Source: Deltaproteobacteria bacterium
Lineage (GTDB): Bacteria > Myxococcota > Kuafuiibacteriia > Kuafuiibacteriales > Kuafuiibacteriaceae
Reading direction: 5' to 3'
Assembly: GCA_040218735.1 (NCBI GenBank)
Contig: JAVJQW010000027.1
Span: 27,134-91,133, forward strand
DNA length: 64,000 nucleotides
The number at the start of each line of letters is the position of its first letter. The first letter of the stretch is position 1. Under the pieces are notes generated by a model. The model was not told where the DNA came from. It saw only the letters and a program-made list of their open reading frames with translations, and searched no databases. Positions 1-64,000 of this stretch are shown piece by piece. A program made the position numbers and the translations under genes.

Positions 1-840
1 AACGGCGATGAGGTCGCCGCCGCGGTGCGGGGGAGCGCCGGTGAGCATGTGATGGAGCAGGCCGCCGAGGAGGTACACGTCGGTGCGTGGTCCGACGTAA
101 CCCGCGGTCGCGTCGATCATCTCCGGTGCGAGGTACGCGGGTGTCCCGACGAGCGCCATGGGGCGCCCGGCTTCGCGGTCGTCGCGGAGGTCGTCGATGC
201 GCACCGCGATGCCCCAGTCCAGGAGGTAGACCTCGCCGAAGTCACCGACCATGACGTTCTCGGGTTTGATGTCGCGGTGGAGGTAGCCGTGCCGGTGCGC
301 GAAGTGCACCGCGTTGGCGACCTGCATGAGCACTTGCAGGCACCAGTCGAGGCGCGCGCCGCGGACCATCGCCCAGCGCGCGTGGTCGGGGTCGTCGAGC
401 ATCGACGACAGCGGGGTGCCGTCGATGCGTTTCATCATCAGCAGCGGCCGGCCGTCGACGTCGCGGCCGAGGAGGTGCACCGGCGGGATGTTCGGGTGTT
501 CCAGCGCGCCGATGATGCGGGCTTCGCGGAGGAGGCCGGCGCGTGCGCCGGGGGAGTGGAGCTCGTGCAGGCGTTTGACGGCGACTTCGCGACCGAGCGC
601 GACTTGCCACGCGCTGCGGACGACGCCCATGCCGCCGCGCCCTAGCTCCCGTCCGAGGATCAGCTCGGTGGTCCTGAGGTCCGCGTCGCGTTCGCCGACG
701 CGGACCGCGGTGAGCGGCTCGTCCTCCGGGAACATCGGCGTCGGTGCGGGACGGATGGAGAGGAGCGGGTCGGCGGACTGGTGGGTGTCGAGGAGGCCGA
801 CGTCGTCGAGGGCGGTGCGGATCGTCTCCTCGTAGGACAC
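1..840 (-). CDS. Ser/Thr protein kinase, N-terminal part; runs off the left edge
   Basis: My minus-strand translation gives VHFAHRHGYLHRDIKPENVMVGDFGEVYLLDWGIA, plus LGRGGMGVV, AKS and GTPAYLAPE. Absent from the ORF track because it has no stop in the window. Start approximate (GTG/TTG at 840-849). Confidence 0.9.
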   Translation of the reverse strand, partial: MSYEETIRTALDDVGLLDTHQSADPLLSIRPAPTPMFPEDEPLTAVRVGERDADLRTTELILGRELGRGGMGVVRSAWQVALGREVAVKRLHELHSPGARAGLLREARIIGALEHPNIPPVHLLGRDVDGRPLLMMKRIDGTPLSSMLDDPDHARWAMVRGARLDWCLQVLMQVANAVHFAHRHGYLHRDIKPENVMVGDFGEVYLLDWGIAVRIDDLRDDREAGRPMALVGTPAYLAPEMIDATAGYVGPRTDVYLLGGLLHHMLTGAPPHRGGDLIAV

Positions 841-854
841 CGCCACCAAGGCTA

Positions 855-1226
855 TCACTGGCCGTTTTCGCGCCGCCAGCAGGTGAACTGGGCGTTGGAC
901 GTGGAGCCCATTGCCGCGCAGAACGTGGCGTAGTCGAAGCCGGGGAGGGCGAGCAGCCGATCGAGCAGGGCGTCCTTCACGGCGCCGCCGGGCAGCGCGC
1001 AGCCGGAGGCCGGGCGGCCGTCCTCGTCGAAGGCGCCGACCAGGAGCCAGAAGACGTCCTCGGCGAAGGGGCCCTCGTCGGTGGTCATTACGGTGACCTC
1101 CGACAGCTCGTCCCAGCGGACGTACTCGAACGAGCCGTCGGCGCGGGACACCGAGACGCCGAGGTCGTCGTGGTCGAGGCGCGGTCCGGGGTTGGGGGTG
1201 AACAGGCGTTTGATCGTCTCGAACAT
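855..1226 (-). CDS. hypothetical protein (123 aa)
   Basis: Protein-like composition, ATG start, divergent from TetR, upstream of and co-oriented with the kinase. Confidence 0.7.
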   Translation of the reverse strand: MFETIKRLFTPNPGPRLDHDDLGVSVSRADGSFEYVRWDELSEVTVMTTDEGPFAEDVFWLLVGAFDEDGRPASGCALPGGAVKDALLDRLLALPGFDYATFCAAMGSTSNAQFTCWRRENGQ

Positions 1227-1272
1227 GAATACATCGTTGCCTTGATAAATTGGGTATCCAACCAGTAAACCG

Positions 1273-1854
1273 ATGGCGATGGCTCGCCCCTCGAATCGAT
1301 TCGAACGTCGCGCCGAGCTCGTTCGGGCACTCGAACAGGTCCTCGCGGAGCACGGCCTCGGTGGCGCTACCGTCGCGCGCGTCGCGGACGTGATGGGCTG
1401 CGCGCCCGGGCTGGTGCACCACCACTTCTCGGGTCGCGAGGAGCTGATGCGAGAGCTCGCGCGTTCGCTCGTCGAACGCTTCCGTCATCAGCTCCCGAAC
1501 GAAAAGGACCCGGCGGCCTTCTTGGAGGCCTACGTCGACGCTGCCGTCGCGCTCCGGCCGTCGCGCGGTCGAACGGCGGCGCGCGCGTGGGTCGGCCTGT
1601 TCGCGGAGGCGGTGTGCACCGCGTCCGTACGCAGGGTCGTGCAACGTGCCTTGCAGACGGAGGTGCAGCGCCTGGAGTCACGCTTCGCCGCGCTGGGGGA
1701 CGACCCGCAGCGCGCGAAGGAGAACGCGGCGGGGCTCGTGTCCGGAGTCGTGGGGTGCCTGGTGTTCGGCGCGATCGTCCCGAACACCGCGGTGGGGTTC
1801 GCGGCGCCTTACCTGCGCCGGGTCATCGCACGGCGATCGTCGCCGTCGTCGTGA
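1273..1854 (+). CDS. TetR/AcrR family transcriptional regulator
   Basis: N-terminal HTH: GLGGATVARVADVMGCAPGLVHHHFSGREEL. Confidence 0.9.
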   Translation: MAMARPSNRFERRAELVRALEQVLAEHGLGGATVARVADVMGCAPGLVHHHFSGREELMRELARSLVERFRHQLPNEKDPAAFLEAYVDAAVALRPSRGRTAARAWVGLFAEAVCTASVRRVVQRALQTEVQRLESRFAALGDDPQRAKENAAGLVSGVVGCLVFGAIVPNTAVGFAAPYLRRVIARRSSPSS

Positions 1855-3061
1855 GGAAGTGCTGGCCCGCGACGTACTTCCCTTCGAGGTCGTGGTACGC
1901 GAGGTTCTTCTCGTTGATCCGGAAGCGGCTCGCCTTCAGCGTCACGTAGATCGGCCCGGCCTTCGGCGCGGTGAAACGGAGGATTCCTTCGCGCGCTTCC
2001 TTCGGCTTCAGGCGGTTGTCGCTGAGTTTCTTCACCTCGGGTGACCACTGGTAGACCGACCCGATCTCGAACTGATCGCGAATGAGCGGCCCGCCGTCCG
2101 TGCGCGCTTCGAGCTCGATGCGAATGAAACGCTCCGGATCTCCCGACGGGAGCATGTGCCCCGTGTTGGCGTTGGCGTAGCGATACGTGATGCCGAGCGG
2201 CTGCGTCGGCTGGACCTCGTCGGGCGCGTTCACCCACGTGGCCTCCAGGCCCGGCGGGTAGTGCGCGCGCAGCTTCGCGAGCTCGTCCGTGAAGCGCGGG
2301 TGTTTGGGGATCAGCGAGCCCCCGAACCAGTGGCGTCGCGTCTTGCGTGGCTTTCCGTTCGTGGCGATCGGGCGCGTCACCTCGGGCATGTGGCACGACT
2401 GACACGTCTTGCCCGCCTCGTCGTAGTCGGACGCGGCGTACTCCTGCCCGGTGTCGAACACACACGCGAGCGCGATGTGCCGCCACTCGGCCTTCGCCTG
2501 GTGGCACTGCGTGCACACGTCGACCTTCAGCAGGGACGGGTCCTTCTTCACCGGGTGCGGCGCGATGGTGTCGCCGTACGGGCCGAGGATCTGCCCGTCC
2601 TTCACGTGGCAGGTTCCGCAGGTGATCGCGTCCTTTTGGAGCGCCTCCGAGAAGCGCGGGTTGTCGACGAAGATCGGCTTTTCGACCGCGCCGTCCTCGA
2701 GCTTCGCCACGAGACGCGGGAGCTGATTCACCATCGGCGTGTGGCAGTTGACGCACATCCAGCCGACGCCCTGTCCGTTGGACTTCTCGAGCTCGGCCAT
2801 GAACTGCGCGTCGTCCGTCCACGCGCGGGCGTGGGTGGAGATCTTCCACTCCTCGTAGATCTCGACGTGACACTTCCCGCAGGTCGCCGCCTCCAGATCC
2901 GGGAGCCCCTCCGGGACCTCGGAGTAGGCGACGGGCTGCAGGAAGCGCGGCTGCGCTGCGTAGAAGGCGACGGCGTCGTCGTAACCGAGCGAGCGCGCCT
3001 TGGACGTGGTCTTCGTACAACCCGCCGCGCCGACGACGACCAGCAGGAGGAGCGGTCTCAT
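1823..3061 (-). CDS. pentaheme cytochrome c lipoprotein (c554-like family)
   Basis: Five CxxCH motifs (CGKCH, CVNCH, CGTCH, CTQCH, CQSCH). Lipoprotein signal MRPLLLLVVVGAAGC. ATG overlaps the upstream TGA (ATGA, 3058-3061). Confidence 0.9.
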   Translation of the reverse strand: MRPLLLLVVVGAAGCTKTTSKARSLGYDDAVAFYAAQPRFLQPVAYSEVPEGLPDLEAATCGKCHVEIYEEWKISTHARAWTDDAQFMAELEKSNGQGVGWMCVNCHTPMVNQLPRLVAKLEDGAVEKPIFVDNPRFSEALQKDAITCGTCHVKDGQILGPYGDTIAPHPVKKDPSLLKVDVCTQCHQAKAEWRHIALACVFDTGQEYAASDYDEAGKTCQSCHMPEVTRPIATNGKPRKTRRHWFGGSLIPKHPRFTDELAKLRAHYPPGLEATWVNAPDEVQPTQPLGITYRYANANTGHMLPSGDPERFIRIELEARTDGGPLIRDQFEIGSVYQWSPEVKKLSDNRLKPKEAREGILRFTAPKAGPIYVTLKASRFRINEKNLAYHDLEGKYVAGQHFLTTTATIAVR

Positions 3062-4032
3062 ACGACGATCCGGTACGCCCGGTGGATCTTCTTGTTGCGG
3101 TAGTCGGAGGGGATCGTCTCCTTGGTGATCTCCTCGATCGACTTCACCTTCAGGTAGTCGAACCGCGGCTCGAACCGCTGGTGGTTCGTCGAGAAGTACA
3201 CCACGCCCTTCTTGCGCATCACGCCGACGGTCGCCGCGAGGAGATCCGGGTGGTCCCGCTTGATGTCGAAGCGGTTGCGCCCGCGACCACCGCGCGTGGA
3301 GTAGGAAGGCGGGTCGACCACCGCGAGGTCGTAGCGCTGCGGCGACGCCTTCGCTTCGTCGAGCCACTCGAGGACGTCGTGTTTCACCAGCTCGTGTTTG
3401 CGTGAGTAGAGCCCGTTGAGCTGCAAGTTGTCTTTCGCCCAGTGCAGGTAGGGGCCGGAGAGGTCGACCGTCGTCGTGCGCTTCGCGCCGCCGAGCGCCG
3501 CGTAGCAGGTGAAGCTACCGGTGTACCCGAACAGGTTGAGGAACGACTTGTTCTTCGCTTCGTTCGCGATGAGCGCGCGGGTCTCGCGGTGATCGGCGAA
3601 CAGGCCGGTGTCGACGTAGTCGTCGAGGTTCACGAGGAACTTCAGGTCACGCTCGCGGACCTCGATGCGCTTGCGCGAGCGCCCCTTGTCGTCGTAGCGG
3701 CGCCCCTTCTTCGGCTGCGTGCGGCGCGTCTTGAGGTGGATGCGTCCGGGCGCGATGCCGAGGGTGTCGGCGACGGCGCGGCCCATGCGTCCGATCCAGT
3801 CCGGCACCTTGTCCGTCTGGTCGCGCGCGTACTCCGCGACGACGAGGTGGCCTTCGTACCAGTCGATCGCGGCGCGCACCTCCGGGATGTCCCAGTCGTA
3901 CAGGCGGAAGACGCCGATGTTCTCCTGCTCGAACTTCTTCTGGAGTTTCCTCAGGTTCTTCTTCACCCGGTTCGCGAGGATCTCCGCGTGCCGGTCGACG
4001 TCTGCCTCGGTGAGTCCTGCGGGGCCTGCCAC
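3058..4032 (-). CDS. RlmK/RlmI-type rRNA SAM-dependent methyltransferase (stand-alone C-terminal half of RlmKL)
   Basis: FRLYDWDIPE, VNLDDYVDTGLFADHR, FLNLFGYTGSF, VVDPPSYS and FSTN motifs. Confidence 0.85.
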   Translation of the reverse strand: MAGPAGLTEADVDRHAEILANRVKKNLRKLQKKFEQENIGVFRLYDWDIPEVRAAIDWYEGHLVVAEYARDQTDKVPDWIGRMGRAVADTLGIAPGRIHLKTRRTQPKKGRRYDDKGRSRKRIEVRERDLKFLVNLDDYVDTGLFADHRETRALIANEAKNKSFLNLFGYTGSFTCYAALGGAKRTTTVDLSGPYLHWAKDNLQLNGLYSRKHELVKHDVLEWLDEAKASPQRYDLAVVDPPSYSTRGGRGRNRFDIKRDHPDLLAATVGVMRKKGVVYFSTNHQRFEPRFDYLKVKSIEEITKETIPSDYRNKKIHRAYRIVV

Positions 4033-4083
4033 TTCGCCGACAACGAGCCACGCCGCGCCCGGCCGGTCAACTTCGCTCGTACT

Positions 4084-4314
4084 TCACACGCCGTAGATCG
4101 TCGCGCAGATCGAAAACGCCCAGAACAGATACGCGGCGGAGACGCCGCACAGGCCCGCGGGTTCCACGAAGCGGTCGTAGATCCGGAGCCACTTCGACTC
4201 CGAGCGCTGCATCGCGCGGTGGGCGCGGACGCGGATGTGCTCGCGTCGCCAGTCGTCGACGTCCTCCTCGGGGAGGTCGGCGAGTCGTTCGAGGATCGGG
4301 TCGGAGTCGTTCAT
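4084..4314 (-). CDS. small membrane protein, putative anti-sigma factor
   Basis: Coupled (ATGA) downstream of the ECF sigma; C-terminal hydrophobic helix. Confidence 0.65.
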   Translation of the reverse strand: MNDSDPILERLADLPEEDVDDWRREHIRVRAHRAMQRSESKWLRIYDRFVEPAGLCGVSAAYLFWAFSICATIYGV

Positions 4315-4871
4315 GACGTCCCTCGTGGCTCGAGGCGTTGGGCGAGCATCTCGCGCGCGCGGCGGAGACGCTGGCGGAGCGCTTCGGGCTTGATGTTGAC
4401 GATGTCGGCTGCGGCGCAGGGCGACAAGCCCTCCACGGCGACGAGGAGGATCACCTCGCGGTACTTCACCGGGAGGGCGGCGATCCCGCGTTCGAGCGCC
4501 TCGTGGGTCTGCCGTGCCGAGGAGCGTTGGAACGGCGTCACGGGTGCGGGCGGAGGGGCGCGGCGGAGCGTCCCGAGGCGATCGAGGTCGAGGAGCACCC
4601 AGCGGCGGTGGCTGACGAAGAGGTTACGCGCCACGGTGAAGAGCCAGGCCTGCAGGCGGGTGTCCTCGGCGAGCCCGGCGGACTTGGTGGCGAGGCGGAG
4701 GAAGGTCTCCTGGAGCAGGTCCTCGGCGAGCGCGCGCTGCTGGGTGAGGCGGAGGAGGAAGCCGAACACGCGGGGGCGGTAGAGGTCGTACGCCTCGTCG
4801 AACGCGGACGTCTCGCCGGCGCGCAGGCGGGCGACGAGCGTGGCGCCGTGTTCCGTGACCATCGCTCCCAT
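4311..4871 (-). CDS. ECF RNA polymerase sigma factor
   Basis: AEDLLQETFLR and WLFTVARNL (region 2); LPVKYREVILLVAVEGLS...RQRLRRAR (region 4). Confidence 0.9.
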   Translation of the reverse strand: MGAMVTEHGATLVARLRAGETSAFDEAYDLYRPRVFGFLLRLTQQRALAEDLLQETFLRLATKSAGLAEDTRLQAWLFTVARNLFVSHRRWVLLDLDRLGTLRRAPPPAPVTPFQRSSARQTHEALERGIAALPVKYREVILLVAVEGLSPCAAADIVNIKPEALRQRLRRAREMLAQRLEPRGTS

Positions 4872-4888
4872 CGCGTTACAACCGGGTG

Positions 4889-4948
4889 AACGCCCCGCCG
4901 GGAGGAGCGTGACAAATTTTCTTGTCACGCGCAGGCGCCCCGAGCGTT
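4889..4948. promoter_or_regulatory. two back-to-back ECF-type promoters, each TGTCAC-N16-CGTT
   Basis: Minus strand: TGTCAC at 4914-4909 and CGTT at 4892-4889. Plus strand: TGTCAC at 4923-4928 and CGTT at 4945-4948. Both have a 16-nt spacer. Confidence 0.75.
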
Positions 4949-4972
4949 GGGTGGGTCGGAGGTTCGACAGAC

Positions 4973-5335
4973 ATGCTTCAGTTCATGCGCGCGGGTGGGT
5001 TCGGAATCTGGATCGTCCTGCTCTTCGGGATCATCATGCTCTTTTCATCGGCGCGGTTTGCGCTGAAGCCGGACGACGGGCGCGTGGGCTTCCTCCGGGG
5101 GATGTCGGCGGCGACGGTGTTCTCGATCTTCACCGCGGTCAGCTCGAACTTCGCGATGGTGATGTGGCGGGTGCCGAACGTCGACGAGCTGGGCAAGAGC
5201 CCCGAGGTCCACCTGATCGTCATGATGGGCGTCGCGGAATCCCTGACGCCGGCGATCCTGGGCTCGGCGTTCCTGACGCTCGCTTGGCTCATGATTGCGG
5301 TCGGACACCGCCGAAACGCCCCGTCCTTCGCCTGA
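4973..5335 (+). CDS. small 3-TM membrane protein, MotA/TolQ/ExbB-channel-like
   Basis: MLQFMRAGGFGIW start, three hydrophobic segments, GVAESLTPAILG motif, GGAGG RBS. Confidence 0.75.
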   Translation: MLQFMRAGGFGIWIVLLFGIIMLFSSARFALKPDDGRVGFLRGMSAATVFSIFTAVSSNFAMVMWRVPNVDELGKSPEVHLIVMMGVAESLTPAILGSAFLTLAWLMIAVGHRRNAPSFA

Positions 5336-5349
5336 CGCGGGGAGTTCAC

Positions 5350-5376
5350 ACAACAAGGTAGGACACCGGCCGATAA
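5350..5376 (+). promoter_or_regulatory. sigma28 (FliA/WhiG)-like promoter
   Basis: Exact GCCGATAA -10 at 5369-5376, with ACAA 15 nt upstream; 11 nt before the ATG at 5388. Confidence 0.55.
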
Positions 5377-5387
5377 TGTGGGCCGTC

Positions 5388-5987
5388 ATGGTCCGTTTCG
5401 ATCCCCAGGCCACGTTCCAGCGCGTCTTCGGACCGCGCGACGCCCAGTCCACCGCCCAGTCGGCATCGACCCGGCCGTCCCAGGGCGCCGACGGCTTCGA
5501 CAAGACGAGCTCGGGTCCCAAGACCGTGTGGGGCCAGATCTGGAGCTTCCTCGGCAACGTCGTCCAGCGTGGCCGGATGCTGCTGTCGAGCTTCGCGAGC
5601 CTGTTCGCGGCCGACCGCGGCAGCCAGATGCCGAAGGAGAACCCGTCGGTCGCCGCCGCCCAGATCGGCGCCGTCCGCGGCCGGGTGGTCTCCAAGGGCG
5701 CGACGCTCGCCGGGCACGTGATGGACGCGCAGGCCAAGTACGCCGACGCGAAGCGCGTCGCGACGACCTCGATCGCCTACGCCTCACACGCCGGCGTCCC
5801 GAAGCCGATCGTCGCGCTCGCGGAAGCCGACGTCGCGTCGCTCGACGGGCGCGCGGATCAGATCTTCGAGAACATCGGTAACCGGCACCGCAGCAGCCAG
5901 AGCCGCCGCAACCAGCGCGCGAAGCTCGACGACGTCATCGGGGAGCTGCACGCGATCGCTCAGCGCATGGACGCCGCCGGCGCGTAG
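5388..5987 (+). CDS. hypothetical helical protein with Ser/Thr/Gln-rich N-terminus
   Basis: Protein-like ORF with GC3 bias and no recognisable domain. Confidence 0.7.
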   Translation: MVRFDPQATFQRVFGPRDAQSTAQSASTRPSQGADGFDKTSSGPKTVWGQIWSFLGNVVQRGRMLLSSFASLFAADRGSQMPKENPSVAAAQIGAVRGRVVSKGATLAGHVMDAQAKYADAKRVATTSIAYASHAGVPKPIVALAEADVASLDGRADQIFENIGNRHRSSQSRRNQRAKLDDVIGELHAIAQRMDAAGA

Positions 5988-5999
5988 CGCGGCGAACCG

Positions 6000-7025
6000 T
6001 TAGAGCCCCGCGTCGCGCCAGCGAAGCATTCCGCCGGCCATCGAGGCGACGTGGGCGAAGCCGGCCTCCTCCATCGTGCGCGCGGCTTTTCCGGAGCGAC
6101 CGCCCGATCTGCAGATCGTGATGATGGGCGCCTGACGATCCCACGCGCCGAGGTGATCACTCAGCTCGGGGAGCGGTACGAGCTCGGTGCGCGCGATGTG
6201 GCCGAGCTCGCCTTCGTACTCGTCCTTGGTGCGGACGTCGATCAGGCGCACCCCATCCGGGACGTCGGCGATCGCGCGGATGGAGACCTCAGGGACCTCG
6301 TCGGCGGTTCGGGCGACCGACGCCCAGTCGTCGTTCGTCATCCCGCACAGGAGGTTGCGCGGGACGGCGACGTCGATGCGCTTGGGATGCGCGAGGTTCA
6401 GGTTGTTCATGATGTCCACGAACTCGTCCTGGTCGTTCTCCATCTTGAGTCGCGGGTTGTGCTGTTTCTCTTCGGCGACCGTCGTCACCGTGCGGCCCTT
6501 GTAGTCGTGGCCGGGGTGCAGCTGCGCGTCGTCCGCGAGTGTGAAGATCTTCCCGCGCACGGACTCGAAGAGTGTGTTCGCGCAGCCCTGCTGGAAGTCG
6601 GTGCGACCGCAGCCGCGGATGAGGAGCGTGTCGCCGGTGAAGGCGTGTTTCAGATCGTCGGTGATGTACGTGACGCAGCCGTCGGTGTGGCCCGGTGTCG
6701 CGCGGACGATGAGGCGGTGCGCGCCGAAGGTGATTTCGTCGCCGTCGTCGACCTCCACGTCAGCGTTCTTCGTGCCGCCCGCGCGGGACACGACGTACTT
6801 ACTGTCGCGACGCACGCGAAGGACGCCGCCGCCCGTGACGTGGTCGGCGTGAACGTGGGTCTCGAGCGTATACTTCAACGTGAGACCGAGCTCGTCGAGG
6901 ATGGCCTCGTCGCGAGCGACCTGCTCCAACACGGGATCGATCAACACGGCTTCGCGCGTGTTTTCGTCGGCGAGCAGGTACGTGTAGGTAGAGGTCTCTT
7001 TGTCGAAGAGTTGACGGAACAACAT
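6000..7025 (-). CDS. persulfide dioxygenase (ETHE1-like MBL fold) fused to rhodanese
   Basis: FRQLFDKETSTYTYLL, ETHVHADHVTG, GCGRTDFQQG, PGHDYKG; C-terminal rhodanese with LIDVR and ICRSGGRS. Confidence 0.93.
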   Translation of the reverse strand: MLFRQLFDKETSTYTYLLADENTREAVLIDPVLEQVARDEAILDELGLTLKYTLETHVHADHVTGGGVLRVRRDSKYVVSRAGGTKNADVEVDDGDEITFGAHRLIVRATPGHTDGCVTYITDDLKHAFTGDTLLIRGCGRTDFQQGCANTLFESVRGKIFTLADDAQLHPGHDYKGRTVTTVAEEKQHNPRLKMENDQDEFVDIMNNLNLAHPKRIDVAVPRNLLCGMTNDDWASVARTADEVPEVSIRAIADVPDGVRLIDVRTKDEYEGELGHIARTELVPLPELSDHLGAWDRQAPIITICRSGGRSGKAARTMEEAGFAHVASMAGGMLRWRDAGL

Positions 7026-7038
7026 CACCCTCGACAAG

Positions 7039-7054
7039 AGCAACCGCCGGGCCA
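7039..7054 (-). promoter_or_regulatory. sigma54 -24/-12 promoter of the persulfide dioxygenase gene
   Basis: TGGCCCGGCGGTTGCT on the minus strand; GG-N10-GC with TTGC. Confidence 0.8.
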
Positions 7055-7123
7055 GGTGCCGCGCTTGTGTTGTGCTGGGCTTTCCTGGCCATCCGTATTA
7101 TTCGGTTTCAGCGGATCCGAAAC

Positions 7124-8086
7124 ATGCCGAAACGTCCCGACTGCCGACCGACGAACTTCCACGGGCTCCTCACCTGCGCGCCCGAGATGGAGGCGTTCTT
7201 CGCGTTGCTGCAGCGCGTCGCACGGAGTCAGGCGTCGGTCCTCGTACGCGGTGAGACGGGCACGGGCAAAGAGCTCGTCGCGCGCACGATTCACACCCTC
7301 AGCCGCCGCTCGGGCGGCCCGTTCCTCGCGGTGAACTGCGCGACGTTCACCCCCGAGCTGCTCGCGTCCGAGCTCTTCGGTCACGTGCGTGGCGCGTTCA
7401 CCGGCGCGGTGCAGAACCGCCAGGGCCTCTTCGCGCTCGCCGACGGCGGGACGCTCTTCCTCGACGAGGTCGCGGAGATGCCGCTCGATCTGCAAGCGCG
7501 TTTGCTGCGTGTGCTCGAAGAAAAGGCGTTCGTCCCCGTCGGCGGGTCGGAGCGCCACGACGTCGACGTACGTATCCTCGCCGCGACGCACAAGTCACTG
7601 CGCCGCGAGGTGCACGGCGGACGCTTCCGCGAGGACCTCATGTTCCGCATCCGCGTGGTGCCGCTGTTCGTCCCGCGCCTCACGGACCGCACCGGCGACA
7701 TCGAAGCGTTGATGTGGCACTTCGTCGAAGAGCTCAACGATCGCGAGGACCGTCAGGTCGATACGGTCTCACCCGCGGCGATGACCGCGCTCCTCGGGCA
7801 CGAGTGGCCGGGCAACGTGCGTGAGCTCCGCAACGTGATCGAGTACGCGTTCATCGTCGGCGACGGCCGCACGATCGAGCTCGAAGACCTCACCCCCGAG
7901 CTCCGCGGAGAGGCGCCGCCGGGCGCCGAAGACGAGGACGCATTGGACCTCAAGGAGATCGAGCGTCGGTCGATCCTCGAGGCCTTGAACAAGACGGGCG
8001 GTCGCAAGGCGGAGGCCGCGGAGCTGCTGCAGATGAGCCGCACGACGCTCTGGCGGAAGCTCAAAGAGCACCGCCTGATCGAGTGA
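7124..8086 (+). CDS. sigma54-dependent activator (AAA+ and Fis HTH) with a very short Cys-containing N-terminus
   Basis: GETGTGKE, ELFGHVRGAFTGA, LFLDEVAEM, WPGNVRELRN, AAELLQMSRTTLWRKL. Confidence 0.93.
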   Translation: MPKRPDCRPTNFHGLLTCAPEMEAFFALLQRVARSQASVLVRGETGTGKELVARTIHTLSRRSGGPFLAVNCATFTPELLASELFGHVRGAFTGAVQNRQGLFALADGGTLFLDEVAEMPLDLQARLLRVLEEKAFVPVGGSERHDVDVRILAATHKSLRREVHGGRFREDLMFRIRVVPLFVPRLTDRTGDIEALMWHFVEELNDREDRQVDTVSPAAMTALLGHEWPGNVRELRNVIEYAFIVGDGRTIELEDLTPELRGEAPPGAEDEDALDLKEIERRSILEALNKTGGRKAEAAELLQMSRTTLWRKLKEHRLIE

Positions 8087-8091
8087 CTGCC

Positions 8092-8283
8092 ATGAGACGT
8101 GCTGCTGTCCTGTTACTGCTGTTGTGCGGCTGCCCTGACCTCGAGCCGTCGAAGGTCTCGGCGACGTGCACGAAGGCGTTCGACAAGTGCAAGCTCGCGA
8201 ACGGGCCGCTCGGGGTGTGTCAGGAGATCGAGTGCAAGGCCGGCGAGAAGAAGCCGTGCCTGAAGTGTGTCTCTCAGCACTGA
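8092..8283 (+). CDS. small Cys-rich lipoprotein
   Basis: Signal MRRAAVLLLLLCGC followed by six further Cys in about 50 aa. Confidence 0.7.
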   Translation: MRRAAVLLLLLCGCPDLEPSKVSATCTKAFDKCKLANGPLGVCQEIECKAGEKKPCLKCVSQH

Positions 8284-9121
8284 GCGTGCTGCATCGCGGC
8301 CAACGTCCGCTCGGTGCGCGCGAGGCGACCGAGCCACGGCGCGGCGTACACGTCGGGCACGCCGCTCAGGTGTTCGCGGAGCTCGTCGACTTCCGCACCG
8401 AGCGCCGTCAGCAGCGCCGGGAGTGCGTCGCGATCCGCGGCGGAGTGCATCAAGTTCTCCAGCATCAACGCGCGCTCGCCGAACCCATGTGACGACGACA
8501 CCCCGCGCGCGAAGCGCGTGACGTCGAAGCGCGAGATCCACAACCCGCACGCCGCGGGGCGGCACAGGTGGCCTGCGATGTCGCGCAGGCTCGTCTTTCG
8601 GTCTTCGAGATCGATCGAAACCTCCGCGACCGGCGCGCCGCCGCGGTGTGGGCCGAGCGTCGCGCGGTGCTCGAGCAACACGCCGAGCAACGTCGACGCC
8701 GCAATGTCGTACGGCGCGAAACCGCGGAGCGCGTGTGCGAACAGCGGAACCCAACCGAGGAGGTGCACGTCCAGCATCACGCGCTGCGCCGACGCTGCGC
8801 CCGCGCACGTCGACGCGAGCGCACGGAGCTGCACCGCGAGGTGATCCGGCGCCGGCCCCGTCACGTCGTACGCGAACCCGAGGCGTGCGTACGTGTCGAC
8901 GACCCGCTGCGAGACCTCGCCGCCGACCACACCCTCCGGATCCACGAACACACTCTCGTGCGGCGGCACGGCGAGCCCGAGCGCCTCGTAGTGCGCGCCG
9001 GGCTCGTGTTTCACGGCGACGCCGAGGAGCGCCGACATGCGCGCCTCGTCGTCGGCCGGGACGCCGTGCTCGAACAGATCCGCGAGCACCGAATAGGCGA
9101 CCGCATAGGTAGATGACGTCG

Positions 9122-9125
<4 letters not shown>
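8274..9125 (-). CDS. TorD/DmsD-family molybdoenzyme maturation chaperone
   Basis: VPPHESVF, PDHLAVQL, HLLGWVP motifs; ATGA-coupled to the molybdoenzyme gene. Confidence 0.85.
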
Positions 9126-11986
<2,861 letters not shown>

Positions 11987-11997
11987 TCTCGTGACTC

Positions 11998-13581
11998 CTA
12001 GCTGTTCGGGACGTCCTGCGGCGCCATCACAAAAGCGTGCTCGTAGCAGTACAGACCCACCAGCGCGAGCAGCGCGGGCAGCACCGGGACGCCGAAGTAC
12101 AGCACCCCGAACGCGGCGACGTGCCCGACGAGGATGCTGCCGACCCAGAAGTAGTTCTTGTACCGACCGTGCGTGATGTCGTGCGCGGCGCGCGCCGCAA
12201 CTTCACTTGCGTGGGGCATCCCGATCTCGCCGAGGATCATCACGCCGAGGTCGATCGCGATGCTCCACAGCGCGACGGTGCGCGCGAGCTCCGCGATCGC
12301 GCCGCTGATGGGGAAGACGTTGCCCGACGCGGCGAGGAACACTGCACCGGCCATCGTGGCCTGGATGACGAGGTGAATCGGGAGGAGCGGGCTCTGCCAG
12401 AGATCGCGACCCTCCGCCTGGCCGAAGAGGAACGCGGTGTACGACGCGACGCCGATCGCGAGCGGCGACGCCGCGAGCAGGATCCACGGCCGCGCCGCGG
12501 CGAGCGTGGCGTCCGGGACCATCCCGAAGAGGTTGCCCAGCTCGATACCCATCCAGCCGGTCACCACGATTGAGAACGCGATCAGGATAAACGCGCCGCG
12601 CGTCAGCCAACTCTTCCACTGCGGCGTGAGGATGATGCGCAGGAAGCGCCCCGGCTTCTCGAGGTCACCCACGAGCAGCACCGTCGTGATCAGCGTGAAC
12701 ACCACCGCAGTGGCGCTCGCGAAGACCCCGGTCGTCGCGCTCAGCTCCATGCCCATCCACAGCGCCAGCGCGAAGACCAACGCGACGCCGGCCGCGATGC
12801 CCTTGGTGACGAGGTACGCGGGCACCTGCCAGTGCCAGGGCACCTCGTGCTGCGCGTTGTACGAGACCTGCACCATGTGCTCGGAGACGCGCCCGCCGAT
12901 CTGGATCGGACCCGCCGCCGGCAGCCCCTGCGTCGAGTGCGACTGATCCGCGCGGATGTTCTCACCGTGCAGCGGCTTCACGTCGGCCCACATGAACGTC
13001 TCGGGGGTGCGCTCGGTCGCCGTCGGGTGCAGCGCGATGTCGCCGCCCTCGATGTAGAACAACTTCGGCCCCGTCCCCTGCTCGGGTTTACGGACCGTGA
13101 CCTTCTCGTTGTGGACGATCTTCGAGATCTCGGAGTGAGGGTCGTCCAAGTCGCCCGCGATGATCGCGTGTTCTGGGCACACGACCACGCACGCCGGCTC
13201 GAGCCCGATGTCCGTCCGGTGCGCGCAGTAGTGACACTTCGCGGCCGTACTCGTCTCCGGGTCGATGTGGATCGCGTCGTACGGACACGCCTGCAGGCAC
13301 GCCTTGCACCCGATGCAGCGACGGCTGTCGAAGTCGACGATGCCGTCCTCGCGTTGATACATCGCCGTGACCGGGCAGATGCGCACGCAAGGTGGGTTGC
13401 TACAGTGGTTGCAACGCGTGACCTGGAAGTGGCGACGGTTGTCCGGGAACGTGCCCGTCTCGGTGTACTTGACCCAGGTCCTGTACACGCCGAGAGGGAC
13501 GTCGTTCTCGCTCTTACAAGCCGTCGAGCACGCGTGGCAGCCGATACAGGATCGGTTGTCGATGACGAACCCGAAGTTCAC
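11998..13581 (-). CDS. 4Fe-4S dicluster subunit fused to NrfD/PsrC membrane anchor
   Basis: CIGCHACSTAC, CNHCSNPPCVRIC, CIGCKACLQAC, CHYC...CVVVC; then W(H)WQVPAYL, DLEKPGRF, SWLTRGA and multiple TM helices. Confidence 0.93.
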   Translation of the reverse strand: MNFGFVIDNRSCIGCHACSTACKSENDVPLGVYRTWVKYTETGTFPDNRRHFQVTRCNHCSNPPCVRICPVTAMYQREDGIVDFDSRRCIGCKACLQACPYDAIHIDPETSTAAKCHYCAHRTDIGLEPACVVVCPEHAIIAGDLDDPHSEISKIVHNEKVTVRKPEQGTGPKLFYIEGGDIALHPTATERTPETFMWADVKPLHGENIRADQSHSTQGLPAAGPIQIGGRVSEHMVQVSYNAQHEVPWHWQVPAYLVTKGIAAGVALVFALALWMGMELSATTGVFASATAVVFTLITTVLLVGDLEKPGRFLRIILTPQWKSWLTRGAFILIAFSIVVTGWMGIELGNLFGMVPDATLAAARPWILLAASPLAIGVASYTAFLFGQAEGRDLWQSPLLPIHLVIQATMAGAVFLAASGNVFPISGAIAELARTVALWSIAIDLGVMILGEIGMPHASEVAARAAHDITHGRYKNYFWVGSILVGHVAAFGVLYFGVPVLPALLALVGLYCYEHAFVMAPQDVPNS

Positions 13582-13593
13582 GGACGCGGGGAT

Positions 13594-13609
13594 AGCAAGA
13601 GGTAGGCCT
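13594..13609 (-). promoter_or_regulatory. sigma54 promoter of the molybdoenzyme operon
   Basis: AGGCCTACCTCTTGCT on the minus strand (GG-N10-GC). Confidence 0.7.
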
Positions 13610-13751
13610 GTCCGCTAGCCGGCCTCCGGACGGTGTGCGCGCCGCAGCATGTTTCATTCGGTTTCGTGCGGTCGGAACGGATCGCGTTGCGTCGACGCCG
13701 TCCGGTGAACAACGGGACGGATTTCGGTGCGGCGACGGTGCCTTGCTGCGC

Positions 13752-13767
13752 TGGTACGCGCCGTGAA
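13752..13767 (+). promoter_or_regulatory. degenerate sigma54 promoter of the YeeE/YedE operon
   Basis: TGGTACGCGCCGTGAA (GG-N10-GA), 14 nt before the ATG. Confidence 0.5.
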
Positions 13768-13781
13768 GTCACGACCGAGCC

Positions 13782-14207
13782 ATGGAGAACTTCACGCCCG
13801 TCACGTCGTTGGTCGGGGGCATCCTGATCGGCCTCGCGAGCTTCGGCCTCTTGGCCTTCAACGGACGCATCGCCGGTATCAGCGGCATCACCGGCGCGTT
13901 GCTCGCGCCCAAGGCCGGCGACGTCGGCTGGCGCCTCGCCTTCTTCTTCGGCCTCGTGCTCGGCGGCATCGTCATGGGCGCGCTTCAACCGCAGTGGTTC
14001 GAGTACGGCCTCGACCGATCCGTCGCGACCGTCGCCATCGCCGGTCTCGTCGTGGGATTCGGGACGCGCCTCGGGAGCGGGTGCACGAGCGGCCACGGCG
14101 TATGCGGAATCAGTCGCCTCTCGGTCCGGTCGATCGTCGCCACGGTGACGTTCATGGCGACCGGCGCCATCACCGTCTTCCTGTTCCGAACGTGGGGTGC
14201 ATCGTGA
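13782..14207 (+). CDS. YeeE/YedE family sulfur transport protein
   Basis: [10 protein letters not shown] and [21 protein letters not shown] motifs. Confidence 0.92.
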
Positions 14208-14650
14208 AAGAGATCATCGTCAGTCTGGTGTCCGGCTTCACCTTCGCGGTGGGCCTCGCCGTCTCCGGCATGACGCAGCCGACCAAGGTCGTCGGCTTCC
14301 TCGACTTCCTCGGCGACTGGGATCCGAGCCTCGCGTTCGTCATGGGCGGCGCGATCGCCGTGTACCTCCCGCTGTTCCGGTGGGTCCGCAACCGCGAGCG
14401 CGCGTTCCTCGGCGCCAAGTTCCTGATCCCCACGCGCAAGGACCTCTCCCCGCGGCTCATCGCGGGCTCCGCGCTGTTCGGCATCGGCTGGGGACTCGCG
14501 GGCTTCTGTCCGGGCCCCGCGATCGTCGCCGCATCCTCGCGCATGTCGATGGGGCTGATCTTCTTCGTCGCGATGGTCACCGGCATGCTCTTGTTCCGCG
14601 CGTTCGAATTTGCTTCGCAGCCGGCCCCCGCTCCTGTGAAGTCCTCCTGA
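14204..14650 (+). CDS. YeeE/YedE family partner protein
   Basis: [38 protein letters not shown]; GTGA overlap with the upstream gene. Confidence 0.92.
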
Positions 14651-14651
14651 G

Positions 14652-15269
14652 ATGTCCTGGCTCGTCGCTCCGCTCTACGACCGCATCATGCGTGGGACGG
14701 AGGCGGCGTGTCTGGCCGCGTGGCGCGCGGAGCTCCTCGCCGACCTCGAAGGAGACGTCCTGGAGATCGGCGCGGGCACCGGCGCGAACATCGCGCACTA
14801 CGGTCCACGCGTGGAGCGCGTGCGTTACTTCGAACCAGACCCGCACATGGCGCGTCAGCTGAAGACGAAGCTCGCCGCGGATCCGAAACGCGGTGCGTCG
14901 GACGAAGTCGTCGAGGACCTCGCCGCCGTCGCCGACGAAAGCCACGACGCCGTCGTCTCCACGCTCGTGCTCTGCACCGTCCCCGATCCGACGGCGACGC
15001 TCGCCCACGTGCGGCGGGTGCTCGCGCCGCACGGCCGGTTCGTATTCCTCGAACACGTCGCGGCGCACGAGCACCCCGAGCGCCTCGCGTGGCAGCGCCG
15101 CCTCGAGCCGCTGTGGAAGCGGGTCGCGGGCGGTTGCCACCTCACCCGCGAGACGGCGCAGACGATCGCGGACGCCGGGTTCACGCTGGAGCAGCTGCAG
15201 CGCGAATCGATGCGTAAGGCCGTACCCTGGGTCCGCCCCACGGTGCGCGGCGTCGCCATCGTCCGTTAG
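14652..15269 (+). CDS. class I SAM-dependent methyltransferase (METTL7/thiol-methyltransferase-like)
   Basis: VLEIGAGTGAN, DAVVSTLVLCTVPD, FLEHV, GGCHLTR. Confidence 0.85.
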   Translation: MSWLVAPLYDRIMRGTEAACLAAWRAELLADLEGDVLEIGAGTGANIAHYGPRVERVRYFEPDPHMARQLKTKLAADPKRGASDEVVEDLAAVADESHDAVVSTLVLCTVPDPTATLAHVRRVLAPHGRFVFLEHVAAHEHPERLAWQRRLEPLWKRVAGGCHLTRETAQTIADAGFTLEQLQRESMRKAVPWVRPTVRGVAIVR

Positions 15270-15321
15270 GCATCCGATAGGCACTGGCCCTCGGCCCCGG
15301 CGGGACGGATACTGGATCGGC

Positions 15322-18297
15322 GTGACGGCGCCCAAGCCGCCAGACAAGATCGAAGACTATCGCCTCGAGGCCCGGATCGGTCAGGGGGCGATGGGCCACG
15401 TGTTCCGCGCGCGCGACGAGGCGCTCCAGCGCGACGTCGCGGTGAAGTTCATGAGCGACGAGCTCGCCGCGCAACCCTCCGCGCGCGAGCGCTTCCGCAC
15501 CGAAGCGCGCGCCGCCGCGCGGATCCAGCACCCGTCCGTCGCGCAGGTCTACAAGGTCGGCGAACACGACGGCGTCCCGTTCATGGTCTCGGAGTTCGTC
15601 CGGGGCCGCTCGCTCGACACGTTCGAAGGCGGGCTCCCGTGGCGCGAAGCGGCGCGCTACGGCGCCGACCTCGCGCGAGGCCTCGCGGCGGCACACGCGT
15701 GCGGTGTTCTGCACCGCGACATCAAACCGTCCAACGCGATCGCCACCGACGACGGCGTGAAGCTGATCGACTTCGGCCTCGCGAAGCTCGCGCCGGAGGC
15801 GCCGCGCGAGGACTTGACGCTCGACCCCGACGCCCCGCCGAACCTCACGCGCTCCGGCGCGGTGATGGGCACGCCGTACTACATGCCGCCGGAGGCGTGG
15901 CGCGGCGAGGCGGCGACCGTGCGCTCCGACGTCTACTCACTCGGCGCGCTCCTCTACGAGCTCGCTTCAGGATCGCCGCCGCACGGTCGTATCCGCACCC
16001 GCGAGCTGCAGCAGATCGTTCAGGTCAACGAGCCGCGCCCGCTCGCGGAGCGCCTCGGTACGGCGGACGCGGAGGCGTTCGCGGCGGTCGTGGATCGATG
16101 CCTACGCATCGCGCCGGAGCAACGCATTCACACTGCGGCGGAGCTCGCGGAGCTCCTCGCTTCGGTGACGGCGCCCATCGAAGCCGACCCGCGCTCCGAG
16201 CGCGCCGCCGCCGAGCTGGACGCGGCGCGGGTGCTCGTCGTGCACGCCCACGAGGAGGCCGACGCCGTTGCCTTCGCACGCGATGTGTTGCTGCCGTACG
16301 TCGCGCAGCAGACGGGGCGATCGCTGGTCCGCGTGCAGGCTCGGACCGCGGCGGACGTCGAGGCGGCGCTGACGATCAAACGACGCGACGACGCGACGGT
16401 CGCCGACGCCCCGCTCTTCGAGGAGCCACCGCCCGAGGAGGACGAGGTCGAGCTTCGGCGTGACGTCGTCGTGTTGGTCGAAGGTGGTGCACACGCCGAC
16501 GCGTCCTGGCGTTCCACGTTCGAACGCCTCACTCCGAACGCGTGGCTCGTGCTCCCGGTCGCCACATCGGCCGTGCCGCCGTTGAGCGGCGCCCTCGCGG
16601 CGGCCGTCTTCGGGCTCGACCCCGAGCGCAAGCGGTCACGTTGGCCCTGGCTCCTCGTGGCGGCGATGGGGATCGCGTCTGCCGCGGCGGTGTGGGTCGC
16701 GGACGCGCCCTCCGACGTGCGCATCGAAGACCTGGAGCGCGTCACGTTCGAAGACGGTTGCGAAGAGTTCCCGTCGCTGACGCCGGACGGGGAGCGACTC
16801 CTCCACGACGCGGAGCTCGACGGTCGCTACGCCCTGATCCTCCGGGACCTCGTGAGTGGGCGCGCCGAGCCGATCACCGGTTCGACCGAAGGCTGGGAGT
16901 TCGCGCCCGCGGTGTCCCCGGACGGCGCGCGTTTCGCGTACATCCGACGCACCGACGGCGTGTCGCGCGCGTACGTCGCGACGTTCGAGGCGCCGACGAA
17001 GTCGCGTGAGATCGCGGTGGGGCGGTTGCGTCCCTCGTGGACGCCCGACGGTCGCGCGGTTTGGGCGGGGCCGGGGACGAAGCCACAGCGTTTCGATCTC
17101 GCGACGTCCACGGTGACACGTACGCTCACGCCGCCGCCCGAGACGCAGCTGCTCCACCTCCGCGAGATCCCGGACGGCCGCATCGTCGCGATCCCGTTCG
17201 CGGAGGACATCAGCTCCGTCGGTCGTGGCTTGGTGATCTACGAGGGCGACACGCCGAAGTGGTTGTTCGAGCGCGACGTGCTCGAGGTGTTGGAGGTGCT
17301 CGAGGACCAGGCGCTCGTCGCGCACCGAACGCAGTCGGAGAAGGTGCAGCTGTGGCGTGTTCCATTCGATGGAACGGAGCCGACGCCGCTCTCGGCGGGC
17401 GGCGTCGAGGCGCGCGCCGGGCTCGCGGTGCGCGGGGATCGGATCGTCTGGTCGAACTGCCGCATCGAGCAGAAGTTGACGGCGCTCGCCGACGAAGAGG
17501 GTGAGCAAGCCTTCGTTCCGCTGGTGAAGGGGGACTGGTCCGACTACGAACCGGCCGCGGTGCCCGGCACGGACCTGGTGCTCGCGTTGTCGTTGCGCTC
17601 CGGCAAGGTGCGCATCTGGGAGATCGATCTCTCGCGGAAACGTCCGGCGCGGATGCTCGAGACCGGAGCACCGGAGCCGGTGTCGGTCGCGGTGTCGCCC
17701 GACGGAACGCAGGTCGCCTTCGGTACGGAGTCCGACGGCATCTTCGTCATGCCGCGCGACGGGAGCGCCGCGCCGAAGCTCGCGGTGAAGGGCGCGCACA
17801 ACTACTACCCGTCGTTCACCGCGGACGGCCGCGCGCTCGTCTACCAGTCGGAGAACAAGGACGGGTTGGACCGCATCGACGTCGTCCCGCTCGACGGCGG
17901 TCCCACCGAGCGCCTCCTCGACGCCAACGCCGCCGACCCGGCGGTGTCGGTGGACGGCAAGACGGTGGCCTTCGTCCTCGAGACGGACCCGGACAACGAG
18001 CTGGGCCACGTCGTCCTCTTCGACCGCGCGACGAAGCAACACGAACGGCTGACGATGGAGCTGGACGCCGGCTGGTACCACAACCTCCGCTTCTCCCCCG
18101 ACGGCGAGCGCCTGCTGCTCCTGGAGAGCGGCACGAAGCTCTACGAGGTCGACTTGGCCTCGAAGAAGGTCGTGAACCGCCGCGACGCGGGCGCGAACCA
18201 GTTCATGGGCGTCACCTACCGCGGCGACGACATCGTCCTGGGCTTCATGCAGTGGTCCGGAGACCTGTGGTCGGGTCGCCTCCGAGTCGGCCGCTGA
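15322..18297 (+). CDS. membrane Ser/Thr kinase with extracytoplasmic TolB-like (PD40/WD40) beta-propellers
   Basis: IGQGAMGHV, VAVK, HRDIKPSN, DFG, GTPYYMPPE; a TM helix; repeated P(S/A)xSPDG blades. Confidence 0.9.
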   Translation: MTAPKPPDKIEDYRLEARIGQGAMGHVFRARDEALQRDVAVKFMSDELAAQPSARERFRTEARAAARIQHPSVAQVYKVGEHDGVPFMVSEFVRGRSLDTFEGGLPWREAARYGADLARGLAAAHACGVLHRDIKPSNAIATDDGVKLIDFGLAKLAPEAPREDLTLDPDAPPNLTRSGAVMGTPYYMPPEAWRGEAATVRSDVYSLGALLYELASGSPPHGRIRTRELQQIVQVNEPRPLAERLGTADAEAFAAVVDRCLRIAPEQRIHTAAELAELLASVTAPIEADPRSERAAAELDAARVLVVHAHEEADAVAFARDVLLPYVAQQTGRSLVRVQARTAADVEAALTIKRRDDATVADAPLFEEPPPEEDEVELRRDVVVLVEGGAHADASWRSTFERLTPNAWLVLPVATSAVPPLSGALAAAVFGLDPERKRSRWPWLLVAAMGIASAAAVWVADAPSDVRIEDLERVTFEDGCEEFPSLTPDGERLLHDAELDGRYALILRDLVSGRAEPITGSTEGWEFAPAVSPDGARFAYIRRTDGVSRAYVATFEAPTKSREIAVGRLRPSWTPDGRAVWAGPGTKPQRFDLATSTVTRTLTPPPETQLLHLREIPDGRIVAIPFAEDISSVGRGLVIYEGDTPKWLFERDVLEVLEVLEDQALVAHRTQSEKVQLWRVPFDGTEPTPLSAGGVEARAGLAVRGDRIVWSNCRIEQKLTALADEEGEQAFVPLVKGDWSDYEPAAVPGTDLVLALSLRSGKVRIWEIDLSRKRPARMLETGAPEPVSVAVSPDGTQVAFGTESDGIFVMPRDGSAAPKLAVKGAHNYYPSFTADGRALVYQSENKDGLDRIDVVPLDGGPTERLLDANAADPAVSVDGKTVAFVLETDPDNELGHVVLFDRATKQHERLTMELDAGWYHNLRFSPDGERLLLLESGTKLYEVDLASKKVVNRRDAGANQFMGVTYRGDDIVLGFMQWSGDLWSGRLRVGR

Positions 18298-18389
18298 AAT
18301 TCGCGGGTCAGATCCTCGGGGCTCGCGACGAAACCCCCTACGTGACTCGCTGTATCGAAGGCGTCCTGCCGCGTTATGCTCCTGAAGAC

Positions 18390-19796
18390 GTGGGGTTCGA
18401 GACCGTCGAGGATGTCCGACTGACGGGCTGGGAGGCCTCGTCGACCGACAGCGCCGCCGACGAGGTCTGGGCGTTGGTGATCGCCTGGTCCGCCGAGGGC
18501 CTGGAGCGGTTGGGCGAGGTCGCGCTGTTCGGCGGCGCCGGGCCGTTTGTGCTCGGGCGTGGGCCGGAGGGCGACGGAGTGCGCGTGACGTTCGTCCGCC
18601 AGCGCCCGGGTGAGCAGCCCGCCGCGTCGCCGATCGAGGCGAAGGGGATCTCGCGCGACCAGGTTCGGTTCACGCCCGACGACGGACTCGTCGCGACGAA
18701 CGTCGGTCGCTGCAAGATGTTCGTGAACGGCGAGCCGCAGGACGAGGCGACGCTCGGCGAGGGCGACACCCTCCTCCTCCACAACCAGCTCCTGCTCGTG
18801 TGTGAGCGTCGGCCCGCGCGCCTCGCGCCGCTGCGCTCGTTGCCGAGTGACGCGGTCCCCGCGTTCGGCGCCGCGGATCGCTTCGGGATCGTGGGGGAGT
18901 CGTCGGTGATCTGGGGCCTGCGCGAGCGCGCGGCGACCGTCGCGAACACACCCGAGCACGTGCTCGTGCTCGGCGACAGCGGCGCCGGCAAGGAGCTCGC
19001 GGCACGCCTCATCCACGCGCTCTCGCGCGAAGGGCCGTTCACCGCCCGCAACGCCGCGACGATCCCCGACGCGTTGGTCGACGCCGAGCTGTTCGGCAAC
19101 GCGAAGAACTATCCGAACCCCGGCATGGCGGAGCGCGCGGGGCTCGTGGGCGAAGCCGACGGCGGCACGTTGATGCTCGACGAAGTCGCGGAGCTCCCGG
19201 AGCGCTCGCAAGCTAGCTTGCTCCGCGTGCTCGACGGCGGCGGTGAGTATCATCGGCTCGGCGACTCGTCGCAGCGGCGCTCCTCGTTCCGCTTCGTCGG
19301 GGCGACGAACCGCTCGAAGGAAGAGCTCAAACACGACCTCCTCGCGCGCCTGACTTCGCGCATCCTCGTCCCCGGCCTGACGGACCGCCGCGCGGACATC
19401 CCGCTCATCGCGCGGCACCTGCTTGCGGCGCGCTGTCGCGAGACACCCGCCTACGCCGAGCGGTTCGGCGGTGAGCAGCTCCGCGTGGCGCCGCAGCTGA
19501 TGGAGCGGCTCGTTCGCCACCCGTATACACACCACGTTCGCGAGCTGTCGCGGCTGGTCTCGACCGCGCTCGCGACGAGCCCCGGCAACTTCGTCGCGCT
19601 CACCGAAGAGGTCGAAGCCGAGCTCGGTGCGCCGCCGACGCCCGTGACGCGGGACGTCGAACCCTCGGCCGAGGACATCCAGTCGGCTCTCGACGTCGCG
19701 AAGGGGAGCCGCGCCAAGGCGGCGAAAGCACTGGGGCTCTCGAGCCGCTTCGTCCTCTACCGGCTCATGAAGCGCCACGGCCTCGACGCCGACTGA
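18390..19796 (+). CDS. FHA-domain NtrC-like AAA+ activator with Fis HTH and a non-canonical GAFTGA loop
   Basis: FHA-like LGRG...ISR...MFVNG; GDSGAGKE; ELFGNAKNYPNPG; LMLDEVAEL; C-terminal HTH. Start approximate. Confidence 0.85.
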   Translation: MGFETVEDVRLTGWEASSTDSAADEVWALVIAWSAEGLERLGEVALFGGAGPFVLGRGPEGDGVRVTFVRQRPGEQPAASPIEAKGISRDQVRFTPDDGLVATNVGRCKMFVNGEPQDEATLGEGDTLLLHNQLLLVCERRPARLAPLRSLPSDAVPAFGAADRFGIVGESSVIWGLRERAATVANTPEHVLVLGDSGAGKELAARLIHALSREGPFTARNAATIPDALVDAELFGNAKNYPNPGMAERAGLVGEADGGTLMLDEVAELPERSQASLLRVLDGGGEYHRLGDSSQRRSSFRFVGATNRSKEELKHDLLARLTSRILVPGLTDRRADIPLIARHLLAARCRETPAYAERFGGEQLRVAPQLMERLVRHPYTHHVRELSRLVSTALATSPGNFVALTEEVEAELGAPPTPVTRDVEPSAEDIQSALDVAKGSRAKAAKALGLSSRFVLYRLMKRHGLDAD

Positions 19797-19809
19797 AGAC
19801 CAGACGGAG

Positions 19810-19901
19810 CGTGCGCGCACGTGCGCGCACGTGCGGGGCCGGGCGATCGCACGCCCGCGGGGCCCCAACACTTTTTCTGCGCAGATGGTCTGCACCTTGA
19901 A
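19810..19901 (+). promoter_or_regulatory. perfect 22-bp palindrome plus a sigma54-like promoter
   Basis: CGTGCGCGCACGTGCGCGCACG at 19810-19831; TGGTCTGCACCTTGAA at 19886-19901. Confidence 0.5.
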
Positions 19902-19913
19902 AGGGGGAGGGGG

Positions 19914-22310
19914 ATGGCATCGGGGGAGCGCGCGCCGAAGACCTTGTGGGCCTGTCTGGACCTCGCGGACCACTGCCTCGGTGCAGAGGGCGTGCAGACC
20001 CTCGACGTGGCGGCCGCGCTCGTCGATCGCGCGACGTGTGCGCTCGAGGTCGCGCCGTCCTCCGAGGCGACGGAGGTGTTGGCCGTCGCGATCATCGAGC
20101 GCTCGGCGCGGCTCGTCGAGGCGTACGCGGGGTATCGGATCGCCGAGTCGCTAAGGCACCTCGAAGCCGCGAAGCGCGCGCTGGCCGACGCGCTGTTCAA
20201 GAACACGAAGCTGCGACGTCGCATGGAGGCGGTCCTCGGGACCGCGGCGATGAACGCGCTCATCACCTACGACTCGCGCCTCGACGCGATCGTTCAGTCC
20301 GAGGGTTATCTGGTCGGGGTAGGGGACGAGCTGCTCGGTACGGCGCGTGCGTTCCTGTTCGGCAGCACGGCGGGCGGAGCGCGGGCCGCCGCCGCGCGCC
20401 AGAGGCTCGCCGAGCTCGAGGCCGCGCTCGATCGCGTGGACGACGTGTGGAACGTGGCCGAGCGCCAGATCGAGAACGGCTATCGCGAGCTCACCGCGCC
20501 GCTCGAAGACGGCGACCGTGACGGCTGCGCCGAGGTCACCGCGCAGCTGATCGTCGGCTCGGAGCAGCTCGCGGTCGGCTGGGAGATCGCCGTCGCGGAG
20601 CGTCGCGAGCTGACGCTCCTGCACGGGCTCCGCGTGTTGGCCAACGAGCGATCGTCCGACCCTGCGATCTACGCGGCGGACGGGACGGTGCGCGGGTTCG
20701 TCGGCGGCGGCGAGGAGTGGGCGGCGTTCGTCGAGTGTGTCGCGACCCGCGAGCTCCCCGTCGCGCGGTTGTTGACGCAGAGCCTCGTCGAGACGCGCGC
20801 GGCGCCGTCGGATTTACCGGCCGCCGTGATCACCGAGCGGATGCGCGACGCGGTGTGTCCGCCGACGCGTGACCTGCTTCCGAAGCTCTCGGTGGTGGTG
20901 CTGGTCGCGCTGGTGCAGTCGACGACGACGGCGTGCCTGATGACCCCGAGCAACGGCGAGTCGGTCGCGAGCACGACGGCGCCGATCGAGCTCACCGGTT
21001 ACGCACAGGCGGCAAACGCGACGGTGCAGATCGCCGCGGCGCCGTCGGCCGCGGGCCCCTTCACTACCATCGCGACGACGCAGGCGTCGGCGTCCCCGTC
21101 CGAGTTCTGGGGCGGAGCGCAGCTGTACGCGTTCGACGTCACCGCGGTCGTTCCGGCGTCGTCTTGGTCGCCGGGGTGCCTGGAGGACGAGGCGTTCGTC
21201 CGCGCCTACGGGAACAGCATCGCGCTGCCGACGTACGACCACCCGTCGGTCGCCGCGGAGCACCCGGGCGTCTGTTTCCTCCGCGAGGAGGCCGCGGGGA
21301 CGAGCTTCTACGACGCGCTGTTCATCTGCGCGTCGCCGGACAGCCCCGTCGCGCGCATCACCGCACCCGCGGACTACAGCACGACGCACGTGGGCGACGT
21401 GACGATCGACGACGCGGCGGACGTCGCGGCGTTCTCTTGCGTGGGGACGATCGACGGCGACCTGGAGATCACCGGCCCGTTCGCACTCGACGTCTCGCTG
21501 CCCGCGCTCCAGGTCGTGACCGGGGACGTACACATCGACTACCCGCGTGACGGCGCGGGCGTCGGCCGCACGGTGCAGCTCCCTCGCTTCGCGACGATCG
21601 GTGGCGACCTGTTGATCACGACGTCCGGCGGTACACCCGCGGAGCTGGACTTCGGGCTCGAAGCGCTCGTGAACCTGGGGCGCAACCTCACGCTGCAGCT
21701 CCAGGTCGGCGGCATCGAGTCGTGGGATGGGCTCGACGCGCTCGTCCACGTCCCGGGTGACTTCGCCATCGACCAGAGCAGCGGTGACATTCGCGTCGGC
21801 GCGCTGACTTCGCTCGAGGTCGTGGACGGCGACGTCACCCTCGACATGGCGGGGACGGTGCCGGGTGACTATCTGCCGTCACTTCGGATCGTGGGGGGTG
21901 ACTTCGTCGTGCCGTTTGCGCGGTTCACGGGGACGATATTTCCGGCGCTCGAGATGGTCGGCGGTGACTTCACCCTGAGTAGATGGGTTCAGACTTTTCA
22001 GTTGGGTCCCATGGGTAACACGCAGGCCTTCGCTGCACTCGACTACGTGGGTGGGGCGCTGACGCTCCTGCACGGGGCGCAGTACGCCCTCTTGGATCTC
22101 GGGGCCCCGACCCTCGACGTCGGTGCGTTCATGCTGACGAGTCCGACCGTCGCTACGCTCGGAACGACCTCGATCGCGGTGCGCGGCGCCGGCGCGATCG
22201 TCATCGTCGACAACCCGAACCTGTGTACGTCCGAGGCCGAGGGGTTCGTCGCCGGGCAGTCGCTGCGTTGGTTCGGCACGGCGACGATCGCTGGCAACGA
22301 TCGCTGCTGA
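19914..22310 (+). CDS. large hypothetical protein: helical N-domain, internal lipobox-like segment, receptor-L-domain/LRR-like repeats
   Basis: GGAGG then ATG; internal VVVLVALVQSTTTAC; repeats L(P)xLxxVxGD(F/L)xI; ends IVDNPNLC...IAGNDRC. Confidence 0.75.
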   Translation: MASGERAPKTLWACLDLADHCLGAEGVQTLDVAAALVDRATCALEVAPSSEATEVLAVAIIERSARLVEAYAGYRIAESLRHLEAAKRALADALFKNTKLRRRMEAVLGTAAMNALITYDSRLDAIVQSEGYLVGVGDELLGTARAFLFGSTAGGARAAAARQRLAELEAALDRVDDVWNVAERQIENGYRELTAPLEDGDRDGCAEVTAQLIVGSEQLAVGWEIAVAERRELTLLHGLRVLANERSSDPAIYAADGTVRGFVGGGEEWAAFVECVATRELPVARLLTQSLVETRAAPSDLPAAVITERMRDAVCPPTRDLLPKLSVVVLVALVQSTTTACLMTPSNGESVASTTAPIELTGYAQAANATVQIAAAPSAAGPFTTIATTQASASPSEFWGGAQLYAFDVTAVVPASSWSPGCLEDEAFVRAYGNSIALPTYDHPSVAAEHPGVCFLREEAAGTSFYDALFICASPDSPVARITAPADYSTTHVGDVTIDDAADVAAFSCVGTIDGDLEITGPFALDVSLPALQVVTGDVHIDYPRDGAGVGRTVQLPRFATIGGDLLITTSGGTPAELDFGLEALVNLGRNLTLQLQVGGIESWDGLDALVHVPGDFAIDQSSGDIRVGALTSLEVVDGDVTLDMAGTVPGDYLPSLRIVGGDFVVPFARFTGTIFPALEMVGGDFTLSRWVQTFQLGPMGNTQAFAALDYVGGALTLLHGAQYALLDLGAPTLDVGAFMLTSPTVATLGTTSIAVRGAGAIVIVDNPNLCTSEAEGFVAGQSLRWFGTATIAGNDRC

Positions 22311-22416
22311 GTCCCGACGCGTCTCAGCTCGCGTTCGTCCGTCGACGCCAATGGTCCGGCGAAGTCCGATCCGAATTCGGCGGTGAAGATCGCCGCGCCG
22401 GGGCACTGCCTCGGGC

Positions 22417-23085
22417 ATGAAACGAACACCGTACTGGATCGCGGTCTCCTTCCTCGTTGCCTGCACGCAGGTCGACGACGCTGCGGGCCCACCGATCATC
22501 GACCAAGACAACGCGGAGCTGGACTGCCAGATCCCCAGTGACGAACCCGGACTCCTCAACGACGGCCGAGCCGAGTGGGCGGGCGCTGGAGAGGAGGTGC
22601 TGTCGGCCGACGGAACGAGCGCGCTCGCGACGGTGGTGCTGCAGGGGCCCAGTCATCGCGTGGCCGAGCTCGTCGTCGAAGCGCGCGCACGAATCGGCAA
22701 CCGCCATGTGGAGCTCTTGAACGCGCGGCGACGGCTGGAGCCCGCTGAGGTGGCGCGGGTCGCGATCGATCTGCGACCCGCGCTCGCCCTCGACTCGGCG
22801 CAGCTCGACCATGTCACGCACGTCGTCGTGTCCGTCGCAGCGCTGGACGAGACGGGTCGTGTCCTCGAGCGCACGTCACTCCCCGGTCGGTATCTCGCCG
22901 TTCAGAAGGAGGGCACCGCCCGGGTGTTCTGCAACGAGACCTTCGTTCAACGCTACGCGGACGGCTTGACCAACGCCGACGCGCGGCAGCGGTACCACAC
23001 CGCCCGCGCCGCGCTCCCGCCCGACGACTCGATCTCTCTCGGCGTCGGTCCTGGCCTCTACAAATTCACCCCGTCCGCAGAATAG
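22417..23085 (+). CDS. hypothetical lipoprotein
   Basis: MKRTPYWIAVSFLVAC lipobox. Confidence 0.75.
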   Translation: MKRTPYWIAVSFLVACTQVDDAAGPPIIDQDNAELDCQIPSDEPGLLNDGRAEWAGAGEEVLSADGTSALATVVLQGPSHRVAELVVEARARIGNRHVELLNARRRLEPAEVARVAIDLRPALALDSAQLDHVTHVVVSVAALDETGRVLERTSLPGRYLAVQKEGTARVFCNETFVQRYADGLTNADARQRYHTARAALPPDDSISLGVGPGLYKFTPSAE

Positions 23086-23095
23086 GAGACGAACA

Positions 23096-24262
23096 ATGCG
23101 ATTCCCTTCAACGATGTTGCTTCTCGCGGCGATGTTCGCCGCCCCCGCGACCGCCTCCGCCTACTCCGCGACCATCTGCTTCGAGTACGAAGTGGACTTC
23201 GCCGACCGACTGGGTGGCGATTGGTGGAGAAGCACTGCGGACAAGACGGCCCGGGGTGTCCGGGTTCAGGTCATCACCCAAAGCGGTGTCGTCGTGTTCA
23301 ACGACTACGCGAGCGCGTCGACGGGCTGCACGCCGACCCTCTCGATGGGCGCGACGCCGCACCTGATCCGCGCGTTCACGATCGCCAAGACACAGCACAA
23401 CAACCTCGTGATGGTCTTGGACGACGATGAGAGCCACGTGTCCTACTCGTTCACGGTCGCATCGGCGTTCACGCCGTACGCGTCGGGGACCTACACGTTC
23501 CCGATCGACAACCCGAGCAGTGGAGCGGCGGAGGACGTGGTGAACGTCGCTGCCGCGGCCGGTTACGCAGTCAACAAACGCAACGGCGGACACCACAACC
23601 AGACCTTCTCCCTCTACAACCAGATCTGCCCCAGCGGCACCGGTAGCTGCATGAGGCAAGGCGGCGCGAAGATGTACCTCTCCCCGTACGGGAAACGTCG
23701 GAAGTTCATCATCGCGCACGAAGTCGGTCACGCGGTCGGTGCGAAGCGCGACGAGTTCACGTCGCCCGCGGTCAGCGCCTCTTCCGCGGCGAGCGCGTGC
23801 GACGAATGGACCGATACGTCCCACGATCTCGTGAGCAAGGAGTGGCAGTCGACCGGGTTCATCGAAGGCTACGCACACTTCTACGCGGCGACGGTCTTCA
23901 ACGACCCGGCGGAGTACGACTGTGAGTTCTTCTATTACAAGTCGATCGACTTCGATAAAAACGGCTTCGGCGAGAGTCCGCGGGTCCGAGACTGTGAGGT
24001 TGGCGGTGACTACCTCGGGACGTACTGCGACGCACCGCTCACGAATCGGTCGACCGAGTACGACTGGCTGCGGTTCCTCTGGGACCTGCACACCAACGAA
24101 GGCGAGACGTTCACCAACATCACCGACATCCTGGACCGCGCGAATCCGCGGAACTGGACGGAGGCCACCGTCTACGATCGGCTCCGTGACGCCGCGATCG
24201 TCGAAGGGGTCTCTGCTTCGGCGTGGGACGACATCGCGGCGTACAACGGCGTCACGCGCTGA
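23096..24262 (+). CDS. secreted putative zinc metallopeptidase (gluzincin-like)
   Basis: Signal peptide ending ASA; IAHEVGH followed by GFIEGYAHF; AGGAG RBS. Confidence 0.75.
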   Translation: MRFPSTMLLLAAMFAAPATASAYSATICFEYEVDFADRLGGDWWRSTADKTARGVRVQVITQSGVVVFNDYASASTGCTPTLSMGATPHLIRAFTIAKTQHNNLVMVLDDDESHVSYSFTVASAFTPYASGTYTFPIDNPSSGAAEDVVNVAAAAGYAVNKRNGGHHNQTFSLYNQICPSGTGSCMRQGGAKMYLSPYGKRRKFIIAHEVGHAVGAKRDEFTSPAVSASSAASACDEWTDTSHDLVSKEWQSTGFIEGYAHFYAATVFNDPAEYDCEFFYYKSIDFDKNGFGESPRVRDCEVGGDYLGTYCDAPLTNRSTEYDWLRFLWDLHTNEGETFTNITDILDRANPRNWTEATVYDRLRDAAIVEGVSASAWDDIAAYNGVTR

Positions 24263-24430
24263 GCCGCGTCGAAGATGCGAGCTCGACGTGCGTTCGACCT
24301 GCGCGGGCTGCGAGGAGCAACCCGTAGGGACGAACGCCAGTAGAACCCGCCCACGTTCGTTTGCGCACTCCCGCCGTACTCGTGCGACTCGCCACGTCGC
24401 CTCCCGTTGACTGACCCGCCGCGAGGCGCC

Positions 24431-25741
24431 ATGGTCCGCGCGAAAATGAGCGCGAAGATCGGCGTTGTTGGCATGTGGCACCTCGGGTGCGTGATATCGG
24501 CCTGCTGGGCCAAGTTGGGGCACAAGGTGGTGGGCGTCGATCGCGACGCCAAACGTATCGACGCCCTGAAGAACGGCACCCCGCCGTTGTACGAGCCTCA
24601 CCTCGAGGAGACGATCCAGCAGTACATCGAGAGCGGTCACCTCGCGTTCGACACGGAGGCCTCGGCGCTCGCAGACGCGGACTTCGTGTTCATGTCCTAC
24701 GACACGCCGGTCCGCGACGACGACTCCAGCGACGTCACGATCCTGCTCGAGACGATCGACTCGCTCGCTCCGGTCCTGAAGGACGGCGCGGTCGTCGTGG
24801 TCAGCTCGCAGTCGCCGGTCGGGCTCTGCGCGAAGATGCGCGCGACGCTGCAGGCGGCGAACGCCTCGGTGGAGCTCGCGTACTCACCGGAGAACCTGCG
24901 GCTCGGCGAGGCGATTGCGTGTTACCTCGCGCCGGGTCGTGTGATCATCGGGACGGCGACGTCCGAGGCCGAAGCGAAGGTGAAGGGGCTCTTCGGTGAG
25001 ATCGACGCGGACCTCGAGTGTATGGGGCTCGAGTCGGCCGAGGCCGTCAAACACGGCATCAACGCGTGGCTCTCCACGAGCATCACCTTCGCGAACCACC
25101 TCGCGGACATCTGCGAGTCGCACGGCGCGCGCATCGACGACGTCGTCCGTGGCATGAAGACGGACCCGCGCATCGGCCCGAAGGCGTACCTCGCGCCGGG
25201 CATCGGGTTCTCGGGCGGCACGCTCGGGCGTGACCTCAAAGTCCTGGAGGCAGCGAACGACGAGGGCGGCAAGGACGCGACGTTGTTCGGGCACATCCAC
25301 GCGCTGAACGGGCTGCGCAAGGACGTCGTGGTGCGCAAGGTCGATCGCATGGTCGGCGGCCTCTCCGGCAAGACCGTCGCGGTGCTCGGCCTGACGTACA
25401 AGCCGGGGACGAGCACGCTGCGTCGTTCGCTTCCGCTCGCGGTGGTCGAGACCCTCGCGTCGCAGGGGGCGACGGTGCGCGCGTACGATCCGAAGGCCGA
25501 CTACTCCGAGGTGGAGCAGCTTCCGCCGATGACCAAGGCGAGCGGCATCGACGACGCGCTCGAAGGCGCGGACGTCGTTCTGCTGCTGACGGACTGGCCG
25601 GACTTCAAGGAACACGACTTCGCGGGGAGCCTCGCGAAGGCGAAGCAACCGAACTTCTTCGACACGAAGAACTGCCTCGACGAGGCGAAGATGACGCAGG
25701 CCGGCTGGCGGTACGCGTCGATCGGGAGGCCCACGCGATGA
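24431..25741 (+). CDS. UDP-glucose/GDP-mannose dehydrogenase family protein (non-canonical active site)
   Basis: PLYEP, YDTP, SPENLRLG, AEAVKH, DPRIG, GIGFSGGTLGRD, LGLTYKPGT. Confidence 0.88.
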   Translation: MVRAKMSAKIGVVGMWHLGCVISACWAKLGHKVVGVDRDAKRIDALKNGTPPLYEPHLEETIQQYIESGHLAFDTEASALADADFVFMSYDTPVRDDDSSDVTILLETIDSLAPVLKDGAVVVVSSQSPVGLCAKMRATLQAANASVELAYSPENLRLGEAIACYLAPGRVIIGTATSEAEAKVKGLFGEIDADLECMGLESAEAVKHGINAWLSTSITFANHLADICESHGARIDDVVRGMKTDPRIGPKAYLAPGIGFSGGTLGRDLKVLEAANDEGGKDATLFGHIHALNGLRKDVVVRKVDRMVGGLSGKTVAVLGLTYKPGTSTLRRSLPLAVVETLASQGATVRAYDPKADYSEVEQLPPMTKASGIDDALEGADVVLLLTDWPDFKEHDFAGSLAKAKQPNFFDTKNCLDEAKMTQAGWRYASIGRPTR

Positions 25742-26598
25742 AAGCACTGGAAGGCAAGAACGTCATCATCACCGGCGGGAGCCTCGGCATCGGCCTCGCC
25801 GTCGCGAAGAAGTGCGTCGAAGACGGCGCGCGCGTCGCGATCGGCGCGCGCAACGAAACCGATCTCGCCAACGCGCTCGAAGAGCTCGACGCGATCGCGC
25901 CGGGGCAGGTCAGCCACAAACTCGACGTCGCCGACGACGCCTCCGTCGCGGCGTTCGTCGCGCACTGCGAGAAAGAGATGGGCGCGCTGCACGGGCTCGT
26001 GAACTGCGCCGGTATCTACGGTCCGATCGGCGCCACGCCGAACGTCGACCTCGGCGCGTTCGTGCAGGCGATCCAGGTGAACTTCCTGGGCACGGTACGG
26101 ATGTGTCAGGTGGTTGCGCCGAAGCTGGTCGCAAACGCCGAGGGGAAGAAGAAGATCGTGAACTTCTCGGGCGGCGGCGCGGCGAGCCCGTTCCCGAACT
26201 ACTCGGCCTACGCGACGAGCAAGGTCGCCATCGTTCGCTTCACCGAGAACCTGTCGCTGGAGCTCGCGGACGACGGCGTCGAAGTGAACTGCATCGCGCC
26301 GGGGTTCGTCGTGACCCGTCTGCACCAGCAGACGGCGGCGGCCGGCGCGGACGCGGCGGGCGCGGGGTTCTTCGAGAAGACGCAGAAGATGGTCGAGGAC
26401 GGCGGCGTCCCACCCGACAAGGCGGCGAACCTCTCCGCGATGCTGTTGTCGTCGGTCGGCAACGGCATCAGCGGTAAGTTCCTCGCGGCGCCGTGGGACG
26501 CGTGGGACCAGCCCGAGTTCCGGGAGCGGCTGATGAACGAGAAGAACTTCTGCACGCTCCGCCGGATCGACGACAAAGGTTTCTTCGAGAAGAAGTAG
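25738..26598 (+). CDS. short-chain dehydrogenase/reductase
   Basis: TGGSLGIG, NCAG, YATSK, VNCIAPG; ATGA-coupled to the upstream gene. Confidence 0.92.
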   Translation: MKALEGKNVIITGGSLGIGLAVAKKCVEDGARVAIGARNETDLANALEELDAIAPGQVSHKLDVADDASVAAFVAHCEKEMGALHGLVNCAGIYGPIGATPNVDLGAFVQAIQVNFLGTVRMCQVVAPKLVANAEGKKKIVNFSGGGAASPFPNYSAYATSKVAIVRFTENLSLELADDGVEVNCIAPGFVVTRLHQQTAAAGADAAGAGFFEKTQKMVEDGGVPPDKAANLSAMLLSSVGNGISGKFLAAPWDAWDQPEFRERLMNEKNFCTLRRIDDKGFFEKK

Positions 26599-26605
26599 GC
26601 CGCCT

Positions 26606-27364
26606 TCAGTCCGAGCTCTCGAGCGCGACCGTGCCGTCCTTCAGGTCGACGCTGTAGCGGCGCTCCCCGTCGAGCACGAGCTGCGCCGCGCCGGAGCCGT
26701 CGAACGTGACGACGGCGTTCACGTCGATCTCCCGCTCGATGTCGCGGAACGTGCGCGACTTGGTCTGCTTCGCGTGCACGTCGTATTCGATCGTGCCGGC
26801 GACCGGCACCTCGTCCGCGGTGCGGATCTGCACGGCGTCGTAGCGGGCGTCGTAGTCGAGGACGAACGTGCGCGTCTCGTTGCGGAAGATCGCCATGAAC
26901 TCCGACTCGACGTCGAACGTTCCGCTGCCGTCGAGCGTCGCGGTCTCGCCGGTGAGGCCGACGATCTGCCAGTCGCCGGTGCGGCTGAGCTCCGCGTCGT
27001 AGCGTGCCGTGTCGATCGTGCCCTGCACGTCGAGGACGAGTCGCGCCGAGTCGGTGGTCTCGTCGCAGGGGGCGAGGGTCGCGCCCGCGGCGTCCTGGCA
27101 GGTGACTTCGAAGCTGTAGTCGACGGTGCCGCGTTTGCCGCTGATGGAGCCCATGCCGCTCCGGGAGAGGCCGCTCGGGACCTCGCCGTGCGCCGCCTCC
27201 ATGCCGTCGGAGATCGCTTCGGTCTCGCTGCCGGGGTTGTCGGAGACGAGGCCGGCGACGCCGGTCGCGATGTCGTCGTACTCCTCGGGGGTGGGCTGCT
27301 GGCCGCAGGCGAGGGCGAAGGCGCTGAGGCCGAGGATGAGGGTCGTGGTGCGCGTGCTGTTCAT
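26606..27364 (-). CDS. hypothetical beta-rich lipoprotein
   Basis: LSAFALAC lipobox; AAGGA RBS. Confidence 0.8.
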   Translation of the reverse strand: MNSTRTTTLILGLSAFALACGQQPTPEEYDDIATGVAGLVSDNPGSETEAISDGMEAAHGEVPSGLSRSGMGSISGKRGTVDYSFEVTCQDAAGATLAPCDETTDSARLVLDVQGTIDTARYDAELSRTGDWQIVGLTGETATLDGSGTFDVESEFMAIFRNETRTFVLDYDARYDAVQIRTADEVPVAGTIEYDVHAKQTKSRTFRDIEREIDVNAVVTFDGSGAAQLVLDGERRYSVDLKDGTVALESSD

Positions 27365-27441
27365 GGAATCGAGTTCCTTTCACGAGCTTGGACCGGCTCG
27401 CGGCCGCTCGACGGCAACAAAATGAACTCGAATGACCGCGC

Positions 27442-29706
27442 TCACAAGCGCCCGGGCGTTTTGTCCCCCAGGTAGTCCGTGTCGATCAGCTCGCCGCCAC
27501 TCTTGAGCACGACGCCCTTCATGTCGGTGGGCGCGAGCCCCATCTTCATCGCGCCGACCCAGGTCTTGAGGCGTTCCGGTCGCCCGCGCGTGAGGAACCG
27601 CTTCCCCTGCATCGACTCGTACAGCTCCGACACACTCTTGCGCATCCGGGCCTGGAACTTCGTGCGGAAGAAACCTAGGCGCCCGAGGAACGACATCTGG
27701 CTGACGTCCCCGAGCTTGGCGAGCTCCTCGAACTGCGAGGGCAGGTCCGTGAATTCACCGTCCGCGTTGCGCCCGCGGTCGTAGACCTGTTTGAGCGCCG
27801 CGGTCGCGTACGCGTCGACGACCGACGCGTTGTCCGACGCGATCGACACACCGACGTCGACCTGCTCTCCGAAGTCCGGGCCGCAGCTCGACACCGTCTG
27901 CCGCATGTCCGTCCAGGTGAAGGCCGTCATGTGTTTGAAGAACAGCTCGAGCTCGCCGAGTTTGTCGAAGAAACCTTGGCCGGGTCCGCCGGCCTGCTGA
28001 CCCTTGCCTTCATCGGCCAGCGCCTGCGCCTCGCTCGACAGGTGGTGAATCCACTGCTCACCGGTGTCGACCATGTCGTCGTAGTGTGCCTCCCAGTCGA
28101 AGCCGTTCATCTTCTCTTCGGTGAGGCGCCCCTCGTCCTCCAGCCCCTTCAGGTTCACCGCGCCGGTACCCATCCAACGCACCGCCTGCTCGATGCGCTC
28201 GGTGAAGGTGCCGTAGTCCTCGCCGTCGCGCGGCTTCGGGACGCGCGCGAACTTGTTGTGCAGGACCACGCCGCGATCGACGCCCGCGAGCAAGCCGATG
28301 TGATTCTTGTTCGCACCGGTGAGCCCGCAGTTACTCATGATGCCGTGGCGCCCCGGGGGCTTCGGTAGGTTGATCATCTTCTTGAACTTCAGGAGGTGGG
28401 CGTTCACGCGAATCCCGTCCTTGAAGTGTTTCATCGAGTCGTACTGTTGGCGCGTGACCGGGATTTCGTTCTCCTTCAGCTTCATTCCTCGTCGCGCGAC
28501 GACGGGCTTCAAGATGACGGTCGGCCCCTCGTCGAGCGGCAACACCTCGACGCCACCCTCCTTCGCGAGCGCGATGAGATCGGCGTCGTGCCGATTGATC
28601 AGCGGGACGAGGTCTTCGATCTTCGGCGACGCCGGGATCTCACGCTTCGTGTCGTCACGGTAAGTACGCTCGCGTTCGATCATGGCGCGGTGCACGTGGT
28701 TCAACGCGTGCTGGTGTGCCTCCGCGTTCGAGAGCCCCTGCTTGCGGTAGTGGTTCTCGATGCCCGCGAAGATCCCCGCGCCGAGGATGTTCGTGTCCTC
28801 CATGTTGTCCATGGTGGTGCGACCGAAGTCCTTGTTCTCGATCCCCGACTCGTCCGCGATCGTCACGGGCACGTTTTTGTTCTTCGCCGCCGCCTTCTCG
28901 AGCGTCCCGAGCGCGGCGCCGTAACACGCCTCCCAGCTCGTCACGCTCGGGTAGCCGTTGATGCCCCAGTTGATGCCGGGTTTGATGAGCATCGGGTGCG
29001 GCTCGTCCTCGGGCACCCATTCGAGCCAGTTCCACCCGCCGATCTCCTCTGACTGCCTGAGGAACGCCGCCATGATCTGCTGCGCGCTCGACTTCACCGG
29101 CAGCGCCGCGACGCTCGCCGTCGCGCGCACGTTCCCCGCCTGCTTGCGCGCCGCCTGCACCTCGGCCTCGGACGCCTCACCGCTGCGTGCGAACTGCGCG
29201 AACGCGCCGTCGCGCCACTCCATCATGACCTCGGCGTTTGCGGCGCGCGCTGCGCTCGCTTCCTTCCCCGCGCCGACCGTCTTCAGCACCGCCGGGTCGA
29301 TGTCCGCGAGGTTCGCGTGTGCGAAGCGGAGGAGATCGAAGCGCGCGAGCTTGCCTTCGCGCGTGAGCTCACCGTCCGCCGTCGACTCGAAGTTGCGCGC
29401 GTCCATCCCGACCTCGAGGAGGAACCGCGCTTCGTCGTCGGTGACTTGCCCGCCATCCCACGCGGCCTTCTTCAGCGCGAAGGTCTGCTTCGTCGTGAGT
29501 TGCAGCCCTCGCCCGTGCCCGCCGAGGAACCGCTTCTGCAGCACGTCGCGCATGCCGAGCCGGAGCTTCAGGTTTCGCGTCGAGTCGAGCGGCACGAAGA
29601 TTCGGTTGCTCTCCGCGCCGACCTCGCCGCGCTTCATCGTCCCCATCAACGAACCGAGGAAGAGGGAGACGGCCTCGGAGGTCTTCGGCATCCGCATGCC
29701 GACCAT
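27442..29706 (-). CDS. large DUF362-like protein
   Basis: LIKPGINW...YPSVTS, TIADESG, INLPKPPGRH, LTGANKNHIG and GPD motifs, spread out by insertions. Confidence 0.65.
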   Translation of the reverse strand: MVGMRMPKTSEAVSLFLGSLMGTMKRGEVGAESNRIFVPLDSTRNLKLRLGMRDVLQKRFLGGHGRGLQLTTKQTFALKKAAWDGGQVTDDEARFLLEVGMDARNFESTADGELTREGKLARFDLLRFAHANLADIDPAVLKTVGAGKEASAARAANAEVMMEWRDGAFAQFARSGEASEAEVQAARKQAGNVRATASVAALPVKSSAQQIMAAFLRQSEEIGGWNWLEWVPEDEPHPMLIKPGINWGINGYPSVTSWEACYGAALGTLEKAAAKNKNVPVTIADESGIENKDFGRTTMDNMEDTNILGAGIFAGIENHYRKQGLSNAEAHQHALNHVHRAMIERERTYRDDTKREIPASPKIEDLVPLINRHDADLIALAKEGGVEVLPLDEGPTVILKPVVARRGMKLKENEIPVTRQQYDSMKHFKDGIRVNAHLLKFKKMINLPKPPGRHGIMSNCGLTGANKNHIGLLAGVDRGVVLHNKFARVPKPRDGEDYGTFTERIEQAVRWMGTGAVNLKGLEDEGRLTEEKMNGFDWEAHYDDMVDTGEQWIHHLSSEAQALADEGKGQQAGGPGQGFFDKLGELELFFKHMTAFTWTDMRQTVSSCGPDFGEQVDVGVSIASDNASVVDAYATAALKQVYDRGRNADGEFTDLPSQFEELAKLGDVSQMSFLGRLGFFRTKFQARMRKSVSELYESMQGKRFLTRGRPERLKTWVGAMKMGLAPTDMKGVVLKSGGELIDTDYLGDKTPGRL

Positions 29707-29792
29707 TGAGCCTCACACCTGCGGACGTGTCACGGGACGGACCTCGACTCCGTCATTCGTCGCCGTCGAGTGTCAGCGAAACGACCGCTCGG

Positions 29793-31556
29793 TCAACGCG
29801 CGGCGAGGCGCGACGGCGCCGAGGGTAGCGCCGTGGTGGTCGTCGGCGCCGTCTTCTCGTACGCGATGATCACCACGTACCGCCCCCACGGCTCGTCGTC
29901 GGGCTGCCGATGCCCGACGGAGATCACCACGCGTGCGTCGGAGGTGATCAGACCCTGCGGCCACTGGATCTGCTCGAGGTCGGTCGTCTCGACGTAGTAC
30001 CCACCGACGCCGGTCTTCAGCGCGTTGGCGGTCGTGCGCATGAGGGCGTCGAGGGCGTCCTCCGCGGACGCCCCGGTCATGATGGCCTCGTCCGCCTTCA
30101 GGATCGCCGCTTCGAGGTTCGGCGCCATCATCGCCGGCTTCTGCCGACCCGCGCTCGCCCGCGCCGCGGAGATCGACTCGAGGACCTGCGTCCGCAGGTC
30201 GGCGGCGGGCGTCTCGAAGAGCGCGTACGTCGCGAGCAACACGCCGTACAGATCTGACGACGCCTCGAACAGCGGCCCGATCGCGACGCGCTTCGCTTCG
30301 GGATCGAGCAACACCATGCGTCCGAAGGGCCCGTCGATGATGCCCGCGAGGAGCGTCGCGAGGTTCGGCACCCCCACGCTGATCGCGGAGCCGACCTGCC
30401 CGTACCGCACCGTGTCCTCCACGCTCCACCCCGCGCGGAGCCCGAGCGCCACCGTCTCCGCGACCATCGGATCGAGGCGCCCCAGCAGCGACGCGAAGTA
30501 CGGCACGACGAACTGACTCGCCTCCGAGCTCTGCGTCAGGTCGATCGTGAGCGGCGCGCGCCCCGCCTGTTGGCGTACCTCGTTGGCGAGCTCCAACAGA
30601 CGGCCCGTGAGCTCCGCCGCGCTGCTCGCCTGGACCTGCTGCCCGAGCTCCGGCCTTCGGTAGGGCGCCGGCGCAGCGCCCGAAGGGTGAACGCGGATCG
30701 CCGCCCCCATCGTCCCGAACACCGCGCCCGGCTCGAACGTCGCGACCTCGATCCACGCGGCGTCGTCATCGGCCGCCATCGGACACTCCACGACGAACCG
30801 GGGACGTTGCGCGTTGACGACGATTCCACACTCCGCGGCGCCGTAGGTACCCACCGTCGCGAGGGTGCGCTGCGAAGCGATCGGACCCACGAACTCACCG
30901 TCGACGCGATACCCACCCTGAGATCGTGTCACCGAACGAATGGCGATCGTTCGCCGCGCGTAGGCGAAGATGAACATCCCGCGGTTCCCTTCGCGGTGAT
31001 AGGTGAGCCCGGTGGCCAACGGGCCGCGCACGGCCGGCCGTACCATCTGCGCGACTTGCTGTTCCGCGTGATCCCAGACCTTGTGGTCGTCCCACTCCGG
31101 CGGAAGGTCGAAGGTCAGCGTCGAGTACGCGAAGCTCGTCATCAGCGTCTTGCAGCGCGCGGCGAGGTCACGTTGGAGCGCGAGGGAAGGCGCCTTCTCG
31201 TGGATGAGTAGGAAACGCGCCAGCTCGCGGGCGGCACAATTCATCCCCGGCGTCGGACGCGCCTGCCCCTGAGACGTCTGGTAGAGCTGCACCAGATATT
31301 TCGACCAGAGCTGCGCGTCCTGATGAAGTGTGTTGCCGTAGTCCGGAGGGAAGGGGCCGACGAACTCCCAGGACTCGACGTCCGCCACCGCGTTCCCCTC
31401 CAGGGTCGCGTCCAACGCACGTACTTCCGCGAGCGCCTCTCGCGTCGGAAACCCACCCTTCGTCTTGGTGTTGGAGAGGCCCGCGGAGCCACGCCCCGTC
31501 GAGGTGGCGCAGGCCGCGAGGCCCAAACTCATGAGTAGGATCCCCCGGTGGTTCAT
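29793..31556 (-). CDS. hypothetical lipoprotein with CAP/SCP-like segments
   Basis: LGLAAC lipobox; ELANEVRQQAGRAPL, LLDPEAKRVAIG, ISAARASAGRQ. Confidence 0.7.
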   Translation of the reverse strand: MNHRGILLMSLGLAACATSTGRGSAGLSNTKTKGGFPTREALAEVRALDATLEGNAVADVESWEFVGPFPPDYGNTLHQDAQLWSKYLVQLYQTSQGQARPTPGMNCAARELARFLLIHEKAPSLALQRDLAARCKTLMTSFAYSTLTFDLPPEWDDHKVWDHAEQQVAQMVRPAVRGPLATGLTYHREGNRGMFIFAYARRTIAIRSVTRSQGGYRVDGEFVGPIASQRTLATVGTYGAAECGIVVNAQRPRFVVECPMAADDDAAWIEVATFEPGAVFGTMGAAIRVHPSGAAPAPYRRPELGQQVQASSAAELTGRLLELANEVRQQAGRAPLTIDLTQSSEASQFVVPYFASLLGRLDPMVAETVALGLRAGWSVEDTVRYGQVGSAISVGVPNLATLLAGIIDGPFGRMVLLDPEAKRVAIGPLFEASSDLYGVLLATYALFETPAADLRTQVLESISAARASAGRQKPAMMAPNLEAAILKADEAIMTGASAEDALDALMRTTANALKTGVGGYYVETTDLEQIQWPQGLITSDARVVISVGHRQPDDEPWGRYVVIIAYEKTAPTTTTALPSAPSRLAAR

Positions 31557-31579
31557 CGGGGCGGAGAGTACGCGATGAC

Positions 31580-33025
31580 TCAGGGGTTGGCGCAAATGGC
31601 GTAGGTCGTGAGGACCTCGTTGTTCATGTCACCGGAGCAGCGGCAGTACGCTCGCCACGCCGTGTTGCCGTTCGTCGGGTGGCTCTCGTACTCCTCCAGG
31701 TCGCGGCTGTTGTCGTTGCAGGTGCACCCTTCGGAACCGCCGCCGATCACCAGCTGGCCGCCGGTGCACTGCGCGGAGGCCTCCGCCGTGCGCCCGCCGC
31801 CGAAGCTGTCGGTCGCCGTGATGACCTGGTAGCCGAGCGTCGCGAGGCTCCCCGGCCCCGTCGCACCCGTCGGTCCGTCCGGACCGGTCGCTCCCGTCGG
31901 ACCGTCCGGACCCTGCGCACCCGCGGGCCCCTGCGGTCCCACCGGCCCTTGCGCACCCGCCGGCCCTTGCGGCCCCGCGGGGCCTTGGAGTCCCTGCGGC
32001 CCAACGCCGCCCTGCGGTCCCGTCGGACCCTGCGGTCCGACCGCGCCGGCCGGCCCTGCGACGCCCGCCGGTCCCTGCGGTCCCGTCAGGCCCTGCGGTC
32101 CGGTCGCGCCCATCGGTCCCGCGGGTCCCGCCAAGCCCTGCGGTCCCGCCGGCCCCGTCGCGCCCGCCGGTCCCTGCGCTCCGATCGGTCCCTGCGGCCC
32201 GGCGGCGCCCATCGCGCCGACCGGTCCCTGGGGCCCCTGCGGTCCGACCGGTCCCATCGGGCCCAGTCCACCCTGCGGTCCCGCCGGACCCTGCGGCCCC
32301 ACCGCTCCGGTCGTTCCGGTGGGCCCCGCGACACCTTGCGGCCCCGCCGCGCCGGTCGCACCGGCCGGCCCCGTGGCGCCCGCCGGACCCTCCGGCCCGA
32401 CGACGCCCTGCGGTCCCGTCGGCCCTGCGGGTCCCGCCGGTCCGAGCAAGCCACGTTCACCCACCGGTCCGACCGCTCCGGTCGGCCCCGCCGGCCCCGT
32501 CGCACCGGCCGGTCCTCGAGGCCCTTGCGCGCCGGCCGGCCCCTCCGGCCCTGTGGGTCCCGTCGGTCCGCCGATATTGCTCACCGGCCCGATCCACTCG
32601 CCGGTCATCGTGTCGACCAGCGGCTGGCCGCCGACCTCGAGACCACCGGCGACGTTCGCGCGCAGCGCGTACGGGACACTCGCGAGCGGCTCGCGCGGCG
32701 TGAACTCTTCACCCGCGTCGAGCTGGATGCCCACCCAGCGCATGGTCCCGTCGAAGACCTCCGGCGTCAGCTCGGTCTGCATCCCGAGCACGACCTTGTA
32801 GTAGCCGCTCGCGTCGAGCGTCACGGACTGCTGCTCGGTCCACAGTGCGTCGCCGCCTTCGCCGCTCGCGTAGATCGAAAACGTGACGTCGTGCGCGCCG
32901 GTCACCGGTCGATCTTCGGCGTCCGCGAAGTGACCCTCCGCGACGAGCAACGCGGGCGTCTGCGCGTACGCCATGACCGGGGCAGCGACGCACAGCAGCG
33001 CCATCGACAACGTCCTCGAATTCAT
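31580..33025 (-). CDS. secreted collagen-like triple-helix repeat protein
   Basis: Signal peptide; N-domain ending ASVPYALRA; roughly 80 uninterrupted Gly-X-Y triplets; Cys-containing C-terminal domain. Confidence 0.92.
31850..32570 (-). repeat. 9-nt-periodic collagen Gly-X-Y coding repeat
   Basis: GPxGPxGAx run within the CDS. Confidence 0.9.
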
Positions 33026-33363
33026 CACGGTCCTCTCGCGGTGGAGCGGTGGGTCGTCACGGCCGGGACCGCGACCCGGCCGCGGTGTTGGAAACCACGG
33101 GTGTCCGTCTGTACGGGGCCGCCGATGACGGTGGGGACGGCGACTTCGACGTCGGGGGGAACGCAGCTCCCGTCGCGACAGACGTCGCCGCCTTCACACG
33201 GGGCGGACGTCGAGCACTCGACGCAGGTCGTGTCGCAGACGGCGGAGGCGCACTCGGTGTCGGCCGCGCACGCCTCGCCCAGCGCACCGAGGGACGGCAG
33301 CTGAGGTGCGAAGTCGCAGCCGAACAGCGCGAGGCCGAGGGCGAGGGGCAGGGCACGATTCAT
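33025..33363 (-). CDS. small Cys-rich lipoprotein
   Basis: LALFGC lipobox; CAADTEC...[10 protein letters not shown]...CRDGSC; coupled to the collagen gene. Confidence 0.75.
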
Positions 33364-33435
33364 CGACGTCGCTCGACGCCCATCAGTACCATGGGGCGAC
33401 GCGCGATCCGAAGCATTTGAATCGCGCGTCAGGGA

Positions 33436-34734
33436 CTACCAGCAGCGTGCGTACGAGTGATTCGCGAGGTTCGTGTACGCGTTCACGCTGTTGTAGCGGT
33501 TGCAGCACGTCGCGCCGTTGCTCGGGCACGTGAACTGACCGTTGCCTCCCAGTTTGGGTTCGATCCAATTCGAGAAAGTACCGCTCAGGCGGTGCCATCG
33601 CTGTTTGCGGTACGCGGCGATCCCGGTGTTCTTCGTGCAGAACTGATCGTCGTAGAACGTGCCGTTCGAGAGGACACCCGCGACGAGGTCGTGCGCGTCC
33701 TGATGCAACACCGCCGGTCCGCCCGAGTCACCCTTGCACACGATCGCCGTCGTCTCGTCGTCGGTGAGGAAGTGGCGCGAGCCGGTCCAGTCCACCGAGA
33801 TTCGCGCGCCGTTCGGCGGCTCGTGGAGACGCGGCGAGGTCTGCGAGTAGCGGCTGCGCGAACCGAAGCCGTAGAGGTCCATCGTGATGCCGAGCGAGAG
33901 GTTCCCGAGCCACACGCGGTTGTTGTTGTAGTAGCGCTGCCAGTAGCTGCCGCTGCACAGGTCGATCGCGTCGCGCTCGTTGCTCGTGATGCACCCGCGG
34001 TGCATCGAGAGGATCGCGATGTCGTCGCCGGTGTCGCCGGTGCCCGTCCAGTTCTCGTGCTGGTAGATGAACACGCGGTAGTTGCCGACCTGCACCGGCT
34101 CGCCGATGTCCGAGCCGCTCGGATCCGCGCGCATCACCCGCACGCGCCACCACCCCTCTGCGCCCGGCGGGATGCAGTGGGCCGAGGTGAGGATGTGGTT
34201 CTCGGAGATCGGGATCGCGGTGCAGTTGAACGTCGGTGCGTCGAGCGCGGCGTCTTCGGGATCGCCGAGCGAGACCGGGATGCGCACGTGCAGCCAGCGC
34301 TGGTCGCCGATCGGATCGCCGACCCAGATGCCGCGCGAAGTCTGGTTCGGGTTGCCTTCGATCGGGTAGTCGACGGCCTCTTCGGGGAGCTCGATGACGG
34401 GCTTCGCGGGTTGGAGCACGCGTGCCCGCGCGACGATGCGCGCGTCCTCGCAGGAGGTGACGGCGTCGAAGCCGACCTGCTGGGCGAGCGCTGCATTCTC
34501 CGCGAGCTCGTCGTTGAGGAGCGCGAAGTCGTAGCGTTCGACTTGGACTTCGCGCCCGCCGAGGATCTCGTTGTCGACCTCGACGCGATCACACTCGGTG
34601 AGGCGTGAGAGTTTCTTGGTGGCGCGACCAGTTTCTTGTTCCGCGAGCTCGGGAGAGGTCGACGGAGCACCGCCGCAGGCGAAGGCACCGACGATCCAGG
34701 GCAGCGCAAGGCAGACGGGTGACACGGATTTCAT
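33436..34734 (-). CDS. trypsin-like (S1) serine protease lipoprotein
   Basis: LTSAHC, DIAIL and CKGDSGGP catalytic triad motifs; AFAC lipobox; AGGAG RBS. Confidence 0.9.
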   Translation of the reverse strand: MKSVSPVCLALPWIVGAFACGGAPSTSPELAEQETGRATKKLSRLTECDRVEVDNEILGGREVQVERYDFALLNDELAENAALAQQVGFDAVTSCEDARIVARARVLQPAKPVIELPEEAVDYPIEGNPNQTSRGIWVGDPIGDQRWLHVRIPVSLGDPEDAALDAPTFNCTAIPISENHILTSAHCIPPGAEGWWRVRVMRADPSGSDIGEPVQVGNYRVFIYQHENWTGTGDTGDDIAILSMHRGCITSNERDAIDLCSGSYWQRYYNNNRVWLGNLSLGITMDLYGFGSRSRYSQTSPRLHEPPNGARISVDWTGSRHFLTDDETTAIVCKGDSGGPAVLHQDAHDLVAGVLSNGTFYDDQFCTKNTGIAAYRKQRWHRLSGTFSNWIEPKLGGNGQFTCPSNGATCCNRYNSVNAYTNLANHSYARCW

Positions 34735-34894
34735 GAGAGGACTCCTGTTCGGTTGGGGGGCGCCGCGTCGCGTGGCGCTTCGCACTCACAGGTGCTTCCT
34801 GGCGGGTGTCCTTATCCGGGAAATTCGCGCCGACGTGTCCGCCACCACGCCGCAGCGCTACGCTCGACACCAAGCTGGGGGCGTGACGCAATAG

Positions 34895-36085
34895 ATGCTG
34901 ATGGGTCGGTTTTGCTTCGTGGTCGTCTTGGCGCTCGCCTTCGTCAACTCGGCTTGCGGTGCGATCGCCCAGCAGATGTACGGCTTCACCGAGACCCAGA
35001 CCCGGACTTCGACGCGAGAACAGAAGGTGCGGGTCCACCGGCCGTTTGCGGCACGGGTCGAGCGTGTGGAGGCGGACGGGTCGCGAACGCAGGTCGAAGG
35101 CCCCAGCGACTTCGTCGACTTCGAGGTCGAAGAGACCGTCGAGGTGCCACGTTCGTTGGTGCCGCTGTACGTCGGCACGGCGCTCGACGCCGCCGCGACC
35201 GTGGGCGTCGGCGCGTTCTTCCTGAGTAAGCGCAACGTCGACGAATCCGCCGCGCAACCGCTCTTGCTCACGATCGGATCGGCGTTCATCGCCGACTTGG
35301 GTTTCTCGATCTACTACGGCACGAAGGAGCGGGAGCCGGAGCTGGTGCGCTACCGCCCGACGCAACCCAAGCCCGTGACCTACGTCGCCACGTTCGGCGA
35401 AGAGGTGACGACCGCTCGAATCGAGGCGACGTTCGATCACGAGGTGGAGCTGGACTTCGCCGCACCGCAGACCTCGACGACCGCAGTCGCGAAGCTCGTG
35501 CCCCCCGCCGAGCCGGGTGGCCCCAAGCTCCCCGCCGAGCCACCCACCGGGCCCGAGAAGAAGGGGGAGTCGTTCGAAGCGCTCACGGCGCCGGCGCCGC
35601 CTCCGCCCGAGGAGACCTGGTACGGCTGGCAGACGTTGCTCTTGGAGGTGCTGTCGCTCTCGCTGGTGGGTTACGGCGCCAACGAGAAGGACTACCGGAT
35701 GCTCGGCATCGGCCTCGGCGCGCACGCGCTGGGACCCGGTCTGGTGCACGCGGGCAACGGTCAGCTCGACGAGGCGGGCGCGAGCGTCGGTCTGCACCTC
35801 GCGCCGGCCGCGGGCGGTGCGGCGGCCGGCGCCGCGATGGTCCTCGTGTTCTCGCCGTTCATCCTGCTGTTCGGGGAGGGCGACGAGATCCCGAACCTCA
35901 TGGCCACGTTCGCGGGGTACGGCGCGGCCGCGATGTTCGTGATCGGTGCGCCGGTCGTCGCGATCCTCGACGCGGCCGCGATCGCCTGGAAACCGAAGGC
36001 CACCGAGACCGAGGTGCGCATCGCGCCGACCGCGAGCTGGACGGACGACGGGCACCCCACGTTCGGGTTCGTCGGCAGCTTCTGA
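34895..36085 (+). CDS. hypothetical membrane/lipoprotein
   Basis: NSAC lipobox, Pro-rich linker, WYGWQTL motif, hydrophobic helices, C-terminal GFVGSF. Confidence 0.75.
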   Translation: MLMGRFCFVVVLALAFVNSACGAIAQQMYGFTETQTRTSTREQKVRVHRPFAARVERVEADGSRTQVEGPSDFVDFEVEETVEVPRSLVPLYVGTALDAAATVGVGAFFLSKRNVDESAAQPLLLTIGSAFIADLGFSIYYGTKEREPELVRYRPTQPKPVTYVATFGEEVTTARIEATFDHEVELDFAAPQTSTTAVAKLVPPAEPGGPKLPAEPPTGPEKKGESFEALTAPAPPPPEETWYGWQTLLLEVLSLSLVGYGANEKDYRMLGIGLGAHALGPGLVHAGNGQLDEAGASVGLHLAPAAGGAAAGAAMVLVFSPFILLFGEGDEIPNLMATFAGYGAAAMFVIGAPVVAILDAAAIAWKPKATETEVRIAPTASWTDDGHPTFGFVGSF

Positions 36086-37501
<1,416 letters not shown>

Positions 37502-37517
37502 CCGGCGAGCATAACAG

Positions 37518-38648
37518 TCAGAACGGCGTCGCGCGCTCCGCCGGCGCGGGCCAGCGCGGCGCGGGGGCGATCTCGGGGTCGTCGAACAAGAACAGCACGC
37601 CGCCGATCACGCCGAGCACGGCGGAGGAGGAGAGGAGCACGACCGACGTAGTGCGGAGGGTGTTTCGCTCGCGGACGTCGCCGTTGTAGTCGTCGAGGGT
37701 CGCGGAGCTGACGTTGCGTTCGCCGCGGAGCGCGTCGACGTCGCTCGCTTCACCCTGCGCGACGAGCGCTGCGACGACCGCGACCGCGCCCGCGGCCGCG
37801 AGCCCGGCGCTCGTGATCAGCACGGCGTGACTCGCTTCGCGCCGCGCCGTGGGTTCGAAGTCGAAGGCCTGTGTCATCGCGGCGTCGCGTTCGGCGGTGA
37901 CCGACTCGGAGCGCAGCCGGTGCCCGTTCAGTCGAGCGTCGATGCGGTGGGGGCCCGGCGGCAACGCGACCTCGAACGGCAGCGGCGCAAGGCCGACGCG
38001 CGCGCCGTCCACGAAGATCTCCGCGCCCGGCTCCGCGTCGACCGTGAGGCGCGCCGGTTTGGGTTCGAGCGTCACGGTCACGGGGGTCATGCGCTCCGGC
38101 GCGGCTTCGATCGACGAACGCCCCGGGAGGTAGCCGGGGGCCTCGGCGGTGACCACGTGAGGCCCCGGCGCGACCGCGGTGACGACCGGCGTCGCGACGG
38201 CGGGGGCTCCGTCGATCGACACCGTCAGCCCGACCGCCTCCGAGTAGACGAACAGCTCCGTGACCGGGGGCGGGGGAGGGGGCGCCTCGGTGCGCTCGAC
38301 GCTCGCGCGTACGATGCGCAGCGCTTGGAGCTGGTCGACCGCGTCGGGGCGACGACGACCGTCGGGCGCGCGTTCCAGGTACGTCTCGAAGAGCGCGATC
38401 GCACGGTCGAGCTTCGCCGCGTCCTTGTCGACGAAGTACTGCCGGCGGTGCGCCTGCGCGAGTGAGAACGCGAGGGCCGGCGAGTCGACGATGCCGTAGG
38501 CCTCCTCGAACGCACGCGCCGCCTCCGCGAAGCGACCCCGTTCGTACGCGATGCTCCCGGCGCGGAAGAAGCGGCGGGCGCGCTCGGTGTCGTCCGCGAG
38601 CGCGCGGCCCGGCAGCGCAACGAGGAGCAGGAGGACGAGCGCCCTCAT
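37518..38648 (-). CDS. TPR + PEGA domain protein
   Basis: Signal peptide; ARRFFRAG...[12 protein letters not shown]; two PEGA repeats (GAEIFVDG...LPPGPHRI). Confidence 0.88.
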
Positions 38649-41056
38649 CGCCGCGGCTCCGTCGTGAACACGTAGACCCCGCCGCCGAGGAAGAGCACGA
38701 GGTCCTCGAGCTCGTCGTCGTCGACGCGCCCCGCGCGTAGCTGGGCGTCGCCGTCGTCTTCGACGTCGAGCGGTGCGGTGATCGGCGCGGGGACGGCGTA
38801 GAGCGCGTCGTCGCGGACGTCGTAGTCGACGGTGAAGAGGCCGTCGTCGGTGTAGACCGCGACTTCGGGGCGAGGGTCGTCGTCGACGTCGACCAGCGTC
38901 GCGGCGCGCACCCGAAGCCCGCCGAGCACACGCTCGGCGTCGTAGGCCAGCGCGCCCTCTTCCGCACGCAGGTTCCACAGCACGTAGACAGCGCCGCGTT
39001 CGTCCTCGGTGGCGAAGTAGACCAACGCCTCGTCCTCACCGTCGTCGTCGAGGTCACCGACCTCGAGCCAGGTCGGTCGGCCGGCCGGCGCTTCGCTGGT
39101 CACGACCTCGAACCCTTCGTCGTCGCGGGTCGCGAGCAGGAGCGTCGAGGGCCCGGCGTCGCACGCGGCGGTACCGTCGACGCCGATCACCGCGCCCCCG
39201 CGCGTCGTCGCGAGCAACGCACATTCGGATCGGAACGCGCCGAGGTCCACGGCGGACGTCGTGGCGGGGCCGCCGGTGTCGAGGTCGTCGCCGGACACGA
39301 AGTACACCGCGCCATCGCCGAGGCCGACGAGGTCCGGCGTCTCCGCCTCGGGATCGTCCAGCAGGCCGGCGGTCACCGCGAGGGGACCTGCGCCGAGAGG
39401 GATCGGCGATAGCAACGCGCGGCGTGCGGAGCCGAGCAACACGACGTACGTGTCTTCGTCTTCGGGCGTCACGAGGACGTCCGCGGTGCGGTCGGGGTTC
39501 AGCGTCGACGCGGCGCGCGTGATGGACGCTTCGACCGACACGATGGCGTCGAAGCCGTACGCGCTGCTGAGGTCCTGGAGCGGGTTCGTCGCGCCACCGA
39601 ACAACACCGTGACCGCGTCCTCCTCGTCGCGGGTGCGCTCGACGAGGACGACGTCGTCGACGCCGTCGCCGTCGAAGTCGCCGACGTCGAGCGCGCGCGG
39701 GAGCTGAACGTTGGAGATCGGGACGCTCGTGAAGACACCCGGAGTGGCCTGGCGGAGGAGTCGCAGATCGACGGCGTCGCAGTCGGCGCTCTCGGAGCGC
39801 GTCGTCACGACGATGTCCGCGAGGCCGTCGTCGTCGAAGTCGCCGATCGCCGCCTCGGCCCAGGCGTCGCCCCGTGCACGGACGTAGACGCGTTCGAAGC
39901 CCGTCGCCGTCGCGAAGTACACGCCGTCTTCGGTGACGACGTCGTAGCGCGGACGGGCGCGCAGGTGCCCCGCGGTCAGCCACGCCGGGCCCTCGCTGCA
40001 CGCGCGTGACTGCGCGTCGACGCGCTCCGTGAGCGCGGCGTAGCGCGGATCCTCGGCGAACGCGAAGTCCGGGGGTGATGCGCTCGCGACGGTTTCGCTC
40101 GTGGCGGCGATCAGGGCGTCGCCGTCGAAGGTGATGCGCTCGACGCCGTCGACCGCGCGGCGCTCGACGTTCGCGAGCAACACACAGCCGGCGCCGTCGA
40201 GCCGCGTCTCGCCGAGGACGACCGTGTCTTCGAACGCCATCGCGATCCGCCGTGCGCCGGAGGGGAGGCGGAACGACGCCTGGTCGAGGAGCGCGCCGGA
40301 CACGCCGAGCGTCGAGGTGCTCGCGTAAGGATCGAGGCACCCGGGCGTCTCGAAGGCCACGCTCGCCGGTTCGCCGAAGAGCACCATGCGGTCGTCCACG
40401 CCGTCGTCGTCGTCGAGGCGAAGGCTGCGCACCGCGATGCGTTCTCCGGGGAGCTCGAGCGTGGTGCGCGCCGAGACCGCGGTCGTGAGGCGTCCGCGCT
40501 CTTCCTCGAGCACGTGCACGACCGCGCGCCTCGCTTCGCCCGCAACCTGGGTTGCGCTCGGGAAGACGATCGCCGAGCGGTCGTCGTCGATCGGTACGCT
40601 CGTCATCACGCCCCCCGTCGCGCCGAACGTCGCGGCCGAGAGCACCGCAGAGGAGGCGTCTTCGTCGAGCGAGAGGATGGTGAGCTCCCCGTCGAGGCGG
40701 ACCGCGAGCTCACTCGTCGCGTCGCCGAGGAAGTTGGCCACGATGAAGTCGTCGGCGCGCAGCACGTGGACGGGTTCGTCGTCGAAGTCGAAGGCGCCCG
40801 ACGGCGGTCGGCAGATCCGATCCTCGAAGCACCCCCAACCCTCGGGGCACTCGGCGCCTCCGCCGCACAGGTACCGGCAGGCGCCGAAGAAGCCGGGGGC
40901 GCCGCAGGTGAGGTTCGCGCCGAGCGCCGGATCCACGACGAGGTCGCAGTCCTCCCGCGGCGCCTCCACGACGTTGTTCCCGCACACGTCGGGCTCGACG
41001 ACGTCCAGGTCGGCGCAGGCGGCGAGTACGCAGAGCAGAGGGACGTGGGCCCGCAT
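38645..41056 (-). CDS. VCBS/FG-GAP repeat lipoprotein
   Basis: VLAAC lipobox, CGNNVVE Cys-rich motif, GDFDDDGLADIV, GDFDGDGVDDV, GDLDDDGEDE. Confidence 0.85.
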   Translation of the reverse strand: MRAHVPLLCVLAACADLDVVEPDVCGNNVVEAPREDCDLVVDPALGANLTCGAPGFFGACRYLCGGGAECPEGWGCFEDRICRPPSGAFDFDDEPVHVLRADDFIVANFLGDATSELAVRLDGELTILSLDEDASSAVLSAATFGATGGVMTSVPIDDDRSAIVFPSATQVAGEARRAVVHVLEEERGRLTTAVSARTTLELPGERIAVRSLRLDDDDGVDDRMVLFGEPASVAFETPGCLDPYASTSTLGVSGALLDQASFRLPSGARRIAMAFEDTVVLGETRLDGAGCVLLANVERRAVDGVERITFDGDALIAATSETVASASPPDFAFAEDPRYAALTERVDAQSRACSEGPAWLTAGHLRARPRYDVVTEDGVYFATATGFERVYVRARGDAWAEAAIGDFDDDGLADIVVTTRSESADCDAVDLRLLRQATPGVFTSVPISNVQLPRALDVGDFDGDGVDDVVLVERTRDEEDAVTVLFGGATNPLQDLSSAYGFDAIVSVEASITRAASTLNPDRTADVLVTPEDEDTYVVLLGSARRALLSPIPLGAGPLAVTAGLLDDPEAETPDLVGLGDGAVYFVSGDDLDTGGPATTSAVDLGAFRSECALLATTRGGAVIGVDGTAACDAGPSTLLLATRDDEGFEVVTSEAPAGRPTWLEVGDLDDDGEDEALVYFATEDERGAVYVLWNLRAEEGALAYDAERVLGGLRVRAATLVDVDDDPRPEVAVYTDDGLFTVDYDVRDDALYAVPAPITAPLDVEDDGDAQLRAGRVDDDELEDLVLFLGGGVYVFTTEPRR

Positions 41057-41170
41057 CGAGGACGGCGAACTCTAACACCGAAACCGGGGCACGCCCGAGG
41101 GCGTCGTCCGCCGAAGAAAAGCGAACCCCGCGTGCAAGGTCGTCTGCGGACGCCTCGAACGAACACCGAG

Positions 41171-42796
41171 ATGAACATCACTCGACACACCAACCGATTC
41201 ACCTGCGCCTGGGCTTCGACCCTCGTCTTGCTCGCCTGCGGAGGCGTCGAGGGGGCCGCCGACGCTCCGTTCGATCCCTCGGGCCTCGAGATCGTGACCG
41301 AAGACCAGCCGCTGTATCCGCTGACGACGACGCTCTGGCGCACCACGCGGATCCCGGTGTGCTGGGAGAATCCGACCTCGGCCAACGCGCAGGGGCGGAC
41401 CTGGACCCGGAGCGCCGTCGAACGGACCTGGGAGGCGGTCACGCCGATCGAGTTCGAGGGCTGGGGGACCTGCGCGGCCGGCACGAAGGGGATCCGAATC
41501 CGGGTCGAAGACACCGGGCCGCACGTCAAGGCGCTGGGGCGGAGCCTCGACGGCTACGTGAACGGGATGGTGCTCAACTTCACCTTCGCCAACTGGAGTC
41601 AGAGCTGCGCTTCGCAGAAGCAGTACTGCATCGACAGCATCGCCGTGCACGAGTTTGGGCACGCGCTCGGCTTTGCACACGAGCACAACCGGCCCGACAC
41701 CCCCAGCTCGTGCACCGACGCGCCCCAGGGGACGAACGGCGACCTCACGCTCGGCGCCTGGGACCTCGACTCTGTCATGAACTACTGCAACCCCGCCTAC
41801 AACGGGGACGGCAACCTCTCGACCGGCGACATCAACGGAGCGCAGTACTTGTACGGTCACCTCGCGTCCGGCGTCATCAACGCGGGGGCGGGGTTTCAGG
41901 AGGCGATCATCTCGCAGCAGGGTGACATCGGCGTCGTCGGCGGCCTGATTCGACCGACCTCCAACAGCCCGAGCTTCTGGACGCCCGGCAAGCTCGTCGC
42001 GATGCTCCCGTACGACAACCGCCCGGCGAAGCGGCACATCTTCCACCTCAACCAGCACAACCAGGACGCGCGCGTCGACGTGACGGCGAACGGCGAAGTG
42101 CTCTTCCTGAACGGGAGCTCCAGCTACGCGTGGATCAGCCTCGCCGGGATCAAGTTCCCGACGCAGATCGACGGTACGCTGGCGCACGGTCCTGGCGTCT
42201 CGAACTACGGTAGCGGCTACGAGAACGCTTCATACACCCGCGAAGGTTCGACCGTGCTCGTCAGCGGCCTCGTCAAGAAGTCCGGCGGCTTCGGGCCGGG
42301 GGACGTCATCGCGACGCTCCCCGTCGGCCAGCGCCCGGCGAAGCAGCTCATCTTCAACCAGAACCAGCACACCGCCCACGCGCGGATCGACATCCACCCC
42401 AACGGCAACATCGTGTATGTGACCGGCACGAGCCCCTACAGCTGGATCAGCCTCTCGGGGATGTCGTTCTCGGTCGGCGGCGCGAGCCCGGTGAGCCTCG
42501 CGAGCGGAATCTCCAACTACGGTGGCGCCTACGAGTCGGCGATGTCCCGCCGCGAGGGCGATACGGTCGTGGTCAACGGGCTCATCCGGTCGACCTCCGG
42601 TGCGATGAACGGTCGCGTGCTCGCGACCTTGCCCGTCGGGCACCGCCCTCCGAAGACGCTCATCTTCACGCTCAACACCCACGCGACGACCGCACGCATC
42701 GACGTGCACCCCAACGGCAACATCTACTTCAATACGGGGAGCGCGCCGTACAACTGGGTCAGCCTGTCCGGCCTGACGTTCCGCGTGCCTCGATGA
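41171..42796 (+). CDS. metzincin zinc protease lipoprotein with three tandem C-terminal beta domains
   Basis: LLAC lipobox; HEFGHALGFAHEH; SVMNY Met-turn; three repeats of about 95 aa with ATLPVGxRP...W(I/V)SLSG. Confidence 0.88.
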   Translation: MNITRHTNRFTCAWASTLVLLACGGVEGAADAPFDPSGLEIVTEDQPLYPLTTTLWRTTRIPVCWENPTSANAQGRTWTRSAVERTWEAVTPIEFEGWGTCAAGTKGIRIRVEDTGPHVKALGRSLDGYVNGMVLNFTFANWSQSCASQKQYCIDSIAVHEFGHALGFAHEHNRPDTPSSCTDAPQGTNGDLTLGAWDLDSVMNYCNPAYNGDGNLSTGDINGAQYLYGHLASGVINAGAGFQEAIISQQGDIGVVGGLIRPTSNSPSFWTPGKLVAMLPYDNRPAKRHIFHLNQHNQDARVDVTANGEVLFLNGSSSYAWISLAGIKFPTQIDGTLAHGPGVSNYGSGYENASYTREGSTVLVSGLVKKSGGFGPGDVIATLPVGQRPAKQLIFNQNQHTAHARIDIHPNGNIVYVTGTSPYSWISLSGMSFSVGGASPVSLASGISNYGGAYESAMSRREGDTVVVNGLIRSTSGAMNGRVLATLPVGHRPPKTLIFTLNTHATTARIDVHPNGNIYFNTGSAPYNWVSLSGLTFRVPR

Positions 42797-42860
42797 GCCC
42801 CGCCTGATTTTTTTCGCGATCGGATGATCACTTTCGGCGGCGTTTGCGGCGTCGGGGGAC

Positions 42861-43340
42861 ATGAAGAAACTCAGCGTGCTCCTCTCCTCCACCCTCTTCG
42901 TCCTCGCGGCCTGCGGCGGGGGCAGCGATACGGACCTCGAGACGGCCTTCTGCATCGGTTTGGGCGGTGCGGCCGACGCCACGATTGCCGCCTCCGCGTC
43001 GCCCGACGCGGCGCCCACGGCCCCGCTCGGTGACCTCCGCACGGACGTGACGCTCGCCGACCTCGGCGGCGAGAACGGCGGTTCGATCGTGTACGTTCCG
43101 GACGAGGACGGCTTCTTTGCCTTCGGCCTGGGCGCCGACGTCGAGCTGTCCATCGCGGACGCTTCTGGGAACGACGTCCCCATCGTGAAGACCGTGCGCG
43201 GCAGCGCGATGTGTACGGAGCTCGCGGTGCGGTACACCGCCGAGCTTCGCGCCCAGCCCTACACGCTGACGTTCGGACCGACCGCGACCGCGACGCTCCC
43301 GATCGTCGCCGAAGAGAGCGACGACGACGTGACGCCGTGA
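42861..43340 (+). CDS. hypothetical lipoprotein
   Basis: MKKLSVLLSSTLFVLAAC. Confidence 0.8.
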   Translation: MKKLSVLLSSTLFVLAACGGGSDTDLETAFCIGLGGAADATIAASASPDAAPTAPLGDLRTDVTLADLGGENGGSIVYVPDEDGFFAFGLGADVELSIADASGNDVPIVKTVRGSAMCTELAVRYTAELRAQPYTLTFGPTATATLPIVAEESDDDVTP

Positions 43341-43364
43341 CCCCGGCCTGGTACGCCGTGAGGG

Positions 43365-43925
43365 GTGGCGGGAGACATCACGCGGCTCCTCATGGCGGTC
43401 AGCGCTCAGGAAGACGGTGCCTCGGAACGCCTGCTCGCCGAGGTCTACGATCACCTCCGCCGGATCGCGCAGCGCCGCATGAACGCCGAGCGCGCCGGCC
43501 ACACCCTCGACGCGACCGGCCTGGTCCACGAGGCGTACCTCAAGCTCGTTCAGCAAGACGAAGTCGACTGGAAGAACCGCGCGCACTTCTACTCGGTCGC
43601 CGCGATGGCGATGCGCCGCGTGCTCCTCAACTACGCCGAGGCGCGGCGCGCGGAGAAGCGCGGGGGCGGTGCGGTCGCCGCGACGTTCGACGAGCAGGCG
43701 TTCGGCGCGGAGCTGCGCTCGGATCGGATCCTCGCGCTCGACGAAGCGCTCGAACGCCTCGCCGCGATGAGTGAGCGTCAGGCGAAGGTCGTCGAGTACC
43801 GGTTCTACGGTGGGCTCACGCACGAGGAGATCGCCGAGGTGCTCGAGGTCTCCGTCCCCACCGTGCGTCGCGATTGGCGGGTCGCGCGCGCGTGGCTCAC
43901 GAACGCGCTGCGCGAGGACGTTTGA
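43365..43925 (+). CDS. ECF sigma factor (kinase-associated, TIGR02999-like)
   Basis: HTLDATGLVHEAYLKL, RAHFYSVAAMAMRRVL, KRGGG, TVRRDWRVARAWL. Confidence 0.92.
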   Translation: MAGDITRLLMAVSAQEDGASERLLAEVYDHLRRIAQRRMNAERAGHTLDATGLVHEAYLKLVQQDEVDWKNRAHFYSVAAMAMRRVLLNYAEARRAEKRGGGAVAATFDEQAFGAELRSDRILALDEALERLAAMSERQAKVVEYRFYGGLTHEEIAEVLEVSVPTVRRDWRVARAWLTNALREDV

Positions 43926-43978
43926 CCCACATCCCGGGCGGATGGTCCTTCGGCGTCGGGCGTGCTCGGATCACGTCG

Positions 43979-45166
43979 ATGCGTCGCGCCGTGCTCGGGA
44001 CCGCTCTCGTCCTCGCCGCCTGCTCGGGCAACGATCCGCTCATCATCGACGTCGATGCTTCGGTCGACGCCGGCATGTCGCGGGACGGCGGCCTCGAAGA
44101 AGAGGACGCCGGTGCCCCGCGTGACGCGGGCCCCCCGCGCGACGCGGGCTTCGAGGAAGAGGACGCCGGCACCGTGCGCGACGGCGGCGTCCCGCGCGAC
44201 GGCGGCGAACGCGACGGCGGCCCGATGACCTGCGAGGTCTCCGCGACGGACGGGGAGTGCGTCGACGTCCTCACGTGCGGCGCGGCGGCCTTCCGCGGCG
44301 TGTGCTCCGGCGGCCTCCGCAACACGTGTTGCATCGACGTCAAGGACGCTTGCAGCGTCGACGGTGCGCCGGGGGTGTGCATCGACACCGCCGCGTGTGC
44401 GTTCACCTCCACGCCCGGCCGCTGCCCCGGCCCGGCCAACGTGCAGTGCTGCACCGACTCGTCCCTCGCGTGTGACCCGTCCGTGCACCGCACGCCCAAC
44501 GTCGGCCTGGGCGAGGAGGACTTCGACGCGAGCTGCCCCGCCGGGATGATCCGGGTCGGTGCCTTCTGCATCGATCGCTACGAGGCCTCGCTCGTGGAGA
44601 TCGACTCGCGCGGCGCGGTGCTCGGACCCTGGTCGCCGTACCACAACCCCGGGTCCGCGCGGGTGCTCGCGCGCTCCGTCGCGTTCGCCGTGCCGCAGGG
44701 GTACATCGATCAGGTCCGCGCGGGTCAGGCGTGCGTGAACGCCGGCAAGCGCCTCTGCACCAACACCGAATGGCTGGCCGCCTGCCGCGGCGCCGCGAGC
44801 CGCACCTACCCGTACGGCAACACCCGCGTCGATGGGCGTTGCAACGACGCCCGCGCGCGGCACCCCGCGATCGAGTTCTTCGGCTCCAGCGAGCAGTGGG
44901 TCTTCAACATGATCGACAACGCCTGCATCAATCAGATCCCGCAGAGCGTCGCGCTCACCGGCGCCCACCCCGACTGCGTCACGGAAGACGGCGCGTTCGA
45001 CATGATGGGCAACCTCCACGAGTGGACGTCGGACCCGTCCGGGACGTTCCGCGGCGGTTTCTACACCGACACGTTCCGAAACGGTGAGGGCTGCCTCTAC
45101 GTCACCACCGCGCACAACGTCGGCCACTGGGACTACTCGACCGGCTTCAGGTGTTGCGCGGACTGA
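43979..45166 (+). CDS. FGE-sulfatase (SUMF1-like) domain lipoprotein with Cys-rich repeats
   Basis: CPAGMIRV, FCIDRYEAS, GKRLCTNTEW, YPYG, DMMGNLHEW, GFRCC. Confidence 0.88.
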   Translation: MRRAVLGTALVLAACSGNDPLIIDVDASVDAGMSRDGGLEEEDAGAPRDAGPPRDAGFEEEDAGTVRDGGVPRDGGERDGGPMTCEVSATDGECVDVLTCGAAAFRGVCSGGLRNTCCIDVKDACSVDGAPGVCIDTAACAFTSTPGRCPGPANVQCCTDSSLACDPSVHRTPNVGLGEEDFDASCPAGMIRVGAFCIDRYEASLVEIDSRGAVLGPWSPYHNPGSARVLARSVAFAVPQGYIDQVRAGQACVNAGKRLCTNTEWLAACRGAASRTYPYGNTRVDGRCNDARARHPAIEFFGSSEQWVFNMIDNACINQIPQSVALTGAHPDCVTEDGAFDMMGNLHEWTSDPSGTFRGGFYTDTFRNGEGCLYVTTAHNVGHWDYSTGFRCCAD

Positions 45167-45169
45167 GGC

Positions 45170-45778
45170 GTGGCGCGTTTTTCATCATCGCGGGACCGAT
45201 TCGTCGGCCTGGTCTTCGGCGGGGTCTTCGCGGCGCTGTTCGGGACCCTCGCGGTCCACATCGTCCTGCGTCTCCTCGCGGACGAGCCGCCCGGGGTCGG
45301 GGATCGCGCGCCGTCGTTCGTGCTCGACAGCCCGATCGACGGTGAGCGCGTCTCGACGGAATCCCTCGCGGGCATGGTGCTGCTCGTCGACTTCTGGCAG
45401 ACGACCTGCGTCGGCTGCGTCGGCGCGACGCCCAAGCTCAACCGGTTGTTCAGCGAGTACCGAGACCGTGGTTTCCTCGTGCTCGGCGTGAACCGCGAGC
45501 CCGGCGAGGAAGCGCGGGTGCGCGCGTTCGTGGAGGAGCGTGCGATTCGGTACCCGATCGTCGTGGACCCCGGGTTCGTCTCCGAGCTGTACGGCATCTA
45601 CGCGACGCCGACCGTCGTGCTCATCGGCGCCGACGGCGTGATCCGCGCGAAGCACCAGGGGCCCGTGACCGAGGAGAAGCTCGCGAAGGAGATCGAAGCG
45701 GCGCTCGAGGCCGCACGACCGAAGGTCGAGGTCGGTGTGAATCGCGACCGACGGTCGAGCGCACGATCGCCCACCTGA
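45170..45778 (+). CDS. TlpA/ResA-like thiol-disulfide oxidoreductase
   Basis: TM anchor; VDFWQTTCVGC; TPTVVLIGADG. Confidence 0.85.
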   Translation: MARFSSSRDRFVGLVFGGVFAALFGTLAVHIVLRLLADEPPGVGDRAPSFVLDSPIDGERVSTESLAGMVLLVDFWQTTCVGCVGATPKLNRLFSEYRDRGFLVLGVNREPGEEARVRAFVEERAIRYPIVVDPGFVSELYGIYATPTVVLIGADGVIRAKHQGPVTEEKLAKEIEAALEAARPKVEVGVNRDRRSSARSPT

Positions 45779-45891
45779 CAACGCGCCTTGTCGAGGGGTG
45801 CGCGCAACGTCGCGTGGGGTTCGTGCCTCGTGTGTTCGCGTCGATGTGACGACGTGGGCGGTGGCACCGAACGTGCTCTCTCTCGAGAGCC

Positions 45892-46971
45892 GTGCAAAAG
45901 CCCACCCCGCTCTTCGCCTTGCTCTTGTTCGCCTGCGCCGCGCCGCCTCCATCTGCGGAGCCCGTCGTCGACGCCGGCGCGCTCCTCACCTCCGCGCGCG
46001 ACGCCGGCGACGCGGGTGCCGTGGCGCCCAAACCCGACGCGGGCGTCCTCCGCGACGGTGGTTTTCGCGACGCGGGTTTCGTCGACGCGGGCGTGGAACC
46101 GGAGCCCGAACCGGAGCCGGAGCCCGACGCGTGCATCCCGAACGTCGCCCCCGGTCGGTTCACGATCGAATGTGAAGGCCTGACCTACGAGCTGAGCGTC
46201 CCCCGGCAGTGCGCTTCACCCGGGTGCGCCGTCGTCTTCGACGTACACGGCTTCACGATGAGCGGCGTGATGCAGGAGAACAACACCAGCCTCGCGGCGC
46301 TTACGCAGGACTCGGACTTCATCGTCGTGCAGCCCAGCGCGACGCCGGCGCCGCCCGCTTCGAACTGGTCGGCGCGCCAGGACGACGCGCGGGTGTTCGA
46401 CTTCATGATGCGCGTCGCCGACGTGTTCCGCGCCGACCGACGGCGGCTCCACATCACGGGTTTCTCGGACGGCGGTTGGCTCACCTGGCGCTTCGTGTGT
46501 GAGCACGCGGATGTCCTCGCGAGCGCGGCGCCCGCGGCGGCGTCGGGGTACTGCTCGCCGGAGCGCGCGTGTGACTTCGTGGGGGCCGAGGTTCCGGCGC
46601 GCGAGATTCCGCTGCTCCTGATGCTCGGGACGCAGGACGCCTACGTCGAGTACACGTGCGCGCAGGAGCAGGTCGACGCGGTCGTCGCGGCCTGGTCGAT
46701 GACCAACGAAGGCACGGTCGAGCGCGGCGACGGGTATCACCTCGACCGCTACGTCAGCCCGGGCGGGACCCCCTTCGAGGTGTTGGTCCACGACTACGCG
46801 TCCGACGCATCGGTGCCGCTGATCCCGGACCTCGTCGGGCACTGCTACCCGGGGAGTGAAGACGCGGGCGAGGAACCGGGGCAGATCTTTCCGTTCGGCT
46901 GCGCACCGCCCAACGCGTTCCACTGGGGAGAACGTGTGTTGGAGTTCTTCGGACGGAGCGCTCCCCAGTAG
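45892..46971 (+). CDS. alpha/beta-hydrolase lipoprotein (PHB depolymerase/LpqC-like esterase)
   Basis: FDVHGF, TGFSDGG nucleophile elbow, GTQD; LFAC lipobox. Confidence 0.82.
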   Translation: MQKPTPLFALLLFACAAPPPSAEPVVDAGALLTSARDAGDAGAVAPKPDAGVLRDGGFRDAGFVDAGVEPEPEPEPEPDACIPNVAPGRFTIECEGLTYELSVPRQCASPGCAVVFDVHGFTMSGVMQENNTSLAALTQDSDFIVVQPSATPAPPASNWSARQDDARVFDFMMRVADVFRADRRRLHITGFSDGGWLTWRFVCEHADVLASAAPAAASGYCSPERACDFVGAEVPAREIPLLLMLGTQDAYVEYTCAQEQVDAVVAAWSMTNEGTVERGDGYHLDRYVSPGGTPFEVLVHDYASDASVPLIPDLVGHCYPGSEDAGEEPGQIFPFGCAPPNAFHWGERVLEFFGRSAPQ

Positions 46972-47028
46972 GAGCGCGCGACCTGCCCGGGTTGTCCGGG
47001 GCGTATCGACGTCGGATGGTCCGACGTG

Positions 47029-49320
<2,292 letters not shown>

Positions 49321-49323
49321 GCG

Positions 49324-49776
49324 ATGAAACTCGAGATCAACGGAAAGTCGCACGAGGTCGACGCGAGCGAGAACACGCCGCTCCTCTGGGTGCTTCGTGA
49401 TCACCTCGGCCTCACCGGCACGAAGTTCGGGTGCGGCGTCGCGCAGTGCGGCGCGTGCACGGTGCACGTGGACGGCGTCCCGCGCCGCGCGTGTGTCACG
49501 CCGGCGGGTTCGGTGGAGGGGCGCTCGGTCGTCACGATCGAAGGTCTGTCGGGCCCGAAGGCCGAGGCGGTGCGGAAGGCGTGGGAGGCGATCGACGTCC
49601 CGCAGTGTGGTTACTGTCAGTCGGGGCAGATCATGTCGGCGGTCGCGCTCCTCCAAGAGGTCGCGCGCCCCGACGACACGCAGATCGATCAGGCGATGGC
49701 CGGAAACCTGTGCCGCTGCGCGACCTACGTGCGCATCCGACGCGCGATTCACTCGGCCGCGGGGGAAGAAGGATGA
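49324..49776 (+). CDS. 2Fe-2S subunit (IorA-like)
   Basis: [29 protein letters not shown]. Confidence 0.95.
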
Positions 49777-50366
49777 AGCGGCTCGTCCCGCTCCTCCTCC
49801 TCGCGGCGTGTTCGAAGACGCCGCCCGAGGTCACGACGGTCGCGGCGGTGCCGTCCTCGGGGCTGCGCTCGGCGGAGGCGCTCTCGCAGATCGAGGACGA
49901 CGAAACCCGCGCGCACGCCGCCTTCGCGGAGGTCATCAAGGTGCTGACGCACCCGCGCTGTGTGAACTGCCATCCCGCGACCGACCGGCCGATGCAGGGC
50001 GTCGGTCTGCCGCACCATCCGCTGGTGGTGCGCGGCGCGGACGGCCACGGTGCGCCCGGGCTGAAGTGCGAGAGCTGCCACGGTGTGTCGAGCTTCGAGA
50101 ACGTCCCCGGTGCACCGAACTGGCACCTCGCCCCGGCGTCGATGGCGTGGGCGGGCAAGTCATCCGCCGAGATCTGCGCGCAGCTCCTCGACGAGGATCG
50201 TAACGGCGGGCTCGACCGCGCGGGGCTCCTGAAACACGTCGCGGAGGACAGTTTGGTCGCCTACGGGTGGAATCCGCCTGCGCACCTGGAGCCGGCGCCG
50301 GGGGACCAGGCGGCGTTCGCGGCGGTGTTCGGCGTTTGGCTCGACGCGGGGGCCCACTGTCCGTGA
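49773..50366 (+). CDS. diheme cytochrome c lipoprotein associated with IorAB
   Basis: LLAAC lipobox; HPRCVNCH and CESCH. Confidence 0.88.
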
Positions 50367-51517
50367 GCCGCGCGAGCGGTATCCTGCCCGTCGTGCCCGA
50401 CCATCACGTCTACCTCGTCCCCGGCTTCTTCGGGTTCGCGAACCTCGGCGACCTCCCGTACTTCGCCCACGTCAGCGAGTACCTGGAGGAGGCGTTCGCG
50501 GAGCGCGGCGTGCCGGTCGCGCTTCACCACGTGCACACTCACCCCACGGCGTCGCTGCGTTACCGCGCGAGTCGTTTGCTCGACACGATCGTCACCACGG
50601 CGGTCGGGGACGGCCCGATTCACCTCGTCGGTCACTCCAGCGGCGGCCTCGACGCACGGCTGCTCGTCACGAGCGGCGTCTCGCTCACGTCGGACCACGA
50701 CGTCGAGGCGTTGATGGCGCGTGTCCAGTCGGTGGTCACCGTCGCGACGCCGCATCACGGGACGCCGGTCGCTTCGTTCTTCACCGGACTCCTCGGGCAG
50801 CGTCTGCTCCAGCTGCTGTCGTTGTTCACGACGTACGTCATCGTGTTCGGTCGTGTGCCGGTGGGGTTGTTGTCGCGGATGGGCCGGCTGTTCTTGCGGG
50901 TGGACCAGCTCATCGGTCGGGACCGCAGCGTCGCCGATCAGCTCGTGGAGCAGCTCCTCGGCGACTTCACGCCCGAGCGTCGCGACGCGTTGCGTGCGTT
51001 CCTCGACGAAGTCGGCAAGGACCAGGCGTTGATGGCGCAGCTGATGCCGGACGCGATGGACACGTTCAACGCAGCGACCGCCGACCGCGAAGGGGTTCGT
51101 TACGCGTCCGTCGTGGCGCGCGCACCGAAGCCGAGCCTGAAGTCACGCCTGCAGATGGGCGTCGACCCGTACATGCAGGTCACCCGCGGTGTGTACGGCG
51201 CGTTGCATCGGCTCTCCACGCGGATGCCCGCGATCCGGATCGGGGAGCTCAGCGCGCCCCACCGAGAAGCGCTCGCGCGCCGTTACCTCGACGTCCCCGA
51301 CTGGCACGCGAGCGACGGCATCGTGCCCACGTTGTCGCAGCCGTGGGGCACGGTCCTCGACGCCGTGACGGCGGATCACCACGACGTAATCGGCCACTTC
51401 CACGGACCGAAACACGTGCCGCCCCACTTCGACTGGCTCGCGAGCGGCTCGGGGTTCGGACGCGAGGAGTTCGAGCGCATGTGGTCGAAGATCGTCGATC
51501 ACCTGTTGGCGGCCTGA
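50363..51517 (+). CDS. triacylglycerol lipase family alpha/beta hydrolase
   Basis: LVPGFFGF, VGHSSGGLDAR, TPHHGT, SDGIVP, DHHDVIGH. Confidence 0.88.
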   Translation: MSRASGILPVVPDHHVYLVPGFFGFANLGDLPYFAHVSEYLEEAFAERGVPVALHHVHTHPTASLRYRASRLLDTIVTTAVGDGPIHLVGHSSGGLDARLLVTSGVSLTSDHDVEALMARVQSVVTVATPHHGTPVASFFTGLLGQRLLQLLSLFTTYVIVFGRVPVGLLSRMGRLFLRVDQLIGRDRSVADQLVEQLLGDFTPERRDALRAFLDEVGKDQALMAQLMPDAMDTFNAATADREGVRYASVVARAPKPSLKSRLQMGVDPYMQVTRGVYGALHRLSTRMPAIRIGELSAPHREALARRYLDVPDWHASDGIVPTLSQPWGTVLDAVTADHHDVIGHFHGPKHVPPHFDWLASGSGFGREEFERMWSKIVDHLLAA

Positions 51518-51594
51518 GCCGCGTCAGGCTCTTCGTAGGTCATCCGGGCGCGGTGAAGAGCTCTGCCATAGACCCCGGCGTCTGCGCGGTCGCT

Positions 51595-52356
51595 TCAGAA
51601 GTTCCTCAGGCGACTCTCGAGCGAGCGCGAGGGGTCGTAGGACGCCTGAATCGGGACGACGACGTCCTCCAGGTGCTGCGCCTTCTTCGCAACGAACCCG
51701 ATGCCCATCTTGTTGAAATCGGATGCGTAGACGCTCTGGTTCACGTGGAACTCCTCGTGTGTGTACGGCATGCGCTCCACCAGGATGTTCTGGTTCGTCG
51801 CCCACTGAGCGCTGCTCCGGATGAGGAACGACTCCATCTCCGTGAACCCGTTGGCCTGGTAGAAGTCATAGAAGAAGTTGAGCGAGAAGTTGTAGAAGCC
51901 GTGGTTGAACGCGTCGAGCGGCGCGAGGTGACAGACGATGCCGCCTTCCGCCACCGCGCTCGAGATGTTGTGCATCACCGTCTTCATGTCGAAGATGTGC
52001 TCGATGGTGCCGACCTCCACCACGAAGTCGTAGCGGTTTCGCATCTCGTCGGGGATGGGGGTGTTGAGGTCGTGAACGATCGTGCAGCCCTCGGTCTCGT
52101 GCAGATCGATGTCGTCGTAGTGTTTGAACCCGACCAGCTTGTAAAAGTCCCGCGACGTGTAGCGTGAGCTCGCCGCGCGGATCCGCTTCGCGTGTTTCTT
52201 CTTGTAGTCGACGCCGTGGGCGTCGAGGTTCTTCACCACGTCGTCGATGTCCCAGTTCATCGACATGCGCGCGATGCTCAGCATCCGCTCACGCGAGGGG
52301 ACACGAGGGAGGACGTGTTCGACGATGAACAGACCGCAGCCGGCGATGAGCGCCAT
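51595..52356 (-). CDS. class I SAM-methyltransferase-like protein
   Basis: DID...VHDLNTPIP...YDFVVEVGTIEHIFD...GG...NHGFYNFS. Confidence 0.7.
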   Translation of the reverse strand: MALIAGCGLFIVEHVLPRVPSRERMLSIARMSMNWDIDDVVKNLDAHGVDYKKKHAKRIRAASSRYTSRDFYKLVGFKHYDDIDLHETEGCTIVHDLNTPIPDEMRNRYDFVVEVGTIEHIFDMKTVMHNISSAVAEGGIVCHLAPLDAFNHGFYNFSLNFFYDFYQANGFTEMESFLIRSSAQWATNQNILVERMPYTHEEFHVNQSVYASDFNKMGIGFVAKKAQHLEDVVVPIQASYDPSRSLESRLRNF

Positions 52357-52363
52357 GCTGGGT

Positions 52364-52391
52364 GTATCGGTTCGAGGCGCGAGAAGCTTGA
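52364..52391 (-). promoter_or_regulatory. possible sigma28-like promoter
   Basis: TCAAG-N15-ACCGATAC on the minus strand, 7 nt before the ATG. Confidence 0.4.
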
Positions 52392-52406
52392 GCGCGAAGA
52401 TCGACG

Positions 52407-54950
52407 TCAGCGGTCGCGGCGGAAGAGCCCGGTGATCCAGCGCCAGACCTTCTTCGGCCGATCGAGCTTCTTCTGACGGCGACGCTCCAGCTCTTCGTGC
52501 GTGGGTTGCGCCGGCAGCCCGAGACGAACGCGGAGCTCCTCGGCCGTGCCCTTGGTGACCATCCGCGCCGCGACGGTGTTCCCGGACGTGGGCTCCCGCG
52601 CCTTCACGTCGAGCACACACTCCGCGTCGACGGAGAGCGTCACTTCGATGACGACCGTCCCGCGCGGCCCCTTCGGGAGCTCGTCGAGCGTGAGGATCCC
52701 CAGCGGCTCGTTGTCCTCGACACGCTCCGACTCCCCCTGGAAGAGCGCGATCTCGTAGTCGCGCTGGTCGTCGCGCGTCGTCCGCACTTGGTAAGTGCGG
52801 CTCGACGGCAGGCGCGTGTCGCGTGACAGCAGCGGCTTGAACCGCCCGCCGGGCAGGCCGACGCCGATCGACAGCGGCAGCGCGTCGATCAACACGATCG
52901 CGTCGATCGCGTCGAGGCTCGCGGCGTAGCGCGCCGCGCCGAGCGCGACCGCCTCCTCCGGATCCACGCGGTCGAGCGGCGGGCGCCCGAAGAGCATCTC
53001 GACACTCCGGCGAACGATCGGCGCGCGTGACTGCCCGCCGACGAGGACGACGTCGTCGATCTCGGAGAGCTTCAACCCGGCACGCTGCACGGTCTCCTCC
53101 ACGATCTGTAGCGTCTGCGCGACCAGCGGCTCGAACGCACGCTCGACGGTCACGCGCCGCAGTCCGACGCTCAGCGCGCGCGCCGCGTACGGCTGCACGA
53201 CGAGGTGATCGATCTGGACGATCGTCGAGGGGCGCTCCGAGAGATCGCGCTTCGCGCGTTCCGCGAACTCGAACAGCTTCGCGATCGCGGCCGGGTCTTC
53301 GCGGGCGTCGATGTGGTCCTGCTCGAGGAGCGCTTCACTCAGCATCTCGACGACACACGCGTCGAAGTCGAGGCCGCCGAGGAAGCTGTCGCCGCCCGTC
53401 GCGAGGACCTCGAACACGTCGCCGGCGACCTCGAGCACGGACACGTCGAACGTGCCGCCGCCGAGGTCGTAGACGACGACGCGTCGCTGGTCGATGTGGT
53501 GGCTCGCCGCGTAGTTCAACGCGGCGGCCGTCGGCTCGTTCAGCACGCGCTCCACGTAGAAGCCCGCGAGCTCGCCCGCGCGACGAACGGCCTCGCGCTG
53601 AGGTTCCGTGAAGTGCGCCGGGCACGTGATGACGGCGCGGTTGACGGTCGCCTCGAGCTGCAGCCCGACGGCCTCGCGGATCTCCTCGAGGATCGACGCC
53701 GCGACGTCCTCCAGCGCGATGATCTCGTCCCCCACGCGAATCGCCGCTTCGCCGTCACGGCCGGAGACCACGTCGTAGGCGAAGTGGTGCTGGACGTCCT
53801 GCACGACGGGCGACGTGAACGCGCGCCCCATCAGCCGCTTGGATCCGAGGATCGTCGACTCGGGGTGCCGCGACGCATTCCGCGCGGCGGTGCCGCCGAC
53901 GACCGTGCGCCCGTCCTCCGCGTAACGCACGACGGACGCGATCGAAGGACCGCCCTGACGCGAAGCGAGCATGCGCGCCTTGCCGTCTTCGACGATCGCC
54001 GCGCACGAGTAGGTCGTACCGAGGTCGATGCCGATCACGCCCTTCGACTTGGGTCCTCGCTCCGGCGCGACGCGCTCGCGATAACGGCGCGTGGTGTCCG
54101 GCTCGCTCTGCTCGCGTGTGTACGGCGGTAGCGGCGGCGGAAGCTCCAGGTCGTCGGTGGTGACGGTCGGCGCCGGTCGGTGCTGCGGCAGCGGCGGCGG
54201 CGCGGGGAGCGGCTCCGCGGTGAACGTACGGTCGAACGCGGTGAAGGGATCGACGTCGTCGATCGGCGGCGGCGCGTCGTACGCGTCGACGCCGCGCGAC
54301 GTGGCGGCCGGCTCGACCCAGAGCGCCGCGATCACCTCCGCGGTCTCGGTGGCCGTCGCGGGGATGACTTCGGCGGGCGTGGTCGCGAGGTCGTTCTCGA
54401 TGGGGACGCCGGCCGGCTCGGTCGTCGGCTCCGCGACCGCGTCGTCGCGAGGCTCCGCGTCGGCCGCGGCCTTCGCGGCGGTGTCTTCGATCTCGAAGTC
54501 GTCGTCAGCTTCGGCGCCGATGTCTTCGATCGCGACGTCCTCGGCGGCGGTCGCGACGTCTTCGACGTCGACCTCGTCGGGCTCCACGATCTCCTCGACG
54601 TCGGCGTCGTCGACCATCGGCGTCGCTTCGACTTCGGCGGCGTGGACCTGTTCTGCGAGCTCGACCTCGGGATCCGAATCGTCGGCGTACGACTGATAAC
54701 GATGCGCGGGCGGCTCTTCCGGGAGCGGCTCCGCGACGAGTGTCTCGACGAGCTTCTGCGCGACCTCGACGATCGGCGAGGCGGCCTCCGGTATGGGTGT
54801 GTCCGTCGCCTCCGGTTCGACGTCCGGAGTCGACGCAATCGGCGCGGGCGTCGCCTCGGACGCAGGGGCTGCGGCTTCCGGCTCTTCGCCGAACAGCACG
54901 CCGCCCCAGTCCATTTGTAGGAGGGGGGTCTCGGCGGATGAACTGGACAC
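52407..54950 (-). CDS. Hsp70 family protein with a long acidic/Pro-rich N-terminal extension
   Basis: [53 protein letters not shown]; no C-terminal lid. Confidence 0.92.
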
Positions 54951-55077
54951 GTTGTGGAGTGACTCCGAGCACTATCTTGACAACCGAACCTGCGCGCCTG
55001 CTAGGCGCCCGGCGCACACAGACACGCGGTGCACCGCACCCTCGACACGTGACGTGTCGCTTCGTTATCCGAGACAC

Positions 55078-55512
55078 GTGACACTCCTGGTCGTGCTCGA
55101 CGAACGAATCGAGCGTCGCGTCGAAGCCGTCCGATCCGATCGCGACTGGCCATGCCGCAAAGGTTGCGATCTCTGTTGTCGCTCCCTTGCAAACCCGCCC
55201 CGATTGAGTGAATCGGAGTGGCTTCGCATCGACGCGGTGCTCGATGACGCGCGCCGCGCTCGGGCCCGGGCGCACGACGACCCGAGGGTGTGCCCGTTCT
55301 TGGAGGAGGGCGCCTGCTCGATCTACGCGGAGCGCCCTCTCGCGTGCAGGACCTACGGCTACTACGTCGAGGACGGGCGTGGGCTGTGGTGCGACGACAT
55401 CGAGCAGGCCGTCGAAGCTGGCCTCGCCGAGGGCGTCGTCTTCGGCAACGCCGCGGGGCTCGGGGACGATCTCGGCCCGGTCCGACCGCTCGACGCGTGG
55501 CTCGCGGACTGA
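55078..55512 (+). CDS. YkgJ family CxxxCxxCC cysteine-cluster protein
   Basis: CRKGCDLCC; CPFL...CSIYAERPLACR. Confidence 0.88.
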   Translation: MTLLVVLDERIERRVEAVRSDRDWPCRKGCDLCCRSLANPPRLSESEWLRIDAVLDDARRARARAHDDPRVCPFLEEGACSIYAERPLACRTYGYYVEDGRGLWCDDIEQAVEAGLAEGVVFGNAAGLGDDLGPVRPLDAWLAD

Positions 55513-55583
55513 CGTTTCACCGAATCGAAACCGTTCGCGACGCCGGTCTGGGCGCACCGCGTCGAAACCGAAGTCTCTCGATC

Positions 55584-55599
55584 TGGCATCACCGTTGCG
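55584..55599 (+). promoter_or_regulatory. sigma54 promoter of the SulP gene
   Basis: TGGCATCACCGTTGCG, near consensus; GTTTCA-N7-GAAAC inverted repeat at 55514-55531. Confidence 0.8.
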
Positions 55600-55624
55600 T
55601 TCGAGGCCCGCCGAGCGCGAGACG

Positions 55625-57259
55625 ATGCCCGAGAATTCAGCGACAGGTTCCGCACTGCGCCGCGATCTCGTCGCGGCGCTGACGGTCGCGTTCGTCGGGC
55701 TGCCCCAGTGCCTCGCCTACGCGTTGATGTCGGGGTTGCCACCGGCGTACGGGCTCGCCACCGCGGCCGTGCCCGGCTTCGTCGCGGCGCTCGTCGGCAA
55801 GAGCCCCTATATCGTCACGGGCCCGACCAACACGACCGGCCTGTTGATCCTCGCCGCGCTCGGTCCGTTCCTCGGGGACGACGGTCTGCTGCGCCCGGAC
55901 GGCTTGGCCGCGCTCGCGACGCTCACGCTGATGGCCGGCGCGATCCGCGTCCTCGCGGCGCTCGCGAACGGCGCCGCGCTCGTCGACTTCATCCCGGAGT
56001 CGGTGCTCACCGGGTTCACCGCGGGCGCGGGGTTGCTCATCGCGATCATGCAGCTGGACGAGGCGCTCGGCCTCGCAGGTGTGCGCGGGTCGAGCGCCTA
56101 CGCACAGCTGGCGTCGGTGTTCGACCACGTCTCGGCGACGGCGTGGCCGGCGGTCGTCACGACGTTGGGTACGGTGGTGTTGGTCGCGGTGGCACGTCGG
56201 ATTCGTCCCGCGTTCCCGGGCGCGTTGGTCTCCGTCGGGTTGGCGACCGCGGTGGCGATGTTGTTCGGCCTGGACGCGGCCGAGGGGCTCCCGGTCGTCG
56301 CGGATCGCGCGGCGGTGCCGTCGGGGTGGCCGCTCGGGGCGTGGCCTTCGTTCGATCCGGAGCTCATCCAACGTTTCATCGGACCGGCCGGCGCGATTGC
56401 GCTGCTCGGGACGATGGAGCTCGCGGTGTCGGCGCGGCGCGGAGGGGCGCGTCCGAACATGCGTCGGGAGATCATCGCTCAGGGCGCGGCGAACCTCGCG
56501 GGCGCGTTCACCAGCGCGTTCCCGGCGTCGGCGAGCCTCACGCGTTCGGCGCTGTTGGAGCTCGGCGGCGCGCGCACGCGTCTCGCGGCGGCGGGCGCGG
56601 CGGTCATCGTGGTGCCGATCCTGTTCTTGGGGGCGGAGGTCGTCGCGGCGCTCCCGATGGCGAGCCTGGCGGGGGTGCTGTTCGTGACCGCCGCGAAGAT
56701 GGTGGATCGCCGCCGGCTGCAGCGCGTGTGGTCGGCGAGCAGGGTGTCGCGGAACCTGATGCTCGTGACGTTCGTCGCGACGCTGACGCTTCCGCTGGAG
56801 TGGGCGGTCTTCACCGGCGTCGCGCTCGGGCTGGCGCAGTACCTCGCCGAGAGCCGCAAGCCGGGGGTGAGGTTGTTCGAGCCGATCGAAGGGCGGCTGC
56901 TCCCGGTGACCCGTGCGGAGGCCGGCCCGGTCGTCGTGGTGGAGATCAGCGGTGACTGTCACTTCGCGGCGGCGGGGGCGCTCGAGCAGCTCTTGCTCGA
57001 CAGCCTCCCGGAGTGCCCCGAACACGTGATCGTCGATCTGACGCACGCACACGCGCTTCGCGTGGCGGCGCTGCTGTCGCTGGAGCGCGTGCACGACCGG
57101 ATCCGCGCCTGCGGAGGTCGGCTCCACCTCGCGGGGGTGCCGGAGGACTTCTTCCGGCTCCTGGCCAGGACCGGCTCCAAGCTGCGCGCCGACCCGTTCG
57201 ACGCGGAGCCGCTCGCGAGCGTACGTCGGGTGGTAGCGTCGGTGGCCCCGAACGCGTGA
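55625..57259 (+). CDS. SulP/SLC26 anion transporter with STAS domain
   Basis: DLVAALTVAFVGLPQCLAYALMSGLPPAYGL, GPT, AQGAAN, SLTRS; C-terminal STAS. Confidence 0.92.
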   Translation: MPENSATGSALRRDLVAALTVAFVGLPQCLAYALMSGLPPAYGLATAAVPGFVAALVGKSPYIVTGPTNTTGLLILAALGPFLGDDGLLRPDGLAALATLTLMAGAIRVLAALANGAALVDFIPESVLTGFTAGAGLLIAIMQLDEALGLAGVRGSSAYAQLASVFDHVSATAWPAVVTTLGTVVLVAVARRIRPAFPGALVSVGLATAVAMLFGLDAAEGLPVVADRAAVPSGWPLGAWPSFDPELIQRFIGPAGAIALLGTMELAVSARRGGARPNMRREIIAQGAANLAGAFTSAFPASASLTRSALLELGGARTRLAAAGAAVIVVPILFLGAEVVAALPMASLAGVLFVTAAKMVDRRRLQRVWSASRVSRNLMLVTFVATLTLPLEWAVFTGVALGLAQYLAESRKPGVRLFEPIEGRLLPVTRAEAGPVVVVEISGDCHFAAAGALEQLLLDSLPECPEHVIVDLTHAHALRVAALLSLERVHDRIRACGGRLHLAGVPEDFFRLLARTGSKLRADPFDAEPLASVRRVVASVAPNA

Positions 57260-57307
57260 TGCTGATTTGTGTCCGGTCGTCGCGCGGTCGGCGGTCGAAC
57301 CTACGGG

Positions 57308-58477
57308 ATGAAGCGCCTCGGTCTATTCGCCGTCGCGGCGATCGTCGGATGTAGCGGCACGACGGAGCCCGAAGATCTCGGTGTGGATGCCGCCGTCCGC
57401 GAAGGGGGCGCCGAAGTCGTCCGCGACGGTGGCGCCGAGGTCGTCCGCGACGGCGGCGATGAGGTCGTTCGCGACGGCGGTACGGAGACCGTCCGGGACG
57501 CTGGCGCCCGCGACGGCGGCTCCCCGGGGCTCTACTTCCCGCCGACGGTCGGCGACACGTGGGCGACCGTCGAGCCGTCGTCGGTCGGCTGGGATTCGTC
57601 CGCGATCGACGAGGCCCTCGACTACGCGATGGGGGAGCGCTCGACCGCGGTGATCATCTTGCTCGACGGTCGAATCCTCGCCGAGCGTTACGCGGCGACG
57701 TGGGATCTGCACACGGCGCGCGCGGTGTTCTCCGTGACGAAGAGCGTGACGGCGTTCCTCGTCGGGCTGCTCGAGCAGGACGGTGCCCTCGAGCTGGACG
57801 ACACGGTGACCACCCACCTCGGCGCCGGCTGGAGCGCGGCGGCGCCCGCGGACGAAGGAGTGATCACGATTCGCCACTTGCTCACCATGACGAGCGGCCT
57901 GGACGAAGGCCTCGCGCGCGTGGCGGCGCCCGGCGACGTCTGGTTCTACAACACACCCGCGTACCACGTGCTCTTCGACGTCATCGCGGCTGCGTCCGGA
58001 CAGTCGCGCGACGACTTCGCGTCGACGCGCCTGCACGAACCGATCGGCCTCATGGACTCGACGTGGCTCCCGCAGCGCCTCTCGATGTCCGCGCGCGACA
58101 TGGCGCGCTTCGGCTTGATGATCCTCGCGGAGGGGGCGTGGGACGACACCCCCCTCGTCACCGACCCCACGATCCTCGACGCGGCGCTCCGCCCGTCGCA
58201 GTCGCTCAACCCCGCGTACGGCCACCTGTGGTGGCTCAACGGCCAGGACGGCTTCCTCCTCCCCGGCGACCCCGCGCCGGGGGGCGCCGGGCCCCTCATG
58301 CCCGACGCACCGGCCGACCTCGTCGCGGCGCTCGGTGCGGGTGACAAGAAGATCTACGTCGCGCGCAGCATGGGCCTCGTCGTGGTTCGCCACGGGAGCT
58401 CCGCGGGGGAGCCGGTCGCCGCGAGCTCGTCGTTCGACAACCTCCTGTGGCAAGCCATCTTGCGCGCCGCGCCCTGA
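57308..58477 (+). CDS. serine hydrolase (class C beta-lactamase-like) lipoprotein
   Basis: SVTK (SxxK), HLLTMTSGL, FYN, ARDMARFG, YGHLWW. Confidence 0.9.
   Translation: MKRLGLFAVAAIVGCSGTTEPEDLGVDAAVREGGAEVVRDGGAEVVRDGGDEVVRDGGTETVRDAGARDGGSPGLYFPPTVGDTWATVEPSSVGWDSSAIDEALDYAMGERSTAVIILLDGRILAERYAATWDLHTARAVFSVTKSVTAFLVGLLEQDGALELDDTVTTHLGAGWSAAAPADEGVITIRHLLTMTSGLDEGLARVAAPGDVWFYNTPAYHVLFDVIAAASGQSRDDFASTRLHEPIGLMDSTWLPQRLSMSARDMARFGLMILAEGAWDDTPLVTDPTILDAALRPSQSLNPAYGHLWWLNGQDGFLLPGDPAPGGAGPLMPDAPADLVAALGAGDKKIYVARSMGLVVVRHGSSAGEPVAASSSFDNLLWQAILRAAP
57395..57505 (+). repeat. 24-bp tandem repeat encoding a VR(D/E)GGxEV linker (about 4.5 copies)
   Basis: VREGGAEV VRDGGAEV VRDGGDEV VRDGGTET VRDAG. 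Confidence 0.85.
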
Positions 58478-58481
58478 CCGT

Positions 58482-59147
58482 TCACTCGAACGCGTCGTCG
58501 GGCCAACCGTCGCGGAGGTCTTCGGGCACCGGCGCCGTCCACGTCTGTTCGCCGCACGACACCCGCCACGCGTGCAGCAGCTGTCGATCCCCGACGGGGC
58601 GACCGTAGTTCTTGTCGCCGCGCACCGGGTGGCCGCGGTGCGCGAGGTGCAGGCGGATCTGATGCGTGCGGCCCGTCGAGATCCGCACGGACAACAGGCT
58701 CGCCTCTTTCCGAACCAAGAGAGGGGTGACGAACGTGTGCGTGGGGCGGCCTTCGCGAACGACGCGCGGCTGTCCGTCCACGCGCTCGATCGGCGCGACG
58801 ATCGTCTCCTCGCCGCGGGGCCAAGCGCCGTCGACCACCGCGACGTAGGTCTTGGTCCCGACCCTCAGGTGTCGCGACCACGTGTCGACGAGCGCTCGGC
58901 GCCGGACGAAGAGGTTCACGCCAGTGGTCTCGCGATCGAGCTGGTGCACCGCCCAGATCTTTCGCTTCGTGTGCGCCATCAACTGGGCCTGCAGGCAGTC
59001 CGGATCGTCGAGGTCGCGGCCCGTGCTCGGGAGGTGCGCGGGTTTGTTGCAGACGATCAGCCCGTCGCTCTCGTGGAGGATCGCGGGCGGGAACGCGGGG
59101 TGGGCCTGCGCCGATTCGAACAGCCGCGGGTCGAGTCGCCAGGCCAC
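58482..59147 (-). CDS. RluA-family RNA pseudouridine synthase
   Basis: NKPAHL, HQLDRETTG, KTY, TGRTHQIRLH, LLHA. Confidence 0.9.
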   Translation of the reverse strand: MAWRLDPRLFESAQAHPAFPPAILHESDGLIVCNKPAHLPSTGRDLDDPDCLQAQLMAHTKRKIWAVHQLDRETTGVNLFVRRRALVDTWSRHLRVGTKTYVAVVDGAWPRGEETIVAPIERVDGQPRVVREGRPTHTFVTPLLVRKEASLLSVRISTGRTHQIRLHLAHRGHPVRGDKNYGRPVGDRQLLHAWRVSCGEQTWTAPVPEDLRDGWPDDAFE

Positions 59148-59149
59148 GG

Positions 59150-59497
59150 CTACTTCGCACACCGCAGGCAGAACGGTGCCTCGGGCTTCGCCTTCAGCCG
59201 GCGGTACGCGATCGGCTCCTCGCACCGAAGGCAAAGGCCGTAGTCCCCTTCTTCGACCCGGCGGAGCGCCTGCCCTGCGAGCTGACGCCGAGTCTTCATC
59301 GCCTCGCGCGACGCTTGTGCGAGCTTCTGGCGCTGGAGGGCGTCGATGCGACTGACGCGGCCGACCGCAGCCTGGTCGAGCTCGACCGTCTGCACGCTCT
59401 CGGCCGCGTCTTCGATCGTCGTGTCCAGCGCAGCGATGAGCGCGCGCAGGTCCTCGGCGAGCTCCGCCGTCTGCGCTTCGTTCAGCTCCTCGCTCAT
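59150..59497 (-). CDS. TraR/DksA C4 zinc-finger protein
   Basis: YGLCLRCEEPIAYRRLKAKPEAPFCLRC; VGRVSRIDAL. Confidence 0.92.
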   Translation of the reverse strand: MSEELNEAQTAELAEDLRALIAALDTTIEDAAESVQTVELDQAAVGRVSRIDALQRQKLAQASREAMKTRRQLAGQALRRVEEGDYGLCLRCEEPIAYRRLKAKPEAPFCLRCAK

Positions 59498-59510
59498 CGC
59501 ACCTACGTAC

Positions 59511-60719
59511 TTACGACTTTTCGACGAACGCCGCGAGCGCGTCCCGCGCGGCGCGCTCACCCGCGAGGAGTGATGTGAGCCGTTCGTGGAGTCGCCCGCG
59601 CAGCTCGGCAGCGAAGGCCGCGTCGAGCGCGTCGTTGGCCGCGTCCTCGAGCGCCGCGAGCGCACGCGGGTCCGTCGGCGACCCCTTCGCGAGGAGCTTC
59701 TTCGCGCGACCGAGCACCGGCGGGCCCGCGAACACGTCGTCCACGAGTCCACGCCACGCCTCGCCGTTGGCTTCGACGACCGCCGCGGCTTCGACGAGCG
59801 CGGGTGCCTTCGTCGCGCGGAGGAACTCGGCGTACATCGGGCGGAAGCCGGCGCCGTCCGTGGAGGCGTGCACCCACGCGTAGATCTGACGGAGCCCGCC
59901 GAGCAGTCCGTAACCCGCGCCGAACAGCCGCGGCCACCCCTTGGCGTCGCCGTCGTCGTCGACCAGGCGCGTCCACTTCTCGAGCGCGGCGAGGCCGAAG
60001 TTCTTCTTGGAGCCGCCGAGCACGACCTCGCCGTCGAGGTCCGCGACACATCGGCGGACGGCGATACGAACCGCGTCGTCGTTCGGCGCGCGGCGCTCGC
60101 CCAGTCCGACGATGCGGTGTTTCTGTTTCTTCACCGCGGCGCGGGCCGCGGCGAGCCTGTCGAGCGGCACTTCGATCGCGCCGGCGCGGCAGTCCTCGAC
60201 GCCCGCGACGCCGTCCTCGACGTCGTGCACCACGACCACCCACGGCGTCGCGCCGCCCATCGCGTCGAGGCCGAGCAGCGCCTCGCGTCCGACCCAGCAG
60301 ATCACCGGCCCGGCTTCGAGTGCTTCGAGGAGCTGGCGCTCGGCCTTCTTCGCGGACGTCGCTTCGGCGACGACGGCCTCGTAGCCGAGCCCGTCGAGCG
60401 CGCGCTCCACGAACGTCGCGTCGTAGGCGTACTGCGGGTTGCAGCGCGTACCGATGTACACGAGCGGCGGGGCGCCCGCGTACGTGAACGCGTGGTACTG
60501 AAAGCTCACGCCGCCGCCGAGCCCGAGGAGCCACGCTTCGCTCGGTGCGTCGGGGCCCGCGAGGAGGCGCGTCAGCGCAAACGTTTGATCGTGTCGGGCG
60601 CGGGGCGGTGACTTCTTCGCGAGCTCACCGAGCAGCGCTGCGCGCGCGGTCGCGTAGCGCTCTTGGGTGCGCGCCATGCGGGCACGGACGATCTTCTTGA
60701 AGGCACGGTCGCGGGTCAT
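59511..60719 (-). CDS. BtrH N-terminal/DUF4872-like protein with a basic N-terminal helical extension
   Basis: SEAWLLGLGGGVSFQY, LEAGPVICWV, GFRPMYAEFL; N-terminus MTRDRAFKKIVRARMARTQERYATARAALL. Confidence 0.8.
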   Translation of the reverse strand: MTRDRAFKKIVRARMARTQERYATARAALLGELAKKSPPRARHDQTFALTRLLAGPDAPSEAWLLGLGGGVSFQYHAFTYAGAPPLVYIGTRCNPQYAYDATFVERALDGLGYEAVVAEATSAKKAERQLLEALEAGPVICWVGREALLGLDAMGGATPWVVVVHDVEDGVAGVEDCRAGAIEVPLDRLAAARAAVKKQKHRIVGLGERRAPNDDAVRIAVRRCVADLDGEVVLGGSKKNFGLAALEKWTRLVDDDGDAKGWPRLFGAGYGLLGGLRQIYAWVHASTDGAGFRPMYAEFLRATKAPALVEAAAVVEANGEAWRGLVDDVFAGPPVLGRAKKLLAKGSPTDPRALAALEDAANDALDAAFAAELRGRLHERLTSLLAGERAARDALAAFVEKS

Positions 60720-60900
60720 GTCGAATCCTCTTCTGTCGCCACCGACACGCCGGTCCTGCCCCCGTCCGCGCCCGGACGTTCGAAAAGGTTCGAGTACCGC
60801 TCACCCGAGGATTTCGCTCCCCTTTGCCGCCTCCGGGGGCCCTGGCAGGCGGGCCGCGTGCGGTTGGGCGCGGGTGATGCGCCGCCGACGAGGCTACGCG
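60720..60900 (-). ncRNA. putative structured cis-regulatory 5' leader RNA
   Basis: Nested stems UCACCCG/CGGGUGA, CCGCCU/AGGCGG, GGGGA/UCCUC, UCGAA/UUCGA, CGUCCG/CGGACG; alternative AAUCCUC/GAGGAUU pairing over the SD. Confidence 0.6.
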
Positions 60901-60966
60901 CCGCGCGTCGTGATTCGCAAGGGGCGGGTGGACGAACCGCGGACGAGTCGTCATGCTGAGGGCGTC

Positions 60967-61124
60967 GTGAACCGTCTCCAGCCCCGCATCGCCGCTATGG
61001 CCATGCCCCGCCCGCGCCGGGCGGTCCGGGCTGGAGCACGCTGACCGCGAGCTCCTCTCGGTCCCCGGGCGCGGGCCTATCCCGCCGCCGCTCATCACCC
61101 GGGACCGAACGAAGGAGCTTCGCC
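60967..61124 (+). promoter_or_regulatory. metG leader: uORF plus RBS-sequestering multibranch hairpin
   Basis: uORF 60967-61044 (..AAMAMP..); GAGCTCCT/AGGAGCTT and TCGGTCCC(C)GGG/CCCGGGACCGA stems; unpaired CTCATCA. Confidence 0.6.
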
Positions 61125-62501
61125 ATGACGACCTATCTGATCACCAATGCCATCGCTTATGTGAACGGGCCGCCGCACCTCGGCCACACCGTGGGCCTGC
61201 TGCAGGCCGACGTACTCGCGCGGCAGGCGCGCGCCGCCGGCCACGAGGTGCGCCTCACCACCGGCACTGACGAGAACAGCCTCAAGAACGTGCGCGCCGC
61301 CGAGGCCGCTGGGGTCTCGGTGCGTTCGCTCGTCGACGAAAACGCCGCGCGGTTCCGCGCGCTCGAAGAGCGCCTCGGTGTCGCTTCGGACTGCTTCGTC
61401 CGCACGGCGGACGCGAATCACGCCGCGGTCGTCGAGCAGCTCTGGCGGGCGTGTGCCGACGACCTCTACCGCCGGAGTTACCGCGGCCTGTACTGCGTGG
61501 GGTGCGAGCAGTTCTTCGCGGAGGCGGACCTGGAAGACGGCGTGTGCCCGGAGCACCGCGTCGCGCCCGAGCTCGTCGAGGAGGAGAACTGGTTCTTCCG
61601 TTTGTCGAAGTACCGAGACGTTCTACTCGAGCGAATCGAGTCCGACGCGATCCGGATCCGCCCCGAGAAACACCGTCGCGCGATCCTCGCGTTCCTCGCG
61701 GGCGGGCTGGAGGACCTCAGCGTCTCCCGCTCCGTCGAACGCGCGCGAGGGTGGGGCGTCCCGGTGCCGGACGACCCCTCGCAGGTCGTCTACGTCTGGT
61801 TCGACGCGCTCGCGAACTACTTCACGAGCGACCCGGACTACTGGCGTCGCGCCGACGAACGCATCCACGTGATCGGGAAGGGCATCACCCGGTTCCACGC
61901 GGTGTACTGGCCGGCGATCCTCCTCGCCGCGGGTGAGCCGCTCCCGACGTGTATCTACGTGCACGACTACATCACGGTCGAGGGCAACAAGATCGGCAAG
62001 TCGCTCGGCAACGTCGTCGACCCCGACGCGATCGTCGACACCTTCGGCACGGAGGCGCTCCGCTACTACCTGTTGCGTCACCTCCGCGCGACGAGCGACG
62101 GCGACTTCTCGCGGGAGCGTCTGGTGACCGCTCGCAACACCGAGCTCGCGGACCGGCTCGGGAACCTCTTGTCGCGCACCACGAAGCTCGCGTCGAAACA
62201 CGATGGGGTACCCGCGGCGGCGCCCGATCTGTCGGAGGCCGCGCCCTTCGACACCGCGGGGGGCCTCGACGCGATCTTCGCGGAGGTCGACGCGCTCAAC
62301 CGCTTCGTCGACGCCGAGGCGCCGTGGAAGTTGCTGAAGTCCGACCGGGCGCGCGGTGAAGCGGTCGTGGCGGAGGCGCTCGGACGCATCGCAGCGATCG
62401 GCCGCGCGCTCGCGCCGTACCTGCCGGCGACGGCGGCGAGGATCGAAGCGGCGCTCGCCGTCCCGGTCCGCGCGGCGCCCCCGCTGTTCCCTAAGACTTA
62501 G
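61125..62501 (+). CDS. metG: methionyl-tRNA synthetase, short form
   Basis: YVNGPPHLGH (HIGH), TGTDE, CVGC..CPEH knuckle, YVWFDALANY, HAVYWP, KIGKS (KMSKS-like); AAGGAG RBS. Confidence 0.93.
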   Translation: MTTYLITNAIAYVNGPPHLGHTVGLLQADVLARQARAAGHEVRLTTGTDENSLKNVRAAEAAGVSVRSLVDENAARFRALEERLGVASDCFVRTADANHAAVVEQLWRACADDLYRRSYRGLYCVGCEQFFAEADLEDGVCPEHRVAPELVEEENWFFRLSKYRDVLLERIESDAIRIRPEKHRRAILAFLAGGLEDLSVSRSVERARGWGVPVPDDPSQVVYVWFDALANYFTSDPDYWRRADERIHVIGKGITRFHAVYWPAILLAAGEPLPTCIYVHDYITVEGNKIGKSLGNVVDPDAIVDTFGTEALRYYLLRHLRATSDGDFSRERLVTARNTELADRLGNLLSRTTKLASKHDGVPAAAPDLSEAAPFDTAGGLDAIFAEVDALNRFVDAEAPWKLLKSDRARGEAVVAEALGRIAAIGRALAPYLPATAARIEAALAVPVRAAPPLFPKT

Positions 62502-63403
62502 CTGTTACGGATGTCGCGCACCGACGACCGCGGCCCCCACTTCGGGGGCGCGGTCCCGCCGGTCTTCAGCATCCGCACGACGCGGCCGCGTTGGCCGCGG
62601 TACGGCTCGAGGAGCTCGAGCATGCGTTCGTCCGTGCCCCGCGGCTCTCCCGCCAAGTTGAAGGTGATGACGTTCGGGAGGTGGTAGTCGCCGACCGGGA
62701 TCGCGTCGGGGTCCCCCAGCGCGCTCCCCATCACGACGCCCGCGGTCCACGGGCCGACTCCTCGGAACTTCAGCAGGTGCTCGTTGGCCTCGGCGTGGCT
62801 CATCTTCACGGCCCGCTGCAGCGCCGTGGCTCGCGACGCCAATCGTTTGAGTAGATCGGCGCGGTGGCGCTCCACGTTGAGCGGGTGGAAGTCGTAGTAC
62901 GGCGTGTTCGCGAGGGCGCGCGGCTCGGGGAGGACGTACAGCCCCCTTCGCGGACCGGGCGCCTCCTCGCCCCACCGCCGGGCGATCGCACGCAGCGCGT
63001 CCTTCGAGTTCTTGCCGGTCACCTTCTGCGCGATCGCGACCGCGATCATCTGCGAGTACACGTCGTTCGTGCGGCCCATCCGGTAGCCGGCCATGCGCTT
63101 CTTGATCTCGCGGATGAGCGGGTGGGCGTCGGGCACATCCGCGACGCCGGCGTCCTCGAGGCCGACCAGCGCCGGCACCTCGTCGAGCGCCCGCTCCGCG
63201 CCGTCGCCCCAGCCCTCGGCTTCCAAGTGATCCCCACGGTGGCGAACGCACACCGTGCCGATCCCCTCGCTCGTGCGGCGCGCGAACCACGCGCCGTCCG
63301 TGTCACTCGCCCGCCAAGTCTCGGCGCCCCACAGCGCGGAGAGCCGCCAGGTCAGACGCAGGTCGAACGGGCGCTCGCCGAGCTCGAAGCGACGCGTCGT
63401 CAC
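62498..63403 (-). CDS. DNA-3-methyladenine glycosylase II (AlkA-like HhH-GPD) protein
   Basis: IAQKVTG, FRGVGPWTA HhH, PVGDYHL, LEPYRGQRGR. Confidence 0.88.
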   Translation of the reverse strand: MTTRRFELGERPFDLRLTWRLSALWGAETWRASDTDGAWFARRTSEGIGTVCVRHRGDHLEAEGWGDGAERALDEVPALVGLEDAGVADVPDAHPLIREIKKRMAGYRMGRTNDVYSQMIAVAIAQKVTGKNSKDALRAIARRWGEEAPGPRRGLYVLPEPRALANTPYYDFHPLNVERHRADLLKRLASRATALQRAVKMSHAEANEHLLKFRGVGPWTAGVVMGSALGDPDAIPVGDYHLPNVITFNLAGEPRGTDERMLELLEPYRGQRGRVVRMLKTGGTAPPKWGPRSSVRDIRNS

Positions 63404-63415
63404 CGCGACATTCTA

Positions 63416-63575
63416 GTCCGAAGCTCGCCCCCGGAGGAGGCGTGTCTGAGGAGTGTGCCAAGCGCTCCCGCGAAGCGGGAGGGCGTTATGGTCTATTCCG
63501 AAGCTCGCCTCCGGAGGAGGCGTGTCTGAGGAGTGTGCCAAGCGCTCCCGCGAAGCGGGAGGGCGTTACGGTCTA
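63416..63575. repeat. 2 x 80-bp tandem repeat, each copy with a REP-like CTCCCGC-GAA-GCGGGAG hairpin
   Basis: Units 63416-63495 and 63496-63575 differ at 3 positions; hairpins at 63465-63481 and 63545-63561. Confidence 0.9.
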
Positions 63576-64000
63576 GGAGGCCGTATCGGATAGCCGGGGT
63601 GGGAGTGCCCAGGTCCGGCTTCGCTTTTGGCGTCGGCCGGGGACGCTCTTCCGGTCAGAAGCCGTTCGTCTCGCCGGGTGTGGCCCCTCGGCTTCGCTGT
63701 TTGCCGAGGCGGGCGAGCCGAACTGATTCCCTACGGAGAGGTCCCCGCCCGCCGCCATCGCTCCGCTTCTCGAGTTGCCGCTCACCAGCGATCTCATGAG
63801 TGGAGTGACCCGGGGAGCTTCGATCCGACGCCCCGCCAATCGCGACCCGCTGCCCAGGCGCCCACTCCGCTCCGACATCGGGCGCGGCGACCTCGGTTCG
63901 GCTTGCTTTGCGACCGTCCGGCGCGGGGATCGCGTTGCGACGCTCGGCAGTACCTGGGCGCGTCGGCGGGGCGGTCCGGCTGTCGGAATCGCCGCGCCCG

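Follow-up and report, generated by a model that had tools for sequence, protein, structure and literature searches.

A covarying 5' leader RNA co-occurs with an N-terminal peptide tag in at least six phyla

In the 64,000-nt stretch of DNA analyzed here (the window), comparison with related loci indicates that the region 5' to one predicted ORF is a real, covarying leader RNA. Its four helices, P1 to P4, and an invariant CAAAGG junction recur, with a pseudoknot, a 7-nt loop-loop kiss and a 3' hairpin masking the Shine-Dalgarno sequence (SD), at some 150 related loci spread over at least six phyla. The protein encoded immediately downstream begins with a short basic tag, and the co-occurrence of RNA and tag, almost one to one across at least eight protein architectures and at least six phyla, is strongly supported by sequence searches begun from either partner. 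We regard both the reality of the RNA and its coupling to the tag as nearly certain.

The ORF (59511-60719, minus strand) encodes a protein of 402 aa with the N-terminus MTRDRAFKKIVRARMARTQERYATARAALL. Pfam matches to BtrH_N (residues 58-148; 34.2 bits, cut-off 29.7) and DUF4872 (residues 189-325; 34.2 bits, cut-off 28) both pass their thresholds. The AlphaFold2 model has a mean pLDDT of 91.8, and the nearest solved folds found with Foldseek are AziU3/U2 (8gs1, E 8.7e-9), CcbD (9dks, E 3.3e-6) and CtaG (9qvq). In a 37-sequence family alignment no column of Cys or His, the catalytic residues of the papain-like transacylases, was invariant or nearly so; the PDB profile alignment missed the N-terminal lobe. 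A PADLOC scan of five proteins for defence systems returned no family. The predicted elements of the locus, all on the minus strand, are as follows.

60891-60920, minus strand: candidate promoter, with TTGCGA (60920-60915), an 18-nt spacer and TAGCCT (60896-60891).
60720-60889, minus strand: whole 5' leader RNA; an aptamer-like core spans 60889-60797, and the hairpin domain that sequesters the SD spans 60796-60720.
60867-60883, minus strand: P1 hairpin, GGCGC (60883-60879) with GCGCC (60871-60867); its loop holds the 5' strand of PK1.
60801-60877, minus strand: pseudoknot PK1, UCACCC (60877-60872) with GGGUGA (60806-60801), joining the P1 loop to the 3' flank of P4.
60827-60863, minus strand: P2, CCGC (60863-60860) with GCGG (60830-60827), surrounding P3.
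60838-60855, minus strand: P3 hairpin, GGCCC (60855-60851) with GGGCC (60842-60838).
60850-60843, minus strand: P3 loop, GCCUGCCA, holding the PK2 5' strand CCUGCC (60849-60844).
60821-60826, minus strand: invariant junction CAAAGG, whose two G residues start P4.
60807-60822, minus strand: P4 hairpin, GGGGA (60822-60818), loop GCGAAA and UCCUC (60811-60807).
60721-60793, minus strand: long 3' hairpin, the putative expression platform, from a constrained MFE fold.
60793-60782 with 60733-60721, minus strand: basal stem of the 3' hairpin; the first arm contains the anti-SD CCUUUUC and the second the SD GAGGA (60730-60726).
60761-60754, minus strand: apical loop of the 3' hairpin, in which GGCAGG (60760-60755) pairs with the P3 loop to form PK2.
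60719-60717, minus strand: start codon.
60612-60719, minus strand: tag-coding region including the start codon (residues 1-36), Arg/Lys-rich, predicted helix-turn-helix hairpin.
59511-60611, minus strand: protein body, BtrH_N plus DUF4872, with a papain/C39-like fold.

The covariance model R1 matches the core (60797-60889, minus strand) at 50.2 bits, its sole hit at E<=1 in the window. An earlier note on this DNA had suggested looking for conserved, covarying structure upstream of tag-bearing genes, and the alignments contain such structure. In alignment A3, 87.8% of 1923 cells were paired, compared with 44-51% when the partner strands were slid; cells in which both sides had changed numbered 316, compared with 44-123, and none of 500 shuffles equalled the observed value. 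The independent metagenome set A5 gave 95.0% paired cells (37-56% when slid) and 200 double-change cells (5-53 when slid). Compensatory changes were present in 19 of the 27 pairs of A3. P1, with 89.2% of its cells paired in A3 and 93.8% in A5, is nearly invariant and so shows little covariation. P2 is paired in 98.9% of cells in A3 (98.8% in A5), with both-side changes at four of five pairs in A3, and P3 has such changes at all six of its pairs in A5. For P4, 96.7% of cells are paired and both sides have changed at three of five pairs (A3). P4 also retains a G-U pair in 68 of 73 rows of A3 and in 58 of 69 rows of A5, which fits an RNA read from the gene strand only, since the opposite strand would have a C-A mismatch at this place. 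The CAAAGG columns are invariant or nearly so in A3. All six pairs of PK1 show both-side changes (A3), and the variants found among the loci include GCCGG/CCGGC, CCUGUG/CACAGG, UCCUCC/GGAGGA and ACCCGC/GCGGGU. PK1 has a mean Watson-Crick run of 4.18 when paired within the locus and of 3.12 with swapped partners; this comparison, like the other own-versus-swapped statistics given below, ignores kinship between loci and so overstates significance.

Every sequence string quoted in the earlier note is present on the minus strand where that note had placed it, and several of its elements recur in the family under other names. The GGGGA-GCGAAA-UCCUC hairpin is P4, and the CAAA linker belongs to the invariant CAAAGG. 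What had been described as a closing stem, UCACCC/GGGUGA (60877-60872 with 60806-60801), does covary, as the pseudoknot PK1 between the P1 loop and the P4 3' flank. The proposed CCGCCU/AGGCGG hairpin is not a conserved pairing; in its place the family has CCGC/GCGG (P2) around GGCCC/GGGCC (P3). Two mutually exclusive pairings, suggested as a switch, can be drawn in the window sequence and find no comparative support: for the first, 42 of 147 loci have a downstream GGCGC, compared with 48.1 +/- 5.5 in shuffles, and for the second, which would cover the SD, the mean run of the P4 3' strand is 4.06 against its own SD and 4.28 against the SDs of other loci. The conserved core that had been predicted, GGCAAAGGGG, is exact in 21 of 83 loci, and GGCAAAGG occurs in 30 of the 83 upstream regions.

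The window's leader, taken as a single sequence, gives no hint of this structure by folding energy. The region 60700-60900 folds at -89.6 kcal/mol, compared with -92.7 +/- 4.85 kcal/mol for shuffles (z +0.64), and energies as low or lower were obtained for 145 of 200 shuffles, a result that the earlier note would have counted against its proposal. Given the covariation, we consider this criterion uninformative at 77% G+C. The same folding result, together with a -10-like hexamer that adjoins the element, is what could be said for the view that the sequence acts at the DNA level, whether as operator, promoter feature or mobile-element end, or is a chance likeness in G+C-rich DNA. We consider that view extremely improbable in the face of the compensatory changes at 19 of 27 pairs, the G-U pair kept in 68 of 73 rows, the location of all hits on the gene strand, and the rarity of R1 hits, with one at E<=1 in 64 kb and two in the 11.6-Mb genome (150 of about 25,000 candidates scored).

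Searches of Rfam 15 did not assign the leader to a named riboswitch, as the earlier note had also been unable to do. At E<=10 the region 60400-61400 of the window gave only four miRNA or IRES matches, scoring 13-21 bits where the gathering scores are 60-100; at E<=1 nothing was found on the leader at 14 related loci, nor did scans of the leaders pick up parts of rRNA, tRNA or any other RNA. A full-text literature search returned nothing on the leader RNA or the tag within the library searched, although work outside it may exist; in the texts covered there was likewise nothing for DUF4872, and for DUF4287 just an unrelated T6SS review. A strict scan for sigma-70 promoters and terminators found no sites. 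Single-sequence fold statistics rejected a structure that covariation proves, and had the fold, sigma-70/terminator and Rfam scans been used alone, the RNA would have been wrongly discarded.

The 5' end of the transcript would be placed by the candidate promoter at or just 5' to helix P1. Of 149 distinct instances, 113 have a TANNNT hexamer that begins 12-15 nt ahead of P1's first base. An additional closing helix 5' to P1, P0, had first been read from a few sequences; it was dropped because the -10-like hexamer occupies that place, so that its bases are probably untranscribed.

Downstream of the core, the conserved expression platform is, as judged from the compared loci, a long SD-sequestering hairpin whose 7-nt apical loop kisses the P3 loop (PK2). 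A perfect PK2 run of at least 6 nt was present in 126 of 146 cases with the own partner and in 395 of 2920 swapped pairs. The PK2 3' strand, located inside the hairpin loop in 136 of 145 cases, begins a median of 40 nt ahead of the AUG (IQR 38-42). The duplex between the 5' arm and the segment from SD to AUG has an energy of -20.2 kcal/mol with the own partner and -15.4 kcal/mol with swapped partners, and in 124 of 136 MFE folds half or more of the SD is paired. Alifold applied to short 3' segments, grouped by loop class, yielded no consensus; the long hairpin emerged only on folding the whole 3' domain. Two features expected of riboswitches are supported computationally, namely a covarying, structured 5' leader domain and a platform coupled to it.

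The tag is under selection at the protein level, as its codons indicate: residues K8, R12, R14, M15, T18, E20, Y22 and A25 are invariant among 37 homologues and also in 151 distinct tag-coding regions, while third codon positions in those regions are free. In the 37-sequence alignment the first 25 residues hold half of the 16 invariant columns. AlphaFold2 predicts helices at residues 2-18 and 22-36, a helical hairpin. The tag matched 4181 representative protein clusters at E<=0.001, and in 133 of the best 150 matches it begins at residue 1. In these traits and in its basic character the tag, of about 30 residues, resembles a small RNA-binding unit. The proteins headed by it include BtrH_N/DUF4872, DUF4287/AHSA1, Clp_N (with or without UVR), WD40, Peptidase_M1, DnaJ, Abhydrolase_1, PG_binding_1, HEAT, DUF2087 and DUF1835, and the earlier note's remark on similar N-termini on unrelated proteins is borne out by these searches and domain hits. 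Residues 1-45 matched no family in Pfam-A or NCBIfam at E<=10, the tag profile matched no PDB sequence at E<=10, and a protein atlas gave no usable match. A complex prediction for a tag homodimer scored 0.09, returning no answer, and weighs neither way.

When genomes were searched with the RNA first, each of the 27 distinct R1 hits was followed on its own strand by a tag at a distance of 65-116 nt. Hits in the window's own 11.6-Mb genome number at least two, from 150 scored out of some 25,000 first-look candidates, and these two are linked to a tag. The same is true of all eight hits in five other genomes, of all ten hits in an actinobacterial order (8 of 121 genomes) and of all 12 in Myxococcota (7 of 141 genomes); over the two clade samples, 15 of 262 genomes contain the RNA. 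Searching with the tag first, we found the RNA at 82 of 83 genome loci, including 8 of 9 loci outside training, and at 71 of 80 independent tag loci from metagenomes, where six of the nine misses fall on cut contigs. All RNA hits at the tag-first loci are on the gene strand. Tags at which the RNA was not detected are L075, L114 and G187:C109, and the RNA matches at L128, L134, L194, L196 and L198 are weak (16-25 bits). The leaders come from Actinomycetota, Chloroflexota, Myxococcota, Planctomycetota, Acidobacteriota and Gemmatimonadota, and this co-occurrence across architectures and phyla, in both search directions, strongly supports the earlier note's portable module. The downstream proteins have no common pathway or transport theme, the tag alone being common to at least eight unrelated Pfam architectures. 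All-against-all blastp of six-frame ORFs near the loci, with an output dominated by spurious alternative reading frames in G+C-rich genes, revealed no common partner gene.

We put slightly below an even chance the proposal that leader and tag exert autogenous translational control, counting the whole mechanism with its binding step. Leader and tag would then be two halves of one portable control cassette. The newly made tag would bind the folded core or the kissing complex of its own leader, as well as any sister leader in the same cell, and would thereby steady the hairpin that hides the RBS, shutting off synthesis once protein was sufficient; when protein was scarce the hairpin would breathe and translation restart. 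The place of the kissing strand relative to the AUG and the pairing of the SD suit a translational off-switch, and because the SD is conservedly buried and the distance to the AUG is fixed, it is initiation that would be controlled. Somewhat more tentatively, the leader of about 170 nt and the 30-residue peptide may recognize each other as a self-contained, transferable cassette that has been moved onto at least eight families in at least six phyla. With similar reserve, a protein acquiring such a cassette could become self-limiting or load onto its own mRNA during synthesis. Regarding binding by the tag, the step from coupling to binding is one that we infer; adjacency alone could keep tag and leader together during domain shuffling; and the core, in which two tertiary contacts are combined with a small number of invariant unpaired bases, resembles a metabolite aptamer at least equally.

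This last resemblance belongs to a different account, in which a small molecule or ion bound in the P1-P4 core sets the kiss and hence access to the SD. The tag would have a separate job, such as partner docking, and would travel with the leader because the two are about 75 nt apart. The covarying multi-helix core, pseudoknots, invariant junction and SD-sequestering platform all agree with such a riboswitch, as does a distribution that is wide yet patchy (15 of 262 genomes in the two clade samples). Even so we think it rather unlikely, since the downstream proteins have only the tag in common, all 27 RNA-first hits precede a tag, a metabolic theme is absent and Rfam gave no match. To our knowledge, the genes regulated by known riboswitch classes share a pathway, not an N-terminal peptide.

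The coupling of RNA and tag would serve equally well for a lasting ribonucleoprotein formed during translation by the RNA and the nascent tag, with the leader as a scaffold, chaperone or localization device, or for a leader that mimics some other cellular RNA, for instance rRNA, as the usual target of the tag, in both cases with feedback repression secondary. Several cargo domains (Clp_N, DnaJ, AHSA1 and aminopeptidases) have links to protein quality control, which would suit this arrangement. We find it improbable, because SD burial and AUG spacing point instead to initiation and the Rfam scans revealed no partial likeness to rRNA, tRNA or other RNAs. SD-sequestering hairpins are also the working part of known RNA thermometers, and some of the cargo domains are chaperone-related, so that a ligand-free sensor, whether a thermometer or a general stress-responsive structure, with an unrelated tag, might be considered. 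Known RNA thermometers are simple hairpins, however; in a sensor of this kind the invariant junction and the two conserved tertiary contacts would be without a function and the strict coupling to the tag would go unexplained, and we judge it very improbable.

If the tag binds the leader, the pair would be the first natural plug-in autoregulation cassette, applicable to any cargo, a new class of peptide-RNA recognition and a compact part for synthetic biology. Were the RNA a ligand sensor, it would still represent a new, widespread class of orphan riboswitch, whose genes oddly share an N-terminal mini-domain. Either way, the leader RNA and the tag are both new to Rfam, Pfam, NCBIfam and the PDB as searched.

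By Pfam and Foldseek, the body of the window protein is like the carrier-protein-dependent transacylases BtrH, AziU3, CcbD and CtaG, but the N-terminal tag is missing from these solved relatives. The leader can be compared with several known systems. Translational riboswitches, such as the purine (with its L2-L3 kiss), ZTP and SAM-II classes, likewise combine a covarying core, tertiary contacts and an invariant junction with a following SD-sequestering helix; here, in contrast, the downstream genes share an encoded peptide and not a pathway, and Rfam 15 has no match. The leaders of ribosomal proteins L1, S8, S15 and L20 and the ThrRS operator are also structured 5' leaders ahead of the gene for the presumed binder, with control through access to the RBS and strict co-occurrence of RNA and protein. 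Unlike in those leaders, the putative binder here is a 30-residue tag on unrelated enzymes, and mimicry of rRNA or tRNA was not seen in the Rfam scans. Rop/Rom of ColE1, acting with the RNA I-RNA II kissing complex, likewise places a helical hairpin beside a 7-bp loop-loop kiss; as the loop sequences here are free to covary, any recognition would be by shape and not by sequence. This is pure analogy, as there is no sequence relation and the helices of the tag have only about half the length. In the lambda N-boxB, HIV Tat-TAR and Rev-RRE, and BglG/SacY CAT-RAT pairs, a short basic N-terminal segment recognizes a structured leader RNA, as the tag putatively does here. Those RNAs are single hairpins, and their peptides come from one family and act on transcription, whereas the present leader is about 170 nt long, has two tertiary contacts and stands before a tag carried by many protein families.

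The locus is organized as follows, in window coordinates.

58482-59234, minus strand: RluA-type pseudouridine synthase ORF, after the DksA/TraR ORF and overlapping it
59150-59497, minus strand: DksA/TraR C4 zinc-finger ORF of 115 aa, starting 13 nt past the BtrH-like stop
59511..60719, minus strand: BtrH-like gene, an ORF of 402 aa with BtrH_N and DUF4872 domains
60720-60889, minus strand: 5' leader RNA, its core at 60797-60889
61125..62501, plus strand: methionyl-tRNA synthetase gene metG, divergent from the BtrH-like gene and leader

The three minus-strand ORFs may form one operon governed by the leader. The 405-bp spacer between metG and the BtrH-like gene matched no RNA family in Rfam, and promoter and terminator scans of the leader region detected neither a consensus promoter nor a terminator. 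Every sequence string quoted in the earlier note was found where it had been placed. By itself, the window leader is unremarkable: the better-than-chance fold expected of it did not materialize (MFE -89.6 versus -92.7 +/- 4.85 kcal/mol for shuffles; z +0.64). It lacks an Rfam 15 match, in keeping with the earlier failure to assign it to a named riboswitch.

Comparison among loci gave a different kind of evidence. A conserved core had been proposed, and when 300 nt of upstream sequence was compared for 83 tag genes (genes encoding the basic N-terminal segment, or tag, of the BtrH-like protein), 21 had GGCAAAGGGG and 30 had GGCAAAGG, at constant position; the window leader can be aligned at this site with loci of other phyla. 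In the alignments, P1 (GGCGC/GCGCC) is followed by P2 around the P3 hairpin, an invariant CAAAGG and P4, and a pseudoknot, PK1, joins the P1 loop with bases 3' of P4. The 74-sequence alignment has 87.8% of its 1923 cells paired, versus 44-51% with slid partners, and 316 double-change cells versus 44-123; its covariation score is 0.419 versus 0.09-0.13, and none of 500 shuffles scored equally high. For 71 independent metagenome instances, in an alignment fitted to the model, the corresponding values are 95.0% versus 37-56% paired and 200 versus 5-53 double-change cells. A G-U pair in P4 is retained in 68/73 and 58/69 rows, and the element is therefore an RNA of the gene's strand. In one Chloroflexia locus (L041), the leader is preceded, at a distance of about 1.1 kb, by a tRNA gene (117-189, plus strand; 72 bits).

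A second tertiary contact, PK2, joins the 7-nt P3 loop to a segment downstream of the core. Of 146 distinct instances, 126 match that segment with an unbroken complementary stretch of 6 nt or more, and 98 with one of 7 nt or more; among swapped pairs, 395 of 2920 have a stretch of 6 nt or more. Across loop classes, the two strands covary (CCCACGC/GCGUGGG, CUCACGC/GCGUGAG, CCCCAGC/GCUGGGG, CCUGCGC/GCGCAGG); the window pair is CCUGCC/GGCAGG. The downstream strand begins a median of 40 nt ahead of the AUG (IQR 38-42); 136 of 145 constrained MFE folds place it in a hairpin loop (of 7 nt in 85), although the constraint somewhat favours a loop position. In the folds, a CCUUUC-like segment further upstream pairs with the SD region at the base of this long 3' hairpin. 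The duplex of the 5' arm averages -20.2 kcal/mol with SD..AUG of the same locus versus -15.4 with that of other loci (Mann-Whitney p 4e-27, relatedness ignored), and 124 of 136 folds have half or more of the SD in base pairs. The leader is a cis-acting RNA: its predicted 3' hairpin conceals the ribosome-binding site and is docked on the folded core. A TANNNT hexamer begins 12-15 nt ahead of P1 in 113 of 149 instances; from its position, the transcript probably starts at P1. The invariant CAAAGGGG (60826-60818) is SD-like, and the anti-SD segment (60788-60782) contains a CCUUU that complements it; an unfolded core might let this stretch rival the SD for the anti-SD segment, a possible route to the 'on' state.

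A covariance model of the core, R1, was built, and coupling was searched both RNA-first and tag-first. In the window's own 11.6-Mb genome the two R1 matches and the two strong tag matches are the same two loci, the only other copy (G000:C56) having its RNA at 1680-1770 and its ORF at 925-1605, both on the minus strand. Five other genomes had eight R1 matches and eight strong tag matches, adjacent pair by pair, three of them outside the training set. All 10 R1 matches, in 8 of 121 genomes of an actinobacterial order, and all 12, in 7 of 141 Myxococcota genomes, adjoin a tag. In total, 27 of 27 distinct RNA-first matches have the tag, in searches whose first-look filters scored 29-150 candidates per genome and may miss weak copies. 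Searched tag-first, the RNA was found at 82 of 83 genome loci (8 of 9 held out of training) and at 71 of 80 metagenome loci, on the gene's strand every time. At six of the nine RNA-less metagenome loci the contig extends less than 130 nt upstream; L134 and L128 have weak R1 matches at the right place, and at L114 the R1 search found no match upstream of the tag. Some tag matches in the clade surveys, G187:C109 among them, had no R1 match under strict filters; with filters off, four such loci scored 43, 24.8, 22.1 and 19.6 bits where the leader was expected. The tag starts 59-133 nt past the core in 156 of 158 R1 matches (median 76). At locus L135 the gap is about 400 nt (RNA 1012-1103, tag start 1501). 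The leader RNA is strictly linked to the basic helical hairpin encoded downstream.

The tag, which the earlier note had set apart from the BtrH fold, is the N-terminus of 98 of 102 homologues, and its first 25 residues hold 8 of the 16 invariant columns of a 37-sequence alignment (K8, R12, R14, M15, T18, E20, Y22, A25). The same eight are invariant across 151 distinct tag-coding regions, in which third codon positions vary freely (e.g. 1.35-1.66 bits at R12, R14 and A25); selection is therefore on the peptide rather than on the RNA. In the AlphaFold2 prediction, two helices (2-18 and 22-36) are joined by a turn. The note's suggestion that such N-termini occur on unrelated proteins was borne out. 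Among 1.84 billion proteins, a 36-column profile matched 4181 representative clusters with E<=0.001, 953 of them with E<=1e-10; of the best 150 matches, 133 have the tag starting at residue 1. Pfam domains in 78 cluster representatives, each of at least 120 aa, were BtrH_N (24), DUF4872 (9), AHSA1 (6), DUF4287 (3) and WD40 (2), with one case each of Peptidase_M1, PG_binding_1, DnaJ and Abhydrolase_1. Those in 71 metagenome ORFs were BtrH_N (20), AHSA1 (18), DUF4287 (17), DUF4872 (16), Clp_N (7) and UVR (3), with DUF2087, HEAT and DUF1835 once each. The one further tag in the window's genome heads a DUF4287/AHSA1 protein. At L117 (357-635) and L139 (1202-1483), complete ORFs of 93-94 aa consist of the tag and a short acidic tail, with the leader upstream of both; these may be free-standing tag proteins.

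The AlphaFold2 model of the 402-aa protein is confident (mean pLDDT 91.8), and its closest structural matches are papain-fold transacylases: AziU3/U2, CcbD and CtaG. PDB entry titles for CtaG and CcbD, the nearest solved folds, name Cys-to-Ala/Ser and His-to-Ala variants. Residues 37-402 (59511-60611, minus strand) have no invariant or near-invariant Cys or His in the 37-sequence family alignment; judged from this alignment, the protein body may be non-catalytic or rely on other residues.

The tag is the sole feature common to genes downstream of the leader, and the RNA was never seen without it. For this reason we favour autogenous repression, in which the tag would bind the leader core or the kissing complex and, once bound, would lock the leader's off state. 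The chief competing explanation is a riboswitch for a small ligand, the tag having some other purpose; the aptamer-like complexity of the leader speaks for it. On a bold reading, leader and tag would form a portable RNA-plus-peptide cassette. The tag gave zero matches to Pfam, NCBIfam and PDB sequences; leader and tag together gave none in Rfam 15, Pfam-A, NCBIfam or PDB, and a full-text literature search returned nothing relevant to either, although publication beyond the searched literature is possible. Leader and tag would represent a form of autogenous or riboswitch-like leader control.

What the first reader, a model, noticed from the sequence alone, without database searches (positions are those of the whole stretch)
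60955..61127. metG leader with a Met-containing uORF, a sequestered RBS and a tRNA-Met anticodon-loop mimic
Seen: GAGCTCCT (61049-61056) pairs with AGGAGCTT (61113-61120), burying the AAGGAG SD. TCGGTCCCCGGG pairs with CCCGGGACCGA, enclosing a GCGGG-CCTAT-CCCGC hairpin and an unpaired stretch containing CTCATCA (61091-61097). The tRNA-Met anticodon loop is CUCAUAA. A 25-codon uORF (60967-61044, VNRLQPRIAAMAMPRPRRAVRAGAR) with Met-Ala-Met stops 4 nt before the stem and is itself bracketed by CTCCAGCCC/GGGCTGGAG. No T-box or SAM-riboswitch consensus is visible. Established: E. coli ThrRS represses its own mRNA through anticodon mimics, and MetRS reads the CAU anticodon. Inference: translational autoregulation by MetRS and/or ribosome-stalling control.
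Basis: partly seen in the sequence, partly recalled or inferred. Interest (0 to 1): 0.75.

Follow-up and report, generated by a model that had tools for sequence, protein, structure and literature searches.

The report
Methionine-codon leader switch before spare metG
A short upstream reading frame with two methionine codons, wrapped in three mutually exclusive RNA hairpins, most likely lets stalled ribosomes switch on a second, spare methionyl-tRNA synthetase gene when charged methionine tRNA runs low; the proposed tRNA-anticodon mimic is not supported.

Summary
The described sequence features are all real. The gene is a second, deeply divergent MetRS: 458 aa and 28% identical to the genome's 675-aa housekeeping copy, which has no leader.

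Tandem Met codons in a short upstream ORF recur in orthologues of this MetRS subfamily. They occur in 35 of 45 high-GC leaders from genomes (shuffles expect 1.7) and 24 of 34 from metagenomes (expect 1.5). All 11 rows of the window's own clade have one. All 10 leader-bearing genomes tested hold two MetRS genes.

In the window, three overlapping hairpins (1:2, 2:3, 3:4) each beat shuffles. Hairpin 3:4 buries the ribosome-binding site. A ribosome stalled at the first Met codon favours 2:3 and frees it.

The CAU "anticodon mimic" is mutated in near-identical strains and absent from relatives (1 of 64).

Best reading: a trp/ermC-style ribosome-mediated attenuator that senses Met-tRNA, probably with translational output. 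Rfam has nothing, and seven literature searches and the passages of five papers searched for metG/methionyl terms showed no such metG leader. This scan has noted Met leaders before metG on other DNA about ten times.

The parts
60929..60957 (+). Candidate promoter: -35-like TGGACG (60929-34), 17-nt spacer, -10-like CATGCT (60952-57). It would start the transcript a few bases before the uORF.
   Evidence: Seen by eye; the consensus scan found no promoter. Both hexamers are unchanged in contigs of 4 metagenome runs, while the spacer varies and keeps its length. Similar boxes were seen by eye before the uORFs of L002-L004. Weak.
60967..61044 (+). Leader ORF (uORF): GTG start, 25 codons, TGA stop. 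The start codon is uncertain; ATG 60997 is the alternative.
   Evidence: Homologous Met-x-Met uORFs occur in L002-L004 and L033 and in all 11 rows of the window's clade.
60997..61005 (+). Sensor codons: ATG GCC ATG (Met-Ala-Met).
   Evidence: Tandem Met codons in a short ORF occur in 35 of 45 and 24 of 34 high-GC leaders of this MetRS subfamily. They are unchanged in all strain contigs.
60973..61040 (+). Hairpin 1:2. The outer stem (60973-84 with 61028-40) encloses two small hairpins; the Met codons sit in the first.
   Evidence: -43.1 kcal/mol, z -3.91, 0 of 200 shuffles as good.
61011..61075 (+). Hairpin 2:3 (anti-sequestor). The 3' part of the uORF pairs with the 5' arm of the sequestor, including the anti-SD GAGCTCC.
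   Evidence: -49.2 kcal/mol, z -4.34, 0 of 200. It is the MFE when a ribosome is stalled with Met1 in the A site.
61047..61123 (+). Hairpin 3:4 (sequestor). It buries the ribosome-binding site AAGGAG (61112-17) and has no U tract after it.
   Evidence: -43.6 kcal/mol, z -2.66, 2 of 200. Stem bases are unchanged in 4 runs; the only changes (61079, 61092, 61095) fall in unpaired positions. No terminator-like site on the + strand.
61091..61097 (+).
   Evidence: 61095 T>A (runs X2, X4) and 61092 T>A (X3). No 7-nt loop.
61125..62501 (+). Auxiliary short MetRS (458 aa; HLGH and KIGKS motifs; no C-terminal tRNA-binding domain).
   Evidence: TIGR00398 at 361 bits, above the 336 cut-off; Pfam tRNA-synt_1g and Anticodon_3. 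It is 28% identical to the housekeeping MetRS of the same genome.

Best explanation
This is a ribosome-mediated (leader-peptide) attenuator that senses charged elongator tRNA-Met and controls a second, auxiliary MetRS gene. The transcript starts at or just before a 25-codon uORF. When Met-tRNA is plentiful, ribosomes run through Met-Ala-Met to the stop codon and leave. Region 2 then pairs back with region 1, region 3 pairs with region 4, and the metG ribosome-binding site stays buried (OFF). When Met-tRNA is scarce (methionine starvation, or a failing or inhibited housekeeping MetRS), a ribosome stalls at the Met codons and holds region 1. Region 2 pairs with region 3, which contains the anti-SD, so region 4 with the ribosome-binding site is left open and metG is translated (ON). 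Shown in silico: the uORF and its Met codons, their conservation in relatives, the three mutually exclusive hairpins, the buried ribosome-binding site, and the conservation among strains. Inferred: that the uORF is translated, that ribosomes stall there, that the RNA switches, and that the output is translational rather than termination of transcription.
For: 1. Conservation of the sensor. A tandem Met cluster (MM or MxM) in a short ORF lies 41-300 nt upstream in 35 of 45 leaders with GC >= 0.55 from genome contigs. Controls: reverse complement 1 of 45, far upstream 0 of 44, dinucleotide shuffles expect 1.7. Over all GC the count is 39 of 80.
2. Independent replication in metagenome contigs: 24 of 34 (reverse complement 2 of 34, far upstream 4 of 29, shuffles 1.5); 25 of 73 over all GC.
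3. Housekeeping-type metG of relatives: 2 of 18.
4. On the MetRS tree the window lies in an 11-row clade (support 99) in which 11 of 11 have the uORF. Its sister is a 26-row actinomycete clade with 20 flagged.
5. Link to a spare copy. 10 of 10 leader-bearing genomes tested have two MetRS genes. The window's genome has a 675-aa housekeeping MetRS (NF001100, 827 bits) that starts 17 nt after an upstream ORF and has no leader.
6. Functional analogue. A Chloroflexia orthologue carries a T-box-like leader with AUG at the specifier position (46.1 bits, E 4e-9, below Rfam's cut-off of 93).
7. Window anatomy. Hairpins 1:2, 2:3 and 3:4 overlap pairwise, and each is more stable than shuffles (z -3.91, -4.34, -2.66). 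With a ribosome stalled with Met1 in the A site, and no helix allowed to span it, the MFE is 2:3 and the ribosome-binding site sits only in a 5-bp local hairpin. With no ribosome, or with one at the stop codon, 3:4 forms.
8. Strain-level constraint. One run (X8) has 12 differences in 401 nt but none between 60945 and 61147. In the other runs the changes seen within 61047-61123 (61079, 61092, 61095) fall at unpaired positions. One change in 2:3 is C-G to U-G. The Met codons are untouched.
9. 44 of 64 related Met-uORF leaders have a hairpin followed by a T-rich tail after the uORF, as in classical attenuators.
Against: 1. There are no expression data: no RNA run holds this DNA.
2. The uORF start is uncertain. 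It is a GTG, and its SD-like GAGGG is lost in one low-depth strain contig.
3. A simpler model that only blocks the 29 nt under the ribosome leaves the ribosome-binding site buried in both stalled states (P unpaired 0.15). It opens partly (0.40) only with the ribosome on the stop codon.
4. In the better model the switch holds for Met1 in the A site. With Met2 in the A site the full-length MFE returns to 3:4 (-54.9), and 2:3 wins only until the 3' arm is made.
5. There is no U tract after 3:4, so this is not a classical transcription attenuator.
6. The leaders of the nearest orthologues (54-58% protein identity) cannot be aligned with the window's leader, and their hairpin logic differs or is ambiguous. 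No covariation test of the window's own helices was therefore possible.
7. Across 44 relatives, the terminator 5' arm is pre-paired with P 0.75 when stalled and 0.38 at the stop codon, but a shuffled-segment control gives 0.68. The excess is small.
8. MetRS also charges initiator tRNA, so severe shortage would also lower uORF initiation, which favours OFF.
Confidence: 0.7

Rival explanations
1. Same sensor, different output. Stalling at the Met codons prevents premature termination of transcription, either Rho-dependent on the C-rich untranslated leader or by the 3:4 hairpin acting as a terminator without a U tract. Burial of the ribosome-binding site would be secondary.
For: Most relatives (44 of 64) have T-tailed terminator hairpins after the Met uORF, so termination is probably the ancestral output. 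The unpaired part of the leader is C-rich and G-poor, and L033 has a long CA-rich spacer.
Against: The window, L002 and L003 lack any T-tailed hairpin. In the window, the 3' arm of the last hairpin is the ribosome-binding site itself. Rho sites cannot be predicted with these tools.
Confidence: 0.2
2. Positive coupling. Ribosomes that finish the uORF stop 4 nt before the stem and melt the anti-SD arm, so uORF translation simply opens the metG ribosome-binding site. The Met codons would be incidental, or would make expression fall when Met-tRNA is low.
For: With a ribosome on the stop codon, P(unpaired) of the ribosome-binding site rises from 0.15 to 0.40. The distance between the stop codon and the stem is 4 nt.
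Against: This does not explain why tandem Met codons specifically are conserved, nor the strong 2:3 alternative, nor the terminators in relatives. Its logic runs against homeostasis, and against the T-box-like leader of the Chloroflexia orthologue (46.1 bits, below Rfam's cut-off of 93).
Confidence: 0.1
3. Nascent-peptide arrest. The conserved M-(x)-M-P-R-x-R motif stalls the ribosome in response to a small molecule (an antibiotic, methionine or SAM), as in ermC or tnaC, rather than through tRNA charging.
For: Pro-Arg after the Met codons recurs in Actinomycetota, Rhizobium and the window.
Against: Where the peptide changes after the Met codons (L083, L098, L087), the small RNA hairpin there is kept by compensating bases. 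One strain contig has Pro to Leu. The Met codons are the only invariant peptide feature. Short forms end two codons after the Met pair.
Confidence: 0.07
4. MetRS binds a tRNA-Met anticodon-arm mimic (CTCATCA) in its own leader and represses translation, as E. coli ThrRS does.
For: A CAT triplet lies in an unpaired stretch of the hairpin that buries the ribosome-binding site.
Against: It is not in a 7-nt loop closed by a stem. 61095 T>A (two runs) and 61092 T>A (one run) alter the motif in near-identical strains, while the stems stay intact. Only 1 of 64 related leaders has a stem with an NNCAUNN loop, against 1.4 expected.
Confidence: 0.04
5. Chance: GC-rich DNA folds well, and the uORF is a fortuitous open frame.
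For: The 3:4 hairpin alone is only z -2.66. The region is about 75% GC.
Against: The Met-uORF enrichment is about 15 to 20 times over all controls in two independent collections. There are two further hairpins with 0 of 200 shuffles as good. The leader is invariant in a strain whose flanks differ.
Confidence: 0.03

Closest known systems
Classical leader-peptide attenuators of aminoacyl-tRNA synthetase genes: E. coli pheM-pheST (recalled); trpS and leuS in Streptomyces (Seliverstov 2005, PMC1262725, passages read); leaders before alaS, thrS, trpS and leuS in S. lividans (PMC8079986, passages read)
   Same: A short leader ORF carries codons for the cognate amino acid, followed by competing hairpins, upstream of the synthetase for that amino acid. 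In Streptomyces the leader ORFs are leaderless, as the actinomycete relatives here appear to be.
   Different: The sensed amino acid is Met, which none of these papers report for a synthetase gene (PMC8079986 lists a Met leader only before metNIQ). The target is a second MetRS copy. In the window the last hairpin has no U tract and holds the ribosome-binding site.
Streptomyces coelicolor trpRS1: an auxiliary, antibiotic-resistant TrpRS controlled by ribosome-mediated attenuation (Vecchione and Sello 2010; only the title was seen, in the reference list of PMC4787780; the paper is not held)
   Same: An auxiliary synthetase paralogue stands beside a housekeeping one and is induced through a leader peptide with cognate codons.
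   Different: Tryptophan rather than methionine. The output there is transcriptional by its title. Resistance to an inhibitor is known there and is only a conjecture here.
ermC/cat-type translational attenuation (recalled)
   Same: A ribosome stalled in a leader ORF remodels alternative hairpins so that a buried ribosome-binding site of the downstream gene opens.
   Different: There, stalling is caused by a drug together with the nascent peptide. Here it is most likely caused by a shortage of charged tRNA at Met codons.
T-box leaders (Rfam RF00230)
   Same: Same physiological signal (uncharged tRNA) and same class of target gene. A Chloroflexia orthologue of this MetRS has a T-box-like leader with AUG at the specifier position.
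   Different: A T-box binds tRNA directly and needs no translation. The window has no T-box match.
E. coli thrS operator
   Same: A synthetase gene with a structured leader that overlaps the ribosome-binding site.
   Different: That operator needs anticodon-arm mimics bound by the enzyme. This was tested here and not met.
Earlier notes of this scan: Met-codon leaders before metG in Chloroflexota, Deinococcus-Thermus, CPR and others
   Same: The same idea: a Met-rich mini-ORF plus competing hairpins before metG.
   Different: Those notes describe terminator-type leaders, mostly before what they call the metG gene of the organism. Here the leader belongs to an auxiliary paralogue clade that spans Actinomycetota, Rhizobium and Myxococcota, and the window's version sequesters the ribosome-binding site.

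Membership tests
Leader-peptide (ribosome-mediated) attenuator | Short ORF in the leader, on the same strand, close upstream of the regulated gene | tested here: met
   uORF at 60967-61044, 80 nt before metG. Homologous uORFs occur in all 11 rows of the clade. Translation itself was not tested.
Leader-peptide (ribosome-mediated) attenuator | Clustered codons for the amino acid that matches the regulated gene | tested here: met
   Met-Ala-Met in the window. 35 of 45 and 24 of 34 high-GC relatives have MM or MxM, against about 1.5 expected.
Leader-peptide (ribosome-mediated) attenuator | Mutually exclusive hairpins 1:2, 2:3 and 3:4, with the regulatory codons in region 1 | tested here: met
   (z -3.91, -4.34, -2.66). 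Ribosome-position modelling is, and is equivocal for the second Met codon.
Leader-peptide (ribosome-mediated) attenuator | 3:4 is an intrinsic terminator (hairpin plus U tract) | tested here: not met
   No T-rich tail in the window. Present in 44 of 64 related leaders.
Leader-peptide (ribosome-mediated) attenuator | Expression responds to the level of charged cognate tRNA | not testable with these tools
   No RNA run holds this DNA.
Translational attenuation (ermC type) | The ribosome-binding site of the regulated gene is sequestered and is freed by an alternative pairing when a ribosome stalls in the leader ORF | tested here: inconclusive
   The site is sequestered. It is freed in the model for Met1 in the A site, but only kinetically for Met2, and not in the simpler model.
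ThrRS-type operator (anticodon-arm mimic bound by the synthetase) | Stem closed by a 7-nt loop that carries the cognate anticodon, conserved among relatives | tested here: not met
   No such loop in the window; 1 of 64 relatives against 1.4 expected. The CAT is mutated in strains.
T-box leader (RF00230) | Match to the covariance model (specifier loop, T-box sequence) | tested here: not met
   No match at E <= 10 in 60500-61400.
SAM riboswitches (Rfam) | Match to any SAM riboswitch model | tested here: not met
   No match.
Actinomycete 'MMPR' metG leader RNA (model R1, built here from 20 leaders) | Match to the covariance model | tested here: not met
   R1 hits 16 metagenome leaders at E below 1e-12. 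Rhizobium leaders reach only E 0.2-0.6. The window, L002-L004 and L033 have no hit at E <= 1.

The most novel reading that the evidence does not exclude
The Met-codon leader and the short MetRS form one self-contained, horizontally mobile 'charging-rescue' cassette. It stays silent until the resident MetRS fails, for example when inhibited by a natural MetRS inhibitor or damaged by stress. It then switches on an enzyme of a different type (28% identity) that is insensitive to the insult. This would be an inducible target-replacement resistance module, analogous to trpRS1 and indolmycin, spread across Actinomycetota, Rhizobium, Myxococcota and other Proteobacteria.
Probability: 0.25. Interest if true: 0.75.

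Novelty: new variant of a known kind. Interest (0 to 1): 0.55.

Why it matters
Leader-peptide attenuation is textbook for trp, his, leu, thr and phe. A methionine-reading version is absent from Rfam 15. I did not find one before a MetRS gene in seven full-text searches or in the passages that term searches for metS, metG and methionyl (plus 'methionine' in two papers and 'Met codons' in one) returned in five papers.

Here it marks a whole clade of auxiliary MetRS genes in soil and marine bacteria, including Streptomyces, Amycolatopsis, Nocardia, Rhizobium and Myxococcota. This gives a ready-made hypothesis for when these spare enzymes are used. It also offers a simple handle (the Met codons) for testing it in tractable hosts such as Rhizobium leguminosarum or Streptomyces. 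It bears on how bacteria might tolerate MetRS inhibitors.

The window adds a variant in which the usual terminator has been replaced by a hairpin that hides the ribosome-binding site. That shows how one sensor can be rewired to a different output.

Tried and rejected
- Rfam: the E-value scan of the window leader gave only noise. Gathering-threshold scans of 12 and 6 related loci gave 0 matches.
- The sigma-70/terminator consensus scan found no promoter and no + strand terminator.
- RNA evidence: no RNA holder was listed for this DNA.
- The metagenome scan found no relative closer than 51% protein identity, so no covariation test of the window's own helices was possible.
- The actinomycete covariance model R1 does not recognise the window's leader.
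- RNAalifold on 20 actinomycete leaders found only two nearly invariant hairpins: 15 pairs, 3 of them with compensatory changes.
- Equilibrium MFE folding of the Rhizobium and actinomycete leaders always kept the terminator, whatever the ribosome position.
- The generic 'antiterminator' metric exceeds a shuffled-segment control only slightly: 0.75 against 0.68.
- A pattern search for M-x-M-P-R-x-R in the window's own genome gave 3 other matches against 2 for the control pattern. These were not followed.
- The neighbouring genes give no hint of a biosynthetic cluster.
- Vecchione and Sello 2010 could not be read because it is not held. Supplementary files of papers were not consulted; those of PMC8079986 could list further leader peptides.
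Full report
OBSERVATION.
- The anti-SD arm (61049-61056) faces AGGAGCTT (61113-61120).
- The inner stem is 61059-61070 with 61099-61109, with one bulged base.
- The small hairpin is at 61071-61085, and CTCATCA is at 61091-61097.
- The uORF runs 60967-61044 and has 25 codons, with Met codons at 60997 and 61003.
- The bracket is CTCCAGCCC (60976-60984) with GGGCTGGAG (61028-61036).

RNAfold recovers the hairpin that buries the ribosome-binding site (61047-61123): -43.6 kcal/mol, z -2.66, 2 of 200 shuffles as good. Rfam finds no T-box, SAM riboswitch or other family.

WHAT THE GENE IS. The ORF at 61125-62501 is a 458-aa MetRS (TIGR00398 at 361 bits, cut-off 336). It has an anticodon-binding domain but no C-terminal tRNA-binding domain. 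The genome is 11.6 Mb and high in GC, and it also encodes a 675-aa MetRS of the E. coli type (NF001100, 827 bits). That gene starts 17 nt after an upstream ORF and has no leader. The two proteins are 28% identical. Every one of the 40 relatives searched gave its best or only MetRS match to either this paralogue or the long housekeeping type. The window's paralogue is present in only 4 of 20 genomes of the family. So the finding sits in front of an auxiliary, anciently diverged MetRS. The neighbouring genes are a BtrH_N/DUF4872 protein, a DksA-like protein, a pseudouridine synthase, a beta-lactamase-like protein, SulP and Hsp70. They do not suggest a biosynthetic cluster.

COMPARATIVE EVIDENCE. 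The three closest orthologues (54-58% identity) each have a short upstream ORF with Met-x-Met.

I then fetched 80 loci of this MetRS subfamily from one-genome-per-species contigs and 80 from metagenomes. I scored the region 300 to 41 nt upstream for two Met codons, adjacent or one codon apart, in a frame that stops within 25 codons.

| Set | Leaders with tandem Met | Reverse complement | Far upstream | Shuffles expect |
|---|---|---|---|---|
| Genomes, GC >= 0.55 | 35 of 45 | 1 of 45 | 0 of 44 | 1.7 |
| Genomes, GC < 0.55 | 4 of 35 | not printed | not printed | 2.5 |
| Metagenomes, GC >= 0.55 | 24 of 34 | 2 of 34 | 4 of 29 | 1.5 |
| Metagenomes, GC < 0.55 | 1 of 39 | 1 of 39 | 1 of 33 | 2.9 |

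Four of the 84 genome loci (the 80 fetched plus L001-L004) and 7 of the 80 metagenome loci had less than 300 nt upstream and were dropped. Upstream regions of the housekeeping-type metG of relatives score 2 of 18; 4 of the 22 loci could not be scored.

Two peptide styles recur.
- An actinomycete form has about ten codons, then Met-Met-Pro-Arg, and ends there or after four more codons.
- A Met-x-Met(-x-Met) form has a longer Arg/Pro/Ala-rich tail. The window belongs to this form, together with Myxococcota, Chloroflexota and metagenome members.

On a FastTree of 84 subfamily members plus 4 outgroup rows, the window falls in an 11-row clade (support 99). That clade holds its three family orthologues, a Myxococcales MAG, two other Proteobacteria and four Rhizobium, and all 11 carry the Met uORF. 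The sister clade of 26 Actinomycetota (support 99) has 20 flagged rows plus variants. The CPR and archaeal half of the tree has almost none.

All 10 leader-bearing genomes I tested hold two MetRS genes above the family cut-off. Of 5 genomes whose copy lacks the uORF, 3 have it as their only MetRS, one has two, and one has one plus a fragment.

Two Chloroflexia orthologues have a different kind of leader instead. One of them aligns end to end with the T-box model (46.1 bits, E 4e-9, below Rfam's cut-off of 93) and has AUG at the specifier position. The other shows the same box only by eye. Different lineages thus place a sensor of tRNA-Met charging in front of this gene.

ANATOMY IN THE WINDOW. 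Besides the sequestor (3:4) there are two more hairpins.
- Hairpin 1:2 (60973-61040) folds the uORF on itself, with the Met codons in its first inner hairpin: -43.1 kcal/mol, z -3.91, 0 of 200 shuffles as good.
- Hairpin 2:3 (61011-61075) pairs the 3' part of the uORF with the 5' arm of the sequestor, anti-SD included: -49.2 kcal/mol, z -4.34, 0 of 200.

Each neighbouring pair shares an arm, so they exclude each other. This is the four-region layout of a classical attenuator.

I modelled the ribosome as a block with no helix allowed to span it.
- A ribosome with Met1 in the A site leaves RNA from 61011 onward. Its MFE is 2:3, both before and after region 4 is made, and the ribosome-binding site sits only in a 5-bp local hairpin.
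- With Met2 in the A site, 2:3 is the MFE until the 3' arm exists. After that, 3:4 is slightly better (-54.9).
- With no ribosome, or with one at the stop codon, 3:4 forms.

A cruder model only forbids pairing of the covered bases. It keeps the ribosome-binding site buried when the ribosome is stalled (P unpaired 0.15) and opens it partly (0.40) with the ribosome on the stop codon. That result favours the positive-coupling rival and is why I do not rate the mechanism higher.

STRAIN-LEVEL VARIATION. Contigs of four DNA metagenome runs were laid on 60850-61250.
- Run X8 differs at 12 of 401 positions. All 12 lie at 60908-60944 or 61148-61214, and none lies in the leader.
- Runs X2 and X4 differ in the leader only at 61079 (a hairpin loop) and 61095.
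- A small X3 contig differs at 61079 and 61092.
- A low-depth X3 contig has three synonymous uORF changes. One breaks the outermost U-A pair of 1:2, one lies in a loop, and one turns a C-G pair of 2:3 into U-G. It also has one Pro-to-Leu change at an unpaired base, and changes that remove the SD-like GAGGG before the GTG.
- No stem base of 3:4 and no Met codon changes in any run.
- The candidate -35 and -10 hexamers (60929-34, 60952-57) are intact in all four runs, while the spacer varies and keeps its length. That is weak support for a transcript that starts just before the uORF.

THE ANTICODON-MIMIC IDEA. CTCATCA is not in a 7-nt loop closed by a stem. Two of the three substitutions seen in the sequestor region hit this very word, and one of them turns CAT into CAA. 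Among 64 related leaders, only 1 has a stem of at least 4 bp with an NNCAUNN loop, against 1.4 expected from shuffles. I consider this part of the interpretation refuted as far as sequence analysis can go.

HOW FAR THE RELATIVES HELP.
- 44 of 64 Met-uORF leaders have a hairpin with a T-rich tail after the uORF. The window, L002 and L003 do not.
- In these 44, the terminator's 5' arm is already paired before its 3' arm is made with P 0.75 when the ribosome is stalled and 0.38 when it is at the stop codon. A control with the extra segment shuffled gives 0.68 (31 of 44 above their control mean). The generic test therefore adds little, and kin are not independent.
- A covariance model of 20 actinomycete leaders finds 16 further metagenome leaders at E below 1e-12. 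Rhizobium leaders reach only E 0.2-0.6, and the window and its nearest relatives are not found.
- The leaders of L002-L004 fold differently from the window's, and the logic in L002 is ambiguous.

What is conserved, then, is the sensor (the Met codons in a short ORF) and the presence of stable downstream hairpins, not the RNA sequence.

KNOWN COUNTERPARTS AND NOVELTY. Attenuators before synthetase genes are known. Examples are pheST in E. coli (recalled), trpS and leuS in Streptomyces (PMC1262725, passages read), and leaders before alaS, thrS, trpS and leuS in S. lividans, which also has a Met-containing leader before metNIQ (PMC8079986, passages read). An auxiliary TrpRS is under ribosome-mediated attenuation in S. 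coelicolor (title only, from the reference list of PMC4787780).

None of the passages returned for the terms metS, metG, methionyl or methionine mentions a leader before a MetRS gene. PMC1262725 states that no conserved RNA structure was seen for methionine operons. PMC2965389 and PMC4833913 have zero occurrences of those terms. Seven library searches gave nothing relevant. Supplements were not seen.

Within this scan, ten earlier AI notes describe Met-codon leaders before metG in Chloroflexota, Deinococcus-Thermus, CPR and other groups. The general idea is therefore not new to the scan. The three Chloroflexota loci in my set with Met uORFs and T-tailed hairpins (L046, L052, L074) agree with those notes.

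What this window adds:
- the tie to an auxiliary MetRS clade spread over several phyla;
- a T-box-like (sub-threshold) alternative in the same gene family;
- a version whose output hairpin hides the ribosome-binding site instead of ending in a U tract.

VERDICT. It is a new variant of a known kind, of moderate interest.

Noticed in passing
window 63412-63576: A tandem repeat of an 80-nt unit, 2.1 copies, 95% matches, in the intergenic stretch near the window's end.
   Followed up: no
L054 1138-1407 (Chloroflexia MAG); L086, same position: A T-box-like leader before an orthologue of this MetRS: 46.1 bits, E 4e-9, a full-length alignment but below Rfam's cut-off of 93, with AUG at the specifier position. 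L086 shows the same GGGTGGTA box by eye only.
   Followed up: partly
L032, L060, L064, L082, L092, L099 and others, 6-10 nt before the uORF ATG: In the actinomycete leaders a TANNNT box sits just upstream of the uORF start codon. This suggests a leaderless uORF, as reported for other Streptomyces leader peptides (by eye; PMC8079986).
   Followed up: no
alignment A2, columns about 146-190 (actinomycete leaders): There is a second conserved element after the terminator: CGGAGCC pairs with GGTTCCG directly before the metG ATG and encloses the GGAGG ribosome-binding site. These leaders may therefore combine termination with ribosome-binding-site masking.
   Followed up: no
L083, L098, L087 versus the other actinomycete leaders: The residues after Met-Met change (Ala-Pro, Thr-Pro, Ala-Arg) while the small hairpin that starts at those codons is kept by compensating bases. 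This suggests that the RNA, not the peptide, is under selection there.
   Followed up: partly
L051 and L057 (Actinomycetota), about 60-130 nt upstream of metG: A variant uORF of about 24 codons has two separated Met codons, each after Arg-Arg, instead of a tandem pair. My tandem-Met rule did not count these.
   Followed up: no
L009 and L021 (housekeeping-type metG of two genomes of the same phylum): Two of 18 housekeeping-type metG upstream regions also hold a tandem-Met short ORF. This may be chance or a separate Met leader.
   Followed up: no
L033 about 1380-1470 (Myxococcales MAG): A spacer about 90 nt long, rich in C and A and poor in G, lies between the leader's terminator and the metG ribosome-binding site. 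It looks like a Rho-loading site or an unstructured standby site.
   Followed up: no
G000: C61:476756-476776, C64:49149-49169, C70:321353-321373: Three other matches to the M-x-M-P-R-x-R codon pattern occur in the window's genome, against 2 for the control pattern. Whether they lie in leaders was not checked.
   Followed up: no
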